Source of the DNA: Tateyamaria sp. | GTDB taxonomy: Bacteria > Pseudomonadota > Alphaproteobacteria > Rhodobacterales > Rhodobacteraceae | Assembly (NCBI GenBank): GCA_029250205.1 | Contig: JAQWVA010000120.1 | Coordinates: forward strand, 16,610 to 80,609 | Reading direction: 5' to 3' | DNA: 64,000 bases | Shown here: in pieces, positions 1 through 64,000 of the stretch | Layout of the letters: each line of letters opens with the position of its first letter | Position numbering within the stretch: position 1 is the first letter of the stretch | Notes under the pieces: model-generated | The model's input: only the letters and a program-made list of their open reading frames with translations | Told to the model about the DNA's origin: nothing | Databases searched by the model: none | Translations under genes and position numbers: made by a program

Positions 1-786
1 GCCCCGGAAGACGTCGCTGGTGCCATAGACGAACGCGTTGCAGCAGTAATGCTGACGCAAGTGGATTATCGCACCGGCCGCTTGCATGACATGGACGCAT
101 TGACAGCTGCTGCGCATAATGCTGGTGCGGTGATGATCTGGGATCTTGCGCACAGTGCCGGCGCTTTGCCAGTGGATGTGGCGCGCTGCGAGTGTGAAAT
201 GGCTGTGGGCTGTACTTACAAATACCTCAATGGTGGCCCCGGCGCTCCGGCCTTTATCTATGTGCGTGCAGATATCGCGCCTGATATTGATCCTGCATTA
301 GCCGGATGGTTGGGGCACGATGCACCGTTTGATTTCGATTTGGGTTATCGGCCTGCAGCCGGGATCGAACGGATGCGCGTCGGCACACCACCGGTGATCC
401 AGTTGGCTGCTCTTGAGGCCGCAATGGAGATTTGGGAGGCTGTGGATATGTCAGATCTTCGTTCAGAATCAATTGCATTGCAGGAAGTGTTTATTCGTCA
501 CATTGAAACGCGCGTGCCACAGTTGACACTGGTCAGCCCGCGCGACAGCGGCCAGCGCGGCAGCCAGGTATCTTTTGCCTTTGAGCAAGGATATGCAGCG
601 ATGCAAGCGCTGATTGCGCGCGGCGTGATCGGCGATTTCCGCGCGCCAAATATCATGCGCTTTGGCTTTACCCCACTGTATATCGACGAGGCGGATGTGA
701 TCGCTGCTGTGGACCATATCGAGGTCGTGATGGGCGACCGGTTGTGGGACAATCCCACCTACCTGACCCGTCAGCGTGTGACTTAG
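1..786 (+). CDS. kynU: Kynureninase, 5' end outside window
   Basis: Frame is open from base 1; PLP-enzyme motifs WDLAHSAG and GCTYKYLNGGPG; C-terminal GDFRAPNIMRFGFTPLY. Confidence 0.93.
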   Translation, partial: APEDVAGAIDERVAAVMLTQVDYRTGRLHDMDALTAAAHNAGAVMIWDLAHSAGALPVDVARCECEMAVGCTYKYLNGGPGAPAFIYVRADIAPDIDPALAGWLGHDAPFDFDLGYRPAAGIERMRVGTPPVIQLAALEAAMEIWEAVDMSDLRSESIALQEVFIRHIETRVPQLTLVSPRDSGQRGSQVSFAFEQGYAAMQALIARGVIGDFRAPNIMRFGFTPLYIDEADVIAAVDHIEVVMGDRLWDNPTYLTRQRVT

Positions 787-869
787 CTCTTGACAGAACA
801 TAGGCCGATAGGGGTCTGATAAGACAAAAGCACCGGGCCACAAGAGCCTGCATAAAAGGGAGAGAGTAC

Positions 870-2012
870 ATGACATTGAAACAAATGATGGCTGCTGGTT
901 GTATAGCGGCCTTGGGCACGGCGGCGATGGCCGATGGCCACGGCGGCAAGGTTAAGGTCGGGATGATCACGACTCTTTCAGGCGGTGGTGCTGGCTTAGG
1001 CATTGATGTCCGCGACGGTTTTATGCTGGCTGCCAAAGGCAACGAGGCGCTGGAACTGGTGATCGAGGATGACCAGCGCAAACCAGATATTGCCGTGCAG
1101 CTTGCCGATAAACTGATCCAGTCTGAAAAGGTGGATGTGATGACTGGGATTATCTGGTCGAACTTGGCTATGGCTGTGGTTCCTGCGGCGACCGCTCAGG
1201 GCAAGTTTTACCTATCGCCCAATGCGGGGCCCTCAGCATTGGCGGGGCGTGGATGCCACAAGAACTATTTTAACGTCAGCTGGCAGAACGACGCGTTTTC
1301 TGAAGCCGCTGGTGCGTATTTGAGTGCTCAGGGCGTCGGAAAAGTATTTTTGATGGCGCCAAATTATCCTGCAGGTCAGGACATGATGAAAGGCTTTAAG
1401 CGGTTCTTCAGTGGCGAAGTGACAGACGAGGTCTATACCAAACTAGGCCAAACAGACTACGCTGCTGAAATTGCGCAAATCCGCGCCAGCGATGCCGATC
1501 AGGTCTATTTCTTCCTGCCGGGTGGCATGGGTATTTCGTTCATGAAGCAATTTGCTGGGTCGGGCGTTGATAAGCCCGTAGCCGGGCCTGCGTTCAGTTT
1601 TGATCAGGGTATCCTTGGCGCAATCGGTGAAGCAGCGCTGGGCGTGAAAAACACTGCACATTGGTCCAAGGATCTGGACGTGCCAGGCAATGCTGAATTT
1701 GTTGCAAATTTCGAAGCCGAATATGGTCGTTTGCCATCGCTTTACGCGGCGCAGGGCTATGACACCGCATTGTTGCTGATGTCCGCGATGGATAAGGCAA
1801 ATGTTAGTGATGCAGATGCATTCCGGGCCGCGCTTAAGGATGCTGATTTCCAGTCTGTACGCGGCAAGTTTGCTTTTGCCGACAATCACCATCCGATTCA
1901 GGATATCTATATGCGTGAAGTCGTGAAAGAGGGAGATGTCGTGACCAACAAATTGGTCGGTGTGGCAGCGACGGATCACACAGACGTTTATGGTGCCGAC
2001 TGCAAGATGTAA
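870..2012 (+). CDS. ABC transporter substrate-binding protein, LIV/type I fold (aromatic-acid/benzoate-like subgroup)
   Basis: Signal peptide, KVGMITTLSG, EDDQRKPD and YAAQGYD patterns; RBS GGGAGAG upstream. Confidence 0.85.
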   Translation: MTLKQMMAAGCIAALGTAAMADGHGGKVKVGMITTLSGGGAGLGIDVRDGFMLAAKGNEALELVIEDDQRKPDIAVQLADKLIQSEKVDVMTGIIWSNLAMAVVPAATAQGKFYLSPNAGPSALAGRGCHKNYFNVSWQNDAFSEAAGAYLSAQGVGKVFLMAPNYPAGQDMMKGFKRFFSGEVTDEVYTKLGQTDYAAEIAQIRASDADQVYFFLPGGMGISFMKQFAGSGVDKPVAGPAFSFDQGILGAIGEAALGVKNTAHWSKDLDVPGNAEFVANFEAEYGRLPSLYAAQGYDTALLLMSAMDKANVSDADAFRAALKDADFQSVRGKFAFADNHHPIQDIYMREVVKEGDVVTNKLVGVAATDHTDVYGADCKM

Positions 2013-2058
2013 CCGACGCAGGTCTGAAATAACCTGTTTTATTCTTCAGTAGTTCAAG

Positions 2059-2088
2059 TGTCTGCCGTGCCCTTTTGCGCGGCAGACA
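2059..2088 (+). terminator. Stem-loop after the SBP gene (terminator or mRNA stabiliser)
   Basis: TGTCTGCCGTGC-cctttt-GCGCGGCAGACA, a 12-bp stem with one G-U pair, followed by T-rich sequence. Confidence 0.55.
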
Positions 2089-2575
2089 TCTGTTATAGTT
2101 ATGTTTTTTGTCCGAGTGAGAGAGCAGTGGCTTACAATCCGGTATCATCCCGTTGTTAGAGCACAATGCGAAAAACCTGAATCACCTAACGCTGCCTGAA
2201 ATCAAAGATTTCAACGCGTTAGATGATTTGCGGTGTTTCAAGTATTTCGCATGATGCTTTAATGTCTGGAAGGCTGCCCAAAAGCATTTCGCGTAATGCG
2301 TCTGAAAAGTGTTGCATAGCGCTTGCTGTACATCTCGGAACTGTGCGGAACCAGGTTTTTGCAGCGTATTCCTGTCCATTTGAATTTCGGGATTGTGCAA
2401 GGATTACCTTTAGACGTTTTTCCATGTTTCTGCGAGTGAAGGCGACCATTGGGTTGGCCGCTGCCAGCGGCGGTCTCGTCCTTGGCAGAGCCGTGTTATC
2501 TTTGTGTGAGTGCCTTGATCAGCAACGGGGTCGGACGCTGTTTGCATGCGCAAATACGCCCCTCCCACCGTCCCT

Positions 2576-3370
2576 TTAGCGCAGCTTTAGACCACGCGAG
2601 ATAATTGTGTTGACCACGAACATTGCTGCGGCGCAGCATACGATTGTTGGGCCGGTTGGCGTGTCAAACTGAAACGATGCACCCAAACCGCCAAGAGCCG
2701 CAGCGCTGCCGATTGCCGCTGTTGCTATCGCCATAGACTCGGGTGAGCCTGTTAGGGGGCGGGCAGCTGCAGGGGGGATCACGAGCAGTGCGCCGATTAG
2801 AAGGGCGCCCACGGCCTTGATTGCGACGGCAACGGTCAGTGCAAGTGCCAAGGTCAGCACCAGCTGTTCTGTCTTGGCCGAAATTCCACTCGCCTGAGCG
2901 AGGTCAGGGTTCAGTGTCGATGCCAGCATACCCTGCCATCGCCAGAGCATAAGAACAATAACGACAGCGGCTCCGCCCCAAATCAAAGCAAGATCGGTTT
3001 TGGAGACAGCGAGGATGTCTCCAAAAAGGTATCCCATCAGGTCAATTCGCACGCCAGACAGGAACGAAACTGCCACGAGGCCTATGGCCAAAGCGCTGTG
3101 GGCCAGCACACCCAGCAGTGTATCCTGCGCGAGACCCCGGCCAGACAATCCTTGGACCAGCAGGGCCATTACGATCGCTGTGCTAAGCACGCCCAGCATG
3201 ATCGGACCTCGGAGCGCTAGCGACAATGCAACGCCCAACAGGGCTGCGTGCGCCGTTGCATCGCCAAAGTAAGCCATACGACGCCATACCACAAAGCAGC
3301 CGAGGGGGGCTGCGGCCAGGGCTGTACCAATACCCGCCAGTGCCGCGCGTGTCATGAAATCGTCAAGCAT
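2576..3370 (-). CDS. znuB: Zinc ABC transporter permease
   Basis: LGCFVVWRRMAYFGDATAH and MGYLFGDIL motifs; start set at MLDDF (3370), overlapping the znuC stop. Confidence 0.93.
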   Translation of the reverse strand: MLDDFMTRAALAGIGTALAAAPLGCFVVWRRMAYFGDATAHAALLGVALSLALRGPIMLGVLSTAIVMALLVQGLSGRGLAQDTLLGVLAHSALAIGLVAVSFLSGVRIDLMGYLFGDILAVSKTDLALIWGGAAVVIVLMLWRWQGMLASTLNPDLAQASGISAKTEQLVLTLALALTVAVAIKAVGALLIGALLVIPPAAARPLTGSPESMAIATAAIGSAAALGGLGASFQFDTPTGPTIVCCAAAMFVVNTIISRGLKLR

Positions 3371-4103
3371 GGGTGTGATGGTCGTCGTGATTGTGATCAT
3401 GGTCATGATCGTGACCGTGTCGATAAAGCGCAAAAGTCCCCTGAGTGCCAGTTCCAAAGAGGGCGTGGTATTCCGGGGCGTCCTGTACTACATCCGGCGT
3501 GCCCTGACAGCATATATGGCCATTCAGGCACAGCACGCGATCCGATGCGGCCATGACCACGTGCAGATCGTGGCTAACCATCAGAACGGCGCAATTCAAC
3601 CGATTACGCACATCCGCGATCTGAATGTAGAATGCCGCGGCCCCAGGTTGATCCAGGCCTTGCGTTGCTTCGTCAAGTATCAGGATGTCGGGTTTCAACA
3701 ATAGTGCACGTGCTAGCAAAACGCGCTGGAATTGGCCACCTGATAGGGCTCGCAATTGAGAACGCGCCACCTTTGGAACACCTGCGTCGGACAGCGCTTT
3801 GGCTATGGCGGCCTTGCTTTGACGGCGAGGTAGGTTCAGAAACCGTTCCACGGTCAGTGGCAAAAGCCCATCCAGTTGCAGGCTTTGTGGGACATATCCG
3901 ATGGTAAGCCCGCGTGCGCGTGTGACGGAGCCCTTGACCGGCGTCAGCGCGCCTATCAATCCTTTGACTAGTGTTGACTTTCCAGATCCGTTCGGGCCGA
4001 CGACAGTCACGATTTCGCCCCGGTCAATCGAGAAATCTACGTTGTGTAAAACCGATCGCCCACCTTGCGAAAGGGTCAGATTTTTTGTGACGATCAGGCT
4101 CAT
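3363..4103 (-). CDS. znuC: Zinc ABC transporter ATPase with His-rich C-tail
   Basis: Walker A GPNGSGKST, LSGGQFQRV, LCLNGHICCQG; tail HGHDHDHDHNHDDHHTHA. Confidence 0.93.
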   Translation of the reverse strand: MSLIVTKNLTLSQGGRSVLHNVDFSIDRGEIVTVVGPNGSGKSTLVKGLIGALTPVKGSVTRARGLTIGYVPQSLQLDGLLPLTVERFLNLPRRQSKAAIAKALSDAGVPKVARSQLRALSGGQFQRVLLARALLLKPDILILDEATQGLDQPGAAAFYIQIADVRNRLNCAVLMVSHDLHVVMAASDRVLCLNGHICCQGTPDVVQDAPEYHALFGTGTQGTFALYRHGHDHDHDHNHDDHHTHA

Positions 4104-4576
4104 GTGGTCGCCTGGCAAGACGGGCACAGGCCCATGGCTTCGATTACGGTGCGCTCGATCTTGAAGCCTGCGGCATGGGCAGCTGCGCCAAGGTGCCCTT
4201 CGCCCAATTCGATTGTGGCTTCGGCGACGACTTTGCAGTTCGTGCAGATTAAAAACGCGGGAGCATGGTCTGAGCCCAAATTAGCGCAAGCGATATAAGC
4301 GTTCAGACCTTCGATCTTGTGTGCGAATCCAGCGGATGTCAGAAAATCCAGCGCTCGGTAGGCAACGGGTGGCGCAGTTCCCAAGCCTTCGTCGGCAAAG
4401 TGGCTGAGCAGATCATAGGCACCAAGCGCGCGATGTTCGGTCAACAAAATCTCTAAAGCGCGCCTACGGATCGGCGTAAGTTTAAGCTTGTGATCAGTGC
4501 AATGCTTTTCTGCCCGGTCCATTGCGGTTCGGATGCAGTTGGAATGATCATGAGCGTCAAATCCGAGGCTGGCCAT
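4100..4576 (-). CDS. zur: Zinc uptake regulator (Fur family)
   Basis: LTPIRRRALEILL, AYDLL, PPVAYRALDFL and CxxC motifs; sits in an operon with znuCB. Confidence 0.9.
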   Translation of the reverse strand: MASLGFDAHDHSNCIRTAMDRAEKHCTDHKLKLTPIRRRALEILLTEHRALGAYDLLSHFADEGLGTAPPVAYRALDFLTSAGFAHKIEGLNAYIACANLGSDHAPAFLICTNCKVVAEATIELGEGHLGAAAHAAGFKIERTVIEAMGLCPSCQATT

Positions 4577-4604
4577 ATGGCACCCTGTTTAAGTTTGAGG
4601 CTTG

Positions 4605-4656
4605 ATATGTAATATTATAGCATATAGCAACTCTTCGATTGTGTTATGATATAACA
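4605..4656. promoter_or_regulatory. Two Zur boxes in the divergent zur/znuA promoter
   Basis: ATATGTAATATTATAGCATAT (4605-4625) and TGTTATGATATAACA (4642-4656) match the Zur consensus TGTTATanTATAACA. Confidence 0.8.
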
Positions 4657-4666
4657 GGAGAACACT

Positions 4667-5698
4667 ATGCGTTGGATGTGGGCAGGAGTTATTTCGGCCG
4701 GAGTTGTGGGTGCGGCGCAGGCAGATGTGCCGCGTGTTGCGGTGGATATCGCGCCGTTGCACTCGATTGTTGCGTCTGTGATGGGAAGTTTAGGCACACC
4801 TGATTTGGTTGTTCCGCCGGGCGCGTCGCCGCATGGTTATTCGATGCGTCCATCCGAGGCGCGCGCTTTGGATCGTGCAGATGTAATCGTTTGGGTTGGG
4901 CCCACGTTGACGCCTTGGCTTGAGGGGCCTGTGGAAACACTTGGGGCGGGTGCAGCATCTATATCTGTATTGAATGTGCAGGGAACGTTCCTTTTGGATA
5001 TTCGCGAGGGCGAAAACTTTGCCGCCCACGATCATGACCATGGACACGAAGACGAGCACGACGATGAGCACGAGGAAGGCCATGCGGACGAGCACGGCGA
5101 CGGTCACGACGATGAGCATGAGGAAGGCCATGCAGACGGCCATGGCGATGGACATGACGACGAACATGGCGATGCTCACGTGGATCACGGCGATGAGATT
5201 GACCCGCATGCTTGGCTTGACCCGCAGAACGCAGCAGTCTGGGCTGGCGAAATTGCAACCAACCTAGCGGAATTAGACCCTGAAAACGCATCAACCTATG
5301 CGCAGAATGCACAGATGTTCCAGCAGCAGATGACCGCCTTGGAAACTGAGCTTAATGCGTCGTTGTCGCAAGTTCGAGGCCGCCCTTTTGTCGTCTTTCA
5401 TGACGCCTATCACTATTTTGAGCACAGGTTCGAAATTGAAGCGGTCGGGTCGGTGTCTGACAGCGATGCAACAGCACCCAGTGCCGCCCGAGTTTAGGCC
5501 TTGCAGGCGACGATCACCGATCTGGGCGCTGTTTGTGCTTTGGCTGAACCGCAGTACAATCCCGGGTTGCTGACTGCCATCGGCGCAGCCACTCTTGGGG
5601 TTATCGATCCACTTGGCGCCGAGCAGAAACCGGGGCCAGAGCTTTATCCAAATGTGCTGCGTGCGATCGCAGGTTCTTTGGTGGATTGCCTCGGATAG
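4667..5698 (+). pseudogene. znuA: Zinc ABC substrate-binding protein interrupted by an in-frame TAG at 5495-5497
   Basis: SPHGYSMRPSEA, DPHAWLDP and VVFHDAYHYFE motifs. The same frame resumes after TAG with EPQYNP...IDPLGA...LVDCLG, the normal ZnuA C-terminus. Confidence 0.85.
5057..5173 (+). repeat. 48-bp coding tandem repeat (about 2.4 copies) in the ZnuA His/Asp/Glu loop
   Basis: Units 5057-5104 and 5105-5152 encode HDDEHEEGHAD(E/G)HGDG; a partial third unit runs to 5173. Confidence 0.85.
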
Positions 5699-6928
5699 TT
5701 ATTCTGCCGCATTCAGGCCGCGCAAGTGGCCCAATAGTGTTGGGATTTTATCCTTAAAACGAAAGAACCCATGCGTCGCGTGCGGCCACGCGGCGCTGTC
5801 ATACTCACGCAGGATGCAGGCAATGGGGGGCATGCCGTCGGTGTCTGTCATGCGGGACAAAAGATCCGCGTTCGGACCAACGGGAGCATAGGGTGTCACG
5901 ATTTGTTCGACCCTGCTAGCTTTGGCCCATTCGGCAATCGCCTCACGTGTTGGTTTTGGCCACGTGACTGTCCCCAAACGGTCCTTGTATCTATGCGCAA
6001 CATCCGCTGCAGCGGTTTTTGCAAAAGCCTCTAAATGCGGTGCTGCTGTCAACGGGGACAGTCCTGCACGTGTCGTCACAACAGCGGTTGCGACCGGGCT
6101 AAGACCTGAATTCAGCAAAAAGCCCGGGCTCAAGTCGTCATCGTGCAGCAATAGGCCGACGCGCTTGCTTTGGGGCAGGGGGGTTGGATTTGGCAAAGGC
6201 ATACGATCCGGCGCGACTGGCCCCGGCACTGGGGTCGCTTCGCCTGCCAACTGCCATTTCGGTGCAAATCGTCCTTCGGTGAATTTTGAAATATTGGACG
6301 TGCGCGCCAGATACGTTTTGCCGGGGGTTTGGATGCCTGCAACCCAACGCCACCCCAAGGTGTTCGATGCGGGATCACCATCAAGTAAATGCCTCAGAAA
6401 GAAATCTGCTCCCAACTCCCATGGCAGCCGTAGGGTGAATATCCAGATCGAGGCAAACCACATCCGGGCGTGATTGTGCAGATATCCTGTTTCAACCAAT
6501 TCGCGAGCCCAGGCGTTGAAGCAGTCAATGTCAGTTTCACCCGAACAGGCCGCTTCCCAACGGTCACGCAACCCGGCTTGCGTTTGTACTGCGTTTAGTT
6601 GAGCTTTGAGCGCAGACTTGTACTGCGTCCATACCGCTGGCCGCATTTCCAGCCAGCCCTTCCAATAGCTGCGCCAAAACACCTCCTGTATAAATTTTTC
6701 AGCAGCAGCAGGGCTATGCTTGGCCAGAACGGCTCTTAGCACGTCCGCCTCGGTGATCAGGCGCGCGCGGAGATAGGGGGATAGCGTCGACACGCCGGTG
6801 TGATCGTCGCGCCCTAGATCAAAGTTGCGCCGCGCGGCATAGGTACGCCCGGCGTGTGGTATAAATCGCACCAGTCGCTCGAGCGCGGCGTGGTGATTGG
6901 GCGGAAAACGGGTCAATGCATCTGTCAT
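5699..6928 (-). CDS. Short photolyase with inverted domain order (NewPHL-like)
   Basis: FAD-binding motifs (LSPYL, KFIQEVFWRSYW, ELVETGYLHNHARMWFASIW, LLDGDPASNTLGWRWVAG) lie in the N-terminal half; about 410 aa in total. Confidence 0.8.
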   Translation of the reverse strand: MTDALTRFPPNHHAALERLVRFIPHAGRTYAARRNFDLGRDDHTGVSTLSPYLRARLITEADVLRAVLAKHSPAAAEKFIQEVFWRSYWKGWLEMRPAVWTQYKSALKAQLNAVQTQAGLRDRWEAACSGETDIDCFNAWARELVETGYLHNHARMWFASIWIFTLRLPWELGADFFLRHLLDGDPASNTLGWRWVAGIQTPGKTYLARTSNISKFTEGRFAPKWQLAGEATPVPGPVAPDRMPLPNPTPLPQSKRVGLLLHDDDLSPGFLLNSGLSPVATAVVTTRAGLSPLTAAPHLEAFAKTAAADVAHRYKDRLGTVTWPKPTREAIAEWAKASRVEQIVTPYAPVGPNADLLSRMTDTDGMPPIACILREYDSAAWPHATHGFFRFKDKIPTLLGHLRGLNAAE

Positions 6929-7060
6929 GGTCAACGAACTAGCTAGGCATGCGCAAGCTTCAACCCGTTTACCGCCTCTTGAAGCTCTTCACTGCGGATA
7001 CTAAGACTCGGGTAACATCTTTGCGGGTATGGTCTCGCAAAGTTTGACGAGGCAGGACAT

Positions 7061-7702
7061 ATGCGCGACCCAATTGACCAATTCAACAATTTCACGAACA
7101 ACCTTGTACCTATGGTTGTTGAACAAACCAGCCGTGGCGAACGGGCCTATGATATTTTTTCGCGCCTTCTGAAGGAGCGGATCATATTCATCAACGGTCC
7201 GATCCATGACGGCATGAACCATCTTGTGGTCGCCCAGCTTTTGCATCTTGAGGCGGAAAACCCGTCGAAAGAAATTAGCATGTATATCAACAGTCCGGGT
7301 GGCGTTGTGACGTCTGGCTTGTCGATTTACGATACGATGCAATACATCAAACCCAAGGTTTCAACTCTCTGCATCGGGCAAGCCGCGTCGATGGGATCTG
7401 TGCTGCTGGCAGGCGGCGAGGCTGGAATGCGCTTTTCCTTGCCTAACAGCCGGATCATGGTGCACCAGCCGTCGGGCGGATATCAGGGACAGGCCTCTGA
7501 CATTATGATCCACGCAGCCGAGACGCAAAAGCTCAAGGATCGTCTGTATGACATTTATGTCAAACACACCGGACAGACCCATGATGCGGTTGAAAAAGCG
7601 CTAGATCGGGATAACTTTATGTCACCTGACGAGGCGAAAGACTGGGGCCATATCGACGAGATCGTTGAAAACCGCAACAAGGACGAAGACGCAGACGGAT
7701 AG
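7061..7702 (+). CDS. clpP: ATP-dependent Clp protease proteolytic subunit
   Basis: [36 protein letters not shown]. Confidence 0.97.
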
Positions 7703-7859
7703 GTTGCTTGACTAAAGTATAGGCGCGCGCGCGCGTGCTTCGCTTATTGGACAAAAAGACGATTGTGGACCCCGCAGCGCTGTTTTAAGCTGACAGAAAC
7801 GCGGGGCACGCCTGGCAAGACGGCGGTCCATACGACGGCAAGTACGGGAAGGACGATAC

Positions 7860-9125
7860 ATGGCCACGAACTCTGGCGGCGACAGCAAGAACACTCTGTA
7901 TTGCAGCTTTTGCGGCAAAAGCCAGCATGAGGTGCGCAAACTGATCGCGGGTCCAACCGTATTCATTTGCGATGAATGTGTCGAATTGTGCATGGATATC
8001 ATCCGTGAAGAGACGAAAGCATCTGGCCTGAAATCGACCGATGGCGTGCCAACGCCCAAAGATATTTGTGAGGTTTTGGATGACTATGTGATTGGTCAGG
8101 TGACAGCCAAGCGTGTCTTGTCTGTTGCTGTGCACAACCATTATAAACGACTGAACCACGCGCAAAAAGGCGGCGATATCGAGCTTGCCAAATCCAATAT
8201 TTTGCTGATTGGGCCCACGGGCTGCGGCAAGACATTGCTGGCGCAGACGCTGGCGCGCATACTGGACGTTCCCTTTACGATGGCCGACGCGACGACGCTG
8301 ACCGAAGCTGGCTATGTCGGTGAGGATGTTGAGAATATCATTCTTAAATTGCTTCAGGCGTCAGAGTATAATGTCGAGCGCGCACAGCGCGGCATCGTCT
8401 ATATCGACGAGGTCGACAAGATCACGCGCAAGTCCGAGAACCCGTCCATTACCCGCGATGTGTCTGGCGAAGGCGTACAACAGGCGCTGTTGAAACTGAT
8501 GGAGGGTACAGTTGCTTCTGTTCCTCCACAGGGGGGGCGCAAGCACCCGCAGCAGGAATTCCTGCAAGTGGACACGACCAATATATTGTTCATCTGCGGC
8601 GGTGCATTTGCCGGTTTGGACAAGATCATTGCGCAGCGTGGTAAGGGATCGGCCATGGGGTTCGGCGCTGATGTACGCGATGAAGAATCGCGTGGAATTG
8701 GCGAAATCTTTACTGAGCTTGAGCCTGAAGATCTTTTGAAATTTGGCCTGATTCCAGAATTTGTGGGTCGCTTACCCGTGCTTGCCACCCTCGAAGACCT
8801 AGACGAAGATGCGCTGGTTACCATTCTGAGCCAACCCAAAAATGCTTTGGTCAAACAGTATCAGCGCCTGTTCGAATTGGAAGATACAGACCTGACATTC
8901 ACCGACGACGCGTTGAGCGCGATTGCAAAGCGCGCCATCGAACGCAAAACCGGTGCGCGTGGGTTGCGTTCCATCCTAGAAGATATCTTGCTGGATACTA
9001 TGTTCGATTTGCCGGGTCAGGACACTGTGACAGAGGTTGTAGTCAACGAGGAAGCGGTGCTTTCTGACGCAGCACCGCTGATGATTTACGCAGATGCGGA
9101 AAAGGAACCAGCAAGCGCTGGCTAG
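7860..9125 (+). CDS. clpX: ATP-dependent Clp protease ATP-binding subunit
   Basis: Zinc-finger [41 protein letters not shown]. Confidence 0.98.
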
Positions 9126-9228
9126 TTTTTGGCTTGGTGCGCGCCTGATTAAGTGGGTCTTGCGCTGGGCCAAAGCAATGATCGAGAGGGCGTTGCATCC
9201 TGAACGTATGATTGCTTGGAGTAAGTGA

Positions 9229-9591
9229 ATGGCTATAAATCGCATTTCTTCGGGCGGCATTTATGAAGGCAAGATAGGCTATTGTCGGGCAGTTGTGGCT
9301 GATGGATGGGTACATGTGGCGGGCACGGTCGGGCAGGGCGACACGGTTGTAGATCAGTGCCGCGATGCGTTGGATACCATCCATGACGCATTAAATCGTG
9401 CTGGTGCGGGTTGGTCAGATGTTCTTCGGGTTTGTTACATGCTGCCAGACCGAGCAGAGTTTGAGCCTTGTTGGCCAATTCTTGCTGAGACCTTTGGGGC
9501 AAACCCGCCCGCGGCCACTATGGTCCAATGTGATCTGATCGATCCCAAATACCGGATCGAGATAGAGGTGACAGCGTTACTCCCGCGCTGA
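9229..9591 (+). CDS. RidA/YjgF family protein
   Basis: GYCRAVV...VHVAGT, FGANPPAATMV, IEIEVTA. Confidence 0.85.
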   Translation: MAINRISSGGIYEGKIGYCRAVVADGWVHVAGTVGQGDTVVDQCRDALDTIHDALNRAGAGWSDVLRVCYMLPDRAEFEPCWPILAETFGANPPAATMVQCDLIDPKYRIEIEVTALLPR

Positions 9592-9674
9592 GCTGCGCTG
9601 AGAGGCCCCGTTGTCCTCTGGACGCCGCAGAACGAATACGGCATAGAAATATCTGAAACCTTCGGAGGCGAACA

Positions 9675-10058
9675 ATGGGCATTTTGAATACGCTGATGCG
9701 CACCGTGACATGGTGGCATGGTCAGACACTGAACACCCAGTTGTTCACATGGCGCAAGGGCAAAAAAGTGGGTGAGGATTCTCAGGGCAACATCTTTTAC
9801 CGTAACGCAAACGACAATCGCCGTTGGGTGATTTACAACGGTGAAGCCGAAGCCAGCAGGGTCGATCCCGCATGGCATGGATGGCTACATCGTACTTGGG
9901 CCGAGCCGCCGACAGATAACCCGTTAATTCACAAGCCATGGGAAAAGCCGCATCAGCCCAATCTTACAGGAACGGCTATGGCTTACGCCCCTGCTGGATC
10001 AATTCGTAGGCCAAACCCTGCAGATCGCGCAGATTACGAAGCGTGGACCCCTGAATAA
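9675..10058 (+). CDS. NADH:ubiquinone oxidoreductase NDUFA12-family subunit
   Basis: [18 protein letters not shown] and WHGWLH motifs; usual position upstream of mlaD. Confidence 0.9.
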
Positions 10059-10070
10059 GGCATATGAAAC

Positions 10071-10523
10071 ATGGCGGAAAATACAGCTGAAGTTGTTGTT
10101 GGGGGTGCTGTTCTTGCAGCCGCAATTGCGATCGGAGTGTATGGCGCGCAAATTGGCGGCCTAAATACAGGTGGTGGGTCAAATTATCCGCTCACGGCAA
10201 GCTTTCGCAGCCTAGAAGGCGTGAGCGTTGGTACGGATGTACGCTTGGCTGGTGTAAAAATAGGCACCGTGACGGATGTCGCGTTGAATAATATTACTTA
10301 CCGCGCTGAAACGACCGTGACGCTAAATGAGGCGACGCAAATCCCTGATGACAGCGCCATTGTTATCAGTTCCGAAGGATTACTAGGTGGTAATTTCGTT
10401 GAGATTGTCCCCGGAGGTTCACCGTTCAATTTTGAACCCGGGTCCGAAATTACTGATACGCAAGGTGCAGTTAGCCTGATTTCACTGCTGCTCAAATTCG
10501 TCTCTGGGGGCGAAGGCGGATGA
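10071..10523 (+). CDS. mlaD: MCE-domain lipid asymmetry protein
   Basis: N-terminal TM segment, GTDVRLAGVKIGTV, SEGLLGGNFVEI. Confidence 0.88.
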   Translation: MAENTAEVVVGGAVLAAAIAIGVYGAQIGGLNTGGGSNYPLTASFRSLEGVSVGTDVRLAGVKIGTVTDVALNNITYRAETTVTLNEATQIPDDSAIVISSEGLLGGNFVEIVPGGSPFNFEPGSEITDTQGAVSLISLLLKFVSGGEGG

Positions 10524-10879
10524 TACGTTATCTGGCGTTTGTCTGCGCCTTGGTCTGTTCCGATGCTTTTGCACAGGAAAGGACTCAGGCTGCAAGTGGC
10601 GCAGTTCTTCGTGGTCTTAACAAGTTTAGTGGGGACGTCGTTGATATTGAATTGCTGGTTGGTCGAACAGTCAAGTTTGAACGGCTTAATATTACGCTGA
10701 CTGATTGCCGCTATCCGGCCGGTAATCCGGCAGGCAATTCTTATGCTGGCCTTGAGATCACCGAAACTGGGCGTGAAGGCGTTGTATTTTCTGGATGGAT
10801 GATTGCGTCTTCCCCCGCGTTGAGCGCAGTTGACCACGCCCGTTATGACGTTTGGGTCATGCGTTGCATCACGCTGTAA
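10520..10879 (+). CDS. DUF2155-family secreted protein
   Basis: Signal peptide, LRGLNKFSG, FSGWMIASSPALSA...YDVWVMRC. Confidence 0.85.
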   Translation: MIRYLAFVCALVCSDAFAQERTQAASGAVLRGLNKFSGDVVDIELLVGRTVKFERLNITLTDCRYPAGNPAGNSYAGLEITETGREGVVFSGWMIASSPALSAVDHARYDVWVMRCITL

Positions 10880-11487
10880 AGCGTTGTGGGTGCTGGGGTA
10901 TTGAAATCGGCTTTTGTGTTAGAGAGTGCGCCGCGTAGACGGTCGTGATACCGCGCCCGCGTGATCTCTACGGCGCCAAGTGTCGCCAAATGATCTGTTA
11001 GGAACTGCGTATCAAACAGAGTGAACCCACCCCGACGCAACCTGTCGACACATGCCGCCAATGCCATTTTTGAGGCATTGCTGCGTCGTGAGAACATGCT
11101 TTCGCCAAAAAAAGACCCACCCAAAACCACTCCATAGACGCCGCCCACCAGATGTGCGTCATCCCAAATCTCAATCGAATGTGCGTGACCGCTGGAATGC
11201 AAGGCGCTGTAAAGGCGACTAATTTTTGGATTTATCCAAGTATCAGATCGATCAGCGCAGCCTTGGACGGTGCTGTCGAAATCGGTGTTAATCTTGAGCG
11301 TCCACCTGCTGCGCCGCATCGCACGCGCAAGGCTACGCGACACATGAAACCCATCCAATGGAAGCACGCCCCGGCGTCGGGGATCAACCCAGAATACCTC
11401 TGGGTCGTCACGGCTTTCAGCCATTGGGAAAATGCCATTGGCGTATCCCCGCAGCAACAGCGCTGGCGTGATGTCAAACTCTGTCAT
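10843..11487 (-). CDS. aat: Leucyl/phenylalanyl-tRNA-protein transferase
   Basis: LLLRGYANGIFPMAE, WVDPRRRGVLP, GGSFFGESMFS; start set at MTEFDITP. Confidence 0.92.
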   Translation of the reverse strand: MTEFDITPALLLRGYANGIFPMAESRDDPEVFWVDPRRRGVLPLDGFHVSRSLARAMRRSRWTLKINTDFDSTVQGCADRSDTWINPKISRLYSALHSSGHAHSIEIWDDAHLVGGVYGVVLGGSFFGESMFSRRSNASKMALAACVDRLRRGGFTLFDTQFLTDHLATLGAVEITRARYHDRLRGALSNTKADFNTPAPTTLYSVMQRMTQTS

Positions 11488-11693
11488 TGCTTTCCTGTTC
11501 GGCAGCGAGCTTTGGAAAGAGGCGCCTGTCTTTGTTCTTTGCGCTGTTAGATAAACGACGCCCATATTTGTGCCACGCCGCGCACCTATGAAATGGTATC
11601 GCTTGGAGAGTGCGCGCAGAAAATGGGGCCCCATGGAGCGGCGTGCAAAACACGCGAAGTGTTAGCATAGAGTTGCCACGCAGCCGAGTTGGT

Positions 11694-13055
11694 CTAAGCG
11701 TTGTCTTGTGATTTGTTCTGTGCGTCTAGCCAATGTTCCAGCCAGTGAATATTGTAGCTGCCATTGTGGATGTCCTGCTCGGCCAACAGTGCATCAAACA
11801 GCGGTACAGTGGTATCGACACCGTCGATGATCAATTCTCCCAAGGCGCGGCTGAGCCGAGCAAGCGCTTCAGCCCGGTCGCGGCCATGAACGATCAGTTT
11901 GCCAATCAGGCTGTCATAATAGGGGGGGATAACGTAGCCGTCATACAAGGCTGAATCCATACGAACCCCAAGACCGCCTGGCGCATGATACTGCGTGATT
12001 CTGCCCGGTGAAGGCGAAAAATTCGGCAGTTTTTCAGCGTTCAAACGGACTTCGATGGCATGACCGTTGATTTTCAGATCTTCCTGCTGAAATGACATGT
12101 TTTCACCAGCGGCAACCAGAATCTGTTCACGCACTAGGTCGACGTCAAAAATGGCTTCGGTTACGGGGTGCTCAACCTGAAGTCGGGTGTTCATCTCAAT
12201 GAAATAAAACTCACCGTTTTCATACAGAAATTCGATGGTTCCTGCGCCAATATAGTTGATCTTGGCCACAGCGTCGGCGCACACTTTGCCAATGGCTGCG
12301 CGTTCTTCGGCGTTGATCGTTGGACCGGGTGCTTCTTCGAAAACTTTCTGGTGGCGGCGTTGTAGCGAACAGTCACGCTCGCCTAGGTGTACAGCGCGTC
12401 CCTTGCCGTCTCCAAAAACCTGAATTTCGATATGGCGCGGCGTCGTCAGATATTTCTCGATATAAACTTCATCATTGCCAAAGGCGGCCTTGCCTTCGGC
12501 ACGGGCTGTCAAAAAGGCGTTTTCCATGTCTGCGGCTGTTTGGGCGACTTTCATGCCGCGCCCACCCCCGCCGGCAGTGGCCTTGATAATGACGGGATAG
12601 CCCATTTTTTCGCCAAGCGCCTTTGCTTCGTCCAGCGTGGCGACCCCACCGTCAGAGCCGGGTACACATGGAACGCCAAGTGCCTTCATTGTGTCCTTGG
12701 CCGTGATCTTGTCGCCCATGACGCGGATATGTTCCGCTGTGGGGCCAATAAAGGTTAGGTCATGATCTTCGACGATTTGAACGAATTGTGCGTTCTCCGA
12801 CAGAAAGCCATAGCCAGGGTGTATCGCATCGGCGCCAGTGATTTCGCAGGCCGATATAATGGCTGGAAAACTGAGATAGGATTGCATCGACGAGGGCGGG
12901 CCGATGCAAACAGATTCGTCAGCCATACGCACATGCATGGCATCCGCATCAGCTGTGGAATGGACAGCTACCGTGGCGATGCCCATTTCACGGGCCGCTC
13001 GCACAACCCGCAAAGCGATTTCGCCGCGGTTGGCAATCAGGATTTTCTTAAACAT
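11694..13055 (-). CDS. accC: Acetyl-CoA carboxylase biotin carboxylase
   Basis: [45 protein letters not shown]. Confidence 0.97.
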
Positions 13056-13065
13056 GTCGCCCGCC

Positions 13066-13557
13066 TTATCCGAGGATCACCAAGGGTGCACCAAACTCCA
13101 CGGCGGCGCCGTCCTCAACAAGGATGCGTTTAATTGTGCCTGCGCGTGGCGACGGTATGTGGTTCATGGTCTTCATCGCCTCGACGATCAAAAGCGTATC
13201 ACCTTCGGAAACCTGCTGACCCACCTTGATGAATGACGGTGCATCCGGTTCTGCTTGCATATAAACGGTTCCAACCATGGGCGAAGTGACCGCACCTGGA
13301 TCTTCGGCTGGGTCTGTGGCTGCGGCGGGTTCAGCCGGTGCGGGTGCAGCTGTGGGGCTTGGAGCGACTGCGGCCGCCGGAGCGACAGACACTGGCGCGA
13401 CCACCTGTTGCACAGACTGACGCGACACGCGTACCGATAGCCCGTCGTCGGCCCCATACTCTCGTTCAACTTCGATCTCTGTTAGATCGGTTTCGCGCAG
13501 TAGTTCTGCCAAGGCCCTGATAAAGGCGACATCTGCATCATGCGTATTTTTTTTCAT
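13066..13557 (-). CDS. accB: Biotin carboxyl carrier protein
   Basis: Ala/Pro linker, SPMVGT, biotinylation motif EAMKTMN. Confidence 0.97.
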
Positions 13558-13953
13558 TCTTAGTCCTCAACAGTTTGGCTTTGGCTGCGAGGCCCGAACC
13601 GGGGTGCGCCAGGTAGTGCTCAGGACGGTTATAGCGAGGGATGCACACTGTGAAAAGCGCCGTTCGCGACCTTACGGAAAGACGCAAGAACGTCATTAAT
13701 TGACTTGATGGCTGCGGGATCAACCTTTTGGCTGTGCCATCCGGGTTTGAGGGGGTTGGTTTTCAAAAGGCAAAATATTTTCCGAATGCATGCCGTTTCA
13801 AAGTTTACACTGCGCGATGTGATCGCTCAGGCGTTGGTCTGGCCCTGTAATGCCATACCTCGGACGCATAATGTACGCCATATGTCTTCAGGCTTTTCGC
13901 CAGAAAATTCGTTTTCTCTTTGTTTGATGCCCAGCAGGCCCGCCGTTATCGCC

Positions 13954-14709
13954 TCAGATGGCCAGGTATTCTGCGCGCAATTCTTCATTTTCGAGGACCT
14001 CTGCTGCCGTCCCATCGAAAACGATACCTCCGGTATCGAGAATCAGGGCGCGGTCTGCCAGTTGCAGGGCACGGATCGCATTTTGTTCCACGATGACGGT
14101 TGTGATGCCCTGCTGTTTGATGATGCGCAGTGTCTTTTCGATCTCGTCAACGATCACGGGGGCCAACCCTTCATAGGGTTCGTCCAGCAACAGCACCTTA
14201 ATATCACGTGCAAGCGCGCGCGCGATGGACAGCATTTGCTGTTCACCGCCCGACAAGGTTGTGCCTTCTTGGTTGCGGCGTTCCCCGAGGCGCGGGAAAA
14301 GATTGTAAAGACGGTCGATTGACCAGCCAATTGGAGGGGCGATTTGGGCCAGCTTCAGGTTTTCCTCGACCGTAAGGCCGGGGATGATGCGTCGATCTTC
14401 GGGAACAAGGCCCAGACCCGCTTGCGCGGCTTCATGGCTCGACATGTTGTGCAAAGGCTGGTGGTCAAGCCAGATTTCGCCGTGGCGAACCTCTGGACTG
14501 CCGATGCGCGCGATAGAGCGCAGGGTTGTCGTCTTGCCAGCCCCGTTGCGGCCCAGCAGCGCCAGGATCTCACCCTCGTGGACGTTAAAGGTGATGCCTT
14601 GAACGATATAGCTTTCCCCGTAGTAGGCATGCATGTCCCACACGCTGAGAAAGGCAGGGGCAGTTTGGGCATGGCTTATGCCCTTTGTGACGTCGGGATT
14701 TGCGTTCAT
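13954..14709 (-). CDS. LIV-type ABC ATPase (LivF-like)
   Basis: GRNGAGKTT, LSGGEQQML, LLLDEPYEGLAP. Confidence 0.9.
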   Translation of the reverse strand: MNANPDVTKGISHAQTAPAFLSVWDMHAYYGESYIVQGITFNVHEGEILALLGRNGAGKTTTLRSIARIGSPEVRHGEIWLDHQPLHNMSSHEAAQAGLGLVPEDRRIIPGLTVEENLKLAQIAPPIGWSIDRLYNLFPRLGERRNQEGTTLSGGEQQMLSIARALARDIKVLLLDEPYEGLAPVIVDEIEKTLRIIKQQGITTVIVEQNAIRALQLADRALILDTGGIVFDGTAAEVLENEELRAEYLAI

Positions 14710-14775
14710 GTCCGTGCTCCGTTTTGGTTCTGGCACTTTGAAAAACCCATGTGGGCAGTCTGGCGGATGGGCGGG

Positions 14776-15540
14776 TTAGGCTGCATCCTGGGTTTCACCA
14801 AGATAGGCTTCGCGCACCTTGGGGTGACCTTTGATATTTTCTGGCGTGTCTTCAACCAATGGCGTCCCCTGAGCCAAAACCGTAATCCGCTCGGCCAGAG
14901 AGAACACAACATGCATGTCGTGTTCGATGATTGAGATGGTGATATCGCGCTCATCCTTGATCTGTTTGAGCAGATCAATGGTGTTGTTGGTGTCGGCGCG
15001 CGCCATGCCTGCTGTTGGCTCGTCCAGCAACAAAAGCCGCGGCTCCTGGCTGAGGCACATGCCGATCTCAAGACGTCGTTTGTCTCCGCGCGACAGGGCG
15101 GCTGCGTGCATGTGCCGATGCTCTGCCATCTTCATCTCTTCTAGCATGACTTCGGCGCGCTCGACGATTTCTCTGTCTTTCAGCATATTGATAAAAGCAT
15201 TGGGCGTGAAAGCACCATCCCGCTTTGCAAAGCATGGGATCATCATATTTTCTAGTACACTCAGATCACCAAATATTTCGGGCGTCTGAAACACGCGGCT
15301 GATCCCCATTTGGTTGATCTCAAACGGTTTTCTACCCAAGACCGACTGACCGTCGAACATGACCGACCCAGTGTCGGGGATCAGTTTGCCGACAAGACAA
15401 TTGAGCAGGGTCGATTTGCCTGCCCCGTTTGGCCCAATGATCGCATGTACCGAATTCTCTGCAATGCTCAGGTTAACGTCGCCCAGCGCCTGCAGGCCAC
15501 CAAACCGTTTGCTCACGTTTTTGACTTCAAGGATACCCAT
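14776..15540 (-). CDS. LIV-type ABC ATPase (LivG-like)
   Basis: KRFGGLQAL, GPNGAGKST, LLLDEPTAGM, EHDMHVV. Confidence 0.9.
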   Translation of the reverse strand: MGILEVKNVSKRFGGLQALGDVNLSIAENSVHAIIGPNGAGKSTLLNCLVGKLIPDTGSVMFDGQSVLGRKPFEINQMGISRVFQTPEIFGDLSVLENMMIPCFAKRDGAFTPNAFINMLKDREIVERAEVMLEEMKMAEHRHMHAAALSRGDKRRLEIGMCLSQEPRLLLLDEPTAGMARADTNNTIDLLKQIKDERDITISIIEHDMHVVFSLAERITVLAQGTPLVEDTPENIKGHPKVREAYLGETQDAA

Positions 15541-15551
15541 TGGTTTTGCCC

Positions 15552-16751
15552 TCATTCCGCAGGTGTTTCGTTGCCATTAGGCGTGCTCTTTTGGGATTTT
15601 TTGCGCCCAAAAACCTTGGAAATACGTTGCCCGCCTTCGACAAGGCCTCCCGGCAGGAAGATCACAACAAGCATGAAAATCAACCCAAGCGTCAGGTGCC
15701 AGCCTTTCCCGACAAACGGATAAATCAGGGTGACAACAAAGTCTTCTAATCCATCAGGTAGGAAAGCGAACCATGTGTGCAGGATGTCTGAATTAATCTT
15801 GGACAGAATGTTTTCCATGTACTTGATCGTACCAGCGCCTAGCACAGGTCCAATCAACGTGCCGACGCCGCCAAGGATGCTCATCAACACGACCTCGCCC
15901 GAGGCCGTCCAAAACATCCGGTCCGCGCCGACTTGTGTGTCCATCGCGACCATGAGACCGCCAGCAAGGCCAGCATACATGCCCGAGATGACGAAAGCTG
16001 CCAGTGTGTAGGGCTTTGAGTTGAGGCCGGTGTAATTCAAGCGCTGTTGATTGGATTTCACAGCCCGTAAAATCAACCCAAAGGGCGACCGAAAGATACG
16101 AATTGAAAGATAAAAGGCCGCTAGCATAACGATCGCAGCGACATAGTAGCCTGCGTTGAAGGTAAACACCCATGTGCCCACACTGAGATCAAAGCTCGAC
16201 CCCATTTTCAGTCCAAAGAGATGGGCCTTGGGGGTTGCACCGTCTGCCAGGGGCGCATCAAGGATGCGCGGATCTAGATTTTTCGGTTGCAGGCCGGTTT
16301 CGCCGCCTGTGATCGGTGTCAGCACCGAATACGCCAGCGAATAGGACATCTGTGCAAAGGCGAGCGTGAGGATTGAAAAATAGATGCCTGAGCGCCGCAG
16401 CGATATCCAACCCACTGCCAAAGAAAACACGCCTGCCACAATCACGGATACGATGATGGCCGGTATCACGTTCATGGTGAGCAGTTTCATCATCCACATG
16501 GCTGCGTAAGAACCCACTCCCAGGAATGCGGCATGTCCAAACGAAAGGTATCCGGTCAGACCAAATAGGATATTAAAACCAATGGCAAAGATGCCAAAGA
16601 TCACGAAACGCTGCATCAGGTCGGGATAGCCCGCGTTGAACTGCGCCATGCCCGAACCTTCGGGAAACGGGTTCAGGATGAAGGGCGCCAGTGCAACCAG
16701 TATCGCGACAAGGATCAGCAGGCGCGTATCTTTTTTGTCCAGTCCGAACAT
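15552..16751 (-). CDS. LIV-type ABC permease (LivM-like)
   Basis: [35 protein letters not shown]. Confidence 0.9.
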
Positions 16752-16754
16752 GGC

Positions 16755-17786
16755 TCAGTCCTCCATCACACCTTTGCGACCCATAAGGCCGCGGGGACGC
16801 GTCAATAGAATTATAATCGCCACCAAATAGATGATGATCTGGTTCAGGCCGGGCAAAACCGAGAGCACTTCGCGCATCGAAGCAAAGCTTTCTAGAATGC
16901 CCAAAAGAAAGCCCGCAGCGACAGCGCCGGGCAAAGATCCCATGCCGCCCACAACCACCACAACAAAGGACAGAACAAGAAAATCCATACCCATGTGGTA
17001 GTTTGGCGAGTTGATCGGGGTGTACATCACCCCGGCAAGACCTGCGACTGCGGCGGCTATTCCAAACATCAGGGTAAAGCGGCGGTCAATATTGATCCCC
17101 AAAAGCTGCACGGTTTCGCGGTCGGCCATACCCGCCCTGACCACCATCCCGAACGTGGTAAATTGCAAAAAGGCAAAGACTGCGCTGATGATGACAGCGG
17201 CAAAGCCGAAATAAATAATACGCCAGTAGGGATAGATGATCATGTTTGGGTCAAAGCCCAGAAAGTTGCCAAAGTCGAACGAACCTTTGAACGCTTCGGG
17301 TGCCGGCGTGGGGATCGGGTTGGCGCCATAGTAGTATTTGATGATTTCCTGCAGCACGATTGCCAGCCCGAATGTCACTAGAATCTGGTCAGCGTGGGGA
17401 CGTTTGTAAAAGTGTTTGATCAGGCCACGCTCCATTATCACACCGATGGCGATCATGACGGGTATGGCAAAAAGAATGGAAAGTGGCACAGACCAGTCAA
17501 TGATCGCGTTGCCGGTTGCCTCTCCGAACCAGTCATAGACATAAGGAATATCAACCTTGAGCGGGTTGCCCAGAAAGTCTTTTTGAGTTTCGTCCACAAT
17601 CGTACGGCTAAGCGAAAGGATGCGACTGAGCGTGACCGCGCAAAACGCCCCGATCATGAACAACGCGCCATGAGCGAAGTTCACAACGCCCAGAGTGCCA
17701 AAAATCAACGTAAGACCCATGGCGATGAGCGCATAGGCCGAGCCCTTGTCAAGCCCGTTTAGAATTTGAAGGACGATCGCTTCCAT
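16755..17786 (-). CDS. LIV-type ABC permease (LivH-like)
   Basis: LIAMGLTLIFGTLGVVNFAHG, VVVVGGMGSLPG. Confidence 0.9.
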   Translation of the reverse strand: MEAIVLQILNGLDKGSAYALIAMGLTLIFGTLGVVNFAHGALFMIGAFCAVTLSRILSLSRTIVDETQKDFLGNPLKVDIPYVYDWFGEATGNAIIDWSVPLSILFAIPVMIAIGVIMERGLIKHFYKRPHADQILVTFGLAIVLQEIIKYYYGANPIPTPAPEAFKGSFDFGNFLGFDPNMIIYPYWRIIYFGFAAVIISAVFAFLQFTTFGMVVRAGMADRETVQLLGINIDRRFTLMFGIAAAVAGLAGVMYTPINSPNYHMGMDFLVLSFVVVVVGGMGSLPGAVAAGFLLGILESFASMREVLSVLPGLNQIIIYLVAIIILLTRPRGLMGRKGVMED

Positions 17787-17850
17787 AGGTCTGACCCTTG
17801 GTTGGAAAGTGTGGGATTTGGCGGAATGCCGGTCGCTATGAAATATAAGA

Positions 17851-17872
17851 GGGTGGGCACGAATGCCCACCC
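17851..17872 (-). terminator. Intercistronic UUCG-tetraloop hairpin between the SBP and permease genes
   Basis: The minus strand reads GGGTGGGCA-TTCG-TGCCCACCC (perfect 9-bp stem), followed by TCTTATATTT. Confidence 0.7.
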
Positions 17873-17885
17873 CGATCGGTGCCGC

Positions 17886-19223
17886 TTATGCGCCGGGGTT
17901 GCAAGAACCCAATTCGCCGCCAAAGATGGCTGCGTCGTATGTCACCTGCGATACAGGTGTGACTTCGACGATCTCGAGAAGGTCAAATTCCGACGTTGGG
18001 TTTTCTTTACCCTTCACGACCAGCACGTCCTTGAAACACTGGTGGTCTTCGGCGCGGTAAAGCGTTGGGCCATTGCCCATGCCATCGAACTCAAAGCCTT
18101 CGAGAGCTTCGGCAACTGCGCAGGGGTTGAACGATCCCGCACGTTCGACAGCATCTGCATAGAGCATAACCTGCACATAGCAGGTGTGCGCTGCCTGTGA
18201 CGGCGGGAAGCCGTACTTGGTGCCAAAGGACTGGACAAACTGCTTGGAGCCGGCGTCGGTCAGCGACCAGTGCCAGTTTGTCGACCCAAAGATGCCTTTA
18301 ACGTTGGCGCCAGCGCCTTTTGCCATCAGACGCGAGTAGAGCGGAACAACGATTTCGAAGTTCTTGTCGTTCACCAACTTGTCACGCAGGCCAAACTGAA
18401 CCGCGTTGGTCAACGAGTTCACCATGTTGCCGCCGTAGTGGTTCAGAACGAGAACGTCTGCACCCGATTGCAGAACTGGAGCAATGTACGACGAAAAATC
18501 GGTCTGTGTCAGCGGCGTTTTCACTGCGGCAACAGTTTCCCAACCCATGGCTTCGGTCGATGTGCGAACGGCTTCTTCTGTGGTGTATCCCCAGTTGTAG
18601 TCGGCGGTCAGGTGGTACGCTTTGCGGTCCGTGCCGTAGTTGTTGGCCAACACTGGCGCGAGCGCTGCACCGGTCATGTAGGAGTTAAAGAAGTGGCGGA
18701 AACCATTTGCCTTCTTGTCTTTGCCGGTGGTGTCGTTTGAGTGTGTCAGACCTGCCATAAAGATAATGCCAGCTTCTTGGCACAGCGCTTGCACGGCCAC
18801 GGCCACGCCCGAGCTAGACCCACCCGTGATCATCACGGCACCGTCTTTTTCGATCATGGACCGCGCCGAAGCACGTGCCGCGTCAGATTTGGTCTGAGTG
18901 TCGCCTGTGACGTACTCAACTTTTTTGCCGAGAATGCCATTGCCTTGCAGAGCTTTAGACGAGAATGTGTTCATCAGGCCGCCGTCGCCGCCACCGTTCA
19001 GGTGTTCGACCGCAAGCTCGTAAGCGCGCAGTTCATCCGCGCCTTCGTCGGCATAGGCGCCGGACTGTGGAACGTTAAACCCAAGTGTGACCGTGCTTCC
19101 CGCAGGCGCGTTGGTATAGCCTTCGTGACTGCCTGCAGACAGGTATGTCGGCAGCGCGAGGCCCGCGCCAGCGACAGCACCGGTTTGCAATACGCCACGA
19201 CGCGACAGGTTCATTTTGGACAT
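17886..19223 (-). CDS. Tat-exported ABC substrate-binding protein (type I fold)
   Basis: Twin-arginine LSRRGVLQ; GFNVPQSGAY; first gene of the ABC operon. Confidence 0.88.
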   Translation of the reverse strand: MSKMNLSRRGVLQTGAVAGAGLALPTYLSAGSHEGYTNAPAGSTVTLGFNVPQSGAYADEGADELRAYELAVEHLNGGGDGGLMNTFSSKALQGNGILGKKVEYVTGDTQTKSDAARASARSMIEKDGAVMITGGSSSGVAVAVQALCQEAGIIFMAGLTHSNDTTGKDKKANGFRHFFNSYMTGAALAPVLANNYGTDRKAYHLTADYNWGYTTEEAVRTSTEAMGWETVAAVKTPLTQTDFSSYIAPVLQSGADVLVLNHYGGNMVNSLTNAVQFGLRDKLVNDKNFEIVVPLYSRLMAKGAGANVKGIFGSTNWHWSLTDAGSKQFVQSFGTKYGFPPSQAAHTCYVQVMLYADAVERAGSFNPCAVAEALEGFEFDGMGNGPTLYRAEDHQCFKDVLVVKGKENPTSEFDLLEIVEVTPVSQVTYDAAIFGGELGSCNPGA

Positions 19224-19454
19224 GAAAATCCTCCCAGATGTTGAAATGGCGCCTCCGGCTCCTCACCGATGGACGCGCGGCACCTATTGATGCAACGCGT
19301 TTATCCCTTTTTTCTGTAAAAAATTGCAATAAGCCCTTTGTTTATCATGATTATTTTGTAAACATATCGACAGTGAGTGGTGGATTGCTGTAAACTTTCT
19401 TATGTCGCACCGCAGAAACGCATTGAATTAACTCAGAAAGGCTAGCCAAGCCCC

Positions 19455-20753
19455 ATGGCGCGTGAAGCACTCACTGGCAGCCGCATCCGCGAGCGCCGCA
19501 TCATGAGCGGTTACAAACAGGCTGAATTGGCCCGTCAGGTCAATATTTCCGCTTCATACCTGAACCTAATCGAACACAACCGGCGTAGAATCGGCGGAAA
19601 ATTGTTGCTGGACCTAGCGGCAGCGCTGGGAGTCGAAGCGGCGGCGCTGACCGAAGGCGCGGAGGCGGCATTAATTGCAGCCCTGCGTGACGTGGCCCAG
19701 ACGGCTGGCGTGACGCAGGCCGAAATGGACCGTGCCGATGAGTTCGCCGGCAGGTTTCCTGGATGGGCCGATGCGCTTGCCAGCGCACATCGGAAGATCT
19801 CTGGATTGGAGCGTACGGTTGAAAATCTATCTGACCGGTTGGCGCACGACCCCGAATTGGCGGCATCTGTGCACGAAGTGCTGTCGACAGCTGCGTCGAT
19901 CCGGGCGACAGCATCGATCCTGGCCGAAGACAAAGACCTTGAGCCAGCCTGGCGCGACCGATTTCATGCAAATATTGACGTTGATAGCAAACGGCTTGCC
20001 GACAGTTCAAAGACTTTAGTTGGGTTTCTTGATCCTGAAACCGGCGAGGCGGCCAGTGTCAGTTCGCCTGCTGAAGAGGTCGAGGCATTTCTGACCATCC
20101 ACGAATACAGTTTTGACGGTATAGAGACCGGTGATGCCAAACCTGCCGACCTCGTTGAAGGCGCTCCTGAGTTGACCTCGACAGCTGCGCGTCAGATTGC
20201 ACTAGTAGTGCTGCACAGGGTAATCGAAGACAGTGGCCGTGTCACAATGGCAGATTTGACAGCTGCGTTGGCCGATCATGGTCCTAACCCCGTCGCGCTG
20301 GCGCAACTGTTCGGCGTGCCAGTCGCTTGTATCATGCGGCGCATGGCAGCGATGCCGGGTCTAACCTATGGCCTTGTTGTCGCTGATCGCTCGGGCGCCT
20401 TGTTGTTTCGCAAAGGCGTGCCGGGGTTTGTTATTCCAAGGTATGGCGCGGCTTGCCCGCTCTGGCCGCTTTTCCAGGTTATGACTCAGCCCGCCACGGT
20501 ATTGCGTCAACGGATGCGCGTGCCCGGGCGTGGAGGCGCCCTATTTGATTGCCTCGCGGCAGCCGAGATAACCGGACCTACCGCCCTAAACGCTGCCCCC
20601 TTGCTTGAGGCGACGATGTTGATTGTGCCAATTGCAAGCGATGACGATGATCGCACAGAGGCGGCGGTCGAAATGGGGGCGTCCTGTCGTATTTGTTCAC
20701 GGCAGGCATGTCCGGGACGTCGCGAGCCGTCTATTCTCAGCGAAGGCTTCTGA
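19455..20753 (+). CDS. Short-chain fatty acyl-CoA regulator family (ScfR/RamB/PccR-like XRE regulator)
   Basis: HTH QAELARQVNISASYLNLIEHNRRRI, CPLWP motif, C-terminal CRICSRQACPGRREP. Confidence 0.85.
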   Translation: MAREALTGSRIRERRIMSGYKQAELARQVNISASYLNLIEHNRRRIGGKLLLDLAAALGVEAAALTEGAEAALIAALRDVAQTAGVTQAEMDRADEFAGRFPGWADALASAHRKISGLERTVENLSDRLAHDPELAASVHEVLSTAASIRATASILAEDKDLEPAWRDRFHANIDVDSKRLADSSKTLVGFLDPETGEAASVSSPAEEVEAFLTIHEYSFDGIETGDAKPADLVEGAPELTSTAARQIALVVLHRVIEDSGRVTMADLTAALADHGPNPVALAQLFGVPVACIMRRMAAMPGLTYGLVVADRSGALLFRKGVPGFVIPRYGAACPLWPLFQVMTQPATVLRQRMRVPGRGGALFDCLAAAEITGPTALNAAPLLEATMLIVPIASDDDDRTEAAVEMGASCRICSRQACPGRREPSILSEGF

Positions 20754-20837
20754 CTCTTTTGACAGCTTGATAAAAACTGCTCATAGTCACTCAACAGTAG
20801 GGTCGCATGAACGGCTTTGCATGCCATGGGAGGGGAC

Positions 20838-21218
20838 ATGAGCATAGGTAAGCATGTTCTGCTTGTTGAGGATGAGTTGAACATCATAGAAGCGCTGCGT
20901 TTCCTGCTCAGCCGTGAAGGTTGGCACGTGGATACGCATTCTGATGGTGCAACCGCCGTTGAAGCCATCCGTACAATGCGGCCAACTCTGGTGATTCTGG
21001 ACTACATGCTTCCCGGCAAGAGTGGGCTCGATATACTGACTGAACTACGCAAGGATCCGGACTTTGAAACCTTGCCGGTACTCATGCTTACAGCGCGCGG
21101 TCAGACCCGTGACCGTGAACAGGCAGAAAAGGCGGGGGTGAGCCGGTTCATGACAAAACCGTTTTCCAATACAGAAGTCATCACAGCTGTGCGTGACCTT
21201 GTGCAACTGTCAAGATGA
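20838..21218 (+). CDS. Single-domain response regulator (receiver only)
   Basis: LLVEDE, ILDYMLPGKSG, MLTARG, TKPFS; no output domain. Confidence 0.9.
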   Translation: MSIGKHVLLVEDELNIIEALRFLLSREGWHVDTHSDGATAVEAIRTMRPTLVILDYMLPGKSGLDILTELRKDPDFETLPVLMLTARGQTRDREQAEKAGVSRFMTKPFSNTEVITAVRDLVQLSR

Positions 21219-21523
21219 CGACGCCAACGCCATCACCCCTATTCTTGCAGAGGCGCAGCTATCGGCAGCGACGAATGATGGATGCCCTGCGATTGTTGCC
21301 AATCATGGGCGGATTGTTGTGGTCGATGCCACTGTTCTGGCCGGCGGTGTCGAGCCGAACATACGGTCCGGAACCTGTGAGCATGTCTACTTCAATCATG
21401 TATGTGTTTGGTGTTTGGTGCTTGCTTATTGTGGCATCGATCGCACTGCGCGCGGCTTTGAAGCCTACTTGGATGCAACAAGTGACGGACCCTGATCAGG
21501 TGGGAACGGACGAGGTCGGCTGA
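21215..21523 (+). CDS. Small two-TM membrane protein
   Basis: Overlaps the genes on both sides (translational coupling); two hydrophobic segments; basic N-terminus. Confidence 0.75.
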   Translation: MTTPTPSPLFLQRRSYRQRRMMDALRLLPIMGGLLWSMPLFWPAVSSRTYGPEPVSMSTSIMYVFGVWCLLIVASIALRAALKPTWMQQVTDPDQVGTDEVG

Positions 21524-24204
21524 TGGCGTCCGTTAATCAACTGATCGCTGTCAGTCTTGTATATGTCGCGTTTCTTTTCGCCGTTGCGTTTTTCGCCGAA
21601 CGTGCGGCAGTTCGCGGGCGGCGCGGTTGGCTGGGATCACCGCTGGTCTATACACTGTCACTGTCAATCTATTGCACGGCATGGACGTTTTACGGCGCCG
21701 TGGGATACGCGGCCAGATCGGGCATGGAGTTTGTTACCATCTACCTTGGTCCAAGCTTGGTCATGGTCGGTTGGTGGTGGGTCTTGCGCAAACTGGTGCG
21801 AATCGGCCGCGCTCAGGGGGCCACGTCGGTGGCTGACCTAATTTCTGCGCGCTATGGCAAATCTAACGCGCTGGCCATTTTGGTAACGCTGATGGCGGTT
21901 ATCGGAATGACGCCTTACATTGCGCTTCAATTGCAATCGGTGACTCTTTCGCTGTCTGTTTTTGCCCAGCCTAGCGACGCTGGACGTTTCGGCCAGGACA
22001 GCCCGGCATTCTGGGTGGCGGTGGGGTTGGCAATTTTTGCGGTGCTTTTTGGCACGCGCAACCTCAATGCCAATGAACGCCATAATGGTGTGGTGATCGC
22101 CATCGCGGTCGAGGCAGTTGTCAAGTTGGTCGCACTGATGGCCGTTGGGGTGTTTGTTGTTTGGGGCATTGCCGGAGGTATCGGGCCCATGATGGAGCGT
22201 ATCGACACTTCGCCCATCGGAGAATGGAGCGTTGATGGTCATCGCTGGGTTGCTCTTACGGCTTTGTCTGCTGCGGCGTTTTTGTGTTTGCCGCGCATGT
22301 TTCAGGTGCTTGTGGTCGAAAATCAAGACGAGCGGCACCTGCAGATCGCAAGCTGGGCTTTTCCACTTTATCTAATGTTGATGAGTCTGTTCGTGGTGCC
22401 CATTGCTGTTGTTGGGCTTGATTTGATGCCAGAGGGGACCAACCCCGACACCTTTGTGCTGACGTTGCCACTGTCCGAGGGTCGCGTGGGGCTTGCAACA
22501 CTAAGTTTTTTGGGTGGTTTTTCGTCGGCAACTTCGATGGTGATCGTTACGACACTGGCGCTTGCCACGATGGTGTCAAACCACGTTGTGATGCCTGTTT
22601 GGCTGACAACGCAGGGTGACGGGGCTACGGTGTCTGGTGATGTGCGCAACGTGGTGATCCTGGCCCGGCGAACATCAATCATGATCATCATCCTTCTGGG
22701 CTACCTCTATTATAGGTTTTCAGGAGGTGGTGCGGCCTTGGCCTCGATCGGTCTTATTTCGTTTGTGGGTGTGGCTCAATTTCTGCCTGCGATGCTGGGC
22801 GGTATATTCTGGCGCGGGGCGACCCGTAACGGTGCGCTTGGTGGCCTTATTGTTGGTTTTGCAGTTTGGATCCACTGCTCATTATTGCCCAGTTTTGGCC
22901 CCGGTGCTGTATACAGTCTGGAGATGTTCCAAGACGGGCCGATGGGGATCGCTGCGCTGCGACCGCACGCGCTCTTTGGAATCGCGGGGCTAGATTCGAC
23001 CGTTCACGCCGTGATGTGGTCGCTGGCTCTCAACACGGGCGCATTCATAGCGCTGTCTCTGCTGACGTTCCCTGGGCCTTTGGAACGGTTGCAAGGGGCG
23101 CAATTCGTCAATGTGTTCGACCACTCTTCGAACATAAGGGGATGGGATGCTGCGCTCGCTACGTCCGAAGATCTGATGATCATGGCACAGCGCATTTTGG
23201 GTGCGCAGGAAGCGCAAAGGGTGTTTCGCATTGAGGCTGAAAAACAAGGATTAAAAGGGCACTTGCCTGAACCAACACAAAGCTTTTTACAGCATCTGGA
23301 ACGGGAACTGGCAGCGTCGGTCGGATCGGCGACAGCACATGCGATGATCAGTCAATTGGTGGGCGGTGCGTCGGTGTCGGTTGAGGATCTGATGGCGGTG
23401 GCAGACGAATCTGCACAGATTATGGAATACTCGATCCGACTTGAGGCAAAATCCTCCGAACTCAGCCGAACTGCGCGTCAGTTGCGAGAAGCGAATGACA
23501 AGTTAACAGCCCTTTCGGTTCAAAAAGATGCATTTCTCAGTCAAATCAGTCATGAGTTGCGCACACCAATGACTTCGATCCGGTCATTTACGGAAATCCT
23601 GAGGGACACAGAAGGATTGGGACAGTTTGAAAAAACGAAATACGCGTCGATCATCCATGGTGAAACGATCAGACTGACACGTCTGCTTGATGATTTACTT
23701 GACCTCAGCGTTCTGGAGAATGGACAGGTCAGCCTAAATTGTGAAAAGGGCAATCTAAATGATGTTCTGGAAAAGGCAGTGCTGACGGCCCAGGTTGGTG
23801 CCAACCGATCCTTAACCGTCAGGAGGCGGCGTCTGGAAAAAACTGTGTTGCTCAACACGGATCTGGATCGGCTTAACCAAGTTTTTATCAACCTCATTAC
23901 CAATGCCCAGAAATACTGTGAGGCCGAGGATCCGGTGTTGACCATCGAATTGCAACGCAGTGGGGACAATCTGTCTGTTGTATTTGGTGACAATGGCATG
24001 CCGATCCCGGAAACGTCGCGGGCTGTAATCTTTGAGAAATTTGCCCGTGTACAGGACAATGAAGGCTCTGGTGCGGGTCTCGGCTTGGCTATTTGCCGAG
24101 AGATCATGACACGACTGGGAGGCGACATCTGGTATGAGCCGCGTGTCGGGGGCAATGCATTTGTGGTACGTTTACCGCAGATTGAGGCACTTGCCGCGCA
24201 ATAA
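21523..24204 (+). CDS. SLC5 (Na+/solute symporter)-fused sensor histidine kinase, CrbS/CbrA-like
   Basis: About 500 aa of multi-TM symporter (SIYCTAWTFYGAVG, PYIALQL), a STAC-like linker (ERELAASVGSATA), H-box SHELRTP and G2 GAGLGL. Confidence 0.88.
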   Translation: MASVNQLIAVSLVYVAFLFAVAFFAERAAVRGRRGWLGSPLVYTLSLSIYCTAWTFYGAVGYAARSGMEFVTIYLGPSLVMVGWWWVLRKLVRIGRAQGATSVADLISARYGKSNALAILVTLMAVIGMTPYIALQLQSVTLSLSVFAQPSDAGRFGQDSPAFWVAVGLAIFAVLFGTRNLNANERHNGVVIAIAVEAVVKLVALMAVGVFVVWGIAGGIGPMMERIDTSPIGEWSVDGHRWVALTALSAAAFLCLPRMFQVLVVENQDERHLQIASWAFPLYLMLMSLFVVPIAVVGLDLMPEGTNPDTFVLTLPLSEGRVGLATLSFLGGFSSATSMVIVTTLALATMVSNHVVMPVWLTTQGDGATVSGDVRNVVILARRTSIMIIILLGYLYYRFSGGGAALASIGLISFVGVAQFLPAMLGGIFWRGATRNGALGGLIVGFAVWIHCSLLPSFGPGAVYSLEMFQDGPMGIAALRPHALFGIAGLDSTVHAVMWSLALNTGAFIALSLLTFPGPLERLQGAQFVNVFDHSSNIRGWDAALATSEDLMIMAQRILGAQEAQRVFRIEAEKQGLKGHLPEPTQSFLQHLERELAASVGSATAHAMISQLVGGASVSVEDLMAVADESAQIMEYSIRLEAKSSELSRTARQLREANDKLTALSVQKDAFLSQISHELRTPMTSIRSFTEILRDTEGLGQFEKTKYASIIHGETIRLTRLLDDLLDLSVLENGQVSLNCEKGNLNDVLEKAVLTAQVGANRSLTVRRRRLEKTVLLNTDLDRLNQVFINLITNAQKYCEAEDPVLTIELQRSGDNLSVVFGDNGMPIPETSRAVIFEKFARVQDNEGSGAGLGLAICREIMTRLGGDIWYEPRVGGNAFVVRLPQIEALAAQ

Positions 24205-24299
24205 AGCGATAAAAATGAATAGGGTAAATAAAGTGATTGGTAACCAATTCCAGCTAATCCTGAATACTTATTAACAAGACCATGCGGTCGACAGAGGAT

Positions 24300-25568
24300 A
24301 TGGGCCAAACTAAGTCACAATCAGTTCTGGGGCGTATTGCAACGGCAGGGCGCGAGGATCATCAGGCGCGCGCCATGACCTTGCAAAAAGCTGTGCGCGT
24401 GACAATGGCCAAGGTTGCAGATGCGCTTATGGATTTGCCGCTGTCCGTGATTGGCGTTGTGATGCAAAGCGTGGCGGGTGATGCGCTGGCCGAAATGCTG
24501 GCCGAAGATGCGTTGCTGGTGCTTCTTGACGGCCCGCGCATGGCGCAGGGTGCTGTCATTGTCGATCCTGTGCTGGTGGGTGGTCTTATTCAGCAACAAA
24601 CCATTGGTTCAGTGCGCCCCGACGCGGGCCAGACACGCGCAATGACACGGACCGATGCCGCTATTTGTGCGCCACTTCTGGATTCGCTCTTCGAAAAAGT
24701 CGCTGATCTTGTGGAAACTGACGAAGACACTGAATTGGTGACTGGCTTTCGCTTTGGTGCCAAGGCCGAAGATGCGCGCGCATTGAGTATCGCATTGGAC
24801 GCGGACGACTACACTATTTTGCGGATGACGCTCGATATGGCTCGTGGGACCCGGCAGGGTGAGATGATGGTGATCTTGCCGAAACCCGATCCAATGGCTC
24901 AGATCATAGATTCTGACGAGTCAACAGATGGCAGTGCGACTAGCCCTGCTAATCTGACCAATGCGGTGATGGGTGTAAATGCCGATCTGAAGATGGTGTT
25001 ATGCCGCTTGAACCTGACGCTTGGAGAGGTCCAGGCGTGGAAGCCCGGCGTGGTTCTTCAAATGCCTGCGGGGCAGTTTCCAAATGTACAAATGACCACA
25101 GTTACCGGCCATATTATAGGTCAGGGCACTGTTGGCCATTTGGACGGAGCACGCGCAGTAAAACCGAAGCGCCAACCGCTTCATGCGACTCAACCACTGC
25201 GTCGCGAGACGGATGAGGACCTTGTCGATATGCCGGATATAAAGGGCATCGGAGGCGACTTTAACCCTGAAAATACCGGAGGGTCAGAACGCGTACAACT
25301 TGATGCATCAATGGGTGGCCCTGTCGATAATCTTCCACAACTTGATGACTTGCCTGATCTTTCTGCCGAATCGAACGGTGTACAGGCGATACCAGACATT
25401 GACCTGCCTGCTTTGGACGACTTGCCCGACCTTGCAGATATGCCCGAGCTTGGCGATTTGTCTGCTTCGGAGGGTGAGCTGCCGCCCCTGCCTGACCTTC
25501 CTGAGCTGGATGATTTACCGGACCTTGCGGATTTTCCTGAACTCGCTCGAATGCAGGCTGCAGACTAA
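24300..25568 (+). CDS. fliM: Orphan FliM-like flagellar switch protein with an acidic repeat tail
   Basis: FliM-middle-like segment (LDGP...RAMTRTDAA), SpoA-like segment (LTLGEVQAWKPGVVLQM...GHLDGARAV), then LPxLDDLPDL repeats. Confidence 0.65.
   Translation: MGQTKSQSVLGRIATAGREDHQARAMTLQKAVRVTMAKVADALMDLPLSVIGVVMQSVAGDALAEMLAEDALLVLLDGPRMAQGAVIVDPVLVGGLIQQQTIGSVRPDAGQTRAMTRTDAAICAPLLDSLFEKVADLVETDEDTELVTGFRFGAKAEDARALSIALDADDYTILRMTLDMARGTRQGEMMVILPKPDPMAQIIDSDESTDGSATSPANLTNAVMGVNADLKMVLCRLNLTLGEVQAWKPGVVLQMPAGQFPNVQMTTVTGHIIGQGTVGHLDGARAVKPKRQPLHATQPLRRETDEDLVDMPDIKGIGGDFNPENTGGSERVQLDASMGGPVDNLPQLDDLPDLSAESNGVQAIPDIDLPALDDLPDLADMPELGDLSASEGELPPLPDLPELDDLPDLADFPELARMQAAD
25332..25544 (+). 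repeat. Degenerate coding repeats LP(Q/A/E)LDDLPDL
   Basis: At least three LPxLDDLPDL units plus partial units in the FliM-like C-tail. Confidence 0.75.
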
Positions 25569-25598
25569 GGGTGCATGATCGGGCGTAAAGTGTTGCCG

Positions 25599-26027
25599 CT
25601 AATCCGCGTTGGCAATCGCGTCGAGAGTGGCACGTAGATTGTCAAGGTTGTAGCCGCCAGTGCGGGCTGCAGCTAGGATATCATCGACGGGCATGGCACC
25701 GGCTTGGCCTAAGGCCCAAACTATAGTGGAGCGTGTTCCGGATGCGCAATATGCGAGCACAGGCCCAGTACTTCCCGCCACGTGATCTGCATGTAAGCGT
25801 ATATTTTGGGGCGTCAGAGTTTGGTGCGTCAGCGGTAATCGTACAAAGGCGAGGCCCGCTAATTTGGCTGCAGCCTCCATGATATCCGCCTGAAGGGAGG
25901 GCGGTACTTCCTCATCTGGACGGTTGTTGATGATGGTTGTGAAACCAGCAGCGACAAGGTCTTCCATGTCTGCGGGCTCAATTTGAGGGGCGACACTATA
26001 GCTGGGCGTGATTGTTCTGATATCCAT
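25599..26027 (-). CDS. TIGR01244/DUF442 sulfur transferase (Blh-like, phosphatase fold)
   Basis: IINNRPDEE and active-site AYCASGTRS. Confidence 0.88.
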   Translation of the reverse strand: MDIRTITPSYSVAPQIEPADMEDLVAAGFTTIINNRPDEEVPPSLQADIMEAAAKLAGLAFVRLPLTHQTLTPQNIRLHADHVAGSTGPVLAYCASGTRSTIVWALGQAGAMPVDDILAAARTGGYNLDNLRATLDAIANAD

Positions 26028-26180
26028 GAGTGCAAGGAGTAAGCCGGGTTCATCGCAGTGTCCAGCAGCGCATCAAGTTCGGTGCTCTTAAAGCGAACTG
26101 CCCAAGTCTTTCCCTAGAAAAACCAGCAAAATCGTCTGACATGAATTTCAGGTGTTGAGCGACGCAGAATTGTGCCAAAT

Positions 26181-26423
26181 CTATTTCAGAAAAATACCAA
26201 CAATTACAAACATCAGCCCGATAACAGAGAGAAACAGTGCGCCAAGATTGCGGGGCAATACCCGTTGTAGGACGGCACGCATAGCGGCATCGTCCAGCTT
26301 TGCTTTTCGTGCGCGAAAAACCGTTACCACACACCAGCCAAGACCAAACAGGCCAAGGACTGACAGCGATGCCCCGCCCCAGATCATGCCGTTAAGCAGA
26401 ACGTTCGATGTGCTTTGTTCCAT
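26181..26423 (-). CDS. Small two-TM hypothetical membrane protein
   Basis: Two hydrophobic helices flank RARKAKLDD; the start is uncertain (26423 or 26387). Confidence 0.65.
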   Translation of the reverse strand: MEQSTSNVLLNGMIWGGASLSVLGLFGLGWCVVTVFRARKAKLDDAAMRAVLQRVLPRNLGALFLSVIGLMFVIVGIFLK

Positions 26424-26542
26424 GCGGCTCAGGTATCGCAGCGTGACACCCATGGCAAGCGGATGCAATCCTGACTTCTCCTCTTGCAGCAATCCCGACA
26501 CGGGGCTATCCAGCAAGTCCATTTATCGCTCAGGAGACCCCA

Positions 26543-26806
26543 ATGTCAGATACCGCGACCAATGCCGAAAGCTACCGGGTCACAGCCGACGAACTGCGCC
26601 AGTTCATTGAACGCTACGAGCGACTGGAAATGGAAAAAAAAGATATCGCCGATCAGCAAAAAGAGGTGATGGCGGAGGCCAAGGGGCGTGGCTATGACAC
26701 GCGGGTCATACGTAAGGTCATTGCACTGCGCAAACGTGACAAAGACGATATCGCCGAAGAAGAGGCTGTACTTGAAATGTACAAAGAAGCGTTGGGCATG
26801 GGCTAA
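26543..26806 (+). CDS. gapR: GapR/DUF2312 nucleoid-associated protein
   Basis: ELRQFIERYERLEMEKKDIADQQKEVMAEAKGRGYDT...YKEALGM. Confidence 0.9.
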   Translation: MSDTATNAESYRVTADELRQFIERYERLEMEKKDIADQQKEVMAEAKGRGYDTRVIRKVIALRKRDKDDIAEEEAVLEMYKEALGMG

Positions 26807-27053
26807 GACAGACCGTATGCTAGCAACAGTATAATTTTACATGCTGGGTCGACCGGTATGAATAACTGTCTCTCTTGTACCGCTGGCTTGGCAGTGACAG
26901 ATGGTCACGCGATTTGGTCACACCAATGTTCTCGAAATGCGTTTCGGAAGCTCAAAGTGTCAATTATTTCCTAAACATGGGCGTTAAAAGACCATGATTA
27001 ATTAAATTGTTTTGAAGCGCAGTGTCCGGCGCGCAAAGCCCATCGCCTAGCTC

Positions 27054-27929
27054 TTAGGGCGTAACAAATGTGACGCCTGACATGCCGGCAATTGCCGCAA
27101 TGTCTTGCTCATAAATACTGGTCATGTTGTCAATTATCGCTTCGCTCCATCCGGGAGCATTCAGTTCTTCTTCGATTTCTGCTTCGATTGCATATTTGTC
27201 CAGAAACACACTAATCACCTTGCGCTTTTGCATCTCTGGCATGTTTGGGTGGGATGCGATGTAGCTTTCGAAGCGTTGCATCCCTTCTTTGCTCATGATT
27301 TTGGACAAAAGGTCAAAACCACCAATTATCTTTTCTTCACGCTCAAAGCCGGCCATCTCACGGATGATCCGAGCCCACAGTATCGGCATATCCTCAAAGC
27401 ACCAGGTCGTAATCGATATGGTGGGGGCCGCAGCGCGAAGCGCGGTGAATGTGTCGGACCAGCGAATAGTAAAAGGATCTGCACCGCGCAGAAATTCTGG
27501 CATGTTCTCCTGCGGCGAGTCATTAAAGAGCGCGGGCAGGAATGTTGCCGGGTTGCGGATTGCCAGAAACAGCTCAATATCGTCATGAGCGAACAAAGTC
27601 GCAATCTTTTCGACGCGCTCAGGCGCCATCGCGTAGATCAATCCACCTCGCACGCAAGCGCGGGGTGGGCCGAACAGAAACATATGAGACAAGATAACCC
27701 GATCTGCGTCTTCTTCTTCTAGGATCATGTCCAAAAGAACTTCGCCAGCATCTGGAGCTGCCGGGTGATCCTGCATCGCTATCAGAGTTTTGCGTAGCAA
27801 TGTTCGGTATTTGCTGGGTCCGGGTATCGTCACGCCACTACGAGCGAAACGTTCCTTGTTGCGCAGCAGGCAACGGAAAAGCCGATCGCTCTCAGTAAAA
27901 TGTGCGCCTGCATGAAGAACCAGTTGCAT
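27054..27929 (-). CDS. Conserved hypothetical protein, possibly sulfotransferase-like fold
   Basis: 291-aa ORF; N-terminal LVLHAGAHFTES resembles the LHIGxHKT motif; ELFLAIRNPATFL. Confidence 0.7.
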   Translation of the reverse strand: MQLVLHAGAHFTESDRLFRCLLRNKERFARSGVTIPGPSKYRTLLRKTLIAMQDHPAAPDAGEVLLDMILEEEDADRVILSHMFLFGPPRACVRGGLIYAMAPERVEKIATLFAHDDIELFLAIRNPATFLPALFNDSPQENMPEFLRGADPFTIRWSDTFTALRAAAPTISITTWCFEDMPILWARIIREMAGFEREEKIIGGFDLLSKIMSKEGMQRFESYIASHPNMPEMQKRKVISVFLDKYAIEAEIEEELNAPGWSEAIIDNMTSIYEQDIAAIAGMSGVTFVTP

Positions 27930-28180
27930 AATGACTTGCGTGCCTATCGTCCGATTTGTGTTTGGTCGAAGCATAGCCCATTTGAAATGGCTGAGCAGCC
28001 CGGTTTGCGTTGTAGTATTTATAGATAACCGTGTGTAGCAGCCTCAGGACTGCAGATCAGTTCTAATGTACCGCTTCCGCGCGTCACATGGACTGTTGCA
28101 GGGGCTTTTCAAGACGGACATTTTTTCAAGTATCCTTATCCAGCAAGTAGCCCACGCTAAAAAGGTTACTTGTGGCGGTA

Positions 28181-29662
28181 TTATTCTGCTGCCTTTATTT
28201 CGAAACCCTTTTGAATCATGTCAGCAGGCTCGACCGGATATTCGCCGCTAAAGCATGCGTCGCAGTATTGTGGTTGGTTGGGGTTTCTGCCCTCTGCTTC
28301 GCCCACGGCCCGATATAGACCATCAAGAGAGATGAACTTGAGGCTGTCGACACCCAGATGTTCAGTCATTTCTTCTTCTGACATGGTGGCGGCGAGTAAT
28401 TTTTCGCGTTGCGGAGTGTCTACGCCGTAAAAGCACGGCCAAGCTGTGGGAGGGGACGCGATGCGGAAGTGCACTTCGGCAGCACCCGCATCGAGTATCA
28501 TTTCCTTGATTTTGCGGCTGGTGGTGCCGCGCACCACAGAATCGTCCACAAGGATCACCCGCTTGCCTCGAATTAGGGCGCGGTTGACGTTCAGCTTAAG
28601 GCGCACCCCCATGTTTCGGATGCTTTCGGTAGGCTCGATGAATGTGCGCCCAACATATTGGTTGCGGATGATACCCATGGCATAGGGAATGCCGGATTCC
28701 AAAGAAAAACCTATGGCTGCGGGTGTGCCACTGTCAGGAACTGGGCAAACAAGATCTGCCTCAACGGGTGATTCCTTGGCCAGCTCGCGGCCAATGTTTT
28801 CGCGTGTCTCGTACACGCTTCTGCCGCCAAGAATGCTGTCAGGGCGGCTGAAGTAGACGTGCTCAAATATGCAAAAGCGTGACTTTTTTGGACGAAATGG
28901 AAAGCGGCTTTCGATGCCTTTGTCGGTGATCACAACCATCTCTCCGGGTTCGATCTCACGCACAAATTCTGCGCCAATGATGTCGAGCGCGCAGGTCTCT
29001 GAGCTCAGCACGTGGCCCCCGGGCAGACGACCCAGCATCAGGGGGCGCACCCCCAAAGGATCGCGCACGCCAATCAGCTTGGTGCGCGTCATGGCAACCA
29101 CGGAAAACGCCCCTTCGACCCGGCGCAATGCGTCCTCCATGCGTTCGGGGATATTGCGTTGCAGCGAACGCGCCATCAAATGGATGATACATTCGCTGTC
29201 TGACGAGCTCTGAAAAATCGAGCCGCGTTCGATCAATTCACGACGCAGAGCTTCGGCGTTGGTTATATTGCCGTTATGTGCGATCGCAGCACCGCCCATC
29301 GCGAATTCACCAAAGAACGGTTGCACATCGCGAATCGCGGTTTGCCCTTTGGAACCTGAAGTCGAGTACCGCACATGGCCGATGGCCAGTGGCCCAGGCA
29401 GCGTTTCCATAATGGACTGCGACGTAAAGTTGTCACGGACATAGCCAAATCGTCGGGCCGAATTAAATCCATGGGCCGCGTCGTACGACACGATACCACC
29501 GGCTTCTTGGCCACGATGTTGAAGGGCGTGCAATCCAAGTGCCACAAAGTTGGCCGCGTCCATGGTACCAAGGACACCAAAAACCCCACACTCTTCCTTA
29601 AGCTTGTCGCCATCTTCGATACCGCGCAAGGCATCAAAGTCAAAAGGGTGCGCGGGTGGCAT
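28181..29662 (-). CDS. purF: Amidophosphoribosyltransferase
   Basis: KLKEECGVFG, LQHRGQEAGGI, LVDDSVVRGTT, YCDACF. Confidence 0.97.
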   Translation of the reverse strand: MPPAHPFDFDALRGIEDGDKLKEECGVFGVLGTMDAANFVALGLHALQHRGQEAGGIVSYDAAHGFNSARRFGYVRDNFTSQSIMETLPGPLAIGHVRYSTSGSKGQTAIRDVQPFFGEFAMGGAAIAHNGNITNAEALRRELIERGSIFQSSSDSECIIHLMARSLQRNIPERMEDALRRVEGAFSVVAMTRTKLIGVRDPLGVRPLMLGRLPGGHVLSSETCALDIIGAEFVREIEPGEMVVITDKGIESRFPFRPKKSRFCIFEHVYFSRPDSILGGRSVYETRENIGRELAKESPVEADLVCPVPDSGTPAAIGFSLESGIPYAMGIIRNQYVGRTFIEPTESIRNMGVRLKLNVNRALIRGKRVILVDDSVVRGTTSRKIKEMILDAGAAEVHFRIASPPTAWPCFYGVDTPQREKLLAATMSEEEMTEHLGVDSLKFISLDGLYRAVGEAEGRNPNQPQYCDACFSGEYPVEPADMIQKGFEIKAAE

Positions 29663-29829
29663 ACGCGCGTCGGAAGTGTCGGACAATGGGCAGCTCCGAA
29701 TCCGGTTAATTTGAAAGTCGTTTAACAACTGCACGCGAGACTGTCACGAACCTATCACAAATCATCTGCGTTTGTTCATTTCGTGTGACGCCAAAGCCGG
29801 GTTGGTAAGATCGAATTGGCTGACAGCGA

Positions 29830-30384
29830 TTACTGTCCGCAGTTGCCGACAAGGCTCTCGTATTGCCTTGTGATCCACCCCAAGGCTTGCTCAGGGTTTT
29901 GTTCTTCGATCTGAGTGGTGAAGCGACCAAACACAGCGGCAGAGCGGCTTTCATCCACCATGGTGAATTCTTCGCCTGTTATTACAGTATCATAGACAAA
30001 GAATGCGATTGCCACCAACAGAATGCCGCGCAGGACCCCAAAAAGAAAACCCAGCCCCTGATCAATGCCGCTGACGCGTGAGCGTTGTATCAGAGAGGAT
30101 AAAAGCGGTGTGAAAAGCGAGACAATTATAAGCGCGATTGCAAAGACAATGGCAAAAGCCCCAATTATGCTTAATTCACAACTATCCGAAATGAACGTGC
30201 CTACAACTGGAATTTCGCCAACGAGTGGTTCGACCTGCGGAGCAAAAAGAAAACCCAGCACAGCAGCAGCGACCCAGCCGGCAATGGCTGTTGTTTCGCG
30301 CACAATGCCTCGACTATAAGCAAGCAACGCCGAGAGAATGATAACAGCGGCTACAATGCCATCAATGATAGTGAACCCGTCCAT
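29830..30384 (-). CDS. cvpA: Colicin V production protein CvpA
   Basis: IIDGIV...AYSRG, IDQGLGFLFGVLRG; lies immediately upstream of purF. Confidence 0.9.
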   Translation of the reverse strand: MDGFTIIDGIVAAVIILSALLAYSRGIVRETTAIAGWVAAAVLGFLFAPQVEPLVGEIPVVGTFISDSCELSIIGAFAIVFAIALIIVSLFTPLLSSLIQRSRVSGIDQGLGFLFGVLRGILLVAIAFFVYDTVITGEEFTMVDESRSAAVFGRFTTQIEEQNPEQALGWITRQYESLVGNCGQ

Positions 30385-30415
30385 GGTCCTGCCCTTTGTT
30401 CTGTTTGCGCGGCAC

Positions 30416-31780
30416 TTAGCCCGCGCCGAATATCTCGCCGACAAACCCGGTCAAATCGCTCATTTGATTTAGCGTCATGCCGGATCGGCTATGGGGTTTG
30501 CCACCCTTGGCTGCGATCGCGTTGGTGAAACCAAGTTTTTGTGCCTCTTTCAACCTGTTTTCTGTCTGGGGAGCCGGTCGAAGTGCGCCTGACAGGCTGA
30601 TTTCCCCGAATACGACGGTATCGGCTGGCAATGCACTGTCTTCGCGCGCACTTAGCAGGGCAGCAGCAACCGCAAGGTCAGCTGCAGGTTCAGAAATTTT
30701 CATGCCACCTGCGACATTCAGATAAACATCTAGTCCGGCAAAGGGGATGCCGCAACGCGCCTCTAACACAGCAAGAATCATCGCTAGCCGGCCACCGTCC
30801 CAACCCACAACCGTACGGCGGGCTTGTGAATGAGGTGAAGGGGCCACGAGCGCTTGCAATTCGCAAAGGACCGGTCGGGTACCTTCGATGCCAGCAAACA
30901 CAACTGACCCGGGGGATGGTTCACCCCGTTCGCTCAGAAAAAGGGCCGATGGATTGGTCACCTCGGCGAGGCCCGCGCCGGTCATCTCAAAGACGCCAAT
31001 TTCATCTGCTGGGCCAAAGCGGTTTTTAACGGCGCGCAAAATGCGGAACTGGTGGCCGCGCTCGCCTTCGAAATAAAGCACAGTGTCGACCATGTGTTCG
31101 ACCACGCGGGGGCCTGCGATTTGGCCTTCTTTGGTGACGTGGCCAACAAGCACAATGCTGACGCCTTTGCGTTTGGCGAACGTGGTCAGTTCATGGGCCG
31201 CTGCGCGCACCTGACTGACTGAACCGGGCGCGCTGTCGACGGTATCGAGCCACATGGTTTGGATCGAATCGATGATGGCGAGGCCCGGTGTCTCGGCTTC
31301 AAGCGTTGTCAAAATATTGCGCAGGTTCGTTTCTGCTGCCAATTGCACGGGTGCGTCCGTCAGGCCCAGCCTTGCAGCACGCATGCGCACTTGGGCGCTG
31401 GCCTCTTCGCCACTGACATAGATTGTCTTGAGCCCACGTCGGGCAAACTGCGCTGCAGCTTGCAAAAGCAATGTAGATTTACCGATGCCCGGGTCGCCGC
31501 CGACCAAAATCGCGGAGGCCGGCACCAGTCCACCGCCAAACACGCGGTCTAGCTCTGACATGCCGGATTCTGTGCGAGGGGGTGGGGTCTCATGCGCGCG
31601 CAGGTCAGACAGGGTCATGGCTGCGCCGCGTTTAGCACCCAAAGATTTAGCGCCCGGTCCGGCAGACAGGCCTTTGTCTTCGGTAATTGTGTTCCATTGG
31701 CCGCAGCTGTCGCAACGGCCGGACCACTTGGTAAATGACGTCCCGCAGGACGTACAGGAGTAAGACGTGCTCTTTGCCAT
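30416..31780 (-). CDS. radA: DNA repair protein RadA/Sms
   Basis: CxxC...CxxC zinc finger, GDPGIGKSTL, KNRFG, Lon-like C-terminal domain. Confidence 0.97.
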   Translation of the reverse strand: MAKSTSYSCTSCGTSFTKWSGRCDSCGQWNTITEDKGLSAGPGAKSLGAKRGAAMTLSDLRAHETPPPRTESGMSELDRVFGGGLVPASAILVGGDPGIGKSTLLLQAAAQFARRGLKTIYVSGEEASAQVRMRAARLGLTDAPVQLAAETNLRNILTTLEAETPGLAIIDSIQTMWLDTVDSAPGSVSQVRAAAHELTTFAKRKGVSIVLVGHVTKEGQIAGPRVVEHMVDTVLYFEGERGHQFRILRAVKNRFGPADEIGVFEMTGAGLAEVTNPSALFLSERGEPSPGSVVFAGIEGTRPVLCELQALVAPSPHSQARRTVVGWDGGRLAMILAVLEARCGIPFAGLDVYLNVAGGMKISEPAADLAVAAALLSAREDSALPADTVVFGEISLSGALRPAPQTENRLKEAQKLGFTNAIAAKGGKPHSRSGMTLNQMSDLTGFVGEIFGAG

Positions 31781-31819
31781 GGCGCGGGTGTGCCTCAGCG
31801 ATGGTGCGGGGTCAAAGGA

Positions 31820-32269
31820 TTATTGCAGGTTGCGGGCAAGCTTGTGTGTGCGTTCAGTGGCCCAACTCACCCAGATAGAAGCAATAATGCAGGCGGTAAA
31901 CAGGTACAGCCCCCAAGCTGTTTCGAGCCTGCCAACGCTAAGTCCTTTGGCAAGCGTGATATAGAGAGCGATCAAAAAAACGTCTGCCATAGCCAGTTTT
32001 GCCAAGATGCCCAATACAGGTGTGACCCGCGGGCTAAGCCGCTGCCAGTGGATCAGGGCCAGCATAATGGTTTTTGCATAGGGTGCGACCAGGGCAAAGA
32101 TAGCGACGACAAAGGCAAGAAATACGTCGTTGCTCCAGAGCGATTGCAACCCTGTGACAACCGAGATCTCACGCAAGTTAAAGAGCGGCAACAGCCCCGC
32201 GCGCATGAGTGGTGCAAACCATGAAATTGGAAACAGGATCAGCAGGAACAGATTCACAAAGCGGTACAT
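31820..32269 (-). CDS. Single-module PqiA-family membrane protein
   Basis: SVVTGLQSLW, FALVAPYAK, KLAMADVFLIA. Confidence 0.8.
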   Translation of the reverse strand: MYRFVNLFLLILFPISWFAPLMRAGLLPLFNLREISVVTGLQSLWSNDVFLAFVVAIFALVAPYAKTIMLALIHWQRLSPRVTPVLGILAKLAMADVFLIALYITLAKGLSVGRLETAWGLYLFTACIIASIWVSWATERTHKLARNLQ

Positions 32270-32331
32270 GGGCCCGTTGTGCTGAGAATTTCGAAATGAT
32301 TGAAGGTTTCCATATGAAATACCTGTTTTGA

Positions 32332-33078
32332 TTATCGTAAGGCTTCGATGGGCCCTTCGGCGCGACCATGGATGAATTGATCAACATAAGGGTCGCCCGC
32401 AGCGTCCATCTTGGAGACTGGACCGGTCCATCGAATTTTGCCTGCGTGCAGCATTGCCACGTTGTCAGCTATGGTGCGCACCGAAGTCATGTCGTGCGTG
32501 ATCGTCATGGTCGTGGCTCCCATCTCGGTCACAATCTCGCGTATCAGGGCATTGATCACACCTGCCATGATCGGGTCGAGCCCGGTGGTGGGTTCGTCGA
32601 AAAAGATGATCTCAGGGTCGGCGGCAATGGCACGGGCCAGACCAACGCGTTTTTGCATGCCGCCTGACAGCTCGGCTGGAAAGCGGTCTGCGACGTCTGG
32701 CGTCAGTCCGACGCGACGCAATTTCTCTATGGCCACTGCGCGTGCATCGTCGCGGGGACGTGCCAAACTGCCGCGCAGCAGACGGAAGGCGACGTTTTGC
32801 CAAACTGGCAGTGAATCGAACAATGCTCCGCCCTGAAACAGCATGCCAAACCGCGCAAGAAAGGCGTCGCGATCCGCCTGCGTTACGTCTGTGCCATCCA
32901 CGGTGATCCTTCCCTGTTCAGGCGTTACCAGACCTAGGATCGTCTTGATGCAGATCGACTTGCCGGTGCCAGAACCGCCGATGATAACCATCGAGGTGCC
33001 TTTGGCCACATGTAGGGTGACGCCACGCAGAACATGGTTGTCGTCAAAGCTTTTGTGCACGTTTTCCAAGGTAATCAT
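32332..33078 (-). CDS. mlaF: MlaF-type ABC ATPase
   Basis: GGSGTGKS, GMLFQGGALFDSL, ELSGGMQKRV, FDEPTTGLDP. Confidence 0.9.
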   Translation of the reverse strand: MITLENVHKSFDDNHVLRGVTLHVAKGTSMVIIGGSGTGKSICIKTILGLVTPEQGRITVDGTDVTQADRDAFLARFGMLFQGGALFDSLPVWQNVAFRLLRGSLARPRDDARAVAIEKLRRVGLTPDVADRFPAELSGGMQKRVGLARAIAADPEIIFFDEPTTGLDPIMAGVINALIREIVTEMGATTMTITHDMTSVRTIADNVAMLHAGKIRWTGPVSKMDAAGDPYVDQFIHGRAEGPIEALR

Positions 33079-33106
33079 GTGGCTGTGCCTCTTGTGGCAT
33101 TCAGGA

Positions 33107-33148
33107 GCCTCCGGCGGGAGTTTATTTGGCAAGATGAAGATGGATCAT
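33107..33148 (-). repeat. Intergenic repeat element, copy 1
   Basis: The minus strand ATGATCCATCTTCATCTTGCCAAATAAACTCCCGCCGGAGGC is 21/22 identical to 42450-42471 over its first 22 nt. Confidence 0.7.
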
Positions 33149-33163
33149 ATGAGATGGCTGGGG

Positions 33164-33937
33164 TCATATTGAGAAGAATACCCCCGTGAGCACGAAGTTG
33201 GCGGCAAGGATTAAGACGGCGGCAGCCTCGACTGAGCCTTTGGTTGCACGCCCCACGCCTTGGGCGCCGCGTCCGGAATTCATTCCGAAATAACATCCCA
33301 TGAGTGCTGCGATAAAGCCAAAGGCTGCGCCCTTTGCGAGGCTGGAGCTGATGTCTTTGAGTTCGATAAAGTCGACCGTGTTCTGGATATAGGCGGCCGC
33401 GTTGAACCCCAATGTACCGGTCGCGACCGCATAGCCGCCAAAGATACCTATGATGTCGCCCACGCCAACCAGCAATGGTACAGTGAGCGTGGCAGCCAGC
33501 ACGCGCGGCGCAGTGAGGTATTTCATTGGGTGAGTGGACAGTGTGACCAGAGCGTCGATCTGTTCGGTCACTTTCATCGTGGCGGTTTCAGCCGCAATTG
33601 ATGATGTCACGCGGGCTGCGATCATCAAACCGACTAAGACAGGGCCCAGTTCCCGGACCATTCCGATTGCAACGATCTGGGGCACCACGGCTTCGGCGTT
33701 GAACCGCGCGCCGCCTGCATAAATTTGCAACGCCAGCGCGCCACCGGTGAAGATCGCAGTCAGTCCGACCACTGGCAAGGACAACCAACCGATGTGCAAT
33801 AGCGCCAGACCCACTTCGCGTGGGTAAAACGGCGGACGGATCAGGTGCGTCAGCGTGGCCCCGGCAAACAGGCTTACACGCCCGACGGCGGCCAGCAGGC
33901 CAAGCGCTGTGCGCCCGATCTTTGCCAGTAGGTTCAT
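33164..33937 (-). CDS. mlaE: MlaE-type ABC permease
   Basis: [34 protein letters not shown]. Confidence 0.92.
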
Positions 33938-34968
33938 TCGGAAAATACCCGGTAATAACGCTGCCCGAGTGATGTCAGTATCTCATAGCCGATGGTGCCC
34001 GCAGCGTCGGCTATGGCATCGACCGATTGGTGTTTGCCCATCAGTTGGAGCGTTTCGGGAACCTCTCCGAGGTTAGACACATCCGCTGTAATCAGGTCCA
34101 TTGAAACCCGACCCACGACTGGGCAGGGTGTATCACCGGCATAAAGCGTCGCTTTGGACCCCATGGCGCGGATTATGCCATCGGCATAGCCGCCTGACAC
34201 GGTTGCGATGTGACTGTTGCGGGGGGCCACCCATGCATTGCCATAGCCTACCGTTTCACCAGCCTCGACCTCGCGAACCTGAATAATTGGCAGATCAAGG
34301 GTGACAACGGGCGCAGCATCGGCAAATGGCAAACCACCATAAAGACCGACGCCGGGCCGTGTCATGTCGAAATGGTAAGCAGAACCCAACAGAGTGCCAC
34401 CAGTTGCCGCTAGCGAACGTGGGGCATCGATCCCGTCGGTTATTGCGCGGAATGTTTCAAGCTGCTGCGCATTCATAGGGTTTGATGGCTCATCGGCACA
34501 GGCCAAGTGGGACATGACCAACTCTGGCTGCTGAGAAAGCGCGATATCGCGTACCGCCAACCATTCGGCAGGCTCCATGCCCAGTCGGTTCATTCCGCTA
34601 TCAAGCTGCAGGCCAAACCGATGTCCGGGTAACGCCTCGACGTGACGCAACATCTGATCGACCGAGTTCAGCAGCGGCGTCAGCTCGCCCGTTCGGACCT
34701 GATGCGTATCGCCATCCATGTGACCTGAAAAGACGTAAATTTCTGGGCCCACGCCAAGTGCATCGCGCAGGCTGAGCCCTTCATCTGCTGTTGCGACAAA
34801 GAAACTGCGCGCACCTACACGCGCAAGCGCAATGGCAATCTTGGCTGCATCAAGCCCATATCCATTGGCTTTGACAACGGCGCCTGTTTCACCCTCGCTT
34901 AGAGCATCTAGGGTTTGCCAGTTGCGCACCACCGCGCCAAGATCGATTGAGAGCGTTGCAGACGTCAT
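33934..34968 (-). CDS. alr: Alanine racemase
   Basis: [36 protein letters not shown]. Confidence 0.95.
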
Positions 34969-35325
34969 ATCATGGTTTTGACAGGACCATGCGGATTGGT
35001 GAAGGGGTAAAACGCGTGCGAGTACAATTGCGGTGGATCAATGTGGCACGATCATATGGTGGTATCGACGCCAAATACGTTCCGTCGTGGCATCCCTAAG
35101 CGTTATCCTGTCGCTTGGCGTCTGGCCGTTGGACCGGTGATGGCCCTTATGTTCGGCGCAGCACTTAGTGCGAATAGGTCTGGACTGAATTTTGGGCGCA
35201 TCTTTCTGTTGGAAATCTCGGCATATGGGTGATGTTTCGTTGAATATGGTGGGATGTACTAAAAATACTGCCGCTTTCAGACAACAAAAGCGGGCGGTTG
35301 CCAGCTGTATCTGATGCCCACGTCA

Positions 35326-36813
35326 TTAAAATTCCTGATCGCCGCCTTGCTGCCATGGCTGCACCAGATTTCCAAATCGCGTAAAGCGCCCTTCAAAGCT
35401 AAGGTCCACTGTTCCGATAGGGCCATGTCGCTGCTTACCAATAATAATTTCCGCACGACCGTGCAGCCGCTCCATCTCTTCCTGCCATCTGGCCATGGCT
35501 TCAAGGTCATGATCGCCCGGTTTCTCACGCTCTTTGTAATATTCCTCACGGAACACGAACATGACGACATCGGCGTCTTGTTCGATCGACCCTGATTCCC
35601 GCAGATCACTTAGCTGTGGACGTTTGTCTTCACGATTTTCCACTTGGCGCGACAGTTGTGACAGGGCCACAACCGGGATGTTGAGTTCTTTGGCTATAGC
35701 TTTCAGCCCCATGGAAATCTCGGCGATTTCCTGCACGCGATTTTCGGCGCCACCGCGCACCAGCTGCAGATAGTCCACAATCAGAACATCCAACCCGTTG
35801 GTCCGTTTCAGGCGGCGGGCGCGGGCGGCAAGCTGGGCGATGGGGATGGCAGGGGTGTCATCGATATAAAGCGGGCAGGCCTCGAGCGCTTTGGCGGCGT
35901 CGACGAACCGACGGAATTCAGCCTCGGTCATGTCGCCACGACGGATTTGCTCGCTTGGTACTTCGGACGCCTCGGAAAGAATTCTTGCCGCCAGCTGTTC
36001 GGCGCTCATCTCAAGAGAATAGAAACCTACGACCCCACCTTCGATCGCGCCTTCGGACCCATCGGGTTTCACACCCTTTTTGTACGCCTTGGCAATGTTA
36101 AAAGCGATGTTGGTGGCCAGCGAAGTTTTGCCCATCGAAGGCCGACCGGCAAGAATCAGAAGGTCAGACGAGTGTAGGCCGCCCAACTTCTTGTCCATAT
36201 CCGTTAGCCCAGTCGAAATTCCAGCAAGCCCGCCCTCTCTCTGATAGGCAGCATTGGCCATGTTGACTGCGTCTGTGACAGCCTTGAGAAAGCTCTGGAA
36301 CCCGCCTTCGGAGGTGCCCTGTTCGGCCAGTTTGTAAAGCGCCTGTTCGGCTTCAACGATTTGCTCTTTGGGTTCAGAAGCAACATCGACCTTGGCCGCT
36401 TTTGCACTGATATCGCGGCCCAAAGTGATTAGGTCCCGGCGCACAGCGAGGTCATAGATCATTTGAGCATAGTCACGCGCAGCAAAAGCGCTGATCGCAG
36501 CACCGGCCAGCCGCGCGAGATAGGCAGGGCCACCGAGCTCAAGCAATCCCTCATCATCTTCCATAAAGGCCTTGATGGTTACTGGGCTGGCAAGGTTATT
36601 TTTGGCAATCCGAGCGGCGCAAATTTCAAAAATGCGTGCATGAACAGGGTCATAAAAGTGCAGTGGTCCAATGATGGCAGCCACGCGGTCGTAGATGTCA
36701 TTGTTGGTCAGGATGGCGCCCAGCAATTGCTGTTCGGCCTCGATCGAGTGTGGCATCGTCTCTGCATCTTGCACCGAGAGGCCTGTGGGATTGAATGCTG
36801 TGATCTCGTTCAT
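35326..36813 (-). CDS. dnaB: Replicative DNA helicase
   Basis: PHSIEAEQQLLG, AGRPSMGKT, IVDYLQL, DLRESGSIEQDAD, KQRHGP. Confidence 0.98.
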   Translation of the reverse strand: MNEITAFNPTGLSVQDAETMPHSIEAEQQLLGAILTNNDIYDRVAAIIGPLHFYDPVHARIFEICAARIAKNNLASPVTIKAFMEDDEGLLELGGPAYLARLAGAAISAFAARDYAQMIYDLAVRRDLITLGRDISAKAAKVDVASEPKEQIVEAEQALYKLAEQGTSEGGFQSFLKAVTDAVNMANAAYQREGGLAGISTGLTDMDKKLGGLHSSDLLILAGRPSMGKTSLATNIAFNIAKAYKKGVKPDGSEGAIEGGVVGFYSLEMSAEQLAARILSEASEVPSEQIRRGDMTEAEFRRFVDAAKALEACPLYIDDTPAIPIAQLAARARRLKRTNGLDVLIVDYLQLVRGGAENRVQEIAEISMGLKAIAKELNIPVVALSQLSRQVENREDKRPQLSDLRESGSIEQDADVVMFVFREEYYKEREKPGDHDLEAMARWQEEMERLHGRAEIIIGKQRHGPIGTVDLSFEGRFTRFGNLVQPWQQGGDQEF

Positions 36814-36921
36814 CTGTTCCGTCCCTATCCACTATTCCCAGAGGTTCGAAAGGCTTTGAACCTTTATAGTTCCGGGGTGTCACACTGTTACGCGCAACGC
36901 CATCTGGAAAAGGTGGTGGAT

Positions 36922-37090
36922 TTATCTGTGGATAACACTCACAGACCCTGCCGCTGATCGACATATAGTGGTTTTGGGGCGCCTTGTCACTAGATGCCGA
37001 GCCGAAAGGCGGCTCGAATCGTCTTATGCACAACCCATCCACAGATAACTTGTCCACATACTTCTTTGGTTTATCCCCAAGTGATCCACA
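36922..37090. promoter_or_regulatory. DnaA-box cluster between pyrE and dnaB
   Basis: TGTGGATAA at 36927 (perfect, reverse orientation); TTATGCACA 37024, CCATCCACA 37035, TTGTCCACA 37050, TTATCCCCA 37071, TGATCCACA 37082. Confidence 0.75.
36956..37002. promoter_or_regulatory. Tandem NrdR-box-like pair
   Basis: GATCGACATATAGTGG (36956) and TCACTAGATGCCGAGC (36987) compared with acaCwAtATaTwGtgt; starts are 31 bp apart. Confidence 0.4.
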
Positions 37091-37139
37091 CTGTGTCAGG
37101 CTACTCTGACAGACATAAGTGGAACACTGGTCGTTGTAA

Positions 37140-37814
37140 TTATGTGCGGGCTTTCTGCCACGCGCGTGGGTCTTTCAGAAAGGCTTCGACGCCGACGAGC
37201 GTGGCTTCGTCAAAGGCGCCAGACGCCCGTGCCTCGGTCAGCACATCCCACCACGTGCACAGATGGTGCAGTTGGACGCCATGATCGCCTAGGGTTTTTT
37301 CCGTTTCCGAAAAAATGCCGTAATAAAAGATTACCGCCGTATGGGCGCAAGTCGCACCGGTGTCGCGGATCGCGTCAACAAAGCTAATCTTTGAGCCCCC
37401 ATCGGTCGTCAGGTCTTCGACCAGCAGCACGCGTTGGCCTTCGGTCATTTCGCCCTCGATCCGAGCGTTGCGTCCATAGCCTTTGGGTTTTTTGCGGACA
37501 TAGGTCATTGGCAGCGCCATGCGTTCGGCAACCAGAGCGGCAAATGGGATGCCGGCCGTCTCGCCGCCGGCAATGTTGTCAAAGGCTTCAAACCCTGCAT
37601 TGCGCATAACTGTAACTGTCAAAAAGTCCATTAGGGTTGCACGAATGCGAGGATAAGAGATCAGCTTGCGGCAATCGATATAGGTTGGACTTGGCAGGCC
37701 AGAGGCCAGAGTAAATGGTTCGGCAGCATTGAAATGCACAGCCTTGATTTCAAGAAGCATGCGGGCGGTCAGGCGCGCCATTTCTTGCGCAGTGGGAAAG
37801 CTGGTGGGGATCAT
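37140..37814 (-). CDS. pyrE: Orotate phosphoribosyltransferase
   Basis: [36 protein letters not shown]. Confidence 0.95.
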
Positions 37815-37889
37815 GGGTGTGGCTTTCAAATGAGGTCGATAGTTTGAGAATGCAGGGGCTTTCGGTGGGTGTTTTCTGAAGCAAAGACG

Positions 37890-38921
37890 TCAGCCGACGG
37901 ACCACTCTAGCTCGAATCCAGGGTCAAAGACGGTGACGAATCCGTCGTCTGTCTCTACGTGAGATGGAATACTTGGCGCGGTTCTGATGAGCGTTACAGT
38001 GTCAGAGTTGACCGGTAGGCCATAGAACGCTGGGCCGTGGCGCGATGTGAACCCCTCGAGCTTATCAAGCGCACCTTCCTGTTCGAACACCTGTGCCAGA
38101 ATTGGCAACGTATTGGGGGCGGTAAAACAACCGGCACAGCCGCAGGGTAGAAATTTGTTTGCATCGGTGTGCGGGGCGCTGTCGGTGCCAAGAAAAAAGC
38201 GCGCTTCGCCTGAAGTCGCAGCCGCGCGCAGTGCGCGGCGATGACTTTCCCGCTTGGCCACGGGCAGGCAGTAGTAGTGCGGTTTGATACCGCCAGCGAG
38301 GATATGGTTGCGATTGAGCACCAAGTGATGGGTTGTGATCGTCGCACCAAGGCTGTTGTCCTGGGCAAGGGCGTAATCGACAGCGTTGCTGGTGGTAATG
38401 TGCTCCATGATAACGCGCAAGCTGGGCGTGGCCCGACGGATAGGGTCTAGTACTCGATCAATAAAGACTGCTTCACGATCAAAGATGTCAATGTCTTCAT
38501 CGGTGACCTCGCCATGGACGCACAGAGGCAGGCCAATTTCTGCCATCCGTTCGAGGGTGCCGCGTACGTGATCAAAGTTGGCGACGCCAGAGGCCGAATT
38601 TGTGGTGGCCCCAGCGGGGTAGAGCTTGACCGCTTTGACAAGGCCAGATGCGTGGGCGGCGGCGACGTCATCGGGATCTGTGTCTTCGGTTAAGTAAAGC
38701 GTCATCAATGGCTCGAAAACCATGCCATCCGGTAGCGCTGACAAAATCCGGTCCCGATAGGCCGCGGCCTGTGCGCCGGTCACCACAGGTGGCATTAAGT
38801 TTGGCATAATGATCGCACGTGCAAAGTCGCGCGCAGTATGGGGCAAGACGGCCCGCATCATTGCGCCGTCGCGCAGATGCAAATGCCAGTCGTCGGGGCG
38901 GGCAAGTGTAAGCATTTTCAT
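37890..38921 (-). CDS. pyrC: Dihydroorotase (type II)
   Basis: [34 protein letters not shown]. Confidence 0.96.
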
Positions 38922-38954
38922 GCCTGTCGGTTAGCACGGCGGTTGGGGCGGTTG

Positions 38955-39893
38955 CTAGCCCTCGATGGAAGAACGCGTTTTTGTCTGGATCTCGTCAAGG
39001 CGGCGAAAACGGGGGGCTTTCATCCGGCTTGTGACGTTTTGAGCCACGATCCGGGCCAGCTTTTCGCGGCCCTGTTTGTCAAGCGCAGCCATCAGACGGC
39101 AAAGATAAGGCCTGTGGGTGCGCCGCGTGCGGTACAGCGCTGCAAAACTGGTTTTATCAAGCCTGCCGTTTTTAGCCTGCGTTAGCATTGGCACGAGAAT
39201 ACCCATCGCCAACAGATCACTTTGGATCGCGTCGCCGATAAAGCGCATCGGGAACCTGGTTACATTTGAGCGCTCGAAAAGAACCGCGTGCATCGCATCC
39301 ATCGTTTCAGCCGGATCATACAGCACATAAGCCTGCGCGCAGGCATCAAGCATATCGGGCGCATACCCAAAGCGATTTGTAAATGAGGTCTTCCGCATGT
39401 GCTTAAAGCGGTCGTCCCATTCGGTCATTCGAGGATCAAGCGTGGCCTGTGGTTGAACGACTACAACCGTCGAACCAGGAGCGGCCACAGAAAACGTGGA
39501 TGCCGCATAACCGCACGGACCGACCCCGTAAAATACGACGTTGTCGAACTCTTCGAAAAACCCATCATCGATCAGACGGTCAAAGAAGTTGAATATCTGT
39601 GGGTCGCGGAACCACGTGTCACCGTCAGAGATCATGCAAAGATGCGACCATTCCTGAGATCTAACCATCTCAAAACCGAACGGTTGTTCAGATTCGCACA
39701 GAGTCCGAATGCCTTGAATTGATTCAAAGGTCACAAGAAGCGTATCACCGCAGCTTACAAAACCAGCATAGTGTCGGTTGCCGAGAGATTCAAAAAAACC
39801 CTGCTTTTTGGTGACGGCTTCTATTTCTGACAACCACTCGCTCTTGGACAGTTTGGCCAAATCTGGATCAAACATTACGTCTGCGTGCTGCAT
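38955..39893 (-). CDS. Conserved hypothetical protein with alpha/beta-hydrolase-like features
   Basis: LLVTFE, WFRD, VVFYGVGPCGYAA (nucleophile-elbow-like, no Ser), PQATL, YDP. Confidence 0.7.
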   Translation of the reverse strand: MQHADVMFDPDLAKLSKSEWLSEIEAVTKKQGFFESLGNRHYAGFVSCGDTLLVTFESIQGIRTLCESEQPFGFEMVRSQEWSHLCMISDGDTWFRDPQIFNFFDRLIDDGFFEEFDNVVFYGVGPCGYAASTFSVAAPGSTVVVVQPQATLDPRMTEWDDRFKHMRKTSFTNRFGYAPDMLDACAQAYVLYDPAETMDAMHAVLFERSNVTRFPMRFIGDAIQSDLLAMGILVPMLTQAKNGRLDKTSFAALYRTRRTHRPYLCRLMAALDKQGREKLARIVAQNVTSRMKAPRFRRLDEIQTKTRSSIEG

Positions 39894-40001
39894 CGAACCA
39901 CCCTTTAGTCCTGTTGTTATCACGGGTGTCGGTTAAACGGTACAGTGTCAACAAGGCAAACATAAAATGCTATTAGCAAATTGCGGATTAGGCTTTCCCG
40001 G

Positions 40002-41048
40002 TTACACGTGCTTTTGATGCGCCTTTTGGGCGTGGCTGATGAGAAACTGAGCGGCTGCCGGAGTGATTTTTCTGGCAGGTGGTGTCATGAGCAATCGGCC
40101 AAACAGCGACCTTGTCTCGTCTTGTTGCATCAGCGTATCAAAGCGCGCCTTGCGCCATGCAACGGCGGTTTTATGCAGCATGCTAAGTTTTGCATCAGAA
40201 TGTAATTGCGCCAGCACATCATCGCGTAACGGGTCATATCGCCGGATTGTAGTATCTTTGACAGTATTAAAGTTTCGTTCGATCCAATAATCCGCTGTCA
40301 TTGCGCTTTCAGAGCGATTTATCCGGCCACGGTCGGCTTTGATGATAAAGCTCTCAATTGCGCCAAGCGGATAGTGGTTGAGCTGAACAAGCCCGTAATT
40401 GGGTTGTCGAAAATTGGAAAAAACACGATTTGTTTTGAATGTTGCGTGCAACTCGCGCCCGTGACCGTCGAACCAGCGGGCGTTTTGGGCGCGCGCTCGA
40501 TCGGGTGCGCGCGGACGATGAACGCCAGGTTTTTTGTAGGTTCCGTCGTTGGCATATAGCGTTTTGAACATGGCTGCCCGCCATGGCCATTGAAGGATAT
40601 CTGGCGCTGCACGGTCGAATACCTCGGTTACAGGCCTGTCCCGATAGTGCACCTGTTCATTGTTGCCAAACAACCGCCAGGTCAAGGTGATCGCCGTAGC
40701 TTGTGGTATTGCTGCGTGCAATGCTGCGAATGTACCGTCGCCGGTGTGAATATTTACGAATTCGTCGATGTCCAGCACCAGCAACCACGTTGCAGACCGC
40801 ACAACATCCATTTTTGCCGCCGTATTCAGGGCGGTGAATTGCATGCCCGCCTTGTCATAGGGGCCATCATTGCGCACATGCGTCAGCCACCCGAATGTTG
40901 CGATCCGATCCAGCATGTTGTCGGTGCAATCACCACAATCATTTGAAAAGACAACGAAATGGTCCACGCCCACGGCGCGATGATGGGCAAGCCATTCCAG
41001 CAAAAATGCGCCTTCGTTGCGGACGCAGAGTACACAGGTGATCGTCAC
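40002..41048 (-). CDS. Glycosyltransferase family 2 (Glyco_tranf_2_4-like)
   Basis: VRNEGAFLLEWLAHH, FSNDC, DXD motif LDIDEF, LTWRLFG, QLNHY. Confidence 0.88.
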   Translation of the reverse strand: MTITCVLCVRNEGAFLLEWLAHHRAVGVDHFVVFSNDCGDCTDNMLDRIATFGWLTHVRNDGPYDKAGMQFTALNTAAKMDVVRSATWLLVLDIDEFVNIHTGDGTFAALHAAIPQATAITLTWRLFGNNEQVHYRDRPVTEVFDRAAPDILQWPWRAAMFKTLYANDGTYKKPGVHRPRAPDRARAQNARWFDGHGRELHATFKTNRVFSNFRQPNYGLVQLNHYPLGAIESFIIKADRGRINRSESAMTADYWIERNFNTVKDTTIRRYDPLRDDVLAQLHSDAKLSMLHKTAVAWRKARFDTLMQQDETRSLFGRLLMTPPARKITPAAAQFLISHAQKAHQKHV

Positions 41049-41544
41049 TGGGTTATCGTTCCTCAAGAAGCGTCACGACCTTGGCTGTCGATCCCTTTGG
41101 TCTCTATGTAAGCGTTGAAAAACCCTTGCGTCAAACAGACGCTACACAACACGTTGTTTAATCTTGCGTGGATGCGTTCAACAGTCGCGACACGAACGTT
41201 TATCGATCGTGTGATCATGCCATGTCATTTTATCCTTTGTCTGAAATGTCGAATAAAACATGTATGATAAACGGTCATTTCTCTGATTTTGCTTTCGGGC
41301 TATCTCGTCAATTTGTTGCTTTCGACCGGGTACTCTTGTGGCGCCATGCTGGTCAACTTGCGCGTTTCAATAGTTGCAGTAAGGCATCGCCGCGCCCGCA
41401 ACCTGAGGAATCCACGCGCTTTGTCATCCCAAAGTTTAGCTTGATTCACCGAATGCAGGTCAAGGCACGTGTGGTGTTGCCCCTTGACGCCAGCCCGTGG
41501 CGGTGCAGTTTGGTCGTTTAACAAGAGCAATCCAAGGAGATGCC

Positions 41545-42453
41545 ATGCAGGATATGTCTACCATTGATGCCGTTCAGCAGATGCTGGCAGCAGAGGGCTA
41601 TGTCTGCGACCGTGCGCTGGGTACTGTGGTGTTTTTAAGCCTCAAGCTTGGTCGGCCACTTTTTCTAGAGGGCGAGGCGGGTGTCGGTAAGACAGAGATC
41701 GCCAAAGCGCTGGCATCAGGTCTTGGGCGACGCCTGATACGATTGCAGTGCTATGAGGGCCTCGATGCGGCGTCTGCTGTGTATGAGTGGAATTTTCCCG
41801 CCCAAATGGTGGCAATCCGTACAGCCGAGGCAACGGGTAGCGCAGAACGGGAAGCGTTGCAAAACCATCTTTTTTCCGATGACTATCTTATCGAACGGCC
41901 TCTGCTGCAGGCGATGCGTCCGGATGAAAACGGCGCTCCTGTCTTGCTGATAGATGAATTGGACCGCACCGATGAACCGTTCGAAGCATTTTTGCTCGAA
42001 GCTTTGAGCGACTTTCAGGTGACAATTCCCGAGCTCGGTACGATCCACGCGCCGGAGCCACCCATAGTAATCGTCACGTCGAATCGGACCCGCGAGGTAC
42101 ACGACGCATTGAAACGGCGCTGCCTGTACCATTGGGTGGATTACCCCGGATTTGATCGTGAGATGGAAATACTTGAGGCGCGCGCACCTGAGGCTGCGGA
42201 AACCCTGAGCCGCGAGGTCGTGGCCTTTGTCCAGCGGTTGCGCACAGAAGATCTGTTTAAAAAGCCCGGTGTGGCCGAGACCATCGATTGGGCCAAATGC
42301 CTTTTAGCGCTGGATGTCATTACGCTTAGCCCAGAGGTTATTGCAGATACACTTGGCGCAATTTTAAAGTACCAGGACGACATCCAGAAATTGCATGGCT
42401 CCGAGGCCAAACGCATATTGGACGAGGCGAAGGCAACATTGGAGCCCGCATGA
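41545..42453 (+). CDS. MoxR-family AAA+ ATPase (CoxD-like)
   Basis: LEGEAGVGKTE, QCYEGLD, LIDELDRTD, TSNRTRE, DALKRRC. Confidence 0.9.
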   Translation: MQDMSTIDAVQQMLAAEGYVCDRALGTVVFLSLKLGRPLFLEGEAGVGKTEIAKALASGLGRRLIRLQCYEGLDAASAVYEWNFPAQMVAIRTAEATGSAEREALQNHLFSDDYLIERPLLQAMRPDENGAPVLLIDELDRTDEPFEAFLLEALSDFQVTIPELGTIHAPEPPIVIVTSNRTREVHDALKRRCLYHWVDYPGFDREMEILEARAPEAAETLSREVVAFVQRLRTEDLFKKPGVAETIDWAKCLLALDVITLSPEVIADTLGAILKYQDDIQKLHGSEAKRILDEAKATLEPA

Positions 42454-42506
42454 TCCAACTTCATCTTGCCAGAAACACTCCGGGGGTCCGGGGGAGCTCC
42501 CCGGAA
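42450..42506 (+). repeat. Intergenic repeat element, copy 2
   Basis: ATGATCCAACTTCATCTTGCCAGAAACACTCCGGGGGTCCGGGGGAGCTCCCCGGAA; shares its core with 33127-33148. Confidence 0.7.
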
Positions 42507-42515
42507 TAGAAGCAC

Positions 42516-43805
42516 GTGCCAGAATACGCCCCATTAGAGCTGCCTGATGACCCGAAACTTGCGGGCAATATAATGCATTTTGCTCGTTCACTACGTCGGG
42601 CTGGCATTTCCATTGGACCGGGCAGGGTTTTAGATGCAATTCGCGCTGTGTCGGCGGCAGGGTTTACAGAGCGGCGCGATTTTTATTGGACGCTGCATGC
42701 GTGTTTCGTGTCGCGGCCGGAACAGCGGGTTGTGTTTGCACAGGTGTTTCGCCTGTACTGGCGCGACCCACGCTACCTTGAACATATGATGGCAGCGATG
42801 GTGCCCGCTGTGCGCGGCGTGCAGGAGGATCGTGGCGCGCAGGCTGCCGAAAAACGAGCGGCAGAAGCGTTGCTTGATGGTGCAGAGGCGCCGGAAGCCA
42901 ACCCCAAAAAAGAAGACGAAGACAGCGGCACCGAAATTGAGATCGATGCATCGTTTACAATGTCTGCAGAAGAAAAACTGAAGACGCTTGATTTTGAACA
43001 GATGAGCACCGCAGAGATGGCCCAGGCCAAGGCAGTTCTTGCGCGTCTGAAGCTGCCAGTTGACCCGATTCGAGCGCGCCGAACCCGCGCGGCGGACGCA
43101 GGTCGGATTGATGCCGCGCGCACGCTTCGTGCGGCAATGCGGCAGGGTGGCGAATTGCATGATCTGAAGTGGAAGACGCCCAAAGTGCGATATCCGAACC
43201 TTGTTGTACTTTGCGATATCTCTGGCTCCATGAGCCAGTATTCTCGGGTTGTTTTGCACTTCTTGCACGCGGTATCGAATTCAAAGGGCGCGGGCTGGGC
43301 AAAGGTACATGCCTTTACGTTTGGTACGCGGCTTACGAATATCACCCGTCATCTGGCCCAGCGAGATGTGGACGCAGCCCTGAAAGCAGCAGGAGCAGAG
43401 GCACAAGACTGGGAAGGGGGCACGCGGATCGGAGCATGTCTGGAGGCTTTTAACCGTGATTGGTCGCGTCGGGTCTTGGGGCAAGGATCGGTCATGCTAT
43501 TGATCACGGACGGGCTGGATCGGGACGATCCGCAGGCCTTGGCCAAACAAATGGAGCGTCTTCAGCTGTCGGCTCGCCGCCTCATCTGGATAAACCCTCT
43601 TTTAAGGTGGGATGCTTTTGCGCCAAAAGCCCGAGGCATTGCCGCAATGCTGCCTTATGTAGACAGCTTTCGCGCGGGCCATTCGATAGCATCACTTGAG
43701 GCGCTGGCTCAGGTGATTTCGAACCGGGATGATGTTGGCGACCGAGATAGGCTTCTGCGTATGATGTCAGATGATGGGCTGCCGGAGCGGTCTGTTTTGC
43801 GGTAG
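42516..43805 (+). CDS. VWA-domain protein (CoxE-like)
   Basis: MIDAS LCDISGSM, FTFGTRLTNIT, DWEGGTRIG, ITDGLD, WINPLL. Confidence 0.9.
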   Translation: MPEYAPLELPDDPKLAGNIMHFARSLRRAGISIGPGRVLDAIRAVSAAGFTERRDFYWTLHACFVSRPEQRVVFAQVFRLYWRDPRYLEHMMAAMVPAVRGVQEDRGAQAAEKRAAEALLDGAEAPEANPKKEDEDSGTEIEIDASFTMSAEEKLKTLDFEQMSTAEMAQAKAVLARLKLPVDPIRARRTRAADAGRIDAARTLRAAMRQGGELHDLKWKTPKVRYPNLVVLCDISGSMSQYSRVVLHFLHAVSNSKGAGWAKVHAFTFGTRLTNITRHLAQRDVDAALKAAGAEAQDWEGGTRIGACLEAFNRDWSRRVLGQGSVMLLITDGLDRDDPQALAKQMERLQLSARRLIWINPLLRWDAFAPKARGIAAMLPYVDSFRAGHSIASLEALAQVISNRDDVGDRDRLLRMMSDDGLPERSVLR

Positions 43806-43844
43806 CCGCAAAAGACGCCCGCCCGCCAACCCTTTCATCTCATT

Positions 43845-46004
43845 TTAGGCGAATGTTACGCCGAATGTGTTGCGATAAACGGTGCTTAATTCGGACAGTG
43901 GCGCGCTAGATCTGCCCAGCCGGATGGTATCGCCGGTGAATTTTCCAACGGTTTGGATAGGTACGCCTGCTTGGCCCGCTGCGATCATCAGAGCCTCGGC
44001 TTTGTCAAAGTTACAGGCGATAAGATAGCGCGCCTGATCTTCACCAAAAAGAAAACCGGTGTCTGCACTGTCCAGCACAAGCCCCACTCCGCTTGCTTCG
44101 GCCAATTCGAATGCGGCCAGGGCAAGGCCGCCGTCACTTAGGTCGGAACAGGCAGTGATTAAGTGCCGATTGTCTCGAATGAACGTTCCGTGGCGCGCTT
44201 CGGCGGCGAGGTCGACAGGAGGGGCGTCACCTTCGGCGCGGCCAAAGGCTTCGGCCAACAATGCAGATTGGCCAAGATGTCCGGTGGTCTCGCCAATGAG
44301 GATTGCTACGTGCCCATTTCGGACCTGGCAGCCAATCATGTGATCCATGTGTGTGATCAGTCCAACGGCACCAATGGTTGGTGTGGGGAGGATCGCTGCC
44401 CCGTCGGTTTCATTGTAAAGCGACACATTGCCAGAGACTATTGGCATGTCGAGCGCAGTAACCGCTTGCCCGATCCCGTCGATTGCACCGACGAATTGCC
44501 CCATTATCTGCGGCTTTTCTGGGTTGCCGAAATTCATGTTGTCTGTCGTGGCCAGAGGGGTGGCACCCACCGCACAAAGATTTCGGTAAGCTTCGGCTAC
44601 GGCTTGCTTGCCGCCCTCAATTGGGTTGGCCTTTACATAGCGTGGCGTGACGTCGGATGTGAAAGCGAGGGCCTTGTCGGTGCCGTGCACTCGGATTACA
44701 CCGCTGCCGATGCCGGGCGTGCGTGCGCTGTCGGCCATGACCATGGTGTCGTATTGCTCGTAAACCCATTGTTTTGCCGCATAATTCGGGCTTGTAATCA
44801 ATGTGCGCAGACCATCGATTGGGTCGATGCTGGGCACCTTTTCAAGGGGTGCGGCTTGGGGTGTTGGTAGCCACGGGCGGTCATATTCAGGGGCTTCGGA
44901 GGACAGTTTTGACAGTGGTAGATCAGCTTTTGTCTGACCCTCGTGCACAATGACGAACCGATCTTCGGCAATGGTTTCACCGACTATAGCAAAATCGAGA
45001 TCCCATTTGTCAAAGACGGCTTTTGCCTCGGCTTCCAGTTCGGGGCGAAGCACCATCAGCATGCGCTCTTGGCTTTCGGAGAGCATCATCTCATAGGCCG
45101 TCATTTGCTCTTCGCGCACGGGCACATCATCAAGGTTGAGACGGACGCCGAGCCCACCTTTGTCGCCCATTTCGACCGCGGAACACGTCAGGCCAGCGGC
45201 CCCCATATCCTGAATTGAGATGACTGCGCCAGTTGCCATCAACTCAAGCGTGGCCTCCATCAGGCGTTTTTCGGTGAACGGGTCGCCGACCTGAACGGTG
45301 GGGCGCTTTTCTTCGATTGTATCATCAAATTCAGCGCTGGCCATGGTGGCACCACCAACGCCGTCTCGGCCCGTTTTGGCACCTAGATAAACGACAGGCA
45401 TGCCGATCCCAGATGCGGCGGAGTAAAAAATCTTGTCTGCATCGGCAAGGCCTGCAGCAAATGCATTTACGAGACAGTTTCCGTTATAGGCCGGATCAAA
45501 CCGAACCTCGCCGCCCACGGTCGGTACACCAAACGCATTGCCATAACCGCCGACGCCTTCAACGACACCGTGCACCAGTTGACGAGTCTTTGGATGTGTA
45601 ACCGCACCAAAGCTAAGAGCGTTCATGGCCGCGATCGGGCGCGCGCCCATGGTAAACACATCACGCAGGATGCCGCCCACGCCGGTGGCTGCACCCTGAT
45701 AGGGTTCGATGTAGGATGGATGGTTGTGGCTTTCCATTTTGAAAACTACCGCTTGACCGTCGCCAATATCGACGATCCCCGCGTTTTCGCCCGGGCCGCA
45801 TATTACCTGTGGGCCGATGGTCGGCAAAGTACGCAGCCATTTTTTGGAAGATTTATATGAACAATGTTCGTTCCACATGGCCGAGAATATGCCCAGTTCG
45901 GTGAAGGTGGGCGTGCGATCAATGATCTCGAGGATCCTTGCGTACTCGTCTGGGCTGATCCCGTGACTTGCGATTAGGTCCTCGGTGATCTTTGGTTCTT
46001 GCAT
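43845..46004 (-). CDS. purL: Phosphoribosylformylglycinamidine synthase subunit PurL
   Basis: [42 protein letters not shown]. Confidence 0.97.
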
Positions 46005-46213
46005 GTTCATCCCCCGGCGGTTGTGGCGCGTTGTTTAGAGCAGGCAGAGCCCGGGGGAAAGGGGCAGAACGCGCTGTTTCAATGACCCGCGCACCATGCG
46101 CTGTATTTGGTTCTGAAATGCCGCTTATGCGCGCCAAGTTGGGTGACCGTGTATTTCTGAGGCTCTGCTTTTATTGGCTGGGTACCTTTTGTGCTGACAG
46201 TTTTGTGCCGATT

Positions 46214-48553
46214 TTAGTCGCCGGGTTTGCTAGCGGCTGGGGTTTCTTCCACCATCTCTTGTGCGGCTTGCGTGGCGGCAGCGGCAATGGCGGTTTTGTC
46301 AGCCTGTGTCAGTTCATTGTGATCGTCCATGCCTGGGATTGCGACGCGCACTTCGCGGCGGGCAAATTCCAGACCATTTTCTTCGAACGACTTATTGATA
46401 CGGTTGTAGATTTCCTTGCGCAACGTGAACTGAGTGCCCGGCTTGGCCATAAACTTGCCGCGGATCACGATCCCAACGTCGTCGAATTCAAAAACGCCCT
46501 GGCTCTTGAAGGGTTGCAGGAAATCATCCTTGTACATCTCTTCCTGAATCATCTGGTTGCCGATGTTCTTGAATATCTTTTTGACCTTGTTGGGATCAGT
46601 GCCAAAGGGGACGGTAAAGCGCAGTTTCATGATCACCCAGTCGCGGCTGTAATTGGTGATTTTGGGAATCTCACCGTAGGGAAGGGTGTGAACCGGCCCC
46701 TTGTGGTGACGCAACTGCATCGAACGAATGGAAATTTTTTCGACTGTGCCCATCGTGCCTTCGACCTCGACATATTCGCCTGTGCGAAAGGCATCATCAA
46801 TAAGAAAGAAAATACCCGATACAACGTCTGTTACAAGTTTTTGAGCACCAAAACCAATGGCTAGACCTACGATCCCGGCACCGGCCAACAGCGGCGTGGT
46901 ATCGATGCCTACGTTGCCAAGCGCCAACAACAAGAACACCACTACGATCGCAGCCCGCGCAACCCCAAGGATCAATGGCAGAACAGTCGAAAGCCTTGAC
47001 CCGCCCGCGCCGCCGCCATCGCCGCCGCCCATGCTTTCGTCTTCGGGGTCGTAGCCCGATGCGGTTTGTTCAGCGGCCAATTTACGGTTGATCCAGAGCG
47101 AGACGCTCTCGTAGGCCAGATAACCGACAGCTAGGATGATCGTGCCCTCGATCAGGTTTCCAGCCAGTTTCGTTCCAACGCCCGCAGCGGCCATATTGCT
47201 GAGGTCAATGTTCCAGATGCGGGCAACCGAAAGCACAACAAAGCCAAATACGATCACTCGCCCAATGCGGATATAGCTACGGCGTGTCGACACATAGGCG
47301 CGTTCGGCCACGGCGCCTTCGCCCGTCATGGGCGGCGTGAGGTGACGCACGAGGCCTCGAACGGTCATGTCGAGCGCGGGCGCAAAAGCCATGATGGTCA
47401 GTGTCCAAATGTGAGGCAGGTGCACCAGAAGTTCAGACTGTCCATAGCTGCTAAGCATCGTTGCCAACCACCAGGTTACAACCGAAGCAGCAATCACAAA
47501 ATAGGGGAAGATGCGCGCTGCGCGTTCTTCACCTGGTGTAATGTCAGGATCGGCCCCGCGCATCATCATCGTGAGGCCGGGGCGCAAGCTCCAGAACACC
47601 CAAATGGTATAAAGATGCAAGCTTAGGTTTAACCAAAAGTCCGCCCGAGAGGTGGCAACGGCTTCGCCATTCATCGCGAAAAATTGCGGAATAAAATAAG
47701 TAAGCCCCAAAAGTAAAGCAAATGAACCATTGTGAAGGTACATGGTATGGGCAGTTGCATTGTCGGTGTGCACAATACGGAATTCGGGCCGCTGCGGTGC
47801 AAGAAGGAACCGAGCAACGGCAAGTGTAACGCGCGGCACAACGATCAAATTTATCCAGATGGATTCGATGTAGGCAGGCATGGCCGTGGCCTGTTGCTCC
47901 ATCATTCCAAAGTACACACCCATTACTGGGCCAATCGCTCTGCCGATCATATTGGCCGCGAGAAAGAAAATGACCACAGCGATGATATCAGCTGTCAACC
48001 TTTTGGCCAGAAAACTCAATGTTTCCATGAGAGTGGGCGTATCGCTGACCGTGATGTTCTGCACCCAATTGCGCACCATACGGCGAAAAGCAAATTCGAC
48101 CAAAATTGCTGAAAAAATGGCGATGGCCATAATAGCGATCATCAAGATCAGCCCATCGGTGCCAAGTTGGGCCATGAATGAGTTGAAAGCGTTGGCAAAC
48201 GAGGCGCCAAGATCCGGAAGCTTTTCAAAAGCGTCGGCAACGGATAGCGCCACCCCCACGGTTCCTGCATTAAGCAATTCGGCAATGCCGCCGCTTTGCT
48301 GTGGCGTCGTGACCGCCTGAGTGTTGAGCTGGCTGAGTAAAAGGGCACGCACTTCGTTATCGCTGAGCCTTGATATTAATGCGTTAGCAGCGTCCACGGT
48401 CAGTGGTTCGGGCAGGATTGGCACGATCTGCGTGGCAGTTGATGAGGTGCTTGGCATCAGTGATTGGGCATGAGCTGGAGCGTCCAGACCCAAACAAATG
48501 GTCAGGGCCAATATTGCGCAACAAACGCGTAAAATTTGTGCATGCCTGATCAT
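46214..48553 (-). CDS. Large MscS-family mechanosensitive channel
   Basis: Signal peptide, many TM segments, GLAIGFGAQKLVTD, GEYVEV..GTVEKISIRS, PYGEIPKITNYSRDW. Confidence 0.9.
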   Translation of the reverse strand: MIRHAQILRVCCAILALTICLGLDAPAHAQSLMPSTSSTATQIVPILPEPLTVDAANALISRLSDNEVRALLLSQLNTQAVTTPQQSGGIAELLNAGTVGVALSVADAFEKLPDLGASFANAFNSFMAQLGTDGLILMIAIMAIAIFSAILVEFAFRRMVRNWVQNITVSDTPTLMETLSFLAKRLTADIIAVVIFFLAANMIGRAIGPVMGVYFGMMEQQATAMPAYIESIWINLIVVPRVTLAVARFLLAPQRPEFRIVHTDNATAHTMYLHNGSFALLLGLTYFIPQFFAMNGEAVATSRADFWLNLSLHLYTIWVFWSLRPGLTMMMRGADPDITPGEERAARIFPYFVIAASVVTWWLATMLSSYGQSELLVHLPHIWTLTIMAFAPALDMTVRGLVRHLTPPMTGEGAVAERAYVSTRRSYIRIGRVIVFGFVVLSVARIWNIDLSNMAAAGVGTKLAGNLIEGTIILAVGYLAYESVSLWINRKLAAEQTASGYDPEDESMGGGDGGGAGGSRLSTVLPLILGVARAAIVVVFLLLALGNVGIDTTPLLAGAGIVGLAIGFGAQKLVTDVVSGIFFLIDDAFRTGEYVEVEGTMGTVEKISIRSMQLRHHKGPVHTLPYGEIPKITNYSRDWVIMKLRFTVPFGTDPNKVKKIFKNIGNQMIQEEMYKDDFLQPFKSQGVFEFDDVGIVIRGKFMAKPGTQFTLRKEIYNRINKSFEENGLEFARREVRVAIPGMDDHNELTQADKTAIAAAATQAAQEMVEETPAASKPGD

Positions 48554-48645
48554 GGCTTTTTTCTCCTACCCAAAACTAGTCTTTAATCATGAGTGATTTT
48601 AATTGTGAGCTGCAAGCGAAACTAACACAGCGCAACATATATTTT

Positions 48646-48674
48646 AAAAAAAAGGCCGAGCACTGAGCTCGGCC
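48646..48674 (-). terminator. Intrinsic terminator
   Basis: The minus strand reads GGCCGAGC-TCAGT-GCTCGGCC followed by T8. Confidence 0.9.
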
Positions 48675-48726
48675 AAGTCCAACAGGGAGGTTCGAAGAGA
48701 CGGCGTGATACGCTGCGTGCCTTCAT
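48646..48726 (-). ncRNA. Candidate trans-acting sRNA with an anti-SD seed
   Basis: -35 TTGTTT (48760-48755), 17-bp spacer, -10 TATTTT (48737-48732); CCUCCCUG seed; intrinsic terminator at the 3' end. Confidence 0.6.
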
Positions 48727-48799
48727 GCAACAAAATATGCGTGCACTTGCGTGCAAACAAGGCAGAATGTGAAAATTTGCTAGTATGGCCGTTATGCGC

Positions 48800-49717
48800 T
48801 CAGCGCATGGCTTGGTTTTTTCCTTTTTCTCTGAGTATCTTACGATAGGCAATAATCTCATCCTGAACGAAATCCCGAAAGGCTGCTATCCGCTTGGATT
48901 GGCGCAGTTCCTCTGGGTATGCGAGAAAAACAGGCACATCCGCAGATTCAACTTCTGGCAGGACATGAACAATGCGTGGTTCGTCTTGGCTGACATAATC
49001 GGGAAGTATGCCAACCCCCAGATTTTGTAGTACGCCCTGCAGCACACCGAAATAATTATTCACAGTCAGTAATGATTTGACATCATAGGTTAGTAAGTGC
49101 TGCACAAGGTTTGATCCGGCGCCGACCTGCGCCGAATTTGCATTCTGACAGATCAGTCTGTGGTGAGCGAGGTCGTCAAGCCGTTCCGGAACACCGTTTT
49201 CATCCAGATACGGTTGTGTCGCGAAAAGCTGCATCTTGACTGTCATCAGCCGTTTGCGGATCAGATCCGCTTGGCTTGGTTCCTTCATACGGATCGCAAC
49301 ATCTGCTTCGCGCATCGGCAGATCTAGTACGCGTTCCTCGAGCATAAGATCCACGTGCAGATCGGGATAACTTTGGTAAAGCTTGGCCAGACGCGGGGCC
49401 AGCCAGAGTGTGCCAAAACCAATTGTGGTGGTCACCCGCAGGTCGCCGAACACCTCTTCTTCGCTGTCGCGAATACGGGCGGATGCCGCGTCGAGCCGCT
49501 TGTTCATGGCAATGGTTGCATCAAATAGCAATTCGCCCTGTTCTGTCAGGATGAGCCCGCGCGCATGGCGGTGAAAAAGTGTCGCGTTGAGTGAGTCCTC
49601 AAGCCCTCTGATCTGACGGGAGACTGCCGATTGGCTCAGGTTAAGCTTGTCACCTGCATGCGTAAGGCTCCCTGCGTCAGCCACGGCGTGAAATATTCTT
49701 AATTTGTCCCAGTCCAT
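48800..49717 (-). CDS. LysR-type regulator (VtlR/LsrB-like N-terminus; IorR-like context)
   Basis: MDWDKLRIFHAVA...LSQSAVSRQI; divergent from ior. Confidence 0.92.
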   Translation of the reverse strand: MDWDKLRIFHAVADAGSLTHAGDKLNLSQSAVSRQIRGLEDSLNATLFHRHARGLILTEQGELLFDATIAMNKRLDAASARIRDSEEEVFGDLRVTTTIGFGTLWLAPRLAKLYQSYPDLHVDLMLEERVLDLPMREADVAIRMKEPSQADLIRKRLMTVKMQLFATQPYLDENGVPERLDDLAHHRLICQNANSAQVGAGSNLVQHLLTYDVKSLLTVNNYFGVLQGVLQNLGVGILPDYVSQDEPRIVHVLPEVESADVPVFLAYPEELRQSKRIAAFRDFVQDEIIAYRKILREKGKNQAMR

Positions 49718-49800
49718 GTGGATCACTTTCTTGAATTCATGCAGACATTACCTGAAATAATGCAGTTTCACACTGTCGAGGTGGAACAATGATGCGAAAT

Positions 49801-49837
49801 ATACAAATTTTTGTATGCAGGTCAGTAATTGTGACCT
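49801..49837. promoter_or_regulatory. Two palindromes in the lysR/ior divergent promoter; candidate LysR site
   Basis: ATACAAA-tt-TTTGTAT (49801-49816) and AGGTCA-N7-TGACCT (49819-49837), which contains T-N11-A. Confidence 0.5.
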
Positions 49838-49883
49838 ACATTTGATTATAAATGATGCAGGACTGATCCTGGCAGGGAGGCCA

Positions 49884-52800
49884 ATGATGAGCACGCAAAA
49901 GATTTCACTGAACGACCGCTATGACCTCGACAAAAGCCCAGTGTTGTTAAACGGCACACAGGCGTTGGTCAGATTGATGCTGATGCAAAAGGCGCGTGAT
50001 GTCGTGGCGGGACTTAATACAGCTGGCTATGTGACAGGCTACCGTGGGTCGCCGTTGGGAGCGGTCGATATGCAGATGACACGGGCCCTGAAACAGCTGG
50101 CTGCGTCGGATGTGACATTTCAAACGGGCCTGAACGAAGATCTTGCAGCGACTGCGCTTTGGGGCAGCCAGCAAGCAGAACTGCGCGGCGAGGGGAAATA
50201 TGATGGTGTTTTTGGCCTGTGGTACGGCAAGGGGCCCGGGGTGGACAGGTCAGGCGATGTGATGCGCCACGCCAACATGGCGGGGTCGTCGCGCAATGGC
50301 GGCGTTTTGATGGCGATGGGGGACGATCACACCGGTGAATCGTCGACCGTGTTGCACCAATCCGAGTTTGCGATGGTCGACGCTTACATGCCCGTAGTAT
50401 CGCCTGCAGGTGTGCAGGAAATCCTCGATTATGGGCTTTACGGCATAGCGCTTAGTCGTTTTGCCGGGGTTTGGGTCGGCTTAAAGACAATGAAGGATAC
50501 GGTAGAAGCGACATCGGTCGTGGATGGTGACCCACATCGTTTGAACTTTGTGGCGCCAGACTTTCAAATGCCCGATGGCGGGCTAAACATACGGCTGGTG
50601 GATGACCGGATCGAGCAAGAGGCGCGATTGGTCGATTACAAACGCTATGCCGCCGAAGCTTTTGCTAATGCCAACAAGATGGACAAACGCGTTTGGGGCA
50701 AACCGGGGGCTAAAATAGGCTTTGTGGCGGCGGGCAAAAACTGGCTCGATTTGGTGCACGCGCTTTCACTGCTCAACATTGATGCATCCGAGGCCGAGCG
50801 GCTTGGGGTGACCACCTACAAGGTCGGCCAGACGTGGCCACTGGACACCAAAACATTCAACCAGTGGGCCGAGGGCCTTGATGTGATTGTCGTGATTGAG
50901 GAAAAGCGCAAACTGATCGAAGTGCAGATCAAGGAAGCCATCTTTGACAATCGTGCGGGTCGCCGCGTCTATGGTGGCATGAAAGAGGGCGACGTATTTT
51001 TCAGCGCCAAATGGGCGCTCGACCCTGTCGAAATCGCCTCCAAGCTGGGTCAGGTTCTGATTGATGAGGGCCGCAACACAGATGGTATTCAAGCCGGCAT
51101 GGCGACGCTGGACGAAGCGCGCCGCGCGGATAATGCCGAAGAGATCGCGGCCCGGTTGCCTTACTTTTGCTCAGGCTGTCCACATAATTCATCGACCAAG
51201 GTGCCCGAAGGCAGCCGGGCCTATGCGGGTATTGGCTGTCATTTCATGGCGATCTGGATGGACCGTGAAACGTCTGGTTTTACCCACATGGGGGCTGAAG
51301 GCGCCAATTGGATCGGCGAGGCACCTTTTTCAAACCGACCCCACGTGTTCCAGAATATCGGAGATGGGACGTATAACCATTCAGGCGTACAGGCCATTCG
51401 CGCTGCTTTGGCTGCTGGCACGACGATAACCTACAAAATCCTGTATAATGATGCAGTAGCGATGACGGGTGGGCAGGGCAATGATGGCGATCTTGATCCC
51501 TACCGAATCGTGAACGAGGTCCGTGCAATGGGCTGCAAGAATGTCGCTGTTGTGTACGATGACAAAGAAGACGTAGATGTCGGACGATTTCCATCGGGCG
51601 TAGACGTTCAGGAACGGGTCAATCTGCCGCTGGTTCAAGAGCGCTTTGCGCAGACCGAGGGTGTCAGCATTATTGTTTATGTTCAGACCTGTGCCGCTGA
51701 AAAACGCCGCCGCCGCAAGCGGGGCACGTTCCCAGATATCGACAAGCGTGTCTTTATCAACACCGATGTCTGTGAAGGGTGCGGGGATTGTGGGGTGCAA
51801 TCGAACTGTGTTTCGATCGTGCCCAAGGACACCGAACTTGGCCGAAAACGCGCGATTGACCAGTCTTCGTGCAACAAGGATTTTTCTTGTGTCAAAGGGT
51901 TCTGCCCTTCGTTTGTGACCCTCGAAGGGGCGCAGGTCAAAAAACAGGTGACTGCTGATTTAAACCTTCCTGACCTGCCGATGCCAGAGTTGCCCACGAT
52001 CAAGGGTACTTGGAACGTGGTAGTGACCGGTGTTGGTGGCACTGGCGTTGTCACGATTGGGGCCTTGATGGCGCAGGCGGCCTATATCGATGGCAAGGGG
52101 GCGGGTGTGATGGAAATGGCGGGGCTGGCGCAAAAGGGCGGCGCTGTCCATATCCATTGCCGTCTGGCCAATGACCCGCATGACATTAGCGCCATTCGCG
52201 TGGCCACAGGAGAGGCCGATGCGTTGATCGGCGGTGATCTGGTTGTCAGTGCTGGTGCCAAGACACTTGGTCTGACCAGTGCAGGTCGCACCGGGGCAGT
52301 TGTGAACAGTCATGAAATTATCACAGGGGATTTCACTCGTAATACCGAATTTGCTTTGCCCTCTGATCGCCTCACGCTCGCGCTTGAGGCGCGGATGCGC
52401 GATCGGGTGGATCTGTTTGATGCGTCAGAACTGGCGCGGGTGACCATGGGCGATTCAATCTTTTCCAATATGATGATCTTTGGAGCCGCGTGGCAGCGCG
52501 GATTGTTGCCGTTAAGCCTTGATGCGATCCGACAGGCGATTGATCTGAACGGCACAGTTGTGGATAAAAACCTGCGTGCCTTTGATATTGGTCGATGGGC
52601 TGTTCTCAACCCTCATGATGCGCGCAACCTGGCAGCGCCAAAAGTGCTCGAACTTCCCAAAACGCTGGAGCAGAAGATCGCTTTCCGGGTAGAACACCTG
52701 ACGGCTTACCAGTCAAAGCGTTTGGCCAGACGCTATCGCAAGCTCGTCGACAGATTTGACGATGATCGCGTCAAAAAGGCCGTTGCCTCAGGATACCACA

Positions 52801-53288
52801 AACTGCTGGGCTACAAAGACGAATATGAAGTGGCACGGTTGCACCTTCAAACAGAAGCCAAGGCGCGCGAGGCATTTGATGGAGATTTTACTGTGAAATT
52901 CCATTTGGCCCCGCCGCTTTTGTCCAAGGATGGCCCAGACGGCCGTCCAATAAAAAAGGAATACGGCCCAGCGATGATGCGGAACTTTCGTATTCTCGCC
53001 CGACTTAAGCATCTGCGCGGGACCCCTTTTGACCCTTTTGGGCGCACAACCGAGCGACGCATGGAGCGTGCACTTATCAAGCAATATGAGGCAGACATGA
53101 ATGTGGTTTTGTCCCATCTGAACACCAACACACGCGAAGCGATCGTTGCTCTGGCCGAACTTCCGCTTCAAATTAGGGGCTTTGGTCCTATCAAACACGC
53201 GAACGAGGCTAAAGCTGCCAAACGTCGCGAAGAACTTTTGGGTGTGATCCGACAAGGTGGGCCTGATCTGTCCAAAGTCGCTGAATGA
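49884..53288 (+). CDS. Indolepyruvate/phenylpyruvate:ferredoxin oxidoreductase, fused alpha-beta
   Basis: GYRGSPLG, NEDLAAT, FCSGCPHN, TPP motif GDGTYNHSG, ferredoxin CEGCGDC...C, GVGGTGVVT; RBS GGGAGG. Confidence 0.93.
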   Translation: MMSTQKISLNDRYDLDKSPVLLNGTQALVRLMLMQKARDVVAGLNTAGYVTGYRGSPLGAVDMQMTRALKQLAASDVTFQTGLNEDLAATALWGSQQAELRGEGKYDGVFGLWYGKGPGVDRSGDVMRHANMAGSSRNGGVLMAMGDDHTGESSTVLHQSEFAMVDAYMPVVSPAGVQEILDYGLYGIALSRFAGVWVGLKTMKDTVEATSVVDGDPHRLNFVAPDFQMPDGGLNIRLVDDRIEQEARLVDYKRYAAEAFANANKMDKRVWGKPGAKIGFVAAGKNWLDLVHALSLLNIDASEAERLGVTTYKVGQTWPLDTKTFNQWAEGLDVIVVIEEKRKLIEVQIKEAIFDNRAGRRVYGGMKEGDVFFSAKWALDPVEIASKLGQVLIDEGRNTDGIQAGMATLDEARRADNAEEIAARLPYFCSGCPHNSSTKVPEGSRAYAGIGCHFMAIWMDRETSGFTHMGAEGANWIGEAPFSNRPHVFQNIGDGTYNHSGVQAIRAALAAGTTITYKILYNDAVAMTGGQGNDGDLDPYRIVNEVRAMGCKNVAVVYDDKEDVDVGRFPSGVDVQERVNLPLVQERFAQTEGVSIIVYVQTCAAEKRRRRKRGTFPDIDKRVFINTDVCEGCGDCGVQSNCVSIVPKDTELGRKRAIDQSSCNKDFSCVKGFCPSFVTLEGAQVKKQVTADLNLPDLPMPELPTIKGTWNVVVTGVGGTGVVTIGALMAQAAYIDGKGAGVMEMAGLAQKGGAVHIHCRLANDPHDISAIRVATGEADALIGGDLVVSAGAKTLGLTSAGRTGAVVNSHEIITGDFTRNTEFALPSDRLTLALEARMRDRVDLFDASELARVTMGDSIFSNMMIFGAAWQRGLLPLSLDAIRQAIDLNGTVVDKNLRAFDIGRWAVLNPHDARNLAAPKVLELPKTLEQKIAFRVEHLTAYQSKRLARRYRKLVDRFDDDRVKKAVASGYHKLLGYKDEYEVARLHLQTEAKAREAFDGDFTVKFHLAPPLLSKDGPDGRPIKKEYGPAMMRNFRILARLKHLRGTPFDPFGRTTERRMERALIKQYEADMNVVLSHLNTNTREAIVALAELPLQIRGFGPIKHANEAKAAKRREELLGVIRQGGPDLSKVAE

Positions 53289-53379
53289 ATGAATTGCACG
53301 TTCGTTTTAAAGGCTGGTCAGAAAGGTTTTCTAATTATAAATAGCGGTTCTTGACGACCTGAAAGTGTAGCCCAAGACC

Positions 53380-54273
53380 ATGCCGCATTCAAAACGCCAG
53401 ATCGCTCGTGATATCAGCTATGCTCATTCAGCCACCACTAAAAGCGGCCGTGCGGTCATTCGTCTTATGGAAAATACGACGGGCAGATTGCGGTTGATCA
53501 AACGTGCCGTTGGTTATCAGAAAGACGTTGCCGCAGGCCGAGACTTTTGGCTGGTAATGCTTGAGCGCTATGGCCTGACGCTTGAGATAGCCGGCGGTAG
53601 TCTGGACAATATTCCAAAAGATGGGCCGCTGATTGTAACTGCGAACCACCCTTACGGCATCCTTGACGGTTTGATGATGGGACATATCCTGTCAACGGTG
53701 CGGGACGATTTTAGGCTTTTGGCGAATAGTGTATTCTGCAACGCTGATGATCTGAATCGAATCATCTTGCCGATTTCTTTTGATGACACGAAAGAGGCAG
53801 CCAAATTAAACATAAAATCACGCAAGGCCGCTCTGAGCTATCTTGACGACGGCGGTGCTATCGGCATTTTTCCTGGTGGTACGGTCAGTACGGCGGTCCG
53901 GCCATTTGCCAGTAAACCTATGGATCCTCGCTGGCGCAGTTTCACAGCGCGGATGGTTACCAAATCTAACGCAACCGTCGTCTCTATTTACTTTGACGGG
54001 CACACCAGTAAGTTGTTTCAACTGGCAAGCCACATGCACACAACTCTGCGCATGGGTTTGATGATCCGCGAGTTTCGCGAGCGGGTCGACGCGCCCGTTA
54101 AAGTAGTGATCGGCACACCGCTGGATCGGGCGGATTTGGACCCTTTAAGGCAGGATTCAAAAGCCATGATGGAGTTCTTGCGAAAAAGCACTTATGAGCT
54201 GGCACCAAGCCCGGTAAAATTATTCGATCTGGGGTATGAGTTCGATGACAAGCATCGTGGGGCAGGGGCCTGA
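53380..54273 (+). CDS. Lysophospholipid acyltransferase-family protein
   Basis: [26 protein letters not shown]. Confidence 0.85.
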
Positions 54274-54313
54274 AGCGACGCAGCAAGAGGCAGGTCATAG
54301 ACCTGATGCAGAC

Positions 54314-55123
54314 ATGGCAATTGGTATTTTTGATTCAGGCTTAGGCGGACTAACGGTTCTGCAAGCGGCGCAAAAGCGGCTTCCGGATGTTGAGTTTGTC
54401 TATCTCGCCGACAGTGCGCATGCGCCTTATGGCGTGCGCACGGCTGATGATATCTATGATTTGACGTGCACATCGGTGCAGCGTCTGTTCGACGCTGGCT
54501 GCGATCTGGTGATCCTTGCGTGTAACACCGCGTCTGCGGCTGCCTTGCGCCGGATGCAGGAAATTTGGGTGCCAAAGAATAAACGCGTGCTTGGCGTTTT
54601 TGTCCCGCTGATCGAGGCGCTGACAGAACGTCAATGGGGCGATAATTCTCCACCACGCGAGGTCGCTGTGAAACATGTGGCGCTTTTTGCAACGCCCGCA
54701 ACAGTCGCCAGCCGTGCGTTTCAGCGTGAATTGGCATTTCGCGCCATTGGCGTTGACGTAGAAGCGCAAGCCTGTGGTGGTGTTGTTGATGCGATCGAGG
54801 ATGGTGACATGATCCTTGCCGAGGCGCTGGTGCGGTCGCACGTAGATGCGCTCATGCGCAAGATGCCCGATCCGCAAGCCGCCATTTTGGGCTGCACCCA
54901 TTATCCGCTGATGCAAGAGGCTTTTCAGGCGGCGCTGGGTTCGGCTGTGAAAGTCTATTCTCAGGGTCATCTGGTGGGCGAAAGCCTCGCTGACTATCTG
55001 AAACGTCACCCCGACAAGATGGGGCTAGGACAAACAGCATATCTTACCACGGGTGACCCGGCGCGGGTGAGCGACCGCGCAACTCAGTTCCTGCGACGAC
55101 AGATTGTGTTCGAAGCCGCCTGA
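54314..55123 (+). CDS. murI: Glutamate racemase
   Basis: [30 protein letters not shown]. Confidence 0.95.
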
Positions 55124-55151
55124 ATCTAACCCTTTATTCAAGAAGACTGAC

Positions 55152-56180
55152 ATGACCTATTCCATCGCTATTCTGGGTGCATCCGGCTACACAGGTGCAG
55201 AATTGATAAGATTGATTGCCGGGCATGGCTTAATCGAAATCAAGGCCTTAGGCGCGTTCTCAAAGGCTGGGCAGACCGTGGCGCAGGTGTTTCCGCATTT
55301 GCGGCACCTTGATCTACCGCCGCTGGTTCCGTTTGATGACATCGACTGGTCTGGCATTGATCTGTGTTTTTGCGCGCTGCCCCATAAGACCAGCCAAGAG
55401 GTGATCTCTGGCCTGCCTCGTGACCTAAAGATCGTAGATCTGTCTGCTGATTTCCGGCTGCGCGACCCGGAAGCTTATGCAACGTGGTACGGAAATGCGC
55501 ATGTGGCAATCGAGATGCAAGGCGAGGCCGTATATGGCCTAACTGAATTTTATCGAGAAGACATCGCCCGCGCTCGGCTTGTTGCCGGCACTGGATGTAA
55601 CGCAGCGACCGGACAATTTGCGCTGCGGCCTTTGATTGCTGCTGGCGTGATTGATTTGGATGACATCATTCTTGACCTTAAGGCGGCCGTCTCTGGCGCG
55701 GGTCGTGCGCTCAAGGAAAACCTGCTGCACGCAGAGTTGAGCGAGGGCTATCATGCCTATGCACTTGGTGGAACGCACCGGCACCTCGGCGAGTTCGATC
55801 AGGAGTTTTCAAAGGTAGCGGGCCGCGACGTGCATATCCAGTTTGTGCCACATCTGATCCCGGCGAACCGGGGTATTCTTGGCACGGCCTATGTCAAAGG
55901 AGATGCGCAGAGCGTGTATGATACGCTTGCGAATACCTATGCTGCAGAGCCATTTATCAAGGTCTTGCCGATGGGTGAGGCCCCAAGCACGCGCCATATT
56001 CGCGGTTCGAATTTTTGCCACATCGGCGTTATCGCTGACCGCTTGCCAGGGCGCGTTGTGGTCATTGCTGCTTTGGACAACCTGACAAAGGGATCATCGG
56101 GGCAAGCGTTGCAAAACGCCAATCTGATGTTAGGACTGGACGAAGCCGAGGGGCTGATGATGGCACCGCTCTTCCCATAA
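55152..56180 (+). CDS. argC: N-acetyl-gamma-glutamyl-phosphate reductase
   Basis: [36 protein letters not shown]. Confidence 0.96.
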
Positions 56181-56225
56181 GCGGATATTTTCTAGGCATT
56201 TGTGCCATTGCAAAGGGTGACGCGC

Positions 56226-56669
56226 ATGAAGAACCTAAAGAAACAGCGGCGGATTCAGATTGTTGCCTTGGCTGCGGTGGCGCTGGCGGTCTCGACCGCG
56301 CTGATTGGATATGCGATGCGTGATGGGATTAACTTCTTTCGTGCACCGAGCCAGATCATTGCGGAACCGCCTGCACCCAATGAAGTCTTTCGCATTGGTG
56401 GCCTTGTGGTCGAGGGCACGTTGATACGCGGTCAGGGCGAATCGATCCGATTTGAGGTGACCGATGGCGGGGCGAATGTGCCTGTCGTGTTCACCGGCGT
56501 TCTGCCGGATCTTTTTAGCGAAAACGAAGGGATGGTAGGCACTGGCCGTTATATAAATGGTGTCTTTGAAGCGACTGAAATCCTTGCCAAACACGATGAA
56601 ACATACATGCCTGCCGAAGTGGTGGATGCTCTCAAAGAGCAAGGGGTTTACAAAGATCCCAACGGCTAA
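56226..56669 (+). CDS. ccmE: Cytochrome c maturation heme chaperone
   Basis: FRIGGLV, LPDLFSENEG, ILAKHDETYMP. Confidence 0.95.
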   Translation: MKNLKKQRRIQIVALAAVALAVSTALIGYAMRDGINFFRAPSQIIAEPPAPNEVFRIGGLVVEGTLIRGQGESIRFEVTDGGANVPVVFTGVLPDLFSENEGMVGTGRYINGVFEATEILAKHDETYMPAEVVDALKEQGVYKDPNG

Positions 56670-56734
56670 CGTACGCTGGGGTTAGCACCTTTTAACCAAA
56701 CTCAGAACAGTCTTCCGTCGCAAATTGGCGAAGG

Positions 56735-57344
56735 ATGCTGTCGGTCAAAAAAATAGTGCGAGAAATCGTGCACCGCGAAGGCGGCTACGTGAACGATCCG
56801 GACGATCCCGGCGGTGCAACGAACTTTGGTGTTACAATTCATACGATGCGCAGGCTTGGCATGGATTTAGATGCTGACAGTGATACCGATGCCGCGGATG
56901 TCAAATTTTTGAAGCCCGAACAGGCCATCGACATCTTTGTGATCCATTACTTTGAACGGCCATTGATCGCAGAATTGCCTGTCGCGCTGCATGCGACAGT
57001 TTTTGATATGTATATCAACGCCGGCGGCAATGCGATCAAGATATTGCAGAGACTGCTATGTCAGATGGAGCATACCGTCGTGGTTGATGTAGCATTGCCC
57101 TCAGTCGATTGCTGCCGCCCACGCGGCTTGGTGCGCAGCACCTGATCATCTGGTGGATGCCTACGGGATCGCGCGGCGCAATTACTACTTTCGGATTGCC
57201 GACCGACGCCCGGCTAGTCGCAAATACGCTCGTACGAAGACATGCAGCAAAGGCGGATGGATCCGCCGTGCCGAAGAATTCATTGCGTCGCGCTATCATT
57301 TAAGCGCCACACAATTTCAGCAAAGGATTGCATCATGGGACTGA
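56735..57344 (+). pseudogene. GH108 endolysin (GTA-type), frameshifted at about 57097
   Basis: EGGYVNDPDDPGGATNFGVT. Adding 2 nt after GCA TTG restores ALGPQSIAAAH...DAYGIARRNYY...KGGWIRRAEEF through to the stop at 57344. Confidence 0.85.
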
Positions 57345-57907
57345 TTGAACGGGTGTTCAGCCTGCTGTTCGGCAGCGGCGGCAATGTGGTGAAGGACACC
57401 GTAGAAATATTCCGTGAAAACAGCGAGGCGGGGGCTGCGCGGGCGAGGGTGGTACAGATGCAAGCCATGTCGGAGTTTGGTCGAGAATTTATTGTTCCGC
57501 GCCACGGGGGCTTTGACCGTTTTATGGATGGGATGAACCGGTTGCCCCGACCGGCATTGGCGCTTGGAACATTGGGATTGTTTGTATCTGCGATGGTTGC
57601 CCCGTTGTGGTTTGCCGAGCGGATGCAGGGCATCGCATTGGTGCCCGAGCCGCTGTGGTGGTTGTTGGGGGTCGTTGTGTCATTTTACTTCGGGGCGCGT
57701 CACCAAGTGAAATCACAGGATTTTCAACGTGAGATTGCCCATAGTATGACGCGCGTATCCCAAGTGATGAATAATGTCCGTGCACTGCGCGAGATGCGCG
57801 CCGAGAGCGTCGGCGCTGCTGCGACGGGTGTGGATGCGCAATTGACTGCGGCATCGTTGGTGCCGGGGGACAACCCAGCGCTTGAAGACTGGCAGAGGGC
57901 AGCTTAA
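57335..57907 (+). CDS. Holin (GTA-type, DUF3154-like)
   Basis: Overlaps the endolysin stop; FDRFMDGMNRLPRP, VPEPLWWLLGVVVSFYFGAR. Confidence 0.85.
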   Translation: MGLIERVFSLLFGSGGNVVKDTVEIFRENSEAGAARARVVQMQAMSEFGREFIVPRHGGFDRFMDGMNRLPRPALALGTLGLFVSAMVAPLWFAERMQGIALVPEPLWWLLGVVVSFYFGARHQVKSQDFQREIAHSMTRVSQVMNNVRALREMRAESVGAAATGVDAQLTAASLVPGDNPALEDWQRAA

Positions 57908-58024
57908 GTTTTTAACAGTGTTGGCCTTTATGTATCACTGAGCGTTACGCGTATGACGCGCCTGTGATGCGGCAAATGTGTCTTGGGCATTGGCGTGGGC
58001 GCATCAGCGACATATAAATAGGAT

Positions 58025-59983
58025 ATGAATACAGAACTCGGACATTTTGCGCTCATCCTTGCCTTTGTCGTGGCCATCGTACAAGCGACCATTCCGCTTA
58101 TTGGCGCATGGCGCAGATATCCGGGCTGGATGGCTGTGGCGCAGCCTGCGGCGACAGTACAATTCTGGCTGATCGCAGTGGCCTTTGGGGCCTTGATGTG
58201 GGCTTTTGTAGTCTCAGATTTTTCTTTGCGTCTGGTCGTGCTGAACAGCCATTCGGCCAAGCCGATGCTTTATAAAATTTCTGGCACCTGGGGCAACCAC
58301 GAAGGATCGATGCTGCTTTGGGTGTTGATCGTGGCGCTGTTTGGCGCGATGGCGGCTTGGTTCGGCGGCAATTTGCCACCCACACTGCGTGCACGTGTGC
58401 TGGCGGTTCAGGGCGCAATAGGAGCTGCGTTTCTGGCCTTTATCCTCTTTACCTCAAACCCGTTTTTGCGACTTGCGGTGCCGCCCTTTGACGGGCAGGA
58501 TCTCAACCCGCTGTTGCAGGATCCGGGCCTCGCTTTTCATCCACCGTTTCTGTACCTCGGATATGTGGGCCTGAGCATGGCTTTTTCGTTTGCTGTTGCT
58601 GCGTTGATCGAGGGCCGCGTCGATGCTGCCTGGGGGCGGTGGGTGCGCCCGTGGACCCTGGCGGCATGGATATTCCTGACCATCGGCATCGCACTAGGGT
58701 CTTGGTGGGCCTATTATGAACTGGGTTGGGGAGGTTTCTGGTTCTGGGACCCGGTTGAAAATGCGTCTTTCATGCCATGGCTTTTGGCGGCAGCGCTGCT
58801 CCATTCGGCTATCGTTGTAGAAAAACGCGAGAGCCTAAAGTCATGGACGATCCTGCTTGCCATCCTAGCGTTTGGCTTTTCGCTGATTGGTACGTTCATT
58901 GTGCGTTCGGGGCTGCTGACCTCGGTGCATGCCTTTGCCAACGATCCTGAACGCGGCGTCTTTATTCTGATGATCATGGGCTTTTTCATGGGCGGTGCGC
59001 TAATTTTATTTACCCTGCGCGCCGGTGTGATGGAGGCGCGTGGCGTCTTTGGCATGGTCAGCCGCGAGAGCGCGCTGGTAGCAAACAATCTACTGCTTGC
59101 TGTAAGTTGTTTTGTCGTCTTTGTCGGCACGATGTGGCCGCTGGTGGCAGAGATGTTCTTTGACCGCAAACTGAGCGTTGGAGCGCCGTTTTTCAACATG
59201 GCGTTTACGCCGTTCATGGTGCTGCTTGGCTTGATCATGCCTGTGGGCGCGATGATGCCGTGGAAGCGCGCAAGCCTACGCAGGGCGATACGGCCCCTGC
59301 GCTATGTTTTTGTGGCTGCCATTGCTTTTGGTGGACTGGCCTGGACGATGCAGACTGGACGCAGCTTGATTGGGCCAGTGGGTGCCTTTCTGGGTGCATG
59401 GCTGGTCATGGGGGCGGCTGTTGATCTGGCAAGCCGCACGGGTCAAAGGTTTAACATGGCGCGCCTGTTCCGTTTGCCCCGCGCCGATTGGGGCAAGACG
59501 GTTGCCCATTCGGGCCTTGGCATCACCATGCTGGGTGTTGCGGGGCTGACGGCGTGGCAGTCTGAAGATATCAGGGTTGCGCAAATCGGTGAACCGTTCG
59601 ATGTGGGGGGGTATACCCTGACGCTGAATAGTGTCGAAGAATTTCAAGGGCCAAATTATTTGTCGACAATGGGGCTGGTGACGCTGGCAAAGGATGGCCG
59701 TGAAATCGCTCAGATGCAGCCAGAAAAACGGATGTACCCAGTAGCTCAGATGCCCACCACCGAAGCGGCGATCGACTATAACCTCGCCCGTGACGTCTAT
59801 GTTGTTATCGGCGATCCACAACAAAATGGAGGCTGGGCCGTGCGCACCTACATCAAACCCCTGACCAATTGGATCTGGATCGGCTGTGCGCTTATGGCTT
59901 TCGGAGGGCTTTTGTCGCTGAGCGATCGGCGGTTCCGTGTGGCTGTCGGTGCCCGCAAATCGCAACCGGTGGTGGTGGAATGA
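58025..59983 (+). CDS. ccmF: Cytochrome c heme lyase
   Basis: WGNHEGS, FHPPFLYLGY, WWAYYELGWGGFWFWDPVENAS. Confidence 0.97.
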   Translation: MNTELGHFALILAFVVAIVQATIPLIGAWRRYPGWMAVAQPAATVQFWLIAVAFGALMWAFVVSDFSLRLVVLNSHSAKPMLYKISGTWGNHEGSMLLWVLIVALFGAMAAWFGGNLPPTLRARVLAVQGAIGAAFLAFILFTSNPFLRLAVPPFDGQDLNPLLQDPGLAFHPPFLYLGYVGLSMAFSFAVAALIEGRVDAAWGRWVRPWTLAAWIFLTIGIALGSWWAYYELGWGGFWFWDPVENASFMPWLLAAALLHSAIVVEKRESLKSWTILLAILAFGFSLIGTFIVRSGLLTSVHAFANDPERGVFILMIMGFFMGGALILFTLRAGVMEARGVFGMVSRESALVANNLLLAVSCFVVFVGTMWPLVAEMFFDRKLSVGAPFFNMAFTPFMVLLGLIMPVGAMMPWKRASLRRAIRPLRYVFVAAIAFGGLAWTMQTGRSLIGPVGAFLGAWLVMGAAVDLASRTGQRFNMARLFRLPRADWGKTVAHSGLGITMLGVAGLTAWQSEDIRVAQIGEPFDVGGYTLTLNSVEEFQGPNYLSTMGLVTLAKDGREIAQMQPEKRMYPVAQMPTTEAAIDYNLARDVYVVIGDPQQNGGWAVRTYIKPLTNWIWIGCALMAFGGLLSLSDRRFRVAVGARKSQPVVVE

Positions 59984-60435
59984 TCCGGCTGGCGACAGCC
60001 TTGTGGTTGGTGATGTCGGGCATGGCCATGGCGCTGGATCCGTCCGAAATGCTCGCAGACCCGGCCCTAGAGGCGCGTGCCCGGGGCCTAGACCATGCAA
60101 TGCGCTGCGTTGTCTGCCAGTCGGAATCAGTTGCCTCTTCAAATGCAACCTGGGCGGTTGAGGCACGGCGCGTGATCCGTGAACAGATTGCGTCGGGCAA
60201 GAACAACGATGAAGTAATGGATTTTTTCGTTGAGCGTTATGGAGAGTTCGTTCTGATGAACCCGCGCACCAGCGGTTCAAATTGGCTGCTCTGGGCTGCA
60301 GGGCCTTTGATGTTCCTTATGGCGTTAGGTGGCGGCGTTGGTTACATTCGGGGCCGTGCACAAGCCACGCAAGCCAAATCTGATCCTTTGAGTGCCGAAG
60401 AAGCCAAACGCCTGAGCGAAATTCTGGATGAGTGA
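59980..60435 (+). CDS. ccmH: Cytochrome c biogenesis protein CcmH/CycL
   Basis: MRCVVCQSES, RYGEFVLMNP; ATGA overlap with ccmF. Confidence 0.92.
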   Translation: MIRLATALWLVMSGMAMALDPSEMLADPALEARARGLDHAMRCVVCQSESVASSNATWAVEARRVIREQIASGKNNDEVMDFFVERYGEFVLMNPRTSGSNWLLWAAGPLMFLMALGGGVGYIRGRAQATQAKSDPLSAEEAKRLSEILDE

Positions 60436-60508
60436 CGCGCGGTCGGGGCTGTTCTGAACTGAACGGTTTGATATGCACGAAAAGACCGGTAACCTGAGGA
60501 ACCCAAGC

Positions 60509-61285
60509 ATGACCTATGAGACCCTGATCTATTCGCTTGAAAACGGCATCGTCCAGATCACCCTCGACCGTCCTGATGTCATGAACGCGCTGACCACGCA
60601 GATGCGTGCAGAGATTGAACATGCTGTGATCAAGGGTGGCAAAGAGGGGCGCGTCGTGGTGCTGACAGGGGCTGGGCGGGCCTTTTGTTCTGGCCAAGAT
60701 CTGGGCGACCGGGCCAATGCGGGCAATCTTGATCTAGAGCGCACATTGCGCGACGAATATACCCCCATGTTAAACGCAATCGTTGAGTGCCCGGTGCCGA
60801 CAATTGCGGCGGTCAATGGGGCTGCAGCAGGTGCTGGGGCCAACCTTGCGCTGGCCTGTGACGTTGTCATCGCGTCTGAACGTGCTTATTTCTTGCAAGC
60901 CTTTACTCGGATCGGCCTGATCCCTGACGCGGGCGGAACCTATGTGATGCCGCGTACGATGGGCATGGCCAAGGCGATGGGGGCTGCACTTTTTGCGGAC
61001 AAGATCAGTGCGCGGCAGGCTGATAATTGGGGCCTTATCTGGGAGGCGGTCGAGGACGACCAGTTTGACGCGCATTGGAAGGCCCGTGCAATGCATCTGG
61101 CCACCGGTCCAACCCAGGCTTTTGCCGCAGCCAAGCGGGTGATCCGCGCGAGTTGGGCCAATGATCTTGAGACGCAGTTGGCCGCTGAAGCGACAGAGCA
61201 GGGTGACTGTGGCCAGAGCCGTGATTTCCGCGAGGGCGTTTTGGCCTTTGTGGAAAAACGAAAGCCGAACTTTGAGGGCCGTTAG
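60509..61285 (+). CDS. Enoyl-CoA hydratase/isomerase (PaaG-like)
   Basis: GRAFCSGQDL, AAGAGANLALACD, IGLIPDAG, DFREGVLAF. Confidence 0.88.
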   Translation: MTYETLIYSLENGIVQITLDRPDVMNALTTQMRAEIEHAVIKGGKEGRVVVLTGAGRAFCSGQDLGDRANAGNLDLERTLRDEYTPMLNAIVECPVPTIAAVNGAAAGAGANLALACDVVIASERAYFLQAFTRIGLIPDAGGTYVMPRTMGMAKAMGAALFADKISARQADNWGLIWEAVEDDQFDAHWKARAMHLATGPTQAFAAAKRVIRASWANDLETQLAAEATEQGDCGQSRDFREGVLAFVEKRKPNFEGR

Positions 61286-61523
61286 AAAATCGGTATGGCT
61301 GGGTAAAGCATGACTGAACTTTCTTGCTCAAAAATCGCTTGCTTTGCGACCTCTTTGATCAGTGTCGCATACTGAATGCTTCCGTCGTGGGTTGGTGATC
61401 TAGGGAATACGGTCATTTCTTGAAAAAATTAAGATGCATGAGGCTCATAAGCCTGAGCATAGCATTTGTCAGTGTCCATAGAAGATCATCAGCAACTTCC
61501 GATGATCTTTTGAGCATACAAGA

Positions 61524-62346
61524 TCAGCTAAGACGGTCGTGAATGACTATGGGGGTGTTATTCGCCTGCAGATCAGACAATTTCGTATTTTCGAAATAGG
61601 CGAAAATTTCTTTCCCCACAAGCAGCGTTGCCGTGCCATCTTCATCCTCCCCGAATTTAACAAAGTCCTCGGAAACGGCCTCAGCCATTACAATATCGGG
61701 GTAGAGTGTGAAGACTATTGCATCTTCAACGGCATCAAAATCTGTGATGCGAACAGGGTCTTCCGGATTGACCCAATATCCAACATTTACCGTGTCTGCA
61801 CCGTTGCCAATAATAACCACGTCATTGCTTCCTGCAAAAATTGTGTCGTTACCATATCCGCCATCGAGCGTATCGGTATCTTCTGTTTTAGCATCCAGAT
61901 CGACGAAATCGTTCATGTTCAAATCATTTTTTGATGTGCCGGACCTTAGGGTGTCAACGAGGTCTTGAGCCGAAATAACATCGGCTCCGAAAAGTTGATC
62001 GTTCCCTACATCACCAAAAAGTACATCTTCACCTGCTCCGCCGAAAATTAAATCAGCGTTCCGACCGCCTCTTAGGAAATCATCGCCTGAGTCGCCCAGG
62101 ATCACATCTCCGCCTTAACCACCGAAAACTCTGTCGTCATCTTCACCGGCTAGAATAATGTCGTTGGCTTCATTGCCAAAAATGGTGTCGTTTCCGCCCC
62201 CCGTTGCAAAAAAGTCTTCGCCGTTGCCGCCCTGTTCACTCATCGGGCGCGCTCACATTATCATTGTCGTCGGGACCATCCGATAGAAGAATTACGCCTG
62301 CAAGTGTGCCAGCGCCCAAAAAGCTCATCATTAAAAATCCAAGCAT
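61524..62346 (-). pseudogene. RTX/hemolysin-type Ca-binding repeat protein with a frameshift and a nonsense codon
   Basis: The hydrophobic leader from 62346 stops at TGA 62238-62236. GGxGxD nonapeptides continue in a shifted frame through an in-frame TAA at 62117-62115 into ORF 62105-61524. Confidence 0.75.
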
Positions 62347-62483
62347 ATTTCAAACACGCCCTACCTAATATTAGTGAGTTCAAATAGCATATGGCAGACG
62401 CTTAGGGCAGTATTCAAAATTCAAAGAATACTCAATTTTATCGTTTGGTTTGCATGAATAATGATCTTGAGTTTTTTTTGAAT

Positions 62484-62513
62484 AAAAAAGCCCCTGTAAG
62501 ATACAGGGGCTTT
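62484..62513 (-). terminator. Intrinsic terminator of gltA
   Basis: The minus strand reads AAAGCCCCTGTA-TCT-TACAGGGGC followed by TTTTTT. Confidence 0.85.
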
Positions 62514-62536
62514 AAGGTTGTGCGTATTGTTTCGCT

Positions 62537-63832
62537 TTATCTGCTCTCAATATCTGTGTAATCGCGCGCGGTCTCACCCAGATAAAGCTGGCGGGGGCGA
62601 CCGATCTTGTTTTGTGGATCTGCAATCATCTCTTTCCACTGCGAAATCCAGCCAACCGTGCGGCTAACCGCAAAGATCGGCGTGAACATTGAGGTCGGGA
62701 AACCCATCGCTTCAAGGATAATGCCAGAATAGAAATCAACGTTTGGAAACAGCTTTTTCTCAGCGAAATACGGATCTTCGAGGGCAGCTTTTTCCAATTC
62801 TTTGGCGACTTGCAGGATCGGGTTGTTTTCGACACCCAGAAGTTCCAATACTTCGTCGGCCGACTGTTTCATTACTGTCGCGCGCGGATCGTGATTCTTG
62901 TAGACACGGTGACCAAAACCCATCAGGCGGAACGGGTCGCTCTTATCTTTGGCGCGAGCAATATATTCGGGGATTTTGTCAACCGTACCAATTTCTTTGA
63001 GCATCTCAAGGCAGGCCTGATTGGCGCCGCCATGGGCTGGACCCCAAAGACATGCGATGCCCGCCGCGATACAGGCAAACGGGTTCGCTCCCGAGGAAGA
63101 AGCCAGGCGTACTGTCGATGTCGAAGCGTTTTGCTCATGGTCGGCGTGTAGCGTAAAGATACGGTCCATCGCACGGCTCAGGATCGGGTTGACCACATAA
63201 TCTTCGGCGGGAACGGCAAAGCACATGCGCAAGAAATTTGAGGCATAATCCTCGTCATTGCGTGGATACACGAAAGGCTGGCCGATTGAGTATTTATAGG
63301 CCCATGCAGCGATTGTTGGCATCTTGGCGATTAGCCGGTGCGATGCAATCTCGCGTTGGCGTTCATCGTTGATATCAGTGCTGTCGTGGTAAAAAGCCGA
63401 CATGGCCCCTACGACGCCGGTCATGATTGCCATCGGGTGCGCATCGCGACGGAACCCCCGAAAGAAATTTTGCATCTGTTCATGCAGCATTGTGTGCATA
63501 GTGATGTTGTTCTCGAATTTCTCCAACCGCTGCGTCGAGGGCAGTTCGCCGTAAAGCAGGAGATAGCACACCTCTAGAAAATGAGATTTGGAGGCCAATT
63601 GATCAATCGGGTAACCGCGGTGCAAAAGCACGCCCTTGTCGCCATCAATGAACGTAATCGTGCTGTCGCAGCTTGCGGTAGATGTAAAGCCTGGGTCGTA
63701 TGTGAAAACGCCTGCCTGCCCATATAGCTTGCGAATATCCAGAACATCAGGCCCCTCGGTTGGTGAATGAATCGGCAGGTCGTAGGAGTGATCGTCGATC
63801 GTTAGGGTCGCAGATTTCTGTTCGTCAGCCAT
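62537..63832 (-). CDS. gltA: Citrate synthase (type II)
   Basis: [46 protein letters not shown]. Confidence 0.98.
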
Positions 63833-63942
63833 AAGGTATATTCCTTTCATCGCACGGCGAATTCAGCCGCCACAAGACGCGGTATTAGCGGTGCGTCAAT
63901 TCTATTGTCGGCCGCGCCCCTATTCAACAGGGGTTCCTGCTG

Positions 63943-64000
63943 TCAGGCCGCAGCATCTTCTAGTCTGGCGAGGGTTTCTTGGCGCCCCAGAACCAGCATC
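63943..64000 (-). CDS. gltX: C-terminal fragment of glutamate-tRNA ligase
   Basis: The minus strand reads MLVLGRQETLARLEDAAA-stop, matching the GltX C-terminus; gltX usually precedes gltA in this family. Confidence 0.7.
   Translation of the reverse strand, partial: MLVLGRQETLARLEDAAA

Follow-up and report, generated by a model that had tools for sequence, protein, structure and literature searches.

The closest described relatives of the RNA analysed here are the small RNAs SorY and SorX of Rhodobacter sphaeroides. SorY binds Hfq and represses takP, which encodes the binding protein of a TRAP transporter (PMC4615379). [quoted passage not shown] Positions 39, 49 and 52 of SorY have been mutated (PMC4615379). 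[quoted passage not shown] In Agrobacterium and Sinorhizobium the genes abcR1 and abcR2 are located directly downstream of vtlR/lsrB (PMC7486931). AbcR1 is LsrB-dependent and its promoter contains an LsrB box; AbcR2 is expressed from an RpoH1 promoter (PMC8844928). The two RNAs carry C/U-rich anti-Shine-Dalgarno (anti-SD) motifs, of which one is located in the single-stranded linker that follows the first hairpin, and repress transporter binding-protein mRNAs, including livK (PMC8844928). The published LsrB/VtlR box reads GCAT-N3-TG-N3-T (PMC8844928). The structure 9HH1 is LsrB of Agrobacterium tumefaciens, and the trxB-lsrB operon is regarded as a hallmark of this regulator (PMC11975290).

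The window analysed here is the whole 64-kb stretch of Tateyamaria DNA. On its minus strand, the stop codon of a lysR gene is followed by CTTGTT (48761-48756), 16 nt, CATATTT (48739-48733), 8 nt and the 5′ hairpin of an sRNA, the start of which lies about 75 nt past the stop codon. The features of the locus and of its candidate targets are the following:

48646-48726, minus strand: sRNA gene, probable SorY orthologue, approximately 79-81 nt, consisting of a 5′ hairpin, a single-stranded seed and a terminator (from the Rfam SorX and SorY alignments and the predicted fold).
48646-48674, minus strand: Rho-independent terminator, GGCCGAGC, the 5-nt loop UCAGU and GCUCGGCC at 48674-48654, then U8 at 48653-48646.
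48677-48690, minus strand: anti-Shine-Dalgarno seed CCUCCCUGUUGGAC, preceded by GAA and followed by UU.
48694-48724, minus strand: predicted 5′ stem-loop, GAAGG...CUUC, with a sequence that varies among species and a structure that is retained.
48733-48761, minus strand: RpoH-type promoter, as judged by sequence, CTTGTT-N16-CATATTT, with a probable start near 48724-48726.
48785-48810, minus strand: LysR-type (T-N11-A) box CCATGCGCTGAGCGCATAACGGCCAT, which includes the lysR stop codon and precedes the sRNA promoter.
48800-49717, minus strand: gene of an LsrB/VtlR-like LysR-family regulator of 305 aa (Pfam HTH_1 and LysR_substrate).
46214-48553, minus strand: MscS-family channel gene, flanking the sRNA on the side opposite lysR.
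49887-53288, plus strand: fused indolepyruvate ferredoxin oxidoreductase-family gene (ior; NCBIfam NF009589), divergent from lysR.
49869-49880, plus strand: site at the ior ribosome-binding site with which the sRNA has been proposed to pair, CTGGCAGGGAGG / CUGGCAGGGAGG, with the GGGAGG core at 49875-49880.
49819-49837, no strand assigned: near-perfect palindrome AGGTCA-N7-TGACCT of the T-N11-A type in the ior promoter region.
17886-19223, minus strand, and 870-2012, plus strand: two binding-protein genes, both Peripla_BP_6 (LivK-type), the class of the Sinorhizobium meliloti AbcR target livK.

In an initial annotation of this DNA an undescribed sRNA of about 80 nt had been proposed, transcribed from a promoter of its own and carrying an anti-SD seed as well as a terminator. 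All of these sequence features are present. The 81-nt RNA has a predicted fold of -29.6 kcal/mol (z = -3.0). The terminator was confirmed as an 8-bp hairpin followed by U8 (48674-48646, minus strand), and seven pairs of its stem (48674-48654) are G-C. The string CCTCCCTGTTGG is found at 48690-48679 on the minus strand and nowhere else in the 64-kb window as an exact copy; the seed likewise occurs there just once. A small protein encoded by the RNA was considered and rejected: the AUG with which the RNA starts is replaced in relatives by UUG, UCG or GUG, and their hairpins contain indels. The promoter spacer (48740-48757) contains the direct repeat TGCACGCA-AG-TGCACGCA, for which a 5-bp hairpin is possible; the repeat belongs to the window only and is absent from relatives.

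The view of the RNA as undescribed did not hold, as Rfam assigns it to the group formed by SorX and SorY. When the 64-kb window was scanned with Rfam, there was a single match, SorX (RF02784), at 48648-48705 on the minus strand with 53.3 bits (E = 3.9e-10), above the SorX gathering cut-off of 46.6 bits. In a sensitive scan the SorY model (RF02651) aligned end to end (positions 1-83) over 48646-48726 with 41.9 bits, below the SorY gathering cut-off of 111 bits. This cut-off defines a very narrow set, since even the Cereibacter azotoformans copy barely reaches it with 111.4 bits. The SorX and SorY models have a module in common, ACCUCCCUGUUGGAC plus terminator, and 15 of the 18 model positions that form the SorX 5′ hairpin have no counterpart in the alignment of the window element. 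Because the 3′ half, seed and terminator, is common to SorX and SorY, the SorX label is regarded as a cross-match.

One genome per species was scanned for the seed followed by a GGCC...GGCCTTTT terminator, a pattern that makes the seed invariant by design. At least 120 loci were obtained, essentially all from Rhodobacterales among the matches listed, and two types of copies are evident among them. The OmpR-linked, SorX-type copies have the conserved hairpin ttccccttgtcgtgtcggggttatgacacggca and a GGCCGGGC terminator and lie about 13 nt or less behind the gene of an OmpR-type response regulator (Response_reg and Trans_reg_C); they score 63-87 bits on the SorX model. The LysR-linked, SorY-type copies consist of a variable hairpin, AUA, the seed and a GGCCGAGC terminator, and those of roseobacters score 47-57 bits on the SorX model or do not match it. 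Seventy of the 123 copies listed, the one in the window included, lie 92-310 nt downstream of an orthologue of the window LysR (62-87% identity) on the same strand, and in most of the LysR-linked loci listed lysR is divergent from the same large ior gene. The gene upstream of the window sRNA is LysR-type, in contrast to the OmpR-type gene of true SorX. SorY of C. azotoformans is also located behind an orthologous LysR gene divergent from ior. In our own numbering of the Rfam SorY consensus, the window seed (48690-48677) is identical to SorY positions 39-52, and the mutated positions 39, 49 and 52 are the first C, the first G of GG and the final C of CCUCCCUGUUGGAC. Since the LysR/ior locus, the architecture and the C. 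azotoformans SorY copy agree, the window element is considered a syntenic SorY orthologue. We conclude that it is very probably the Tateyamaria orthologue of SorY, a trans-acting Hfq-type sRNA of about 80 nt with an RpoH-type promoter and an LsrB/VtlR-like LysR gene upstream. The sRNA is already known in kind: SorY has been characterised, and the window copy extends it to uncultured marine Tateyamaria.

Three further observations concern the distribution of the copies. One genome of Roseivivax halotolerans contains a SorX-type copy and a LysR-linked SorY-type copy, which indicates that the two types are coexisting paralogues (loci L009 and L017). Tandem SorX-type pairs 115-170 nt apart occur in two Rhodobacteraceae/Paracoccaceae MAGs (L003, 3776-3937; L032, 6934-7145) and recall the tandem abcR1-abcR2. 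A contig binned as Limisphaerales (Verrucomicrobiota; L020) carries a typical Rhodobacterales ior-lysR-sRNA locus with 70-80% protein identity, probably through a binning error.

The LysR protein of the window is 100% identical to a Tateyamaria sp. protein. Its designation as VtlR/LsrB-like in the initial annotation was borne out: among all PDB sequences the best match is 9HH1 with 237 bits, followed by the next regulator with 97 bits. The window protein shares 40% identity with LsrB over 290 residues, and the region of the DNA-binding helix is nearly identical. A search of 1.84 billion cluster representatives (50% clusters) gave 563 relatives at E <= 1e-30. Beyond the clade to which the protein itself belongs (58% and 54% identity), the full-length clusters most closely related to it are those nearest to LsrB (49-62% identity to LsrB), and the nearest clusters outside Rhodobacterales are LsrB-type and come from Hyphomicrobiales. 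In all three loci inspected, these Hyphomicrobiales-type relatives lie directly behind a thioredoxin-reductase-like gene, and the linkage to trxB is found solely among them; in the window and most related loci lysR is divergent from ior and is not part of a trxB operon. The residues C144 and C273 of LsrB are V and A in the window protein, and neither cysteine is present in any of the 117 Rhodobacterales-type sequences checked, which have V or I at position 144 and A at position 273. The window regulator is therefore unlikely to be a thiol redox switch. On the basis of these comparisons, the protein is LsrB-like and probably represents the sister lineage. Two other LsrB-like proteins were encountered in different surroundings, both with no detectable sRNA downstream: one of 54% identity adjoins BolA and glutaredoxin genes (L204, P0271), and one of approximately 40% identity adjoins a pseudouridine synthase gene (L207, P0310).

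Upstream of the sRNA promoter, the motif ATGY-N7-RCAT occurs in 46 of 56 relatives, nearly always 47-48 nt upstream of the TTG of the -35 element, compared with 30 of 4840 control windows. Alignment on the -35 element gives ag.cATGC-N7-GCAT..c.GG.ATG..GC...t.CGGC, which ends about 10 nt before CTTGA. The box of the window contains GCATAACGGCCAT, that is, GCAT-N3-GG-N3-T, inside the conserved ATGC-N7-GCAT and is one base off the LsrB/VtlR box. As the half-sites are constant while the spacer varies, the box is taken to be a protein-binding palindrome rather than an RNA hairpin. The terminator-like hairpin GTTATGCGCTCAGCGCATGGC on the plus strand (48785-48811) was rejected as a terminator, since it is this same conserved ATGC-N7-GCAT box. 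The position of the box suggests that the LsrB-like regulator may also modulate the sRNA promoter. The regulatory arm from LysR to the sRNA, as originally proposed, is plausible because a conserved LysR-type (LTTR) box precedes the promoter.

The initial annotation had gone further and suggested that ior could be controlled by both components. The ior product scores 1444 bits on NF009589 (cut-off 816), and its start codon was set by alignment with 47 orthologues. With ior as a specific and conserved target, the arrangement would be a feed-forward loop in which both genes are driven by the LsrB-like regulator and the ribosome-binding site of ior is blocked by the sRNA. The 12-bp duplex between the sRNA and the CTGGCAGGGAGG site in the SD region of ior (49869-49880) can form as described. 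Of the 76 initiation regions in the window, that of ior has the best predicted pairing with the sRNA (-22 kcal/mol), followed by that of the binding-protein gene starting at 19223 (-18 kcal/mol). GGGAGG is present in the ribosome-binding site of 74% of the 47 ior orthologues and in 5% of SD-bearing background sites, and no hexamer exceeds 47% in eight other gene families of the same loci. In addition, most loci listed keep lysR, the sRNA and ior together, and the LTTR box lies before the sRNA promoter. Against a specific role for ior, the pattern YYRRYRGGGRGG has one match in the window besides the antisense strand of the sRNA gene itself, while shuffles give 0.84 matches on average, so that the 12-bp match alone is not above chance. 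The six upstream positions of the duplex (CUGGCA) are not conserved among ior orthologues; the GGGAGG core alone is. Among GGGAGG-bearing sites ior pairs no better than the background (-17.2 versus -18.35 kcal/mol). A more distant relative (L203) keeps lysR and the sRNA but has no ior alongside. In R. sphaeroides, the genes that respond to SorY overexpression do not include ior (Table 1 of PMC4615379), although that list would miss a purely translational effect on ior.

The promoter of ior also argues against joint control by the same operator. In almost all relatives (L002-L120) the ior promoter carries the palindrome AGGTCA-N7-TGACCT, flanked by TTG and CCTAWWAT, in the region upstream of ior, and GTCA, GACC and ACCT are the most enriched tetramers in these regions. 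A common operator at ior and the sRNA was rejected, as GCAT boxes are not enriched in the lysR-ior spacer. The palindrome is unlike the box that precedes the sRNA promoter, so ior may be under the control of another regulator or of a further one. Taken together, a feed-forward loop with ior as the specific target appears unlikely. As a separate observation, the 47 ior orthologues tend to retain the ribosome-binding site at 49875-49881 in the form GGGAGG(C), and GGAGGC occurs in 61% of a 23-sequence ior family; the trailing C of GGGAGGC pairs with neither the sRNA nor the usual 16S anti-SD. Both 6-bp matches that had been noted at the SD sequences of the two Peripla_BP_6 genes were confirmed: GGGAGG precedes the start codon at 19223, and AGGGAG precedes that at 870.

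The promoter of the sRNA had originally been described as sigma70-like. A sigma-70 promoter was rejected: it is absent from the sites listed by a consensus scan, and 7 of 12 positions match by our own count. In S. meliloti the RpoH1 consensus is CTTGAA-N16-CCTATAT (PMC8844928), and RpoH-type promoters of R. sphaeroides have TTG at -36 to -34 and C/T-A-T-N-T around -14 to -9 (PMC3441632). The family of LysR-linked sRNAs has the promoter consensus cTTGA-N16-ccTAa.T, from which the window promoter deviates once in each element (-35 and -10). The TTG of the -35 element lies at 48760-48758, within TTGTTT, and TATTTT at 48737-48732. The pattern TTG-N18/19-[CAT][CAT]TAnnT is found at a fixed distance from the hairpin in 59 of the 70 LysR-linked loci listed, a spacing of 19 being rare. 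The promoter therefore fits the RpoH type and not sigma-70. By analogy with such promoters the start is expected at 48724-48726, in agreement with the earlier placement of +1 near 48726.

It was also considered whether the RNA is mainly a product of SorX type, generated from lysR read-through by RNase cleavage of the 3′ UTR, in which case the promoter-like motif would be irrelevant. The Rfam match above the cut-off is SorX, and a terminator scan found no convincing minus-strand terminator between the lysR stop and the sRNA; for this reason part of the RNA could come from read-through and processing, as SorX does. The region of the window is present, as assembled contigs, in marine metagenomes and some metatranscriptomes, and some metatranscriptome contigs span lysR to the sRNA or extend past the terminator, which may reflect read-through or DNA carry-over. 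Several contigs match just the 46-nt core (48646-48691) and continue into unrelated sequence; given these unrelated flanks, they are regarded as paralogous or orthologous copies elsewhere. The metatranscriptome and Cereibacter RNA-seq contigs carry no information on the 5′ or 3′ ends of the RNA, and they break off at the repeated 46-nt core. An origin mainly by cleavage is at odds with the promoter motif, which is kept at a fixed distance in 59 of the 70 relatives, and with the own transcription start of R. sphaeroides SorY (PMC6238624). Moreover, genuine SorX lies within about 13 nt of an OmpR-type gene and has a different 5′ hairpin that is conserved in sequence. Cleavage from the lysR transcript is thus quite improbable as the main origin of the RNA, and a SorY orthologue with a promoter of its own remains the preferred reading.

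Conservation of the element was assessed in an independent sample of 80 metagenome loci, picked solely by homology of the LysR protein (75-100% identity). Because the pattern of the genome scan had fixed the seed, seed conservation is claimed solely from this LysR-anchored set. The exact 14-nt seed is present within 450 nt downstream of the LysR gene in 72 of the 77 distinct loci with enough downstream sequence; three loci have one mismatch and two lack the seed. Two loci with a close LysR orthologue (L123, 91% identity; L156, 78%) have no seed within 450 nt downstream, where loss or relocation of the sRNA is possible. The 38 nt before the seed show 34% identity between species and yet a median z of -3.6 among 67 distinct relatives. 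An alignment of the 5′ hairpin with MAFFT and RNAalifold was too poor to call covariation, and an alignment-free folding test was used for this reason: the 38-nt pieces fold much better than shuffles in 93% of the 67 distinct sequences. The hairpin piece of the window itself is weaker than that of most relatives (z = -1.0). In the terminator stem, compensatory AU to GC changes are found across 69 sequences. A mere terminator or 3′ UTR of lysR, with no regulatory role and a seed that resembles an anti-SD by chance, is hardly credible: although hairpin and U-tract would terminate lysR in any case, the exact 14-nt seed persists in 72 of 77 loci while the adjoining 5′ hairpin falls to 34% identity, and promoter and LTTR box are conserved too.

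Direct support is available for the family membership of the RNA, its synteny, the conservation of promoter, box and seed, and the relationship of the regulator to LsrB. As to whether the RNA is expressed in this organism, whether RpoH and the LysR protein control it and which mRNAs it targets, ior included, we infer the following mechanism from sequence and from the SorY-takP pair of R. sphaeroides. The sRNA would be transcribed from the RpoH-type promoter, a type responding to heat and oxidative stress, 75 nt behind the LysR stop. The LsrB/VtlR-like regulator may modulate this promoter via the upstream LysR-type box. By analogy with SorY and takP, the exposed seed CCUCCCUGUUGGAC would base-pair with the ribosome-binding site of selected mRNAs in which that site is of the GGGAGG type, usually mRNAs for transporter binding proteins. 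By the same analogy, the pairing would lower translation and stability of the target mRNAs during stress.

The initial annotation had described the RNA as an analogue of AbcR. Its position behind an lsrB/vtlR-like gene does parallel that of abcR1 and abcR2 (PMC7486931), but the alpha-r15 model gave no match at E <= 1 in 48400-49000. [quoted passage not shown] Three loci from more distant branches bear on this relationship. In L203, where the LysR protein has 58% identity and ior is missing, the box, promoter and hairpin are kept together with AUACCUCCCUGUUGAC and the terminator (SorX, 37.9 bits). In L206, a trxB-lsrB-like locus, GCCUCCCUGAUUGAC and a terminator lie downstream (SorX, 35.1 bits, E = 4e-5), preceded by a hairpin with the loop CUCCCA. 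A second trxB-lsrB-like locus, L205, has ATGC-N7-GCAT-N7-ATGC and then an RNA-like element with CCCUCCCUUCG. These loci suggest continuity of a module of LsrB-like regulator and sRNA. Tentatively, we consider it possible, if not quite probable, that an LsrB-like LysR gene with an RpoH-driven, LTTR-boxed anti-SD sRNA is an old alphaproteobacterial module, of which SorY and AbcR would be the diverged descendants. The original analogy to AbcR/VtlR proved to be more than guesswork and offers an evolutionary and regulatory connection that can be put to the test.

If this is true, LsrB-type regulators are not confined to Rhizobiales, and the regulator co-controls SorY; the published claim that LsrB is unique to Rhizobiales would then need revision. 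[quoted passage not shown] In the literature searched, no paper treats both SorY and AbcR1, and none ties SorY to a LysR gene. Four points go beyond that literature: SorY is locked to an LsrB/VtlR-like regulator across Rhodobacterales; a conserved LysR-type operator lies before the RpoH promoter of SorY; this layout mirrors lsrB-abcR of rhizobia; and the ior ribosome-binding site is unusually conserved as an exact complement of the seed core.

The locus can be compared with four known systems. LsrB/VtlR (9HH1) is the best solved relative of the window LysR, and the nearest outgroup of the latter is the trxB-linked LsrB type; the window protein differs in lacking the redox cysteines, and its gene is divergent from ior instead of being located downstream of trxB. 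With AbcR1/AbcR2 (alpha-r15) the window sRNA shares the position directly downstream of an lsrB/vtlR-like gene, and SorY resembles AbcR in its RpoH-type promoter, LTTR box and C/U-rich anti-SD motif in the linker. Unlike the AbcR system, the window has one anti-SD motif per RNA rather than two, a single gene rather than a tandem pair, and a regulator outside a trxB operon. SorX (RSs2461; RF02784) has the same module of seed plus terminator, which is why the window element passes the SorX cut-off; it is distinguished by its UCCCCU...GGGGU hairpin, its GGCCGGGC terminator and its 3′-UTR origin, whereas the window element has neither this hairpin nor GGCCGGGC. From SorY (RSs1543; RF02651; Cereibacter/Rhodobacter sphaeroides) the window RNA differs in the unrelated sequence of its 5′ hairpin, which results in 41.9 bits against the cut-off of 111, and in its host, a marine roseobacter MAG of non-phototrophic type. 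Both RNAs nevertheless agree in length class, 5′ hairpin, seed CCUCCCUGUUGGAC, GGCCGAGC terminator, RpoH-type promoter and position behind an LsrB-like LysR gene divergent from ior.
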